Shown: positions 1 through 51,056 of the stretch, in pieces
Layout: every line of letters begins with the position of its first letter
Position numbering within the stretch: position 1 is the first letter of the stretch
DNA from: Chiloscyllium plagiosum
Taxonomy: Eukaryota
Length of the DNA: 51,056 nucleotides
Direction of reading: 5' to 3'
NCBI RefSeq assembly: GCF_004010195.1
Contig: NC_057752.1
Location: forward strand, 4,174,966-4,226,021
Program-made: the position numbers and the translations under genes
Notes under the pieces: generated by a model
Seen by the model: the letters and a program-made list of their open reading frames with translations, nothing else
Databases searched by the model: none
What the model was told of the DNA's origin: nothing

Positions 1-509
1 TGGCTCAACACTTCAACTCCCCCTCCCACTCCACCAAGGACATGCAGATCCTTGGACTCCTCCATCGCCAGACCATAGCAACACGACAGCTGGAGGAAGA
101 GCACCTCGTCTTTCGCCTAGGAACCCTCCAACCACAAGGGATGAACTCCAGTTTCTCCAGTTTCTTCATTTCCCCTCCCCCCACCTGGTCTCAGTCCCAA
201 CCCTCAAACTCAGCACCACCTTCCTAACCTGCAATCTTCTTCCTGACCTCTCCGCCCACTCCCCCCACTCCGGCCTATCACCGTCACGTTAACCTCCTTC
301 CACCTATCTCATTTCCAATGCCCCTCCCCCAAGTCCCTCCTCCCTACCTTTTATCTTAGCCTGCTTGGCACACTTTCCTCATTCCTGAAGAAGGGCTCAT
401 GCCCGAAACGTTGATTCTCCTGCTCCTTGGATGCTGCCTGACCTGCTGCACTTTTCCAGCAACACATTTTCAGCTCTGACCTCCAGCATCTGCAGTCCTC
501 ACTTTCTCC
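1..509 (+). mobile_element. Penelope-like element 3' part (end of GIY-YIG ORF plus terminal pLTR), family B
   Basis: Translates AQHFNSPSHSTKDMQILGLLH...EEEHLVFRLGTLQPQGMN, typical of a PLE C-terminus. A C-rich tract and a hammerhead-bearing terminus follow; the terminus recurs elsewhere in the window. Confidence 0.8.
381..416 (+). ncRNA. Minimal hammerhead ribozyme motif (PLE type)
   Basis: CTGAAGA-A-GGGC(TCAT)GCCC-GAAACGTT: conserved core, 4-bp stem II, palindromic ACGT stem III; stem I is weak. Confidence 0.65.
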
Positions 510-510
510 G

Positions 511-1640
511 AGCAAAGTTAGATCTCATGGAATACAGGGAGAACTAGCCATTTGGATAAAGAACTGGCTCAAAAGGTAGAAGACAGGGTGGTGGTGGAGG
601 GTTGTTTTTCAGACTGGAGGCCTGTGACCAGTGGAGTGCAACAAGGATCAGTGCTGGGTCCTCTACTTTTTGTCATTTACATAGATAATATAGATGCGAG
701 CATAAGAGGTACAGTTGGTAAGTTTGCAGATGACACCAAAATTGGAGCTGTAGTAGACAGTGAAGAGGGTTACCTCAGATTACAACAGGATCTGGACCAG
801 ATGGGCCAATGGGCTGAGAAGTGGCAGATGGCGTTTAATTTAGATAAATGTGAGGTGCTGCATTTTGGGAAAGCAAATCTTAGCAGGACTTATACACTTA
901 ATGGTATGGTCCTAGGGAGTGTTGCTGAACAAAGAGACCTTGGAGTGCAGGTTAATAGCTCCTTCAAAGTGGAGTCGCAGGTAGATAGGATAGTGAACAA
1001 GGCATTTGGTATGCTTTCCTTTATCGGTCAGAGTGTTGAGTACAGGAGTTGTGAGATCATGTTGTGGCTGTACAGGACATTGGTTAGGCCACTGTTGGAA
1101 TATTTCTTGCAATTCTGGTCTCCTTCCTATCGAAAAGATGTTGTGAAACTTGAAAGGATTCAGAAAAGATTTACAAGGATGTTACCAGGGTTGGAGGATT
1201 TGAGCTATAGGGAGAGGTTTAACAGGCTGGGGCTGTTTTCCCTGGAGCATCGGAGGCTGAGGGTGACCTTACAGAGGTTTACAAAATTATGAGAGGCATG
1301 GATAGGGTAAATAGGCAAAGTCTTTTCCCTGGGGTGGGGGAGTCCAGAACTGGAGGGCATAGGTTTAGGGTGAGAGGGAAAAGATATAAAAGAGACTTAA
1401 GGGGCAACTTTTTCACACAGAGGGTAGTACGAGTATGGAATGAGCTGCCAGAGGATGTGGTGGAGGCTGGTACAATTGTGACATTTAAGAGGCATTTGGA
1501 TGGGTATATGAATAGGAAGAGTTTGGAGGGATATGGGCCGGGTGCTGGCAGGTGGGACTAGATTGGGTTGGGATATCTGGTCGGCATGGACGGGTTGGAC
1601 CGAAGGGTCTGTTTCCATGCTGTACATCTCTATGACTGTA
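511..1640 (+). mobile_element. CR1 LINE, 5'-truncated (RT C-terminal half and 3' UTR)
   Basis: ORF 552-1292 has [20 protein letters not shown] and LERIQKRFTRMLPG; frameshift into 1289-1561; ends in a ctctatgact tail. Confidence 0.95.
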
Positions 1641-2364
1641 ATTTCCCATATATTGCCTCCCTCCCTTTTTGAATAAGGGTGTTACATTAGCAATAAGCCT
1701 GGAGTCCCTTTGGTGTGCTGCTGCTGCAGAACTATATCGCCATTCTTCGGCGCCATCTTGTCTCGACCGGCAACGCAGCCACCACGAATCTGTGCTGGAC
1801 TGATCTCAGCATATCAGCTATCACTAAAGCTGCCGGGTCCCGCACTGAGCACAAACCTGCCTCCCTCTGCCACTGCTCTGACACAAACTCATCTCCTTCC
1901 GCTACCGTCACTGGGAACAAACCTTGCCTCCAATGCGCTGGACACCTTGATGCTGTCAAAGCTCTCCACAAAAGAAAGGTTAAAAGTTTTTTGAAAAAAT
2001 AGTGAAAGAAGAAAAAAATGGAAAAGCAGCCGTAGCAGATGAGCTCTGGGCTCAGGAGCCCACACAACTGAACAGCTTCCCACCATCAAATCAGCATGAC
2101 CTTTTAGGTTTTAACTATTATCAGCCACCAGTAACTCATCCATGTCAGCAATTTAAACATTTACATGCAAAGCCCATTAAAGACAGGACAAACCATCAAA
2201 GTGATGATGGGTTGGGGCTGGGTTTGCTATACTTTTTTTCTCTCTTTTCCAGAAGTGTTACTACATACAACAAAACAGCTTGACTCTACCAAATCACCAG
2301 GACATCTTTTCATTTTTTTTAAACTATTAATTGCTGGGTCTTCTTTATTTTCTAATCAACCTGT

Positions 2365-2575
2365 TTTGAGACGTTATTATGTATCTCTGGAGAAGGCAGG
2401 ACTTGAAACTGGGATTTCTGGATCAGTGATAGGGACTCTACCACTATTCGACAAGAGTCCTTGGGTCAGCTTTGTACGTTTTTTTAAAAAATCAACTATT
2501 TAAAGATGTTATTACACACTTCTGGAGCAGGTGGGACTTGAACACAGGTCTCCTGGACCAGAGATAGGGAAGGGG
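2365..2575 (-). repeat. Two tandem tRNA-derived SINE-head-like fragments
   Basis: Two copies of ctggag..ag(c/t)(a/g)ggacttgaa; the minus strand gives B-box-like gttcaagtcc and one A-box-like agtggtagagt. Confidence 0.4.
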
Positions 2576-3434
2576 TCTGCTTTGCTGTTTTTTTCACCTA
2601 GGGGTGCTATTACTGACAACTGAGTGACATTACCACTACCAAAACTACTGTGACTTTGTTTTCTGTGATTTTTTTCCTTTCAACTACCACCAATAAAACA
2701 CCTGTGTAGCCAATTAATGGGTCTTGTTTCATGTTTTTCTTCACACACAACTGAGCGACCTTCTCACTACCAAAATTACTGTGACTGTTTTCTTTGTGCT
2801 TTTTCTTCAATTCATAACCACAACCAGTAAAATCACCTGTGTAGCAAATCAATGTTAACATGCAAAGCACATTATGAGCAATGAAAACCAAAGGTGAGGG
2901 GGAGAAGGGAGAGATGGAAGGGGCAAAATCAAAATAGAGTTGGAGGGGGAAATAAAGTACTGTATCCTCGGCAGTAAAGAGGGTCTGCTTTTTTTCTTTT
3001 TATTTCTCTATCTCGAAGTGTTGGCACACATAACTGAATGGCCTTCCCACCATCAAATCTCAGTGACTGTTTTCTTTGCGTTTTTTCTTCAACTAATAAC
3101 CACAACCAGTAAAATCACCATGTAGCCAATTCAATATTTACAAGCAAAATTCATTACGGGTAATGGAAACCAAAGATGAGGGGAAGAGAGGGAAGGGACT
3201 AAATCAAAGTGGAGTTGAAGGGGAAATAAAGCACTGGATCTCCCCCAGTGACCACCTTTCTCTAAATACAATGAGAACATTGGTGGACACCACGTGCTCC
3301 CTCTCCAATGACACTCAAGGATAAACATAAAAGGGTCTGCTTTTTTTTGACACAGAAGTGTTAGGTTTGTGCGAAGATTTGTAGCTCGGATGCTCGTTGT
3401 TGTGGTTCTGTTCGCCGAGCTGGGAATTTGTGTT

Positions 3435-3474
3435 GCAGACGTTTCGTCCCCTGGCTAGGTGACATCCTCAGTGC
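3435..3474 (-). ncRNA. Minimal hammerhead ribozyme motif
   Basis: Reverse complement reads GCA-CTGAGGA-T-GTCACCTAGCCAGGGGAC-GAAACGTC-TGC. Confidence 0.8.
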
Positions 3475-3792
3475 TTGGGAGCCTCCTTTGAAGCGATTCT
3501 GTGATCTTTTCTCCGGCATTTATAGTGGTTTGAATCTGCTGCTTCCGGTTGTCAGTTCCAGCTTTCCGCTGCAGTGGCCGAACTATTATAGGACAAGCCA
3601 AACAGAGAACAGCCAGGGAATTCCTAGAGGCATGGCACTCATCCACAGATTCAATCAGTAAATACATCGATCTGGACCCAATATACCGGCCACTGCAGCG
3701 GAAAGCTGGAACTGACAACCGGAAGCGGCAGATTCAAACCACTATAAATGCCGGAGAAAAGATCACAGAAGCGCTTCACAGGAGGCTCCCAA

Positions 3793-3832
3793 GCACTGAG
3801 GATGTCACCTGGACAGGGGACGAAACGTCTGC
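3793..3832 (+). ncRNA. Minimal hammerhead ribozyme motif
   Basis: GCA-CTGAGGA-T-GTC.CCTG(GA)CAGG.GAC-GAAACGTC-TGC: stem I GCA/TGC, intact core, GUC cleavage triplet. Confidence 0.8.
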
Positions 3833-4507
3833 AACACAAATTCCCAGCTCGGCAAACAGAACCACAACACAGAAGTATTATCACACACAAATGAATAACC
3901 TCCTAACCACCAAAATCACTGTGACTTCTTTTTTTTTTAAAAGTAATAGCAACCAGCAAGTCATCGGTGTAGTCAATTGAATATGTACATGCAAACCATC
4001 AAAAGTGAAAGAGAGTGAAGGATTGAGTCAAAATGAAATTGGAGGAGGAAATAAAGCACGGAATCTGCTCTATTTTTTGTTCTACTCAGAAGTGTTACCA
4101 CACATAACTGACCTTCCCATCGCCAAAATCAGCATTGCTTTTTTTTCTGCTTTTTTTTAAACTAATAGCCACCACCAGTAAATCACTCATGTATCCAATT
4201 GAGTATTTACAAGCAAAACCCATTATGGTTAATGCAAACTATCAATGGTGAGGAGAGGCAGGGAGAGTAGAAAGGGACTAAATCAAAATGGAGTTGGAGG
4301 TGGAGATAAAACACGGGATCTGCTTTTGTTTTGTTTATTTTATACCCAGAGGTGCTATTATGCACAACTGAGCAATTTTCCCACCACCAAAGTCATTGCG
4401 ACTTTTTTTGTTTTTTTAACTAATAACTAGTTCTAATAAAATTTACTCGTAAGGTTGCCTCTCATACTGCTATATTCCAATGAGTACAGGCCCCATTTAC
4501 TCAACCT

Positions 4508-4835
4508 AGACTTAGATTACATTACATTACATTACATTACAGTGTGGAAACAGGCCCTTCGGCCCAACAAGTCCACACCGACCCGCCGAAGCGAAACCCA
4601 CCCATACCCCTACATTTACCCCTTACCTAACACTACGGGCAATTTAGTATGGCCAATTCACCTGACCCTGCACATCTTTGGACTGTGGGAGGAAACCGGA
4701 GCACCCGGAGGAAACCCACGCAGACACGGGGAGAACGTGCAAACTCCACACAGTCAGTCGCCTGAGGCGGGAATTGAACCCGGGTCTCTGGCACTGTGAG
4801 GCAGCAGTGCTAACCACTGTGCCACCGTGCCGCCC
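4508..4835 (-). mobile_element. tRNA-derived V-SINE (HE1-like), near full length
   Basis: Minus strand has A box tggcacagtgg, B box ggttcaattcc, V-domain tgtgtggagtttgcacgttctccccgtgtctgcgtgggtttcctcc, a CR1-like 3' end and a (tgtaa)n tail. Confidence 0.9.
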
Positions 4836-4844
4836 GTACTTCTG

Positions 4845-5078
4845 AGACAGTATGGTGGTTCAGTGGTTAGACTACTACCTCACAGTACCAGGGACCCAGG
4901 TTCAATTCCAGCCTTGGGCAACTGTCTGCGTGGAGTTTGCATTCTCCCTGTGTCTGTGTGGGTTTCCTCCCACAGTCCAAAGATGTGCAGGTGGAAGGGT
5001 GAGTTACTCTTTGGAGGGTCGGTGTGGACTTGTTGGGCTGAAGGGCCTGTTTCCACTCTGTAGGGACTCTATTCTAAG
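4845..5078 (+). mobile_element. V-SINE (HE1-like) with internal deletions
   Basis: B box ggttcaattcc, V-domain and gggcctgtttccactctgt tail; lies head-to-head with the previous copy. Confidence 0.85.
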
Positions 5079-5519
5079 ACAGCCCCTCCATACCTGATAT
5101 CTACCTAGTGCATCTTCTATGAACTGTCCTCAATGCCAGTGAGGATAAGGGGACTAAAACTGTTCACAGTATTCCAGCTGTCACCTAACTAGGCCTTGTA
5201 GTTCTAAATTATTAATACCCCCACCAAACAAAAATCTATTGATCACAATTTTGAAATTTTCAATTGACTTCCATTGATGCAACCAATGGCGTGAGCTCCC
5301 ATATGAAGCTCTGATAGAATGGCAGGGAGACAGATCTTATGCGGTGCCAGCCATAGTGTCAGTGAGAAAATCTTAATTCCTGATTCTATCGGATGTTCAT
5401 CCCCACCGCCCCCTCTCACCCCCTCATGCACCACCCAGTCTTTAACAGAATGTACTGAGGTTTCTAGACTTGAGGCAACATCATCTCAGAAGCTACTGGA
5501 GGCCCTTATTAATATATCT

Positions 5520-6235
5520 ATGGAGAAATGGTAGCATAGTGGTAAGGTTACTGATATGTAATCTAAGAAATGTAAATTTAAATGGCAGCAGGTGAATTTT
5601 AAATTAAATTGATAAAAATCTGGAATTGAAAAGTAAATGTGATAATAATTACCATAAAACTGTCATCAATTGCCATAAAAATCTATGTCGTAAAAAAAAT
5701 CATCCTTAAACCTCCCCCCCCCCCCCCCCCCCCCGCCCCCGAGGCTGGTCTGGCCTCCATATGATCCTCACAGTAATGTGATTGAATCTTAAAATAAAAC
5801 AAGTACTGTGGATACTGGAGATCTGAAACAATCAAAACAGAAATCACTGGAGAAACTTAGGAGGTCTGGCAACATCTGTGGAAAGCAAACAGAGTTGACA
5901 TTTCGAGTCCAGTGGCTATTCTTCAGAACGGTATACTTGGAAGAGATGTTGCAGTTAATTAAACATTAAAATAAAGAACTTTTTAATGCAAAGATCTGAA
6001 ACAAACAAAACAGAAATTGCTGGTGAAACCCGGCACAATCTGAAGAAGGATCGCTGGACTCGAAATGTTAACTCTACTTTCTCTCCACAGATGCAGTCAG
6101 AACTATTGAGTTTCTCCAGAAATTTCTGTTTTCTTTTAGTTGAATCTTAACTGCCTGTTGTTGGCCCAGCAAGTCACTCAATCCAATTCAAGAGCAAATG
6201 CTGGACTTGAACCCGTACCCACACCTCATGAAAAT
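5520..6235 (+). mobile_element. Old SINE with a LINE-derived tail, interrupted by a PLE-derived insert
   Basis: Head ggtagcatagtggtaagg, body aaaatctggaattgaaaag and tail gcaaatgctggact; related copies at ~14935, 35240 and 45385. Confidence 0.55.
5793..6139. mobile_element. PLE-derived composite/fold-back insert (family D) with degenerate hammerheads on both strands
   Basis: tttcgagtccagtggctattcttcag (-, ~5901-5926) and ctgaagaaggatcgctggactcgaaa (+, ~6040-6065); flanked by the repeat ttgaatcttaa. Confidence 0.6.
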
Positions 6236-7159
6236 AGTATATACCTACTTATAAATTCTACTATTACAGATTCAGGAGACAGTGACTTGTAAATGTTGCA
6301 AGGAATTTGATATCATTCAGATCTGTGAAGAATTTAAAAGTCAATGCAAAAATCTAGACTTAAGCTTTAATGATGTAGCAATATATTAGGAAAGACCATT
6401 GCAGTCCGTCGTACAGTTTTTTTTTATCACGAAAAATATTGGTTGGGCATTTAAACAGCCTTAATCCCACCTGCAAACTGTTTCAATTCCACAGATGTTT
6501 GCACAAAGCCTTTAATGTTTCTGTCCTGAGCCCTTTTTTGTAATTTGATTCAATAAAGGTAATATTTATTTTCCATTCCTTCGTTCACCTGTTTTAGGGC
6601 TGTTCTCACAAGTGTGTTAACTAAGAACCAACAGAACGTGAAGTATACTTTGGAACAAGTCTGCATTTGAAGATAAAATAAACAGAATGTGCTGGAAATA
6701 ATCAGCAGGTCAAGTAACATCTACAGAGAGAGATGGTTTAAGTCGATTCATTAGAACTGATAAAGACCTGAATCATTAACGCTGGGCTGAATTTTCCAGA
6801 CTTGCCAACGTTGCAAGTAGAGATGAAAAATTACAATCATGAATGCATAAGTAACCCACATCTGTTGCTTCCAACAAAGGTAGCAAACCAACCTGTGCTG
6901 GCTGATGATTTGTGTGAAAGCTGCATGCAACCACTGAATTCCTCATCAGGGGAGCATCACTTAAAGCTAGCCTACACTGCTTAAAGTCAGCCTGTAGCTC
7001 TTAAAAGGTGTGGTACATTCTGACTGCAGCAGGTGCTGGAACTGCTTGCAGAAGAGAGTGACCCCTACTCTGTTCATCACATCATTAGTGGCTATTTCTT
7101 CAATCTATCTTGGCCTTGAACTCTAGAATTCTTTCCCCAAGCCCATCCACCATCTCACA

Positions 7160-7530
7160 GTCACAGAATTGTTACAGCACAGAAGAAGGCCATCAGCCTG
7201 TCATGCCTGCACCATCTTTTCAAATGAGCATCACTACCTAGAGCCTTTCTGCCTATACCCTTCCACACTATATCTATCCAAATAGTTCAATTCCCTGCTG
7301 AATGCCTGAATTGACCCTGCCTCCATTGCATTTCCAGGCTGTGCGTTCCATAACCTAACTACTTGCTCTGTTAAAAAGATTTTTTTCATATCACTCTTGC
7401 TCCTTTTGCATATCACTTTAAATCTATGACCTCATGTTCTTGTTCCTTTTACAAGTGGATACAGTTTCAGCTATCCAGTTTTTCTAGCCCGCTCCTGATT
7501 TTGAAAACCTCTATCAGATGTCCTCTCTCC
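7160..7530 (-). mobile_element. Old CR1 3' fragment
   Basis: Minus ORF IFLTEQVVRLWNAQPGNAMEAGSIQAF matches the CR1 ORF2 C-terminus. Confidence 0.75.
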
Positions 7531-8519
7531 TGCTTTAAGGGTTGCTTTCAACCAACTCCCTGGCCCAGCTTCACTTGTTTAGTCTCCTTTTGTAGCTTGG
7601 CATCTATTTTTGTCATTTAAAGTATCTATGTAAAGCTTCTGTGAATTGTCTTGGCGTATTACTGCATTATACACTGTATAAATGTAAGTTATTGTTGTTG
7701 AAACCTGTTTGAAAATAACATGGGAAAAGGTGTTCAGTGTTGAAAGCTATAGCCATTACAATCAGTCATTGGATCAGAACTGAACAGTGAATCAAGTTCC
7801 ACAAGATGCCTGCTAGGGGTTTAAGCTCAGCAAGCTTTCCAGTGTGATCTTCAAGTGCTTCTGACAAAAACAATGGACAAAGATTCACAGATACTTCTTT
7901 AATTGTTGTAAAACACTGCACTAATTGTGTTAATTAGATGCAAAGATTTACGTCCTGACTTATGGTATTTCCAACAGATGCACTACAGTTTCACTACTAA
8001 AAATCACTCCCAATACATTACAGGCATCTGTCTAAGTGGCAAAAAGATTTTGTTGGGTGGAGTTTAAATTAGGATTTACTTGTCTGATCCAGCAATTTCA
8101 CTGAAAATAATTGTTTGAGTTTGGCACTTTATAGCAACAGATAATTCAAAACAGTGGGGTGGAAGGGCTGAGGGAATGAAAGAAGCTGGTGGAGTGAACA
8201 AAGAATGCTTTGTGTACATGTAAAGAATTGTGTGTTTCAAGCTGTCTTTCTAGTTTGTGGAAGAACAATGATGCTAGCAGCCTTCAAGATAAGAGGCTCT
8301 GCCAGAATTAATAGTAGTGGGAGCCAGTTATACCTTGTTGACAAATATTAAGGTAGAGATTTGGAATGGTTAGAAGGAAATACTGATAGGATTGGATAAA
8401 GAGGTGTGGGAGGAAGCTTATATAGATATAAACAACAGCAGAGACTATTAAAATAAAAGCAAAAAACAAACCCTGCAAAATCGGGAAATCTGAAATAAAA
8501 ACAGAAAGTGCTGGCAAGA

Positions 8520-9320
8520 CTAATTTAGATAAATTGCAAGGTGCTGCATTTTGGAAAAACAAATCAGAGTAGGACTTTCCACTTAATGGTAAGGTCCTGT
8601 GGAGTGTTGCTGAATAAAGAGACCTTGGGTTCATAGCTCCTTGAAAGTGGAGTCGCAGGTAGATAGGATAGTGAAGCAGGCATTTGGTATGCTTTCCTTT
8701 ATTGGTCAGGGTATTGAGTACAGGAGTTGGGAGGTCATGTTGCGGCTGTACAGGACATTGGTTAGGCCACTGTTGGAATATTTCTTGCAATTCTGGTCTC
8801 CTTCCTATCGGAAGGATGTTGTGAAACTTGAAAGGGTTCAGAAAAGATTTACAAGGAAGTTGCCAGGGTTGGAGGATTTGAGCTATAGGGAGAGGCTGAA
8901 TAGGCAGAGGCCGTTTTCCCTGGAGTGCCGGAGGCTGAGGGGTGACCTTATAGAGGTTTATAAAATCATAAGGGGAATGGACAGGATAAATAGACAAAGT
9001 CTTTTCCCTGGGGGTGGGGAGTCCAGAACTAGAGGGCATAGGTTTAGGGTGAGAGGGGAAAGATATAAAAGAGAAACCTATGGGGCAACTTTTTCACGCA
9101 GAGGGTGGTACGTGTATGGAATGAGCTGCCAGAGGATGTAGTGGAGGCCGGTACAGTTGCAACATTTAAGAGGCATTTGGATGTGTATATGAATAGGAAG
9201 GGTTTGGAGGGATATGGGCCGGATGCTGGCAGGTGGGACTTGATTAGGTTAGGATAGGTGGTTGGCATGGATGAGTTAGACCGAAGGGTGTCTCCGTGCT
9301 GTACATCTCTATGACTCTAA
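8520..9320 (+). mobile_element. CR1 LINE 3' fragment
   Basis: ORF 8641-9141 has LYRTLVRPLLEY..LERVQKRFTR; near-identical to the 511-1640 family; ctctatgactct tail. Confidence 0.95.
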
Positions 9321-9534
9321 GACTCAGTAAGTCTGTCTGCATCTGTGGAGAGAGAACGTATTGAGTTGAATATGACTCTTCTTGGGTTCTAAGTAGGAGG
9401 AACGCAGAAGTCGTGGAGGGTTGTAGTGCTGAAAGACAGTGCAGCGATACAGAAAGTAGAGACCATGGAGAGATCTGAAAATCAGCATGTATTGCAATAT
9501 TAGGCAATGCCAGACTGACAGCCAATGTGGATCG

Positions 9535-9852
9535 GTGAGTAGGAACAGGAATAGGCCATTCAGTCCCTTGAGCCTGTTCTGCTATTAGTGAGATCATGGC
9601 TAATCTGTGGCCTAACTCCATATACCTGCCTTTGGCCCATATCCATTAATACCTTAGTCTAACAAAAAGTTATTTATCTCAAATTTAAACATTCATTACT
9701 GATCCAGCATCTACTGCGATTTGTAGAAGAGAGTTGCAAGCCTCTACCACCCTCTGTGTTCAGAGGTGCTTCCTAACATCTCTCCTGAATGATCTGACCC
9801 TAATTCCCAGATTATGTCCCCCAGTTCTAGAATCCCCAACCAGTGGAAATAG
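9535..9852 (-). mobile_element. CR1 3' end (different subfamily)
   Basis: Minus strand has gaagcacctctgaacacagagggtggtagag..tggatatgggccaaaggcagg..gaatggcctattcctgttcct. Confidence 0.75.
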
Positions 9853-10320
9853 GTTGTAAGTTTGCTCACTGAGCTGGGAGATTTGTTCTCAGATGTTTCG
9901 TCATCATACTAGGTAACATCATCAGTGAGCCTCTGCTGGTGTTCTGTCCCTCTTACTATTTATCTGTCTCGGCTTGTTGTGGTAGGGGATATCATTTCCG
10001 GTTTTGTTTCTGAGAGGTTGGCAAATGAGGTCCAAATATATATGTTTGTTAATGGAGTTCCAGTTTTAATGCCAGGCCTTTAGGAATTCCTGTGCGTGTC
10101 TTTGTTTAGCCTGTCCCAGGATGGATGTATTTTCAAAGTCGAATCAGTGTCTCTCTTCGCCTGTGTGTATGGATACCAGTGATAGTTGGTCATGTCTTTT
10201 GGTGGCTACTTGGTCATGTATCCTGGTGGCTAGCTTCCTGCCCGTTTGTCCAATGTAGTGTCTGTTGTGGTCCTTGCAGGGTATTTTATATATGATGTTC
10301 ATTCTGCTGGTTGTTGGTAC
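9853..10320 (-). mobile_element. Penelope-like element 3' fragment with GIY-YIG and degenerate hammerhead (9888-9929)
   Basis: IIYKIPCKDHNRHYIGQTGRKLATRI; reverse complement CTCA-CTGATGA-T-GTTACCTAGTATGATGAC-GAAACATC-TGAG. Confidence 0.85.
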
Positions 10321-10349
10321 AAGATCCTTTAAATTCATCACTTCACTGG

Positions 10350-10525
10350 AAGGGGCAGTTAGTATAAATATAGGCAAGCTATGTTGCCGCTTTATAGAAC
10401 TTTAGTTAGGCCACACTTGGAATATTGTGTACAGTTCTGGTCACCACACTACCAGGAGGATGTGGATGCTTTGGAAAGGGTATAGACATGGTTTACCAGG
10501 ATGTTGCCTGGTATGGGGGATTTTA
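10350..10525 (+). mobile_element. CR1 RT fragment
   Basis: Translates MLPLYRTLVRPHLEYCVQFWSPHY. Confidence 0.85.
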
Positions 10526-11012
10526 GATTTTTTTAATCAAATTATTTTTTAATCAAAGGTGTGTTATGACATCTCTGGATACTACCACTGTGCCACAAGA
10601 ACTTTTGTTCCATCTTCTATGATTTTCACAAGTGGTATGATGAGATTCTCATTAGGCAATGGTGTGATGCCAACTGACAGTCATTATTGTTTGTTAAACA
10701 TCTTGTTAATACCACAACATACCTCATCAATATTCAGAGTACCATTTTATCAAATGTGCCAAATAAACCAGACGTGGCGAAAACTCAACAAGAAATCAAA
10801 ATGAGCATCTGGTGGATTCGGCTTGCTCTAAATGATGTCCACGTTGGAACCCAGGCACCAACATCTAAGGGCACCTTACACAGGCACTGGCTACACACAC
10901 CCCATACACGAGCGTAGGTCTGATGCCAATCTCTCAGAATCCTCAAGGCACAGTTGCAATCCACTTATAGGATACTTCAATGCTGCACCTCGGGCTGCAT
11001 CAGCAACAATCA

Positions 11013-11181
11013 GGGAACAGGAGAATCGACGTTTCGGGCATAAGCCCTTCTTCAGGAATGAAGAAGGGCTTATGCCCGAAACGTCGATTCTCCTGTTCCC
11101 TGGATGCTGCCTGACCTGCTGCGCTTTTCCAGCAACACATTTTCAGCTCTGATCTCCAGCATCTGCAGACCTCACTTTCTC
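11013..11181. mobile_element. Fold-back PLE terminus (family B) with 15-bp TSD
   Basis: Perfect inverted repeat cagggaacaggagaatcgacgtttcgggcataagcccttcttca and its complement. TSD catcagcaacaatca at 10998-11012 and 11182-11196. Hammerhead intact on - (11024-11059); the + copy lacks the first core C. Confidence 0.9.
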
Positions 11182-11619
11182 CATCAGCAACAATCATAAT
11201 GGCACAGCAAAAACACTGTGCTCAGGGACATGCACCCAATTTGCAGACTCTGCTAGGCTGCTTCTCCAGGCTCTTTGCTTGCTATCATAGCAATTACTCA
11301 CGGAGCCTCCCTAGATTCTCACAGCATCTGACTTGTATTGCCTTGCCTTTTTGCAGTTTGCTCCCTCTGCCAGACATATCAGATTCTTATTACTGATTCA
11401 GAAGAGTTACTGGACTCGAAATGTTAACTCTTCTTTCTGTCCACAGATACTGCCAGACCCACTGGGTTTCTCCAGCTATTTAAGTTTTTATTTCAGATCT
11501 TCAGCATCTGCATTTCTTTGATTTGTCATGACTGCTGTCATTCCATTTACTGCAGCCACAAAGCTAGGATACCTTATTGTAGTTGTAAGCGGGCCTCAGT
11601 CATGTCAAAGGGTTCCTAA

Positions 11620-12250
11620 CACAGAAGGTCAAAGGCAATCTCCACCTCCAGTCCTGGACCAATTAGAATGAGGTTATTCGCCACATAAGGGGCAAGGAGT
11701 CAAAATGACAGGCAGCATACCACTTGTCTTGACCCTTTCTGCCCAATTGTGGGCTGTTGTCCTCCTGGAAATAGAGAGAGGCACAGGTATTAAAGGGATA
11801 AAAGTAAGTGCCACAGATGGTTCAAGTGGGGAAGTGTTCTAAATGAGTGAGTAGCAGGCAGAAGTCATTCAGGGTTAGTGGGAAGTTGGGGTCAGTCAGA
11901 GCCAGTGGGGAAGATGGTCCAGGCAATACAGAGAGTGATAGAGCATCAGAGTGGGTGGGAGATGGGTACAGGAGCAGAGATAGAGTAAGAGGTATTGGAG
12001 AGATGATGGTGGCACTTACGCTGGCAGGGTGAGGAAGGTCACTGACCTTCTGCCTACAGCGCTGGGCATTCCTCCAGATTCAGAGACTGCACTGAGTCGG
12101 ATGGTAACCATGGATGAGATTGGGCATGATCTGGTGTTATGTCCTCCACTGCTGGGTGAAGAGGACGTCCCACCTATGTACCACACTATCCAGCAGGACT
12201 TTCTGAACCCTGCCCACAAGGCAGGGTGCTGATTTCCCTCTTTCTTCCAT
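11620..12250 (-). pseudogene. Myb/SANT-like DNA-binding gene relic (Harbinger-transposon type), two exons
   Basis: 12250->12020 reads MEERGKSAPCL..KVLLDSVVHRWDVLF..(stops/frameshift)..RNAQRCRQKVSDL, then a gtaagt donor; a downstream segment near 11650-11670 encodes RTGGG. Confidence 0.6.
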
Positions 12251-12951
12251 GTTTGGGGCAAATGTCTGCAACTGTTCAGAGCAGCTCCAGATTAACAGTG
12301 CTTATCTGTGTGCACTTCAGGCTTTTGAAGATGGCATGTGTACAAGAGATGCCAGGATATCCACTCTATGGTGAGTTGTACTGAGATCAGCACATGGTGG
12401 GAAATTGCATGTGAGATACGCCACAGAGGCATCATAGATAATTCATGTGGCAGGTTTGGCAAGATATGGCGAGAGAACTTGTTAGGTCTCATGGCAAGAA
12501 ACTCTCCAAAAAAAGCGACATGACTTTGACTTAGCCAATAAAATACAAGATTTCGTCCAATGAAACCACTGGCTTGGCTTAAATCCCATCTGAGTTACTA
12601 TAATATCCTTTACGGAAGGGCATCTGGCTTACATGTGATTCCAGATCCACAGTTATCTGGTTGACTCTTAAATGTCTTTTAATGGGCTAGCAAGCCATTC
12701 AATCGTCAAACTGATGTGAAAAAAAAAATCACTATGTGTAACTTCACAAGGACTGCAGTGATTGAAGAAGGTGGCTGATCACCTTCTCAAAGGCAGTTAG
12801 CAATGGGCAATAAATGCTGGACTGGCCAGCAATGCTCACATTCTGTGAATGATTTAAAAAATAAACCACCAAAAACAATTTATGCCTTCATCCTATTGCT
12901 GTGGGATCCGGGGAGCAAGGTTGTTATTACATAGCACTCATTGCACTTTAG

Positions 12952-13295
12952 AGAGCAGCATGGTGGCTAATGGTTAGCACTGTCGCTCCACAGTGCCAAG
13001 GACCGGGGTTCAATTCTACCCTCAAGTGACTGTGTGGAGTTTGCATGTTCTCCTTGTGCCTGTGTGGGTTTCCACTAGGTGCTCTGGTTTCCTCCCACAC
13101 TCCAAAGATGTGTGAGTTAGGTGGATTGGCAATGCTAAGTTGCCTGCAGTATTCAGGGATGCGTAGGTTAGGTGTGTTAGTCCTGGGAAATGTAGGGTTA
13201 CAGGGAAAAAAAGTAGGGGGATGGCTCTTCGGTGGGTTGGCGTGGACTTGTTGGGCTGAATGGCCCGTTTCCACACTATACGGACTCTATGAAAA
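12952..13295 (+). mobile_element. V-SINE (HE1-like) inserted in an older Deu-type SINE
   Basis: A/B boxes, V-domain and CR1-like tail; flanks resemble the Deu-SINE 3' part (ctgtgaggcactttg..gtactatatgaatacaagt). Confidence 0.85.
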
Positions 13296-14782
13296 TTAAA
13301 ATGCACTGACTGTGAGGCACTTTGAAATGTTTCTGAAAGACACAATAAGGTACTATATGAATACAAGTCTTTCTTTCATGATTAACAGTTCGAGGGTGCA
13401 CTGTTATTTCTGAAAAAAATTTGGAATCTTATTTGTCATATCTATAACAGCAAAAGGATCATTTGCTTCTACATTAACTCGAGAAAAGGTTTAAACAAAA
13501 ACTTCGCAAAAGACTGTTGAGTGTCTTTAGCAATGCAAACGTGTGCACAATTGACTGTGTGAATGTAAAACTTTGATTTTTGAATTTTCATTGAAGCAAA
13601 CTGTATTTATATAGCACCTTTTTTAACATTGCAAAATGCCTCAAGGCACTTTCACTGGAATATTATCAAACAGTATTCTACACCAAACAATGTACAGAGA
13701 CACAAGAAGAGGTGTTCATAAGCCACTGTGATAGATGTCTAATGGTCAGCAGATCCTAGATTGCCATCTAAAGTCAAAATTAACCCCAATGGCTCGTCCA
13801 CTGATTGTTTTCCAAAGACCTATTCCGATCTGTTCTGGATACTCCACTGAGCTGAAAAAATAATGGCAGTAACTCTTTAAGACTGAGCCATACAATATGA
13901 ACGCTGCTTTTTAAGGTTCAATGTAACAGAGCAGTGAAAAGAAAGGCTTCACATTTTCCCTCAGGTTAGATTTTTTTGGCAGTCAAAGGAACCTATTTGC
14001 ATCTCTTTAGTTGAAGTTGCTATTATACATTTCCATGTTCCCAATGTAATGAACACAGAAGCTTGGAAGCCACTGTACCTGAATAATAACCATATATGGT
14101 ATACCTGAGACTCAGCAGACTGAAACTTTCAAAAAGGCGTTAACATGCCCTTAAGGAAAAGCAACCCTCTTTGTTGGATGTGGTATGGGAGTGATCACTT
14201 TCAGCTATAACTTGTCAGATCTAATTTCTTAGCTGAGATTATTCTTAGCTGCTTCACATCTTCTAATGCCGCCAGCACCCTATTTTGTTAGTAAAACAAA
14301 TGAACATTTTTCTTTGATTTTTAAACGCATATGATAGGGTATTTCGGAGTGCTGCAGCAATATAACTAGATCCTTTGGTCTCTCTTCCCCTTTTGAGTTG
14401 CTGCTAATACATGCCCATTTTCTGTCACCTGGATACTTCACCTACAGAATTAATGCAAGGTGTGGCCTCTCTGATGCGTCCCATATTTCAACATATTTTG
14501 CCATTCAAAATGAGGCCTATCCAAAGCTATGAAACACTGCAGTTTAACTGACCACAGTAAGAGTATCAGGTCTAGGTCATGCCTTTGCTATTTAATTTCT
14601 GAAATGTTTGTCAGGGTCTGATATGTGCAGACATTTAACGAGATTTCTACAGTGTACTGTCTGCTCACATTTTCTACAGTTTCAGTGTGCCAGTAAAGAA
14701 ACAAGTGCAAATTGTTCCTTTTTCTAACTCTATGTATTATGTTGCACTGAAGGAATTTGCCATAAGGCATCAATCGGCAACC

Positions 14783-14854
14783 TTATAATGTGTTGCACTG
14801 CTGAATCCCGGATGTAGACTCTGCATATCTTTCTGTTGAAGATGGCAAGTCACC
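14783..14854 (-). CDS. Candidate terminal exon GDLPSSTERYAESTSGIQQCNTL* (unidentified gene)
   Basis: Acceptor ctaattcagaattttcag; in phase with candidate exon 15472-15674; ends in CaaX-like CNTL. No homology recognised. Confidence 0.2.
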   Translation of the reverse strand, partial: GDLPSSTERYAESTSGIQQCNTL

Positions 14855-15471
14855 CTGAAAATTCTGAATTAGTTTTTATGGGTCAGCTCCAAAGAGGGAC
14901 AGTGCACATTTTCAGCTGCTTTCTTTCACCAGTGGAGATGATGGTGTAGTGGTAATATCACTCGGCTAGTAATCCAGAAGCCCAGGCTAAGGATCAGGGG
15001 ACATGGGCTGAAATACCATGGCAACTGGTGAAATTTAAATTATTAAGTCAGAACTATAAAGGTAGTCTTGATTGCTGTGATACCTGATTTATTCATCCTT
15101 CTAGGATGGGCAATACATGCTGGCTTTGCCAAGAAGACCTATATTCATCAGGTTGAAGAAGAGACACTGAAAGAAGAAACATTAGCTCTGCTTTCCTCTC
15201 TCAGATGCTGCCAGCAATTTCTGTTTTTGTTTCGGACTTTATTTTTTTAGGTATACCTGATATGGTTCCTGGCATAACTTCTAGCACTGTTCATTCAGTC
15301 AGCATTGATCCTTTCAAGCGATACTGTTGATGTGTAAGAGACCAGTTTTATTTTTGGACTAAGGACTGAAAATGAGAGAAGTGGACACCATTTTTAAAAT
15401 GAGTGTGCATGGAGTTATTTGCAGCTTGAAAAATCAAATGAAACTAACTGATGCATATAAGAAGACATTAC

Positions 15472-15674
15472 CTTTTGGGGACATCGAGTCCAGACAAATT
15501 GGGACCATATGTTGTGGGTTGATCTTGGCGCAGTAACAAGCTTCTGTTTGGTCAGGCTACAGCTTAACACAGGGAAATGAAAACAGAAAAGTAAGGAAAC
15601 ATACAGACGTTGATTACAGCAATATCTCTCTCCTTGTCCCCGTTCTCTCGAAAGTTGCTTTCTCCAATTTCTGT
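15472..15674 (-). CDS. Candidate internal exon (203 nt, unidentified gene)
   Basis: Acceptor ttgcttttcag and donor AAG|gtaatg; one frame is open throughout (RNWRKQLSRERG...HNIWSQFVWTRCPQK). Confidence 0.2.
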
Positions 15675-15910
15675 CTGAAAAGCAAGTAAACTATCTTTAG
15701 AGATGCTGAAAGAATTCTAAAACCGAAAGAAAAAAAAAGGCCAACCAATCAATCACTGAACTAAAAACTGATTTTTGATGCGCAGGTAACATGTTGGTAT
15801 TATTGAAGAATCAAAAGGATTGTGAAACTAACACATCCATTTTTTTGTGATTTGGACTAGTGATACAGAACTGTGTTTCCCTTTTTTTTCCTCCACTCAT
15901 AATACTTATG

Positions 15911-16079
15911 ATGTGGAGATGCCGGTGTTGGACTGGGGTGGACAAAGTTAAAAATCACACACCACCAGGTTATAGTCCAACAGGTTGATTTGGAAGTACT
16001 GATGAAGGAGCAGCACTCTAAAAGCTAGTACTTCCAAATAAACCTGTTGGACCATAACCTGGTGTTGTGTGATTTTTAA
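15911..16079. mobile_element. Fold-back PLE terminus (family C) with 13-bp TSD and decayed hammerhead
   Basis: Inverted arms gttaaaaatcacac..ttggaagtac / gtacttccaa..gtgtgatttttaac; ctgatgaaggagcagcactctaaaagcta at 15999; TSD cataata(c/t)ttatg at 15898-15910 and 16080-16092. Confidence 0.85.
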
Positions 16080-17069
16080 CATAATATTTATGCCTTGTTC
16101 AGTTCTCTTTGCGTGTCTATGTGTGGGCATTTAAAAGGGGTAAAGTTTAAGTTAGAAAAATTACAAATCCTTTCTTTTATCATTCTTGTTAGAGTTTAAT
16201 ATTAAACTAAATAGAGCTATTTTACGGTTTTGAAGGAACTTCCTACAGTTCATTTTGGTCTTGGGTAGCAGTCAGACAGAAAAATTGGATATTTTCGTAG
16301 TTCAGTTACATTTTGATAACTGTGTCGATCAAAGGGGCAGAGGGGCTTGATATCAATGCACCCTCCCAAGTATGTCATGACAAAGAGGAAGGAAAACCTT
16401 GAAGGTAAAGAAAGAAGGGAAAAGACAAAGACAGTAAGAGCATCTTTCTCCCCCATTTACTAATAAGATTAGTCTGATGTGGAGCGTAATTCCTCCGCCT
16501 ATGCTCAGAATCAAGATGCTGATCATGTTTGCACATTTGATAGCAGAATTGTAGAAATTTTGAGGAGATAAGGTTATATGTAAATGAGACATTTTTCTAT
16601 GTGAGGAGTCTTACACCTAATAAGATACGTTGTTTATTGTTCAAGATTACACTGTAGACAAACATCTTGTGATTATTGTAACAGTTTAAAGGTTTTGTTA
16701 TTAAAACTTAAAGCTCACCACATTTTGCAAGGATCTGCTTTACTTTGTCGGTATTTAGATGTGCTACATTTGAATGATAGTGTAATTAATCCAGATTTTA
16801 ATGGGTCATTTGTCGATGAATCTTTAGTGAGAAGAGGAAAAAGAAAGGCTTGCATTAGACTCAACGGGCCAAATGGCCTCTTCTATAACCTGAGGAATCT
16901 ACACGAGGATCTGCCATAGCACATGTTTCTTCAATGCAAATTGGCTTTAACACGACTGAAGAATTTACACTGTTATTTGTAGAACATGAACTTTCCTTCC
17001 CTGTATTTGTTATAGCGTGATTTCAGCCCATTAGTTTAAATGGCACCACTATTGCGCTATTTTCTTATT

Positions 17070-17975
17070 CAAGGTTTGTGTAAAGTCTTTGCCAAGAACA
17101 GATATCCCCACAACCTCATCCACAGATGCCAAGCAGGCAAACAAAGCTTCGAGGACATGCCACGACCTAACACACTAGCCACACTATCTTATATAAAAAA
17201 TGTCTCAGAACTAACAGCCAGACTTTTCTGACCACTTGGATTCATGACAGCCGATAAACCAAAAGCCATGCTCAGACAACAACTTCCCAGAACAAAAGAC
17301 TCTATACCCTTCATAGAGAAAGTGAGGGCTGCAGATGCTGGAGATCAGAGCTGAAAATGTGTTGCTGGAAAAGCGCAGCAGGTCAGGCAGCATCCAAGGG
17401 ACAGGAGAATCAACGCCTGAAGAAGGGCTTATTCCCGAAACGTCGATTCTCCTGTTCCTTTGATGCTGCCTGACCTGCTGCGCTTTTCCAGCAACACATT
17501 TTCAGCTCTATACCCTTCATATGCAAGACATATGTAATTTACAAGATTCCATGCAAAGACTACACAAAACACTATATAGGTCAAACAGGCAGACAACTAG
17601 CAATCTGCATCGATGAACACTAACTAGCAACTAAACGCCATGACCAGCTGTCCCTGGTAGCCATATACACAGATGACAAGGACCACAATAATAGGACAAG
17701 CTAAACAGATTACAGCCAGAGAATTTCCAGAGGCATGGCACTCATCCATGGACTCCATCAATAAACACATTGACCTAGACCCAGTATACCGACCACTGCA
17801 AAGAACAACCGGAACCAGCAACCAGAAGCAGCAGGAATGAAACAAAATAAATTCCAGAAGACACGGTACAGCAGCGCTTCACAGGAGGCTCCAAAGCACT
17901 GAGGATATCATGTAGAAAGGGTACGAATGCGTCTGTGAATCAACTTCCCAGCTCGGTGAACATATCCACAACTAC
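17070..17975 (+). mobile_element. Penelope-like element 3' fragment (RT thumb/linker, GIY-YIG, terminus), family A
   Basis: TLSYIKNVSELTARL; VIYKIPCKDYTKHYIGQTGRQLA; decayed hammerhead gcactgaggatatc..gtacgaatgcgtc at ~17895. Confidence 0.85.
17316..17505. mobile_element. Fold-back PLE terminus (family B) nested in a family A PLE, 16-bp TSD
   Basis: TSD ctctatacccttcata at 17300-17315 and 17506-17521; inverted arms; ctgaagaagggcttattcccgaaacgtc on +. Confidence 0.9.
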
Positions 17976-18159
17976 TATTTTCTTACAACGCAAGATCGCA
18001 GAAGAACAGAACTCACTATACCAGAGCCAACTATACTACTATTTCTTTAGTGCCTTTTACAATATCAGGATATCCCAAAGTGTAGTTTCTGAAGTATAGG
18101 CACTGTTCGGGTTTTTTAAAATGAATTAAGTAATTACTAGTTAGTGTGCTTGCAGTTAT

Positions 18160-18432
18160 AGATCATAGAATCCCCATAGTGCAGAAGCAGGCCATTCAAC
18201 CCATCAAGTTCACACCAACCCTCTGAAGGGCATTCTACCCAGTCCCACCCCATCCCTGTAACCCTGAATTTCCCATTACCAATCCACCTAACCTACACAT
18301 CTTTATGCTTTGGGAGGAAACCAACACAGACATGGGGAGAATGTGCAAATTCCACACAGTCACCCAAGGCTGAGATCAAACCTGGGTCCCTGGTGCTGAG
18401 AGGCAACAGTGCTAACCACTAGACCACCATGA
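18160..18432 (-). mobile_element. V-SINE (HE1-like), diverged
   Basis: Minus strand has tggtctagtggttagcactg, V-domain and CR1-like tail. Confidence 0.8.
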
Positions 18433-19612
18433 AATGGTTCTAGCCATATTGTGGCTCAAATACAGTTTAGTACTTTACAAAATCTCAATATTTAGGGAAA
18501 TGCAGAGAGAGATTTAGTTTTTTTCTTAATAGAGCAGAGCTTTAAAAAAATCAAAGTAGGTTGGCATGGGGACTTGTTCAGGGTTGAGAAGCCTTCGTCT
18601 CAAGAGCTAATCTGTGACACATTACATCATTACCTCTTGGCAGTTCTAAAATTTACTTGTAAGAACAAGTATGGGTGAGCTGGGATAATGGGTGGGACTG
18701 TAGGCTGGTGATGATCCTAAAGAAATAATGCTGATCTTACAGTATATTTTTTTTTAAAATCAGTATTATGTACAGAAACAGCAATGGATAGGCTGGGGAA
18801 ACGTGGTAGCCAGTACCAGGGAATTGGAAGTTATTTCCATTTTGATCATCACAGCAAAATTCACTAAGTCTGATCTCCTTTATAGGAAGTGGCAATAGAA
18901 GGGATTGTGAGTTCAGTTAAACCATATTAATGATCTACAATGTGCAACCTATTAAGCTGTTGGAAGCAGAGATGGCGAATAATATCAAAAGGAAATTGGA
19001 TGGGTATTTGAGGGAAATTAACTTGCAGGGTTAGGGAGATAAAGCTGGAGAATAGGATTTATTTGAATGCTCTGTAGAAAACTAATATGGGGTTCAGGTA
19101 CATAGTTTCTTGAAAGTTGCATCACAGGTAGCCAGGGTGGTAGAGAAAGCATTTGGCATGCTTGCCTCCTTAGTTCATTGAATATAGGAGTTGGGATGTC
19201 CTGTTAAGGTCATTCAGGACATTGTTGAGGCCACTTTTAGAGTAGAGTAGTGTGTACAGTTCTGGTCACCCTGCTACAGAAAGGATATTATTAAACTGGA
19301 GAGGGTGCAGAAAAGATTTACAAGGATTATACTGGTACTGGAGGGTTTGAGTTATAATGAGAGGCTGGATAGGCTGGGACTCTTTTCACTGGATCACAGA
19401 AGGTTGAGGGGTGACCTTATAGAGGTTTATAAAATTATGAGAAGCATAAATAAAGTGAATAGCAAAGGTCTTTTCTCTAGGCTAGGGGAGTTCAAAGTTA
19501 GAGGGCATAATTTTAAGATGAGAGGAGAAAGATTTAAAAAGGACTGAGGGGCAACCTTTTCACACAGAAGGTATTCGTTGTGGTTCTGTTCGCTGAGCTG
19601 GAGGTTTTTGTT

Positions 19613-19652
19613 GCAAACGTTTCGTCCCCTGGCTAGGCGACATCATCAGTGC
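19613..19652 (-). ncRNA. Minimal hammerhead ribozyme motif
   Basis: Exact reverse complement of 19797-19836. Confidence 0.8.
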
Positions 19653-19796
19653 TTGGGAGCCTCCTGCGAAGCGCTTCTTTGATGTTTCCTCCGGTGTTTA
19701 TAGTGGTCTGTCCCTGCCGCTTCCGGTTGTACAACCGACAGACCACTATAAACACCGGAAGAAACATCAAAGAAGCGCTTCGCAGGAGGCTCCCAA

Positions 19797-19836
19797 GCAC
19801 TGATGATGTCGCCTAGCCAGGGGACGAAACGTTTGC
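19797..19836 (+). ncRNA. Minimal hammerhead ribozyme motif
   Basis: GCA-CTGATGA-T-GTC.CCT(AGCC)AGG.GAC-GAAACGTT-TGC. Confidence 0.8.
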
Positions 19837-20115
19837 AACAAAAACTTCCAACTCGGCGAACAGAACCACAACAACGAGCACCCGAGCTACAAATCTTCGC
19901 ACAAACTTTGAACAGAAGGTATTCGCTTGTGGAATGAACTGCCAGAGGAAATGGTAGATGCAGGTACTGTCACAACATTCAAAAGACATTTGGGCAGGTG
20001 CATGGATAGGAAAGGTTTAGTGGGATATGGGCCAAATAGGACTGGTTTAGTTTGGGAAATTTGATCAGCGTGGATGAGTTGGACCAAAGGGTCTATTTCT
20101 GTGCTGTATGACTCT

Positions 20116-20350
20116 TCATGTTGTTGTGTCACCACAGTCCTACCAGACCATAGGGGCTGCTCCCTCATTAGAGAGAGAAGTGACTGGTCATGATTTAACC
20201 CCAGGGCCATCAGACCTCAGGCAAGGGAAGAAGTTGAGAAGGAGAGTCCTTCATGGTAACCTTAAACTAGTGATGGGAATTGAACCCATGCTGTTGGTGT
20301 CACATTGCTCTGTAAACCAACAATCCAGCCAACTGAGCTAAACCAATCCC
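20116..20350 (-). mobile_element. tRNA-derived SINE inserted in a CR1 tail
   Basis: Minus strand has A box tagctcagttgg and B box gggttcaattccc; flanking repeat ctgtatgactct at 20104-20115 and 20351-20362. Confidence 0.75.
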
Positions 20351-21772
20351 CTGTATGACTCTATGAACTCAATGAATTGAATGACACCTTTCTGTGCTGT
20401 AATGACTCATGATTTTCTGATAGCATTTAAAGTGGGGGTGCAAGTTTATTAGGTAGCGATTACCATGCCACCCTTACAACCAAAATAATTTGTCTAATTG
20501 CCCATCAATCAATTCATTAAGAGTTGACAAGCAAGCAAGAGTATCTGGCCCTGTCACAGGCTTCAACACTGGCAAAGACCAGGTTGCCAGAAGCTGCCAG
20601 CTAATTACAGGCATCAAGTATTGCAAATGGAAGTACAGAATAAGGTTTTTTCTGTTCTGCTCCATCAGTGTGTCTTAATGCCAATTCAGTGCTTCCTCAA
20701 CTTAAATTGCAGCTGCCTTTATGACCTCCGAGTGAGAATGTTAACCTGATCTATCATGAGCCTCATCCACCAGAAGGTGGGTTCAGCCCAGGTGAAAACC
20801 TATATCACAGAACATAATCACCCTCCAGTATTGATAGAGAAATTGAATCTCTTCACAGAGAATGGTTCAAAAGTGGGAACCATTACCACAGGAGGTAGTT
20901 GAACTGAATAGCATAGATGCATTTAAGGGGAAATATGAGGGAGAAAAGCAAGGATATATTGAGAAGGTGAGATGTAATTGGATCGGAGGAAGCCCATGTG
21001 AGTCATAAACTTTACCATTGCCCAACTGGACTTAATGGCCTGTTTCTGTGCTGCGAATTTATTTTAATTCTATTTATTGTGTCAACATAGCATTCAGTGA
21101 GGGAATAAGTCCATTTGTACGCCTTTATGTAGATTTTTCAGGTAATCGCTTTTGATTTATTCGACTGAAGACAATCCAAATGACGCTACTTCCTTGTTTA
21201 CTTTTGAGTCAAAAAAAAAAACCAGATGTGTTTTCGAGAAATTCTGCAGAAGTTCAACTGCTAGAGGCCTTCTGCTTTGTGGTCTTCCATCAACTCTTCT
21301 GTAGTGGCCCAACTAAATTAGAATGACAACGCTGCAAAAAGATTCCAGATATCTTATTTATACCATACCCAGTATGTCATTCAGGCTTGTGTTGCCATGA
21401 CACCTCTCAGTTTGTGATACTTCTCAATAAATTTAAACAGATAAATAGATTTGTAAATCATTTACAATTCCAACGCCTCCCTTTACCTTGGTTACGAATT
21501 GTGAAGATTGCATATTCAACAGTTCAAATGGACAATCTACTGCTAATTCCATCTGGCCCAAGTGATAGGATATTTTTCTAGTTGAACACCAGATAATTCT
21601 TCTATCGTCCCCTTCCATCTTTTCTGAGTAAAGTAGCTGGCATACTGCCTCCTCTCAATAACATGGTTCAGATAGATATTTCAGTGCCATGGAAAACTGC
21701 TGACATCATGCCCATCACTCCATGATGGTGGGGATTTGCATACCAATGTTATTGCACCACCCTTAATTATAA

Positions 21773-22532
21773 AGTCATAGAGACGTACAGCACGGAAATA
21801 GACCCTTCGGTCCAACCTGTCCATGCCGACCAGATATCCCAACCCAATCTAGTCCCACCTGCCAGCACCCGTCCTATATCCCTCCAAACCCTTCCTATTC
21901 ATACACCCATCCAGATGCCTTTTAAATGTTGTAATTGTACTAGTCTCCACCACTTCCTCTGGCAGCTCATTCCATCCATATACCACCCTCTGCGTGAAAG
22001 GTTGCTCCTTAGGTCTCTTTTACATCTTTCCCCTCTCACCGTAAACTTATGCCCTCTAGTTCTAGACTCCCCCACCCCAGGGAAAAGGTTTTGTCTATTT
22101 ATTCTATCCATGCCCCTCATGATTTTATAAACCTCTATAAAGGTCACCCCTCAGCCTCCAAATGTTCCAGGAAAAACAGCCTCAGCCTCTCCCTATAGCT
22201 CAAATCCTCCAACCCTGGCAACTTCCTTGTAAATTTTTTCTGAGCCCTTTCAAATTTCACAACATCTTTCAGAGAGGAAGGAGACCAGAATTGCACACAA
22301 TATTCCAACAGTAGCCTAACCAATGTCCTGTACAGCCGCAACATGACCTCCTAACCCCTGTACTCAATACTCTGACCGATAAAGGAAAGCATACCAAATG
22401 CCTTCTTCACTATCCTATCTACCTGCGACTCTACTTTCAAGAGCTATGAACCTGCACTCCAAGGTCTCTTTGTTCAGCAACACTCCCTAGAATTTTGCCA
22501 TTAAGTGTACAAGTCCTGCTAAGATTTGCTTA
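21773..22532 (-). mobile_element. CR1 3' fragment
   Basis: Minus ORFs LYRTLVRLLLEYCVQFWSP and IEVYKIMRGMDR. Confidence 0.95.
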
Positions 22533-23645
22533 AGAGACAGCAAATAACAAATGTTTTCCCATCTTCATAATAATGGGCTCCCTATTCATTACTTACATTC
22601 CTAATTGATGGGATGTGAGTCAAAGAGCCACAATGGCATGGGACAGAACCACATATGCCAGGCTTAATTTCTGTACACTGTTGAGTTGCTGAATTACAGC
22701 CAAAACAGTGAAAAATGTTCACTCTTGGGAAATAGGCATTGCTGGTAAGGGCTGGCATTTATTATCCATCCCCAATTGCCCCACAAGAAGGTGATAGTGA
22801 GCTGTCTTATCAAACTGTTGTAGTCTATGTAGAGATGGTACACCCACATGCTATGAGGGGGTTCCAGGATTTTGACTATAAGAACAGTGTTATTAGCCTG
22901 AGTGGGTTGGGTGGGGAGTGGGTTAGGAAAAGGAGGAATCACCAAAGGATTTTTGATAGCTTTCCCTGCTGCTTGCCTAAATGTGAATTAATTTTTTTAA
23001 ATCTCCCTGAGGTCCCTTTTGATACTGATTAAGGGCACCATCCTAATTAAAATAGTGAGATCACATTGAAAGGCATGCATGACACCATCTATATGTGGAT
23101 TCCAGAAAAACCTTGTGCCTTGCAAATTCAATGACACAAAAACCTTAAATCTAGAAGTAGAAAGGCAAAAAGAATGAAAAACAAAACAACAGCTCAACAC
23201 AAGGAGGAGTACTGTCACCAGGAAAGCCACTCTAGGTGTGTCTGACAGCAGTCAGTATATCTGTCACATTGTCATTTGTAATGCGTTTGCACTTGTCTCA
23301 CCTCTCCAATTTTCTCTCCTAAAGTGATAGAAATGGTCCCTATATCCCTCCCTTCTCTACATAATTTGCCATCCTGCATGTTTGAGATAGCACACTGTCC
23401 ACAAATGTGGACCTGACAAACAAGATCTGTCCTGTTCTTCCAAGATGTCTGTGAAAGGTTACCTGCAGAACAGATTTTGACCTAAAGGGGAATCAAGGTT
23501 TGTGGGGAACTGGCAGGAAAATGAAGTTCAGTCCACAATCAGATCAGCTATGCTCTTACTGGCTGGCAGAACAGGACTCAGAAGGCCAAATGGTGTATTC
23601 CTACTCCTATTTCTTATGATAATTTTCTCCCTCTGGTTTTAATAC

Positions 23646-26070
23646 TTAGAACATAGAACATAGAACAGTACAGCACAGAACAGGCCCTTCGGCCCACGAT
23701 GTTGTGCCGAACATTTGTCCTAGCTTAAGCACCTATCTATGTACCTATCCAATTGCCGNNNNNNNNNNNNNNNNNNNNNNNNNNNNNNNNNNNNNNNNNN
23801 NNNNNNNNNNNNNNNNNNNNNNNNNNNNNNNNNNNNNNNNNNNNNNNNNNNNNNNNNNNNNNNNNNNNNNNNNNNNNNNNNNNNNNNNNNNNNNNNNNNN
23901 NNNNNNNNNNNNNNNNNNNNNNNNNNNNNNNNNNNNNNNNNNNNNNNNNNNNNNNNNNNNNNNNNNNNNNNNNNNNNNNNNNNNNNNNNNNNNNNNNNNN
24001 NNNNNNNNNNNNNNNNNNNNNNNNNNNNNNNNNNNNNNNNNNNNNNNNNNNNNNNNNNNNNNNNNNNNNNNNNNNNNNNNNNNNNNNNNNNNNNNNNNNN
24101 NNNNNNNNNNNNNNNNNNNNNNNNNNNNNNNNNNNNNNNNNNNNNNNNNNNNNNNNNNNNNNNNNNNNNNNNNNNNNNNNNNNNNNNNNNNNNNNNNNNN
24201 NNNNNNNNNNNNNNNNNNNNNNNNNNNNNNNNNNNNNNNNNNNNNNNNNNNNNNNNNNNNNNNNNNNNNNNNNNNNNNNNNNNNNNNNNNNNNNNNCAGG
24301 GTTGTACTCTATCTGCCACTCCTCAGCCCAGCTCTGCATCATATCTAAGTCCCTCTGCAGCCGACAACAGCCCTCCTCACTGTCCACAACTCCACCTCTC
24401 TTCGTATCATCTGCAAATTTACTGACCCACCCTTCGACTCCCTCATCTAAGTCATTAATAAAAATTACAAACAGCAGAGGACCCAGAACTGATCCCTGCG
24501 GAACTCCACTTGTAACTGGGTTCTAGGCTGAATATTTACCATCTACCACCACTCTCTGCCTTCGACTGGTTAGCCAGTTTTCTATCCAATTGGCCAAATT
24601 TCCCTCTATCCCATGCCTCCTGACTTTCCGCATGAGCCTGCCATGGGAACCTTATCAAATGCCTTACTAAAAATCCATGTACACTACATCCACTGCTCTA
24701 CCCTCATCCACATGCTTGGTCACCTCCTCAAAGAATTCAATAAGACTTGTAAGGCAAGACCTACCCTTCACAAATCTGTGCTGGCTGTCCCTAATCAAGC
24801 AGTGTCTTTCCAGATACTCATAAATCCTTTCCCTCAGTCCCCTTTCCTACCACCGAAGTAAGACTAACTGGCCTGTAATTCCCGGGGTTATGCCTATTCC
24901 CTTTTTTGAACAGGGGCACAACATTCGCCACTCTCCAGTCCCCTGGTACCACCCCCGTTGACAGTGAAGACGAAAAGATCATTGCCAACGGCTCTGCCAT
25001 TTCCTCTCTTGCTTCCCACATAATCCTAGGATATATCCTGTCAGGCCCGGGGGACTTGTCTATTCTCAAATTTTTCAAAACGCCCAACACATCTTCCTTC
25101 CTAACAAGTATCTCCTCTAGCTTACCAGTCCGTTTCATACTCTCCTCTTCAACAATACGGTCCCTCTCATTTGTAAATACTGAAGAAAAGTACTCATTCA
25201 AGACCTCTCCTATCTCTTCCGACTCAATACACAGTCTCCCACTACTGTCCTTGATTGGACCTACCCTCGTTCTCGTCATTCTCATGTTTCTCACATACGC
25301 ATAAAAGGCCTTGGGGTTATCCTTGATCCTACCCGCCAAAGATTTTTCATGCCCTCTCTTAGCTCTCCTAATCCCTTTCTTCAGCTCCCTCCTGGCTATC
25401 CTGTATCCCTCCAACGCTCTGCATGAACCTTGTTTCCTCAACCTTATATAAGCCTCCTTCTTCCTCTTTACTAGACATTCAACCTCCCTCGTCAACCAAG
25501 GTTCCCTCACACGACCATCTCTTTCCTGCCTGACTGGTACATACATATCAAGGCCACGTCGTATCTGTTCCTTGAAAAAGTTCCACATTTCCACGACATC
25601 CTTCCCTGACAGCCTATGCTCCCAACTTATGCTCCTCAGATCCTGTCTTGCAGCATCGTATTTACCCTTCCCCCAATTGTAAAACCTACCCTGTTGCACG
25701 ATCTATCTCTCTCCATAACCAAGGTGAAAGTCACAGAATTGTGGTCACCATCACCAAAATGCTCACCCACTAACAAGCCCATCACTTGTTCCGGTTTGTT
25801 ACCAAGTACCAAATCCAATATGGCCTCCCCTCTGGTTGGACAATCTACATACCGAGTTAAAAAAGCTTCCTGGACACACTGCACAAACACCGCCCGTCCA
25901 ATCTACTTGATCTAAAGAGCTTCCGATCAATATTTGGGAAGTTGAAATCGCCCATGACTACTACCCTGTGGCTTCTGCACCTTTCCAAAATCTGTTTCCC
26001 AATCTGTTTCTCCACATCTCTGCTGCTATTGGGGGGCCTATAGTAAACACCCAAGGTGACTGCTCCTTTC
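23646..26070 (-). mobile_element. CR1 LINE ORF2 (APE endonuclease plus RT), frameshifted, spanning the assembly gap
   Basis: GVYYRPPN, VMGDFNFPNID, PTRGEAILDLVL, DHNSV, KSPGPD, GNYRPVSLTS; tail (tagaaca)n at ~23647-23667. Confidence 0.95.
23759..24296. other. Assembly gap (538 N)
   Basis: Run of n. Confidence 1.
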
Positions 26071-27427
26071 CATTATTGACATCACACTCTTCAACCAAGA
26101 AGTCAGAGACAAAATTAAAGATTCACGTTAGACTCTATGAAAGCCCTGATGTATAGATCTATTTTGGGAATTGCTTGGGAAGTTTAAACTTCTGAGTGAC
26201 AATTCCCTGATTCCTGGGATCATCTGTGAATGGTTCCAGGATGTCTGGGATAAATCCTTCTCTGGTTCTTTCACCTCCTGCTCCCAAAAGGGAATTCCTG
26301 GTTCACATTTTCCCCTAGCAACATAGCAGGAATTGAGATCTTGTCATTCAACGAATCATCAATCAGATATGTTATTGGGTAGAGAGTGTATATATTGTGT
26401 TGAACAGGGTAGAACAGTACATGCAGAACTACTAAAATGGTTGAAACAGCTTCTGCTCTCTCAATTTGAGCTTGTTTGGAGACATCAGGGTCATGAGTGG
26501 ATTGGTGCAGTAGTGACTGGATAAATAACAGGGAGCCACATTGAGACATCTCACTGACAGAATCCCAATGCTGGGGAGATTTCGTGGTGGCAGAATTGAA
26601 TGCAGATTACAGCCAAATTAAATCATTAAAGAATCTATTCACGTTAACATTTTTGAAACCAATAGGTCATCTGGATGGATCGGTCTGCTCAAACCCTTTG
26701 ATTTTTAACATTGTATTTTCTTCACTGAGGGCATCTATATGTTGAAGTGCCCTCTCAACCACCAATATGCCTCTGCAGTGCCAACCATTCCATGGGACTG
26801 CTCAGGCTTCATAGCTGCTGGCCCTGTGATTGAGTGGGCGACATATACATCCCACCTGCCATCCTTAACTGGATGAACAACCCAAAGGCAGCCTACCAAG
26901 TATCCCTGAGCTGGCAAGTTTGAGCTTCGGAACCATATTTGGTCCCAATCTTGGGATTTTAAAGTCTGTGAGAAATTCCGCCCACACCCCAGAAGCCAAT
27001 CAATGTTTAATTCACTGAAAGCTTTTATTTTATTTTAAACCTAAACATGATCACAGACAATTTTTAGATGATTTCAAAGCTGCTTTTTGCAGCCATGGAC
27101 CATCTGCCTGATGCAGCACTCCAAGATATCGGCTTGGTACAGAGATATTTGTGTCACTCTGGTCTGCATAGAACCTATCTTATTGGGTTTGAGTTACTCT
27201 GCAAATTCTCTTGGGACTCCTGCCAAAAACAAAGGACTGGTTTTCTCTGACTAGAGCTTCATTACTTTATATTTTATAATAACTAGTTCTGCTGCAGCTG
27301 ACTGACTATGTATTGCACTTTTCATACTAACCTTCAAGAGATAAATGGCAGCTTAAGCTCAAGAATATGAACACATTGGTTGAAGTCTTCCAATCTCCGG
27401 ATGGTCAGAGACCGTACATATGACCAA

Positions 27428-27570
27428 AGGGTCGAGAGTGTGGTGCTGAAAAAGCACAGCAGGTCAGGCAGCATCCGAGGAGCAGGAGAATCGATGTTTC
27501 GGGCAAAAGTCCTTCATCGGTCCTTCCTGATAAAGGGCTTATGCCTGAAACGTTGATTCTCCTGCTCCTG
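27428..27570. mobile_element. Fold-back PLE terminus (family B) with decayed hammerheads
   Basis: aggagcaggagaatcgatgtttcgggcaaaagtccttcatc ... ctgataaagggcttatgcctgaaacgttgattctcctgctcct; no clear TSD. Confidence 0.8.
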
Positions 27571-27859
27571 TTTCCAAGCTGTGTAGCTCTATGACTGTGT
27601 GTGTGTCAGGACTCTGTGGAAGTCCAGACACATGGACCTATTGGAGTGGCCTAGGAAATTTAAACTTCTGATAGCCAATTCCCTTTGGCTCTGGGACCCT
27701 CTGTGAATGGCTCTGACCCCAAGTTAAAAGTTGTAGACTTCAGATAGTTCCAATATATTCGGGAAAGGTTGGGCAGATTGAAACAGACTAACATCTGGGT
27801 AACTGCACATCTGTTCCCTCTAATCTCTCCATAAAACTTCCCTGACATCTGACTATATA

Positions 27860-28160
27860 CTGGATACCTCCCAACATAACCACCCCCACCTGACCCGACT
27901 ATACCCCCAACCGACCCGACTATACCCCCAACCATCCACCTACCCTCTTGATGAAACTATGCCCCTGACCACACAACTCCCCTCCCCAAACCAATCAACA
28001 TCTCCACACCTCCAAACAACTCAACTTCACCTCCCATCCGACTATGCCTTCCCATCCAACCACCTTCCTAACCTGACTACCCTCAGAAACCAATTACTCT
28101 AGCCCCAAGGCAACCAGACTATCCCTCAGCCCCTGGCCCCTGCCCCCTGCCCCCAAACAA
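27860..28160. repeat. C-rich degenerate short tandem repeats (ccgactat/ctgactac units)
   Basis: gacccgactatacccccaacc occurs twice, plus variants; a similar tract lies at ~31100-31340. Confidence 0.6.
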
Positions 28161-28259
28161 CCTGAGCTCCTCCTCAACAAATGAATTCTGGAGAAATGCA
28201 ACAGGCCTCACAGCATTATCTTTTCAAATCCAGTATGACTCTTCTCCAGAACATTGAGT

Positions 28260-29050
28260 TGTCGAAGTTCTGGCAGATGGGTTGGTGCAGAAAAGGGCTA
28301 TCCTCTTCCCTAGTGAGTGCCTGAGGATGACCGCCAAGTCAGTGCCTTCTCCAGGGTGCAAAGGAATGGCAGTGCCACAAAAAGATCAATGACCTTCTCT
28401 GACAAGGTAGGTGCCACATGCTTCTCACTGCCATGTCACGCTCTATCTCTGCCATGTACACGTCTCCCACCACTCTCACTATCACCCACAACACCTTCCC
28501 TCACCCACTCACTCCCCTCTCAGCCTTCCACACCACAAACCTTGCACACCCTCTGTGCTGCCTCAACTCTTCGCTACCTCTGGATCAGTGGTGCTGGAAG
28601 AGCACAGCAATTCAGGCAGCATCCAACGAGCAGCAAAATCGATGTTTCGGGCAAAAGCCCATCATCAGGAATAAAGGCAGAGAGCCTGAAGCGTGGAGAG
28701 ATAAGCTAGAGGAGGGTGGGGGTGGGGAGAAAGTAGCATAGAGTACAATAAGTGAGTGGGGGAGGAGATGAAGGTGATAGGTCAGGGAGGAGGGTGGAGT
28801 GGATAGGTGGAAAAGGAGCTAGGCAGGTCGGACAAGTCCGGACAGGTCAAGGGGAGTCATTGTTTTACCTCTTCGCTACCTCTCACCACCTTTCCCCTAC
28901 GTCCACCAGTACTGATGGTTATGCTACTCACTATAATCTTTGCTATTTCCACCCGCCGCATATTCTCACAGCAGGACAGAGAGAGGCTGGATGAGTGGAG
29001 GTGTGCCCCGACATTAAGTTCCATATACTCTACAAGGAGAGAATTTGGGC
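28260..29050 (+). pseudogene. Second Myb/SANT-like (Harbinger-type) gene relic
   Basis: VEVLADGLVQKRAILFPSE..QVSAFSRVQRN..QCHKKINDLL, then a gtaggt donor at 28407; C-rich intron; decayed RER..GG.PDIK-like segment at ~28975-29020. Confidence 0.55.
28581..28868 (-). mobile_element. PLE family B terminus with a short inverted tip, 14-bp TSD
   Basis: TSD ctcttcgctacctc at 28567-28580 and 28869-28882; reverse complement ctgatgatgggcttttgcccgaaacatc; agtcattgttttac is a plus-oriented terminus. Confidence 0.85.
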
Positions 29051-29144
29051 TCTCACAGGGAACTCTGAAACATCCATGTCCCTCCAAATGAGTAAGCAGC
29101 ATTTTGCATGCCACTGCTACTCTCTCATTAACCCCACTATCATT

Positions 29145-29810
29145 TAATTTGATTTGATTTGATTTGTCAAGTATACCTAAGTACAGTGAAAAGCTTTGTT
29201 TTGCGAGCAGTACAGGCAGATCATTGTAAGCAAGGACATACAGATCATTGGGTGCTTAGTCAGAGCGAGGCACACGAGGTTACACTGCACAGGAGGTGCA
29301 TGAAGCAAGATCAACATTACCAAGATCAACATTATTTGAAGTTAGAGAGTCCATTCATCAGTCTAATAATGGCACAGACGTAGTTGTTCCTGAACCTGCT
29401 GGTGCATGTGTTCAAGCTTCTGTATCTTCTGCCTGATGGAAGAGGTTCTGGGGGAACATTACTGGGGTTGATGATGATTTTGGCAGCCTTTCCATAGCAA
29501 TGAGAAGTGTAAATGGAGTCCTTGGACGAAACGTTGCCTTCTGTGATGGTCTAGGCTGTGCACACAATGTTCTGTCATTTCTTACAGTCATTGGCAGAGC
29601 AGTTGCTGTACCAGACTATTATACACCCAGATAGCATGCTCTCTATAGTGCACCTGTAAAGGATGGCGAGGGTCCATATGGACATGCCGCCTGAGGAAGA
29701 AGAAGCATTGTTGTACCTTCCTGACCGTCGCATCTACATGGGAAGTCCAGGACAGGTTGTCGGTTATCGTCACTTCTAGAAACTTGACGTTCTCAACCTT
29801 CACTCCATCG
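29145..29810 (-). mobile_element. Rex1/Babar-like LINE 3' fragment
   Basis: KVENVKFLEVTITDNLSWTSHVDATVRKVQQCFFFLRR; (atttg)n tail at ~29148-29166. Confidence 0.8.
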
Positions 29811-30646
29811 ATGTCACTCTCAGCTGTTGGGTATCACTTCTGTCCATTCTATCTTGCAAGATCTGCAAGCCTACTTCAACCTCTGCATCAAAACACCCAG
29901 CTTCATGAGAAGTCCCATCCTCAATCTTTGGGGACAAGATTAGAGGGGCTTCAAGGTAAGCACTGACAAGGCTACATCCTGCAAACCCCACCAGCGCAGA
30001 TACTGACACATCAGAGGGAGCCATTGTGGTTTTGTACCCTCACTCTTTCTGGTCAGCATCTCACTGTGACAGTTCTGCAATTGGCAGAGGAAAAAACATC
30101 CCAAACCACCAACATTCAAAGGAGTGTGGAGACCAGCCCCAGGCAAAAGATAACCCTGCGATGTTGGCAATCAGGAACTTCATAAAAATGCAAAGGGCAG
30201 AGCAGCAGCAGTGGATAGGTACATGGAAAGCCTCTTTGTCCAGAAGCTGCATCAGTGCAATGAATTAAGTGACTGTCTGTCTGCCTCCATTGACGGATGA
30301 CAGTGGGAGTCAGATTCAGCACCCTCAGGGTAATTACACACACCTGCATTCTATTACCCCATCCATTGATCCTCAGAACCTTGACCTTGTCCAAGTCTGC
30401 TTCTTCCCACAGGGAGACAGGGCTGTGGCAGGAGGCTGGAGGAGGAATCACACACAGGTCCCTCAGCAGTTTCCATTCAGGACAGTGAAGAGATGGCTGG
30501 GGTCTTCATCTCCACCCCGCCTACTCTCTTTGACCCTTGGAAGTTCAAACCAAGGAGAATCAATTTCCCTGTGGAAAGACGAGCCTAGGCATGTCTAGCC
30601 AGGTTAGACACAAGTGCTCCTGGTTGCCCTGTCAAAGCTTCAGGGC

Positions 30647-30748
30647 TGAAAATGTGTTGCTGGAACAGTGCAGCAGGTCAGGCAGCATCCAGGGAACAGG
30701 AGAATCGACGTTTCGGGCATAAGCCTTTCTTCAGGAATGAGCTTCAGG
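30647..30748 (-). mobile_element. PLE family B terminus fragment, 13-bp TSD
   Basis: TSD aaagcttcagggc at 30634-30646 and 30749-30761; reverse complement attc-ctgaaga-aaggcttatgccc-gaaacgtc-gatt. Confidence 0.85.
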
Positions 30749-31775
30749 AAAGCTTCAGGGCCAATAGGCTCTACGTTAGTGCAGGCTCCACATCAGTGCA
30801 GAACCAGGGAGCACATTTAAATGAAGTGGGAGGGAGAGTAAGAAAGAAAAGTGCTGAGGACACTTTGATCACTTGGGTGAAGAAGACTACTTTGTTTTTC
30901 AAAATTTGTACATAAACATTGTTGATTGAAACTTCCATGTATCTGTTTTTGAGTGCCCCGATGTCGTGGCCCAATGCATTGTCACACTATCCAGCAGCCC
31001 ATCCTGAAGATTAAAGTACTAGGACTCAAATGCCATGGCTGCAGACACTATTTCACCTCACCCAAACCCTCTTTCCCTTCTCCCTTAGTTTCTAAGGACT
31101 GACATGACTGTGGCCCACTCCCTTGACCGGCATGACTGAGCAGCCTTGGGCAAGGCGTGCCCTGACCCCTGACCGCTGCCTATTTACCTTCCTGATTGCA
31201 TTAACCCTACCCCGACAGACTGACTACTATGGCACCAACAGTCTGACTGTGGCCCAATCTACGGACTGCCTGAACACCTTGACCAAGACCCTTCACCCCC
31301 AACCAGATGCCTGATCATAGCAATCCCCTGAACTATTATACCTTTAATCTACTGTGCCAGAATCTCCTTCAAGGTGCCTTCAAGTACTTCATTAAGGATT
31401 GGTCTCCTAAGTGTTGGATACATGGCTGCCTGCTTGCTGCACATTCCATACATTTGCCACATATGTTGCTGGCACAAGGAGCAGGTGTGAGATCAAACAG
31501 CACATCGACTTATAGCAAAATGTACTCCTCCTAGATTAAGGACTGCTAAGCAGCAAGACAAACTGCTGGTTGCTTGAGAATGCTAATTGGTAAGTGGTTT
31601 GGTAAGTGGGGACAAAGCAAGGCAGGGATATTATGAGCAAGCTGGTAAGCGCTCAGTGAGCAAGTGAGCTTCCCAAGGTACAGCCTGGCTCAATATGTGA
31701 GCTGGGTACCTGTACATATGCACAAAGTGACCCCATTACAGCCTTTCAATGCAAGTTGCTGGTGCATCCTGCAAT

Positions 31776-33105
31776 GCTGATCAGGTGTACCCAAGAACTC
31801 TGTGGGAAGCTAGGGAAGTGATTGCTGGGCTTCTTGCTGAGATATTTGTATCATCGATAGTCACAGGGGAGGTGCCAGAAGACTGGAGGGTGGCTAATGT
31901 GGTGCCACTATTTAAGAAAGGTGGTAAGGACGAGCCAGGGAACTATAGACCAGTGAGCCTGATGTCAGTGGTAGGCAAGTTATTGGAGGGAATCCCGAGG
32001 GACAGAACATACATGTATTTGGAAAGGCAAGGACTAATTAGCAATAGTCAACATGGCTTTGTGCGTGGGAAATCATGTCTCACAAACTTGATTGAGTTTT
32101 TTGAAGAAGTAACAAAGAGGACTGATGAGGGCAGAGCAGTAGACGTGATCTATATGGACTTCAGTAAGGCATTCGACAAGGTTCCCCATGGGAGACTGGT
32201 TGGTAAGGTTAGATCTCATGGAATACAGGGAGAACTAGCCATTTGGACACAGAACTGGCTCAAAGCTAGAAGACAGAGGGCAGTGATAGAGTGTTGTTTT
32301 TCAGGCTGGAGGCCTGTGACCAGTGGAGTGCTACAAGAATCGATGCTCGATCCACTACTTTTTGTCATTTATATAAATGATTTGGATGTGAGCAGAACAG
32401 GTATAGTTAGTAAGTTTGCAGCTGACACCAAAACTGGAGGTGCAATGGACAGCAAAGGTTACCTCGCATTAAGGAAGAATTTTGATCAGATGGGCCAATG
32501 GGCTGAGAAGTGGCAGATGGAGTTTAATTTGGAAAAATGTGAGGTGCTGCATTCTGGGAAAGCAAATCTTAGCAGGACTTATACACTTAAAGGTAAGGTC
32601 CTGGGGTGTGTTGCGGAACAAAGAGACCTTGGAGTGCAGGTTCATAGCTCCTTAAAAGTAGCATCGCAGGTAGGGTAGTGAAGAAGGCATTTGGTGTGCT
32701 TTCCTTTATTGGTCAGAGCATTGGGTAGTTAGGAGGTCATGTTGCGGCTGTACAGGACATTAGTTATGAGGGGCATGGATAGGATAAATAGACAAGGTCT
32801 TTTCCCTGGGTTGGGGAGTCCAAAACTAGTGGGCAGAAGGTTTACGGCAAGAGGGGAAAGATATAAAAAAGACCTAAGGGGCAACTTTTTCATGCAGAGG
32901 GTGGTGCGTGGGTGGAATGGGCTGCCAGAGGAAGTGGTGGAGGCTGGTACAACTACAACATTTAAGAGGCATTTGGATAGGAAGGGTTTGGAGGGATATG
33001 GGCCGGGTGCTGGCAGGTGGGACCAAATTGGGTTGGGATATCTGGTCGGCGTGGACAAGTTGGACCAAAGGGTCTGCTTCCATGCTGTACATCTCTATGA
33101 CTATG
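31776..33105 (+). mobile_element. CR1 LINE RT region with internal deletion
   Basis: ORF 31749-32678 has GNYRPVSL, QHGFVRGKSCLTNL, YMDFSKAFDKVPH and FAADTK; deletion at ~32765. Confidence 0.95.
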
Positions 33106-33361
33106 TGCTTCTAGATCACCAATGCACAGTAGAAATGCCATGATGATTGAGATGGGCTGACAACTGCTGGAGTCCATGTTCATGGCGCAGGAATGGGTGC
33201 AGCTGATGCCCGTGTATCTTGGCCTGATCCGCGAATTGGTTGCACGCAACATGGAAGTGATTTGGAGAAAGCGGAGAGGTGAATCTACCAGTTAGGCACT
33301 CCGGTTTCCATGTTGAGTTTTCCCAATTTCTAGCTTATCTGGTGAATTTGGTAAGATTCAA

Positions 33362-33576
33362 GATTCAACAGATTCAAGAACAGCTTCTTCCCTGCTGTTA
33401 TCAGACCTATGAATGGACCTCTCGTATATTAGAGTTGATTTTTCTCTGCATCTTCTCTATAGCTGTAACACTATTCTGTTCTATTACCCTGATGTACTTC
33501 TGCAAGGTTTTCTGTGCTGTCCAGACAAATCAATACTTTTCACTGTATCTTGACACATGTGACAATAATAAATCAA
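33362..33576 (+). mobile_element. Probable Rex1/Babar-like 3' tail fragment
   Basis: ttcaagaacagcttcttccctgctgttatcagac..cttttcactgtatcttgacacatgtgacaataataaatcaa resembles the tail of the 29145-29810 element. Confidence 0.55.
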
Positions 33577-34479
33577 GGTGGGAGTGGGATTATCAATGAG
33601 GCAAGTTCTGATATTAACAAAGCATTTAATAAGTGTTAATCGCCATTAACTAGTTTCTCACCATTGCCTAATATCTCACAATGCCCCCTTTATAATTTCA
33701 ACTCGTCTTGCATAAAAACTGTTCCAATCATGCTTCTTTCATAGAAAACTGCCCTATGCCTAAAGTTAAACTGGAGATAGATGAGAAACTATAAATTAAA
33801 GAGAACAGCTTTTCTCAGCTTTCACTAAGAGGCAAGCCGTCCTGTGAATCTGAAATAACCTGCCACGTCAGCAGGAGTATGTGGGAACCTTTAACACTAT
33901 TCTGTAATATCCTGCAAGGTATGGATGAGTCAGTAGCAACCCTTAACTCTATGCTGTGTTAGGCTGGTAGTTCTGTTTAGTTTGAACAAAATACCTTTTA
34001 ATTTAATGGTATAGCTGAATTTCCATCTTCTTTATCAAAAGTCTTAAAAGATTATACAAGACTGCATAAACCACCAATATCCATTTTCCCACCTCAGGCC
34101 AAATGGTCATGAAACCTAACCAATTGATACCAAGAATAACTCAACTCAATTGATTAATATAATAGCAAACTACTGCAGGCGCTGGAAATCTGAAATTAAA
34201 ACAAAAATGCTATAAATACTCAGCAGATCAAGTTGCATCTGTGGAGAAAGAAACAAAGGTAGCATTTCAGGTTGAGACAATCATTCACCAGAACTATTCA
34301 AAACAATAGAAATTTGAGAGTTTTTAAACCAGTAGAAGTGGAGATCGTAGGAAAAATAAAGAGCAAGTGATAAAGTGGAGGGCAGGAGAGATTCATTAAC
34401 AAAAGATTTTCGATGCAAATGCCAACGGGAATGGTAATGGGCAGAGTGAAGAAACAACGGTTGTCAGATAATTCACTTT

Positions 34480-35150
34480 ACCACAAATACCACTTACTTC
34501 CACCTCTGATATTTCACTCAACTTCACATTGACCTCAGTCAATCTGCAACTGAAACTCTCTTGTCATTTAGCATCTCCGTACTTAACTATTCCAATGCTC
34601 TACTGGCTGCTGACCTGCTTCCCTCCCCCAAACATCCTCCATGCTATACAACTAGTCCAAAACTTTGCTGCCCATATCCTGTCCTGTACCATGTCCTACT
34701 GAACTCAGCCCTCTCCGTTCTGACCTACATTGGGGGACAGGTCCTCCTACAACTGTAATTTTAAATTTTCATCCTTGTGTTTGAATTCCCTCTTGGCCTT
34801 ACTCTTCCCTACTTTTGTAACCCTCTTTAACCCCCAAAATCCCCCAATCCCTTAATTCCTCATTCTTCTGATCTTGGCCTGGGGTGTATTTCCACTTCCT
34901 TTGTAACACCACTGGTGGCTGTGCTTTTAAGCATCTAGACCCCAGGCTTTGGAATTGCCGCCTTGAACATTTCTGCCTTTGTTTCTTCTTTTAAATCCCT
35001 CCACAAACCACTTATTGCTGTTCACACTTCAGATTGCCCTTCCAAATATCTCCTTTGTCATGGTATCTACTTTTATGATTTTGGTTTTGCAAAATGCCTT
35101 TGGATATTTCCACTATGAAATACAGATGCCTTATAAATGCAAATTTGTTT
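34480..35150 (+). mobile_element. Old L2-type LINE 3' end
   Basis: cttaactattccaatgctctactggc (LNYSNALL), ctgacctacattgg, ttttaaattttcatccttgtg, tggaattgcc, ataaatgcaa tail. Confidence 0.65.
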
Positions 35151-35611
35151 ACATCCATGACCCAGATCACTTCTTTACCATCCTGGAAAACCTTTTGTTT
35201 AAAAAAAAAAGCATTTCAAACCCCAAAGATCCTACATTACTGATGGTGTATACTGGTGGTGTACTATTGGATTAAAAAATGCTCTGAGGACAGAGATTTA
35301 AACCCAGTGTGGCCACTTTAACCAATTAATTTATCTAGATTTGAAAACTAGTCTTGATGATAGTGACCATGACAATGACCATCAATTGTTGTTAAAATCC
35401 ATTTGATTCACTAACGTCCTTCAGGGAAGGAAATCTGCCATCCTTACCGAAACTGGTCTACATGTGACTCCAGATCCCAGCCATGGTGGTTGACCTTCGA
35501 ATACCCTCTAAAATGGCAGGGCAAGGCACTCAGTTCAAGGAGAACTAGGTGTGTTAACCACATTCCTTGAAAGAATAAACAAAAACATTACTGTAACATT
35601 TCAGAGTCAGT

Positions 35612-36005
35612 CATGACTCAGTGGGTAGCACTCAGGCCTTCAATTCAGAAGGTTATGCTTGAGATCCAGTCATTTTAGGGCAGTACTGAAGTAGTTCTGC
35701 ATTATTGGAGGTGATAACTGTCAGATGGAATCCTGTCTGTTCTCTAGGTAGAAAAATTTCAGGGTACTTTTTTTATTGAAGAATAGCAGGAGAGTTTCTT
35801 TGATATCCTGGCCAATATTTATCCTTCAACCAATATCAGTAAAGCAGATGTTCTGGCCATTATCTCACAGCTGTTTGTGGGAGTTTTGTTTTGTGCAAAT
35901 TGTCCGCTGCCTTTCCTACATTCCATTAGTGATTTCATGTTAAAATACCTAATTGACTGTAAAGTGCTTTGACATGTCTTGTAGATGTGAAAGATGCTAT
36001 GTAAG
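35612..36005 (+). mobile_element. Deu-domain SINE (SacSINE/DeuSINE-like)
   Basis: Head gactcagtgggtagcactc; tcctggccaatatttatcc; ctgtttgtgggag..gtgcaaattg..gctgcc.ttcctaca; L2-like tail gtaaagtgcttt..gtgaaagatgctat. Confidence 0.7.
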
Positions 36006-36789
36006 ACATGGTATACTCACAATTGTGTCACTGCATTTGTTGACCATGTTACCTCACCCTTCAATGATACTGGCATGCCAAAATGGATAGAAGTAATGCG
36101 AAGGATCAACATCAACCCCACAATCTGGCATTGATAGGTAATGCCTCACTGGAACTCTGCTTGCTTAGTGCTTCAGCACAGTAGGATAAACATTGTCCTT
36201 TCACACGTTCCCTTGATTGTTGAACAGATGTGAGAAAGTAGGATTACTGAATTTTCTTTCCCTTAGAAGATAGTGGCTGCACATTCTTTTTCAATATTTA
36301 GTGTGCCATTGAAAACTCAGCAGTTACATCCATTAAGGCTCTTAAGGCTACTTCAGTCAAACCTGAACACTAAAAGACATAGATATATGTGCAAACATAT
36401 GAATAAACTTCCATTCCTTACATCTTGTGAATCGATTGAGTCAAAAATGTGGAGCGGCCAGTAACAATTAGCTTTGTTCATTCTTCAAACCACAAAACTC
36501 TCAAAGTACAAATCCTATGACTGGGATTCTTTTTAAACAGGTAGAGTACCTCTGACACAAATATTTTAATTACAGGTCCTGTCACTTCTAATTGGCATGT
36601 TGGTGCAAACAACATTTCTTTGCCTGCTTTACTTGTTTGGAAGATGCTATCACTGAATAAGTCAAATCCCAGACTTAAATCTGGCTTGATAGATCATATT
36701 TTGTTTTTATGGTTTTAACGAGGTGGTCAGATTTGGGTTTAACAATGAAACAGAAACTGTGTAAAAGAAATGAAGATAAAATAGAATAA

Positions 36790-37102
36790 ACCAAGCTATT
36801 TACATGTAACTTTGAAATCATATAGTTGAAGAATTAAGTTCCATCGAAAGCTCTTGTCACCAAGTTTTTGTAAGGAATTCAAAAGACTGTGGCCCATATC
36901 AATAAGTCTCTTCCACATTGTTGCCGATGAATAATTCAAAAATGACAAACAGCCAGCACAAGTCTCAATGTCTCCTTTTCCACGGCAGAATATTGATGTG
37001 TTTGTTTCTTTGAAAAATAACTGACAAGCTGTTAAATAGCCATCTCATCATCTTGCAGTAAAACAGTCCCACATCAGTTTTGCTGGCATCAACTGTCAGT
37101 TT
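36790..37102 (-). mobile_element. Gypsy LTR retrotransposon RNase H relic
   Basis: FKLTVDASKTDVG; downstream GHSLLNSLQK..FRWNLILQLYDFKV resembles the RNase H-like C-terminal motif RW.L.LQ.Y. Confidence 0.7.
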
Positions 37103-37890
37103 GAACCAGGGTTGATTCCCTAGCTTGACAGTGATGATGGAGTGGGGAACATCCTGGGCCATGAGGTTGCAGATTGCATTGGCAATAATACTGAAGATAT
37201 ATGCTCCAGAAACTTGCCACTCCAAGCTGTTCTCGGAGAAGTTACAACACTGGCATCTACCCGACAATATGTAAAATTGCCCAAGTATGTCCTGTATTTC
37301 AAACAAAGCAGGACAAATCCAACCCAAACAATTACTGCCCGATCAGTATACTCAGTCATCAGTAAAGTGATGGAAAGTATCATCAAACAGTGCTATCATG
37401 CAGCACCTGCTTAACGATAACCTGCTCAGTGACGCCCAGTTTGCATTCCGCCAGGGCCATTCAGCTCCTGACCTCATTTCAGCCTTGATCCAAGCATGGA
37501 CAAAAGAGCTGAATTCCAGAGGGGAGGTGAGAGTGAAAGCCCTTGACAAGGCCACAGTCAACCGAGTGTGGCGTCAAGGAGCCCTCACAAAACTGGACTC
37601 AATAGATATCAGGGGACAAACTCTCCGCTGGTTGGAGTCATACCTGATGTATAGGAAGATGGTTGTGGTTGTTGGAGGTCAGTCATCTCTGCAAGAGTTC
37701 CTCAGGGTAGTGACTGAGGCCCAACCATCTTCAGCGGCTTCAGCAATGACATTCCCGCTCCACCATCAGGTCAGAACTGGGGATGTTCACTGATGATTGC
37801 ACAATGTTCAGCACCATTCACGACTTCTCATTTAAAGCAGTCCATTTTCAAATGAAACAAGATCTGGACAATTTTCAGGTTTGGATTGAC

Positions 37891-38769
37891 TGTTATGACA
37901 CAGGGTAAACCCCTCTGCTAATTTAAACTAGCCACATAGAAAAGATTCACCTCATATTGTAATCTGTTAAAATTCAAGAGGCAAAGAACGATCCCAGAGG
38001 GCACTATTAACAACTTTAAAGAATAAAGGTGAAAGAATATTCTTTAACAACTAAAAATGAACAACTTTATTCTTTAAGTCCAGAGAATATTAAAACCAAC
38101 AACTCCTTTCTCCTAAACCTATCTTTTACCCCTCACTCTACAATGCTAGTCCGATAAAACAATCCCGATTAAGATTTTTTTAAAAATCACGCTTCAAAAC
38201 CAGCCAGCTTTGCCAATTCTCCATTGTAGATTTTCCTCTGTCGATTGTCTCCAGGTCGGACTCGATGTTCTGCTGCATAAACTTATAGGCAGGTACCTTT
38301 CAGAGAGCTGTTCTGCTGGCAGTCTGTACTTGTTGGTGGCTTTTGCCCAAAACGCCGATTTTCCTGTTCCTCAGATGCTGACTGACCTGCTGTGCTTTTC
38401 CAGCACCACTCTAATCTAGCCTCTAATCTCCAGCATCTGCAGTCCTCACTTTTGCCTTGTTGGTGGCTTGGCAGTTCTCCCCTTAACTGTTCAAAATGTC
38501 CAGTTTTATACCCTTAAACAGTGGATCGTTTCATTGGTTTAAAATTATCAAAATACTAAATTCAAATTTGATTGGATCTTGGGGCTTAATTTAAACTGAT
38601 TGGCCGAATTTGAATTTGTTTTTGTATCATGGCAACTCAACTGCATTATTAGTTTCGCGGTCAAATGTTACACTTTAACTTCTTTCAGTACGCTCTGTGC
38701 CTCTCGAAGTCTGTGCCAGCTTTTCAACTCTTTTAAAAAGGTACCGTACACCTCTACACCTTCATAACA
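37891..38769. mobile_element. Solo LTR
   Basis: Termini TGTTATGA...TCATAACA (8-bp perfect inverted repeat, TG..CA); 5-bp TSD ttgac/ctgac; the LINE sequence resumes across it. Confidence 0.85.
38343..38455 (+). mobile_element. PLE family B terminus fragment in the LTR, 14-bp TSD
   Basis: TSD cttgttggtggctt at 38329-38342 and 38456-38469. Confidence 0.85.
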
Positions 38770-39564
38770 CTGACAAGTAGCAAGTAATGTTCGCACCACA
38801 CAAGTGCCAGGCAATAACCATCACCAGCAAGAGGCAATTGAAATACCGGTCCTTGATGCTCAATAGTATTACCATCACTATCAACATTCTATGGTTACCA
38901 TTGGCCAGAAACTCAACTACACTCACACCATTTACACAGTGGTGCAAAAGCAAGTCAGAGGCTAGGAATATCACAGCAAGTAACTCACCTTCTAACATCC
39001 CCCACCCCCCAAAAGCCTGCCCACCAACTACAAAACACAAGTCAGGAGTGATGGAGTACTCCCCACTTGCCTGGATGAGTGTAGCCCCAACAACACTCAA
39101 GATGCTTGACACCATCCAGAACAAAGCAGTACGCTTGATTAGCACTGCATCCACAAGCTTCCACTCCCTCCATCTCCAATGCTCAACAGCAGCAGTGTGT
39201 ACTATCGACAAGATGCTGAAATTCACTAAAGATCCTCAGACAGCACCTTCCAAACCCACAGCCATTTCCATTGAAAAGGACAAGGGTGGCAGATACATAG
39301 GAACACCACCACCTGCAAGTTCCACTCCAAGCCAATCACCATCCAAACTTGGAAATATATCGCTATTCCTTCACTGTTGCTGGGTCAAAATCCTGGAATT
39401 CTCTCCCTCAGGGCATTGTGGGTCAACCCACATTAGATGGACTGTAGCTGTTCAAGAAGATAGCTCACCACCACCTTCTCAATGGCAACTAGGGACAGGC
39501 AATAAATACTGGCCAGGCAGCGACACCTACATCCCACAAAATAAATTGAAAAATAAATAAATAA

Positions 39565-40010
39565 ACTGGCATGACTTGGCGTTTGCACTGATAAAGACCA
39601 TTTGGTGTTACAAAAGTCAATGTGTTTTTGGCTCTGTCAGTCAATGGAACCTATCAACATCCTTTTAGCAAGTCAATTTTTCTATCAAATTATGCATGTC
39701 CCCATTTAATGCAGTTCTCCAGTCTCAGAATATGATTGGAATCTGTTTTTGTTACTATGTTTACTTTGCAATAACCAACAAAGAATCTTTGTGACACATT
39801 TGGCTTTGGACCATCACACAAGGTGAGCTCCAGCTGCTATGACTCATTTCAATAATGTCATTGTCCATCATGAACTGAATCTCCACCGTCACTTGAGCTA
39901 ATCTCTCTGGATTAAGTATGGGTGGGTTTTGTAGATAAATCATCACCCATATTAACATCATGAATAGCCAAAACTGCTTTTCCTGCCCTATCCCCACAAA
40001 TTGGTTTTTA
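39565..40010 (-). mobile_element. Gypsy RT N-terminal relic
   Basis: PPILNPERLAQVTVEIQFMMDNDIIEMSHSSWSSPCVMV. Confidence 0.8.
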
Positions 40011-40029
40011 ATCCTCTAAGTCATTTAAA

Positions 40030-40200
40030 GTCATCAAGTCTAAGAGATGTAGAGCATGGAAACAGGCCCTTCGGTCCAACTCGTCCATGCCGACCAGATA
40101 TCCTAAACTAATCTAGTCCCATTTGCCAGCACTTGGCCCATATCACTCTAAACCCTTCCTATTCATATACCTATCCAGATGCCTTTTCAATGTTGTAATA
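40030..40200 (-). mobile_element. CR1 3' tail fragment
   Basis: Reverse complement of the CR1 3' UTR seen at 1480-1640. Confidence 0.9.
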
Positions 40201-42480
40201 GACCCATCTGGCTGTTACCAGGTCTATCCACGCTGTGCTGTCTTCTGGGGTGCTGAACACATCATGCAACCTGCTGACTTTAACCACTTCCATCAGGAAT
40301 CTAGACATGGCGTCCGGTTTGCTGTCAGCCCCTCTGGATCATTCGTCCCTATCGATGATGTAGTTGACGTCTCTGGCTACAATGACCAGTCCGGACGTCG
40401 CCAGCAGCAATGGGAACTGTTGCAGGACGATCAGCAGCTTACTTTTTACCATTGGGGTGTACACATTAATTAGTCTCGGGGAGTGTTTCTGTACGTAACA
40501 TTTGCTAGTCCACACACCATCTCCTTAACTGCAGATGGTGAAGTTGCCTGCTCACAGAATACCCAGGCCAGAGGAATTGCAATAGTTTCCCGCCCTGCCC
40601 CTGACCAAATCGAAGGTCAGTGAGCCCATTAGCATGACAATAAGAATGACCTCCTGTAGCTGCTGAGGTGTGGGATGCTGCACTCCTGCAAAAACAGGAG
40701 GCCCGCTTTGATGTTAGCCAGGTAGCCAACATGGAAACATATTGTATTGTAGATTTAACGCTACTTACATTAATAATGGCAAATTTAAAACCCATTTTAA
40801 AAGTTTATAGAATTACCTGTAGACCCAACATCCATTCATCTGCAGACTTGTCACTGAGGTCTCCCTGCATCCCCATGGTGTGGGCAAATTGTTGGACATT
40901 CACTGCATTGAGGTAGCTGCCTTGTTCCTGCCTGGGAGATGTCCCTGAACCAGCGCCATTGGGGCAAGTACAAAGCCAGGGAGGTTCAGTTCTGAGTCCA
41001 ACTAAGGGACTATTGTGCTCTTGATTTGGAGTAACACTGCTCCTGGTTGCCTAGAGCTGTGATGTGGTAGGTCCCCGTTGGTTCCCAATGGCTGCAGGTT
41101 AGGTTTTACTAGGCCCCTTGGGATGTTCAGTGTGTCTGGGTTGGGGAGGGCTGCTCCTTTCCTTCTCCACTTTGTTGCTGTGCCTCTTTTTCTGTTGGTG
41201 GTCATTCCTCTGCACATCTTCATCAGCAAAAGAGCTACTAGTGTGTTCATCATTCAGCTGCCTCCTTCCATTTTGCTATTGGCCTGAAGCATTTTCCTTT
41301 TCCAGCGGTTTCTCACCTGTATCCACCTCCCACCTCCTTATTTCCTCTTGCTCCATTGACTCCATCTGTTCAGGTGAAGTTGGGATCGGTTGTTGTGCCT
41401 CCGCACTGCCTATGTTTTCCTTCTCTCCGGCCTGTCCTTCTGTCTGGGTACCCCTCTTTTCAGTTTTCTTGCTGGAGGGTGGTACCTTACAGTCCTTTGA
41501 ATGTCCACAGCTCGCATTGCCACTTCTGGCCATCTGAGCATATGTAGCGCCCCTCCATCTTGGTAAGCCTTGTCCAAGTGGCCTGCTTGCCCAAAGGTTG
41601 CAGCTCTTGGAGTCTTTGCAGTCCTTAGTCAGGTGGCCCTCCTGTTTGCAGCTCCTGCAGAGGGTCAGTTTGCAATCTGCTACCATGTGCCCTGACATCC
41701 TGCAGGTTCGGCACACTCTCGGCTGCCCCACATGTCAGGTGGCCTTGGCTCCTTCCAATTGCGAAGCTGGAGGGCGGGTTAAGGATGTTCCCACTGGCAT
41801 CCACCTTCAGGGTCACCTTGACCTGCCGCTTGCACCACATTGATGCTACCCGCTTCAAGTTATACGTACCTTCCCAGAAAAGTCAGGACATCTGCTGCCG
41901 GGACATGAGGGTTATACAAACTGGCTTCTCGGTGCAGGGAGAATGAACAATGGTGCCGCAGATAGGACGGAGAGGGTACCCTCACATCCTTTCTCCTCAA
42001 ATGTCTTCAGCAGATGCTCACATGGCTTCATACTCCTGAATGTCACGTCAAAGTAGCCCTTGCTGAGGAATTCCTGCATAAAGAAAACATCTGCTGCTTG
42101 GAAACCACAGCAATCCAGAAAAACTCTTCATGAAGGAGGTCTGGTTGATCTTTCCTCCACCTTCTTCACCCTGACTATAATGCAGACCCTGGATTCTGGA
42201 TTAGTGGTGCTGGAAGAGCACAGCAGTTCAGGCAGCATCCAAGGCGCAGAGAAATCGATGTTTCGCTGCTCCTTGGATGCTGCCTGAACTGCTGTGCCCT
42301 TCCAGCACCACTAATCCAGAATCTGGTTTCCAGCATCTGCAGTCATTGTTTTTACCTCTATAATGCAGACCCGCCTGGGGCGCAGGCTCTAGCTGAGGCC
42401 ATAGTTCTGTTTGGCGGGTCACTGAATTGGCATTACACTAAAGCCAGTATAAAGATCCACCAATTCCAATTCAACTCAAC
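40201..42480 (-). mobile_element. L1/Tx1-type non-LTR retrotransposon 5' part (ORF1 zinc knuckles and start of ORF2 APE), decayed
   Basis: CRTCRMSGHMVADC and CRSCKQEGHLTKDC (CCHC); ORF2 start MGFKFAIINVSSVKS at 40795; decayed GDFN-like motif (RDVNYIID) near 40360. Confidence 0.85.
42190..42357. mobile_element. Fold-back PLE terminus (family B) in Tx1 ORF1, 15-bp TSD
   Basis: TSD ctataatgcagaccc at 42175-42189 and 42358-42372; ~55-bp inverted arms; hammerhead truncated. Confidence 0.9.
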
Positions 42481-42767
42481 CAATAATCTTCCAAGTTTTG
42501 CTCGCAATCACAATCCAGAGATGATCTCAAGATCTTCTGATGTTGAAGGTTCTCAGCTGAGATTCCAAGGTATCTCCCTTGCCAGGTAAGATATTGGTTT
42601 TGATGTCACAGTTACTTCACAGGCTATCACATAGCTACCTCTTAACAGCAGCACCACTTACACACCAAGCACTTGCAAACATTTGTCACTTTATTTGACT
42701 GCACTTAGTAAATCTATCATTATTTAACTTCTCTTTGCACATATTTCCCAACATGAACTGCTTCGGT

Positions 42768-43795
42768 AGAACATAGAACATTACAGCACAGTACAGGCCC
42801 TTCGCCCTCGATGTTGTGCCGACCTGTGAAACCAACCTAAGGCCCATCTAACCTACACTATTCCACTTTCATCCATATGACTATCCAATGACCATTTAAA
42901 TGCCCTTAAAGTTGGCAAGTCTACTACTGTTGCAGGTAGTGTGTTCCACGCCCATACTACTCTGAGTAAAGAAACTATCACCAATCAATTTAAAGCTATG
43001 CCCCCTCATGCTAGCCATCACCATCTGAGGAAAAAGGCTCTTACTGTCCACCCTATCTAACCCTCTGATTATCTTGTATGTCTCAAGTCACCTCTCAACC
43101 TTCTTCTCTCCAAGGAAAACAGCCTCAAGTCCCTCAGCCTTCCCTCGTAAGACCTTCCCTCCATACCAGGCAACATCCTAGTAAATCTCCTCGGAACCCT
43201 TTCCAAAGCTTCCACATCCTTCCAAGAATGCGGTAACCAGAACTGTACGCAATACTCCAAGTGCAACTGCACCAGAATTTTGTACAGCTGCAACATCACA
43301 TCATGGTTCCGAAACTCAATCCCTCTATGAATAAAAGCTAACACAGTGTATGCCTTCTTAACAACCCTATCAACCTGGGTGGCAACTTTCAGGGATCTAT
43401 GCACCTGGACACAGATATCTCTGCTCATCTACACTACCAAGAATTTTACCATTAGCCCAGTATTCTACATTCCTGTTGCTCCTTCCAAAGTGAATCACCT
43501 CACATTTTCTGCATTAAACTTCATTTACCACCTCTCAGCCGAGCTCTGCAGCTTATCTATGTCCCTCTGTAAGGTACAACATCCTTTGGCACTATCCACA
43601 ACTCTACCACCCTTAGTGTCATTCGCAAATTTACTAACCCATCCTTCTACACCCTCATCCAGGTCATTTATAAAAATGACACACAGCAGTCGACCCAAAA
43701 CAGATCCTTGTGGTACACCACCAATAACTGAACTCCAGGATGAATATTTCCATCAACCGCCACCCTCTGTCTTCTTTCAGCTAGCCAAATTCTGA
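42768..43795 (-). mobile_element. CR1 3' fragment
   Basis: LYKILVQLHLEYCVQFW, LERVPRRFTRMLPG; tagaacatagaaca tail. Confidence 0.95.
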
Positions 43796-43989
43796 TTCTG
43801 AGTGTCTGCTATTGTATTATTTCACCACAGCTATAACTCAAGCATGGCTTTACCATTCATGTCAACAAAGAAATTAAGTTCATAATTTATTGACATGTTC
43901 TGGTTATTTAATTAATTAGCATATGTTCTGTGTTACACACCGCACAGTTCAGAAGTACAAAAATTATAACAATTTCGTCAGTGTAAAGA

Positions 43990-44405
43990 ACAGTTGGTAG
44001 CACTCTTACCTCAGAGTTGGAAGGTCTGTGCAAGTCCCACTTGAAGACTGACAATCAAAGCTGACATTCCAAGGTTGTGTATTTCAGATGAAATATTAAA
44101 CCAAGATCCACCTCACTTTCAAATGCGTGTTAAAGATTCAATGGTGCTATTTGGAAGAAGAACGGATGAGTTCTTTTTCCTACAGTATTCTGATTAATAT
44201 TTCTGTCTGGTCAACATCATAAAACATATTATCTCGTCTTCATGTTTAGGAGACGAGATCTTGCTGTATGCAAATTGGATGCTGTTCTTTCTCCAGTATA
44301 ACACTGACTAACTAAACTACCCTTCAAACATACTTTACTGGACTCAAAGTACTTTCGAATATTCATATGCTGTGAATGGCACGAAACAAACGCAAGTTTT
44401 CTTTC
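43990..44405 (+). mobile_element. Deu-domain SINE, diverged
   Basis: cagttggtagcactcttacctcagag; ttcagatgaaatattaaacc; atcttgctgtatgcaaattgg; similar to 35612-36005. Confidence 0.65.
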
Positions 44406-44589
44406 ATGTTTCTATTTGAGTTGGCTTTTCAGAACACTGAATCCAAGTTACTTTAGCTCAGCTTGCGATTTTATTTCATAAATTCAACAAAGGAATTATG
44501 TAGGTCCTACTCCAACAAACTATACATTAAAAAAGTGGAATTCAGAATTGTAGTTATCAAAATAATTTAAACCTGAATCTAACAAACCA

Positions 44590-45250
44590 GAATCGGAGCT
44601 CGTCCGAAATTCCGAAACTGCCTAGGTTTGATGTACATGAGGAAAAGAAAAAAACAAATTGATTCAAATTTCGATTTTGAAAAAGATAGTCAAATCCATC
44701 TCTAAACCAAGACTACCTGAAAGAGTGAGTTTTTTAAAATAATAAATTCAAAGACTAGTTGTTCAAAGATCTTGGTCAAGGACAACGACATTCATTAGGG
44801 CTGCCTCTCGAATCCACTCGTTTGGACGTTTCCCGCCTTTTTGTAGCTCGATCTCGAGCTGTGAAACGCCGAGCGATTCCAAATGAGATGGCGGCGGGTG
44901 TGTGGAGGATGCCAGTTTTGAGGTTAGTTACTCTGAGAGACGGACCAAGGGAATGTTACTGTGCCATGTCGTCGCCACGCATTGTTACCGATACAAATCA
45001 ATCTCAACATGCTTAGTGACTGTTCATCGACCAACACGAACAAGCACATTTGCAATATTTAACCAAATAACTCTGACTACAATTAGAGTTTGTGGTCTGA
45101 AAGCAAAAAAAAAAACTGCTGCCTCAGCAAAATAATAGCGAATAGGTTTGATGCTAAACTACTTACTAATATGACAGGCGGGAATCACAAGTTTATTCAG
45201 AAAATCTGCCCAATCCACTCGACCTCCTAATGAGAACCAATCTAAAGTAT
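44590..45250. promoter_or_regulatory. Candidate promoter (locally CpG-enriched, non-repetitive)
   Basis: Many CpGs relative to the flanks; E2F-like TTTCCCGC at 44829-44836 and GGCGGGAA at ~45177; YY1-like AGATGGCGGC over the ATG; CCAAT at ~45210 and ~45237. Confidence 0.55.
44888..44922 (+). CDS. Candidate first coding exon MAAGVWRMPVLR (unidentified, possibly a mitochondrial presequence)
   Basis: gagATGG Kozak context, MAA start and AG|gttagt donor at 44923, inside the CpG-rich region. Confidence 0.4.
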
Positions 45251-45689
45251 ATAGCTCTTTATCGGTGGCTCTCTCCCTCCAAAGACATCTCCCCAGTGTT
45301 CTTATAATTTCTTCTTAATTAGGTTAACTTATTTCCATTTTAGGCCTCACTGTTGCTGGTCCTCCGCTTCACGCTCTATTCAATGGGGAAAGTGATTGCC
45401 TCGTGATATTGTCACTGGACTGTTAATCCAAATCTCACCATGGCAGATGGTGGAATTTGAATTCAATAAAAATTTTGAATTCAGAGTTTAATGATGACCA
45501 TGAATCAATTGGTGGAAAAACCCATTCGTTCACTGACCTGTAGGAAGGAAACTGCAATCCAGTTTGAGATACAAACAGACTTGAAACATAGCCTCACAGC
45601 TAAAATGAATTGTCTGACTTGAGGGGTCACCATTATTCTGATAAAACCTGAGGTTATTTTGCAGCAGTGACTTGAAAGAAATTTTTGGA

Positions 45690-45965
45690 TTTACTTTTTA
45701 ATCAATCGAAAACTGCACCTCCATTGTAATTGATTAAAGACTTAATAGCCATCTAGGTTTGTTCAATATATTTGCATAATTTGTATGACCCTTTGATCTT
45801 TTACTTATAAATTCTGTGTATGATGTATTCTGTCTCATAAGCTGCCTGAGGAAGGAGCAGGGGCTCTGAAAGCTTGTGGTTTCAAGTAAACCTGTTGGAC
45901 TATGACCCAGTGACACGTGATTTTTGACTTTGTCCATTCCAGTCCAACATTGACACCTCCACATC
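45690..45965 (+). mobile_element. PLE family C terminus with hammerhead motif (45843-45878)
   Basis: CTGAGGA-A-GGAGC(AGGG)GCTCT-GAAAGCTT with palindromic AGCT stem III; downstream sequence matches the arms of 15911-16079. Confidence 0.75.
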
Positions 45966-46998
45966 AAAGGTGGGAGACAGAGGGTGGTGGTGAAGGGTTG
46001 CTTTTCAGTCAGGAGGCCTGTGCCACAAAAATTGGTGCTGGGTCCACTGCTTTTCATCATTAATGTACACGATTTGGATGTGAACGTAGGAGGTATGGTT
46101 AGTAAGTTTGCAGATGACACCAAAATTGGAGGTGTAGTGGACAGCGAAGAAGGTTACCTCAGATTACAACGGGATCTTGATCAGATGGGCCAGTGGGCCA
46201 AGGTGTGGCAGATGGAGTTTAATTTAGATAAATGTGAGGTGCTGCATTTTGAAAAGCCAAATCAGGACGGTACTTACACACTTAATGGTAAGATTCTCAG
46301 AACAAAGAGACCTTGGATTGCAGCTTCATAGTTCCTTGAAAGTGGAGTCACAGACAGGTAGGATAGTAAAGAAGGCATTTGGTATGCTTTCCTTTATTGG
46401 TCAGTGCATTGAGTATAAGAATTGGGCGGTCATGTTGCAGCTATACAGGACATTGGTTAGGCCACTTTTGGAATACTGAGTGCAATTCTGGTCTTCCTGC
46501 TAAAGATAGGATGTTGTAAAACTTGAAAGAGTCCAGAAAAGATTTACAAGGATGTTGCCAGGGTTGGATGGTTTGAGCTCTAGCAAGAGGCTGAATAGGC
46601 TGGGGCTGTTTTCCCTGGAGCGTCAGAGGCTGAGGGGTGACCTTATAGAGGTTTATAAAATTATGAGGAATAAAGATAGGGTAAATAGACAAGGTATTTT
46701 CCCTGGGGTTGGGGAGTCCAAAACTAGAGGGCGTAAGTTTAAGGTGAGAGGGGAAAGATTTAAAAGGGACCTAAGGGGCAACTTCACACAGTGGCTAGTG
46801 CATATATGGAATGAGCTGTCAGAGGAGATAGTGGAAGCTAGTACAATTACAACATTTAAAAAGCATCTGGATGGTATGTGAATAGGAAGGGTTTAAGAGG
46901 CATATGGGCCAAATGCTAGCAAATGGGACTAGATTGGAATATCTGATCAGCATGGACAAGTTGGACCGAAGGGTCTGTTTCTGTGATGTACATCTCTT
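45966..46998 (+). mobile_element. CR1 3' fragment
   Basis: VLGPLLF, FADDTK, RLRGDLIEVYKIMR. Confidence 0.95.
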
Positions 46999-47019
46999 AA
47001 CCGATAATACTGTCCCCAG

Positions 47020-47400
47020 TTAAGCAACACCACAATTTTGAAATCCTCATCCTTGTTTTCCAATCCTTCCATGGCCTTGTCCTTCCCTCTCTCTGTATCT
47101 CCTCCAGTTTCTAAAACGCTCAGAATTGTCTGCATTCATCAAATTCTGGCCTCTTGAGGACCCCCAGATTTCATCATTGCACCATTAGTGGCAATGTTAT
47201 CAGCTACCAAAGGTGTAGGCTCTGGAATTCCCTTCTTAAACCTCTCCAATTCTCTAATTTTCCTCCTTTAAGACCATCTTTAGAAAGCTTTTTTGAGCAA
47301 GCTTTTGATTAGCAGGCCTAATGTTGTTTTATGCAGCTCAGTTTCATATTTGCTTCATAATTCTGAGAGTCATTTGGCATGTTTTACTATGTTAATGGAT
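47020..47400 (+). mobile_element. Old L2-type 3' end
   Basis: aaatcctcatccttgttttc..ccatggcc..ctctggaattccct; similar to 34740-35150. Confidence 0.65.
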
Positions 47401-49047
47401 ACATATTCAATGAAATACACCTGCATACACACACATACACATATATAAACGTAAACACATAGTTATTGTAGATGTTTTATGAGTGTCAATCAAGTACTAA
47501 TTATTTCCATTCTAATATTTTATAATATAAATACTTAAACATTTTTAATAAAAAGACAAACTTCAATTAATGCCTTATGATTCGTCTCCCAGGGTTGCTC
47601 ACAGCACTATCTTGGAAATTGATCTTTCTCAGGTTGGCAACCCTGCACCTTCCTGTCCCATTCAGATCTCACCTCAATCCAGGTATGCTTGAGTCCTTAC
47701 CTCACTGTGCATCCAAGCCTATAAGAAATGTGTGAGATACAAATCAGTCAGTGAGTATTGTGTGAAACATGTAGAGGGACTGGGGACATGCAGAGGAGAA
47801 CAGTGACAGATTAGATGATCTGTTATAATCTATGGAATATTACAGCACAAATCATTGTGCTAAAAGCAGGAACTGGGCCAAAATCTTGCAGTTCCGTAAT
47901 GCACAGTGGGTGTACCTGCAACACAAGGATTTCAGTAGCTCAACACACCTTGTCAAGAGCAATTAGGGATGGGTAACAAATGCTGGTCTTGCCAGTGACA
48001 CTAAAGTCTGAAGAATGAATGAAAAAGGCATTTTCCCACTAATAAGGCCATCAGGAACAAGAGCAGACCATTTCGCCCCTTGAACCTGCTCTGCCATTCA
48101 ATAGAATCATAGCTGATAAAAGCAGCCATAATTTCATAATTATAGTGCTCTTTCCAAACAATGATTTTGTTTTGTGCTTCTGTGGAAGAACTTGATCAGG
48201 TCAGAGAAACAGCAGGCAACAAGAAGCTGATAAACAGGCAGTACTGTTGCTCCAAGGCAATTTCTACAGTATGCAAATCAGGTTTCAATAAAATTTTGTT
48301 CCAACCAAAAGCACCTTGCAGAAAATATGCTTGCAGCCTACACAGATCTAATTGTAGATAGTCACCTATGGCATGACTAAAATGTTTTGCTCAAATTATT
48401 TCAAACAGAGCAATATGGTGACTTGTTGTCTCATTCATGCTTATCACTGGCAAAATCAATGCTTAAGTGTGATGTTATTTTTCCCCCAAGGTGTTTTCTG
48501 TGCAAACATTGTCACAAGGCCCTGAAAGGTTGAATGTTTTTCAAGTAGAACGTATTCCAAAGTGGAGTTTCTCCGATTAAATTATGGTGAGGACTGCTCT
48601 GAGGAGGCATTGTGCAAGCTACAAGATAAATGTGTCTGACGCAAAAACATAGGTTAAAAAGCTTCCTGTTAATTATGAAGGCCCAATGGTGAATTCAGGA
48701 GAAAACTCTTTTAGACAGTGTGAGAATGTGGAACCCGATATCACAAAGACTAATTGAGGCAGTCTCAGAGATGCATTTAGAGGAAAGCTGGACATGAGAG
48801 AGAAAGGAATAGGATAGGCTGATAGGATAAGATGAAGAGGGGTGGGAGGAGGGAGGAGGATTGTGTGCAGCATGAACACCAACATAGATCCAACGTGCCA
48901 ATTGACCGGTTTCTGTGTATTTTAGAGCAGAGAAGTGTTATAAACGATTGTCAAAAGACTGTATTCTCTCACCATTATTTTGCAAAATTTCACCAGGAAT
49001 TTCCTTATGGGTTCATCTGATTAGCCACTGAAACCTCAGCAGAAGCC

Positions 49048-49280
49048 TTATGGCTCAGTCCATAGCACTCTCACTCTTCGGCCTTACACTAAGACTGAAA
49101 CAGGAAAACTCAAACCTCCAGTGGAGTAGTGAGAGAGTGCTGCATTGTTGAAGATGCTATATTTTGGATGAGATGTTAATATTTATCGCTGAACAAATAG
49201 CACAAACAGATTATCTGGTCATTGTCATGTTGCTGTTTGTGGAAGCTTGTTGGGTGCAAATTGGCTACTTTGTTTCAAAT
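49048..49280 (+). mobile_element. Deu-domain SINE fragment
   Basis: tggctcagt head; acagattatctggtcattgtcatgttgctgtttgtggaagcttg..gcaaattggct. Confidence 0.65.
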
Positions 49281-50199
49281 GCATGAAACATATTTGCAAA
49301 CTACAGCTCCATATTATTTGCAAGCATTTCTTTGCACAAGTGCAATGCACGCAGAGCGAACGTGTTTATCTATCAAATGTTGGTCAAAGGCAGATTCCAC
49401 CATACCACTGGTGCTAGCCAAGCGAGCATTACCATCTCAATAATGCAGAAGTTAGCAACAATAACTTAAAAGGAGAGGAATGCTGTGAAAAAGGGCCCCA
49501 TCATTTATGGAACGTCCAAGATTGCTGTGGGACGAGGGGAACGTCACTGCATCATAAGTCCTGTAAGTATGGAGAAAGGAATGTTTGAGATGGGTTTGGG
49601 ATGAGAAGGGGGTCCCTTTTGAATGAAATGTATAGGTCAATCAGCTGATATGAAACCTCCACCAAGGTGGTGCACATCCTGTGATCAGGGCCATGATGGA
49701 GCAGTCCGGCTCAGTACGGTCCAGAAGAGTGTGCTGCACCATCCTGGCTTTTAGGTTCTGCACAATTGGAGCAGGCAATGAGGCAGTGTGATAGTACTGA
49801 GGAGCTGGGTAATGGGAGCAGTCTTTCAAGCAGAAGGAGAGTGATATTGAGCTGTTTGAAGCTCTCCTTGTGACTGACAGGGCTCAGCTGCATCAGATGC
49901 GACAAAGCAGACCGGACACTCGGTTGTGATTGACATTCGGTTCCAGTAGATGAGAGTTCAGTGCAGAAAATCATTGTGGGTTGTTAAGGTTAAGATTCTG
50001 GCATTTGGTTTACATTGTGGGAGCAAGCTGCAGCCTATATTTGTTTGTTTTGTGGTCCCTTCTGCTGGCTGTTAATAAACATTCATGTTTGGGCTTGTCC
50101 AAATGCTTGCCTGCCTATGATGGCCCCTGACTGGGAAATGATAAGGTGTTGGCGACTACTGGCATTAGGGAAAGAGTAACAGGGACTCAGAGAGGGTCT

Positions 50200-51056
50200 T
50201 CAGATAGGATGATTTTGAGGACAGTTTTGACGGTATTAGGCAAGAACTTTCAAATGCTGATTGTGTGCAGCTGTTTGCAGGTAAAGGGACGGCTGGAAAA
50301 TGGGAAGCCTTCAGAAATGAGATAACGAGAGTCCAGAGAAAGTATATTCCTGTTAGGGAGAAAGGAAAGGCTGGTAGGTATAAGGAATGCTGGATGACTA
50401 AAGAAATTGAGGGATTGGTTAAGAAAAAGAAGGAAGCATATGTCAGGTGATCATGGGAGACTTCAATATGCAGGTGGACTGGGTAAATAATGTTGCCAAT
50501 GGATCCAAAGAAAGGGAATTCATGGAATGCTTACAGGATGGCTTTTTGGAACAGTTTGTCATGGACCCCACAAGGGAGCAGGCTATTCTGGACCTAGTGC
50601 TATGTAATGAACCAGACTTTATAAAAAATCTTAAAGTAAGGGAACACTTAGGAAGCAGCGATCATAATATGGTAGAGTTCAATCTGCAGTTTGAAAGAGA
50701 GAAGGATGTAATGGTGTTACAGTTAAATAAAGATAATTAGGGCACGAGAGAGGAACTGACGAAAATAGACTGAAAACAGAGCCTAGAGGGGAAGACAGTA
50801 GAGTAAAAATGGCAGGAGTTTGTGGGTAAAATTGAGGACACTGTACAGAGATTCATCCCCAAGAAGAGAAAGATTACCCAGGGAGGGATTAGACAGCCAT
50901 GGCTGACAAAAGAAGTCAGGAAATCTATCAAAGAAAAAGAGAGAGCCTATAAAGTGGCCAAGAGCACTGGGAAATCAGAAGATTGGGAAGGCTACAAAAA
51001 CAAACAGAGGATAACAAAGAGAGAAATAAGGAAGGAGAGGATAAAATATGAAGGTA
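50200..51056 (+). mobile_element. Two joined CR1 ORF2 fragments (post-APE linker, then APE C-terminus/linker of another copy)
   Basis: KWEAFRNEI..WMTKEIEGLVKKKKEAY switches at ~50447 to IMGDFNMQVDW..PTREQAILDLVL..SDHNMV. Confidence 0.9.

Follow-up and report, generated by a model that had tools for sequence, protein, structure and literature searches.

The fold-back units found in a 51,056-nt stretch of Chiloscyllium plagiosum DNA (the window) are insertions of the ends of Penelope-like elements (PLEs), and each of them may represent a single event of twin priming, in which one RNA would be reverse transcribed from two fixed starts about 35 nt apart, a reading to which we give a probability of roughly one half. 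The observations behind it are anatomical: two inverted arms within one target site duplication (TSD), a tail of 33-41 nt, junctions that vary between loci and a longer 5' reach of the arm devoid of the tail. Every count given below comes from this one window of one genome.

Seven of these units had been named in a first-pass annotation as two inverted copies of a PLE terminus, and self-comparison of the window recovers the inverted arms at all seven loci, 94-100% alike in the six that have a TSD. A single TSD of 13-16 nt surrounds both arms in those six (14 nt at 3364, 15 at 11013, 13 at 15911, 16 at 17316, 16 at 19578 and 15 at 42190), and two extra units are likewise enclosed, against a chance level of 4 in 291 random window pairs for duplications of at least 13 nt. 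In the focal unit (Table 1) the inverted arms span 190 nt, are 95% complementary and leave a spacer of 92 nt between them, and the DNA fold has a z-score of -33.5. Its plus-strand arm (3582-3866) runs from an endonuclease C-terminus through a hammerhead to a stop at the TSD, with the 3' ends of the unit facing outwards, and the position of that C-terminus bears out the head-to-head layout proposed earlier. The tail, restricted to one arm, measures 33-41 nt in seven out of eight two-arm units, drawn from three families, and 79 nt in 11013. Described earlier as one arm with the complete terminus and another stopping short, the units agree for the most part with that description: six of the seven named ones have the complete terminus in one arm (27428 has it in neither), and the other arm ends 33-39 nt early in five of the six named units with a tail, 11013 being the exception. 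Compared with 19578, the focal unit has a tail arm shorter by about 5 nt. Around the focal insertion, between 2058 and 4425, there is a local repeat of about 200-250 nt in at least five copies that are 65-80% alike.

Table 1. Position and structure of the PLE units in the window (5' reach in nt relative to the hammerhead core, tail-less arm/tail arm).
Feature	Positions	Strand	5' reach	Remarks
Long family B copy	1..509	+		continues past the window edge; codes for the C-terminus of a second PLE GIY-YIG protein, distant from that of family A
Left TSD copy, focal unit	3350..3363	.		14 nt, 1 mismatch against the right copy
Tail-bearing arm, focal unit, family A (presumably Poseidon-like)	3364..3580	-	-109	3364-3400 is the tail, missing in the other arm
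Minimal hammerhead core, left arm	3438..3471	-
Tail-less arm, focal unit	3582..3866	+	-214	about 105 nt more 5' reach; the spacer belongs to this arm
C-terminus of PLE GIY-YIG endonuclease	3582..3731	+		within the tail-less arm of the focal unit
Minimal hammerhead core, right arm	3796..3829	+
Right TSD copy, focal unit	3867..3880	.		first 3 nt are the element's continuation
Family D, three pieces	5793..6139	.		minus, partial minus and plus; 11-nt TSD; outer arms 75/94 identical
Family B	11013..11181	.	-6/+2	short arm (-, 11013-11061) and tail arm (+, 11059-11181)
Family C	15911..16079	.	+1/+28	tail arm (-) and tail-less arm (+, degenerate hammerhead); 13-nt TSD, 1 mismatch
Extra family A unit	17068..17974	.	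about -640/+95	stub unit: inverted tail stub (-) and tail-less arm of about 700 nt (+); 11-nt TSD
Family B	17316..17505	.	-1/+25	tail arm (-, 17316-17415) and tail-less arm (+, 17416-17505)
Family A	19578..19911	.	-81/-61	tail-less arm (-, to 19730) and tail arm (+, from 19731)
Older family B pair	27428..27569 (about)	.		35/41 identical; both arms without tail
Extra family B unit	28582..28868	.	about -190/+112	stub unit: long tail-less arm (-) and 15-16-nt tail stub (+); 15-nt TSD
Single tail-less family B arm	30647..30748 (start about)	-		13-nt TSD
Single tail-bearing family B arm	38343..38455 (start about)	+		14-nt TSD; ordinary 5'-truncated insertion
Family B	42190..42357	.	+20/+33	tail-less arm (-, to 42265) and tail arm (+); 15-nt TSD

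The assignment to PLEs, also made in the first-pass annotation, is backed by protein links for two of the families, whose arms or long relatives encode ends of GIY-YIG endonucleases. Positions 3582-3731 encode 50 residues that share 92% identity with the C-terminus of P0001, a shark protein matching RVT_1 (E 3e-6), and P0011, a relative of P0001, has both RVT_1 and GIY-YIG above the Pfam cut-offs; longer family A copies (17070-17974 and 9863-10374) align to P0001 as well and include the YIG motif. Family B appears to be tied to PLEs through its long copy at 1-509, where positions 3-152 encode a stretch 80% identical to P0012, a protein whose GIY-YIG match (E 0.005) falls below the cut-off and which is 21% identical to P0001. 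The sources of the closest proteins are named as bamboo, epaulette and whale sharks, and a Pfam search with the short endonuclease pieces of the window recognised nothing. Judging from motifs, we take family A to be presumably Poseidon-like and family B presumably Neptune-like. The expectation of at least three unrelated families is borne out, the seven named units being distributed among A (3364, 19578), B (11013, 17316, 27428, 42190) and C (15911), to which a fourth, D, is added at 5793-6139 and 11400; C and D are putative PLE families, assigned by hammerhead and architecture and without a protein link.

Minimal hammerhead cores are clearly in excess, since a strict scan of the window found eight against 0.03 expected from 30 shuffles, and a looser one also found cores of families C and D. 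Their presence on both strands of each unit, as previously claimed, applies to two of the seven named units (3364 and 19578), which keep an intact core in both arms, and fails for the other five: a single intact core is present in 11013 and in 17316, both cores of 27428 and the one of 15911 are degenerate, and 42190 has no complete core. Within the hammerhead at 3796-3829, a short frame starts from an ATG at the start of stem II, as likewise described for a lizard PLE in the available text of PMC11167929. The monomer RNA folds of five hammerhead pieces were not better than those of shuffled sequences (z from -0.8 to +0.7), which is to be expected of motifs that depend on a dimer or on a protein. 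An Rfam search returned no hammerhead match, and its microRNA-like hairpin matches all lie below threshold, a reason for annotators to be cautious, since PLE hairpins resemble both microRNA precursors and MITEs. In these units the hammerheads are passengers of the terminal repeat, with no sign here of a role in integration. Two other candidates were rejected: non-LTR retrozymes, given that there are dispersed inverted pairs or single ends instead of head-to-tail tandem hammerhead repeats, and, outside the window, PLE ends at 119 metagenome and 26 viral-contig loci that match the family B motif, whose best alignments do not exceed 34 nt (145/145).

The junctions between the arms are as variable as the first-pass annotation had stated. 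Their position differs at every locus, no two being alike, and the homology at the centre of the six overlapping units amounts to 0, 0, 0, 1, 2 and 3 nt (automatic scoring worked for four of seven units, three of the six overlapping ones cleanly, and the others were read by eye). At the outer side, the tail-less end shares a microhomology of 1-4 nt with the TSD in seven of eight ends (chance 0.0004-0.001; seven two-arm units plus 30647 were scored, 17068 being unscorable), in agreement with the microhomology reported earlier, which is of 3 nt at 3867 and of 1 or 3 nt at 19578, depending on the register. The arms of family A are identical at 174/180 and 131/135 positions within units versus 85-87% between units, those of 42190 at 56/58 and those of 15911 at 47/50, and the two arms of each unit thus appear to belong to a common subfamily; in young family B units, an arm is as close to other copies as to its partner (for 17316, 62/65 within the unit and 96/100 to the right arm of 11013). 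Mismatches between arms, 0-6 per unit and partly of CpG type, are compatible with errors of the reverse transcriptase or with later mutation. Taken together, the one TSD, the arms of the same subfamily and the variable junctions support an origin in a single event. Could the units rather be fixed MITE- or SINE-like palindromes copied whole, a case that the first-pass annotation had itself listed as a refutation, or two separate insertions lying side by side? Head-to-head neighbours do arise by chance among the SINEs of the window, but all the junctions of the PLE units differ, their arms encode PLE protein ends and one TSD spans both arms, all of which makes this explanation hardly credible. 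The SINEs in question (4538-5072) are two tRNA-like copies placed head-to-head, with different internal deletions, presumably of the V-SINE/HE1 type and likely separate insertions.

A point absent from the first-pass annotation is that the two arms are not interchangeable. In each of the eight two-arm units that could be scored, it is the arm without the tail that extends further in the 5' direction and contains the spacer (reach was measured relative to the hammerhead core, with alignments adjusted by eye for five units). The p value of this asymmetry is 0.008 as a coin-flip, 0.03 with pooled lengths and the head start kept, and 0.125 when lengths are swapped within units, and 19578 becomes a tie if the 7 nt preceding its deletion are counted. 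Two ambiguous units stand outside these eight: 27428 agrees with the asymmetry, in that the arm whose 3' end lies more upstream has the longer 5' reach, whereas 5793 is contrary to it, its tail arm extending about 2 nt more in the 5' direction. In the literature searched (early PLE reviews being beyond reach), no statement was found on this asymmetry or on twin priming in PLEs, and a search combining 'Penelope', twin priming and inverted structures found no paper on the PLE mechanism.

How could one event leave two arms that differ in this way? Under the twin-priming reading, the endonuclease would make a staggered cut of 13-16 nt, after which one target end would pair by 1-4 nt at the upstream start and lead, giving rise to the tail-less arm, while the other would prime at the end of the tail and trail. 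The trailing synthesis would either stall within the tail (stub units) or displace the cDNA of the leader without ever passing it (overlapping units), and the 3' ends of both cDNAs would then be joined with little or no homology, each strand being filled in on the other. We infer every step after the staggered cut, and strand displacement by the PLE reverse transcriptase is an assumption. Twin priming on one RNA would place the upstream start ahead and the tail start behind, which is the order observed. Moreover, the sequence of the stub is absent from the partner arm, and hence a second priming event is needed; the stub units, with their tail stub of 15-18 nt, are laid out like L1 twin-priming products in which a gap is left. 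In vitro, according to the available text of PMC11167929, the protein of an anole PLE, a predicted dimer, cleaves and extends both target strands, its two reverse-transcription starts bound the tail, and hammerhead cleavage is dispensable; the RNA sites at which initiation occurs there lack homology to the cleaved DNA, and start sites are alike on both strands. The agreement on priming from both ends and on tail-bounding starts fits twin priming in the shark and, by analogy, would support it, as it does the earlier claim that both target ends prime. Counted against the twin-priming explanation are the low number of units (n = 8), the weaker p when the head start is kept, the near tie of 19578, the partnerless tail arm at 38338, the family B partners that are no closer than other copies, and, from the in vitro work, initiation free of homology and the same start sites on both strands. 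The more general proposal that programmed twin priming is the default route of PLEs, a dimer making two cDNAs on one RNA with a trailing enzyme that never passes the leader, by which one rule would yield the inverted pseudo-LTR, the one-sided tail and the stubs across unrelated families, is advanced tentatively, at somewhat short of even odds.

The asymmetry weighs differently on the other explanations. A single priming at the tail end, followed by a fold-back second strand that ends early and pairs with the overhang of the TSD, would account for the short arm and the TSD microhomology, but it needs the spacer to lie in the tail arm, while in the overlapping units the spacer is found in the tail-less one (6/6, one a near tie), and it cannot generate stub units; the loop being on the side opposite to the prediction argues against a simple fold-back of the tail-primed cDNA, and we consider it very improbable. 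The model in the first-pass annotation, in its plain form, would have each subunit of a dimer use an independent RNA of its own, the two RNAs being primed by different target ends and their cDNAs end-joined. It would agree with the extension of both strands and the predicted dimer of PMC11167929 and with the existence of single arms of each type (30640, 38338), and independence survives the within-unit swap null (p = 0.125); however, it leaves unexplained why exactly one arm per unit bears the tail and never extends further 5' (8/8), and why the arms share a subfamily while several subfamilies coexist, and is regarded as unlikely. A slightly poorer prospect is an extrachromosomal hairpin or palindromic DNA (self-primed, for example, on an antisense template), which the endonuclease would trim at the tail boundary of one side before it is integrated. 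An intermediate of this type was put forward in PMC3846280, the tail was attributed to endonuclease-mediated resolution of an intermediate in PMC8557442 (in the portions of both that are accessible), and the centre of 19578 is a short perfect palindrome; against it, the later in vitro work places target-primed starts at both tail boundaries (PMC11167929, in its available text), and stub units would require loops of 300-700 nt closing within the tail.

The order of the arms would also be obtained if twin priming were followed by snap-back, with a tail cDNA consisting of the tail only and an internal cDNA that copies itself by folding back and then jumps to the tail cDNA, in such a way that the overlapping part of the tail arm would be a DNA copy of the leader. 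This variant, possible if rather unlikely, predicts that the loop is always owned by the tail-less arm, as in 8/8, and would be consistent with the small 5' offsets (8-27 nt in five of six overlapping units), with 5' ends that rank together in these six (Spearman 1.0, 1/720 permutations) and with partners that are either a stub or a near-full overlap, without intermediates; in addition, palindromes at inverted junctions were interpreted as self-priming in the part of PMC3846280 available. Nevertheless, three of the six overlapping centres (3364, 17316, 19578) have no pairing from which to initiate, the rank agreement falls to 0.02 when the stubs are included, the six units were picked post hoc, and four have their ends close to the hammerhead in any case. 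With a centre homology of just 0-3 nt, a snap-back dependent on pairing is unnecessary, and displacement is preferred because half of the centres offer no pairing, even though sequence alone does not separate the two.

In all, 16 recognisable ends or units of families A-D were counted in the window, a region present in runs from three organisms, older and weaker family D-like ends being left out: eight overlapping fold-backs (the seven named plus the three-piece unit at 5793, which may be the result of two events), two units with a stub partner (17068, 28582), two TSD-bounded single arms (30647 without tail, 38343 with it), three older single arms without TSD and one copy off the window edge. 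Nine of the eleven TSD-bounded units have an inverted partner arm, and the claim that this is the main outcome of integration stands within the window, which is the scope of the count. The copies at 9863, 11400 and 45846 showed neither a TSD nor an inverted partner, as did four older family D-like ends, single and with the inverted partner gone (6665-6731, 9322-9357, 15154-15249, 34166-34292), and no TSD was found for 27428.

Some of these units have particularities of their own. In 11013, whose TSD is of 15 nt, the short arm ends 79 nt before the terminus and the centre overlap is of 3 nt (by eye); this end and that at 27569, both of family B, nearly coincide, at +45 and +43 relative to the hammerhead core and some 80 nt short of the terminus, and are possibly a third start site. 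The stub of 17068 comprises up to 18 nt, the last 10 of which also match the coding sequence of the long arm, and the tail-less arm, carrying the YIG endonuclease, is split by the 17316 unit; that is, between 17057 and 17985, an older family A unit has a family B fold-back nested in the arm that codes for its endonuclease. The nested unit has a blunt centre and a 16-nt TSD with 4 nt of microhomology, and 42190 has a 1-nt centre overlap. The tail arm of 19578 has a 12-nt deletion after its first 7 nt, and its TSD is of 14-16 nt, with one mismatch near the end; the palindrome at its centre (19724-19737), followed by the deletion, fits either two cDNAs that both stop at one RNA end or an insert templated by snap-back. 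The single tail-less arm has a 7-nt copy of nearby sequence at its 5' junction (30742-30748). An assembly gap of 538 N occupies 23759-24296.

A shark genome dense in young stumps of several families offers a cheap test of the models of PLE integration. If the tail-less arm owned the spacer genome-wide, both the single-primer fold-back and the independent-RNA models would fall, and the existing in vitro system could then tell displacement from snap-back.

The units of the window are EN+ PLE insertions, as indicated by the RT/GIY-YIG protein link, the hammerhead, the one-sided tail and the inverted truncated copy with a TSD, and their fold-back architecture is already published and ordinary for the class. 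In the accessible parts of the respective papers, Craig et al. 2021 (PMC8557442) describe as typical of PLEs a one-sided tail of 30-40 bp and, adjoining the element, an inverted 5'-truncated copy, Arkhipova et al. 2013 (PMC3846280) inverted pLTRs within a TSD, a 31-bp tail and palindromic head-to-head junctions, with a proposal of self-priming, and Schostak et al. 2008 (PMC2377424) inverted repeats of variable size, all of which have their counterpart here: 5'-truncated copies joined head-to-head to an inverted truncated copy, the one-end tail, the TSD and the variable repeats. The shark units differ in being mostly stumps of 140-500 nt without an ORF, and those descriptions, as far as available, are silent on which arm bears the tail or reaches further 5'; the route to the inverted repeats and the one-sided tail is termed undefined in the available text of PMC8557442 and PMC11167929. 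The minimal hammerheads of metazoan PLEs have the same core and the same very short self-complementary stem III region, and those of Schistosoma occur as pairs on opposite strands, 100-700 bp apart (Cervera and De la Pena 2014, PMC4209133), but the accessible part offers no integration mechanism, and here most arms have lost the core. Poseidon from Anolis carolinensis (Frangieh et al. 2024, PMC11167929) shares the starts that bound the tail in an AC-rich region downstream of the hammerhead and the cutting and extension of both target strands; inverted products are untreated in its available text, and its homology-free initiation contrasts with the 1-4 nt at the tail-less ends of the shark. The available parts of PMC8969392, 10.64898/2026.07.22.740005 and 10.1101/2024.12.14.628481 have no effect on the reading. 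With the twin priming of L1 (10.1101/2024.08.27.596794, as far as accessible), the shark units have in common the head-to-head arms in one TSD, the microhomology of the internal primer and a gap or overlap at the inversion, and differ in the lack of poly(A), in an internal start fixed at 33-41 nt from the end (7/8), in overlaps of 44-183 nt versus a median of 22 bp, and in that inversion is the majority outcome in the window. The first-pass annotation had set its mechanism apart from that of L1, where arms were said not to overlap, a contrast that does not hold: 17% of the L1 5'-inverted insertions have an internal duplication (66% a deletion), so overlap is not unique to PLEs, though much longer here, and the two stub units do not overlap, like L1. 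That mechanism, though plausible, does not stand apart from twin priming, and what the units of the window add to a known architecture is the asymmetry of the arms, a small and testable addition and a modest mechanistic lead.
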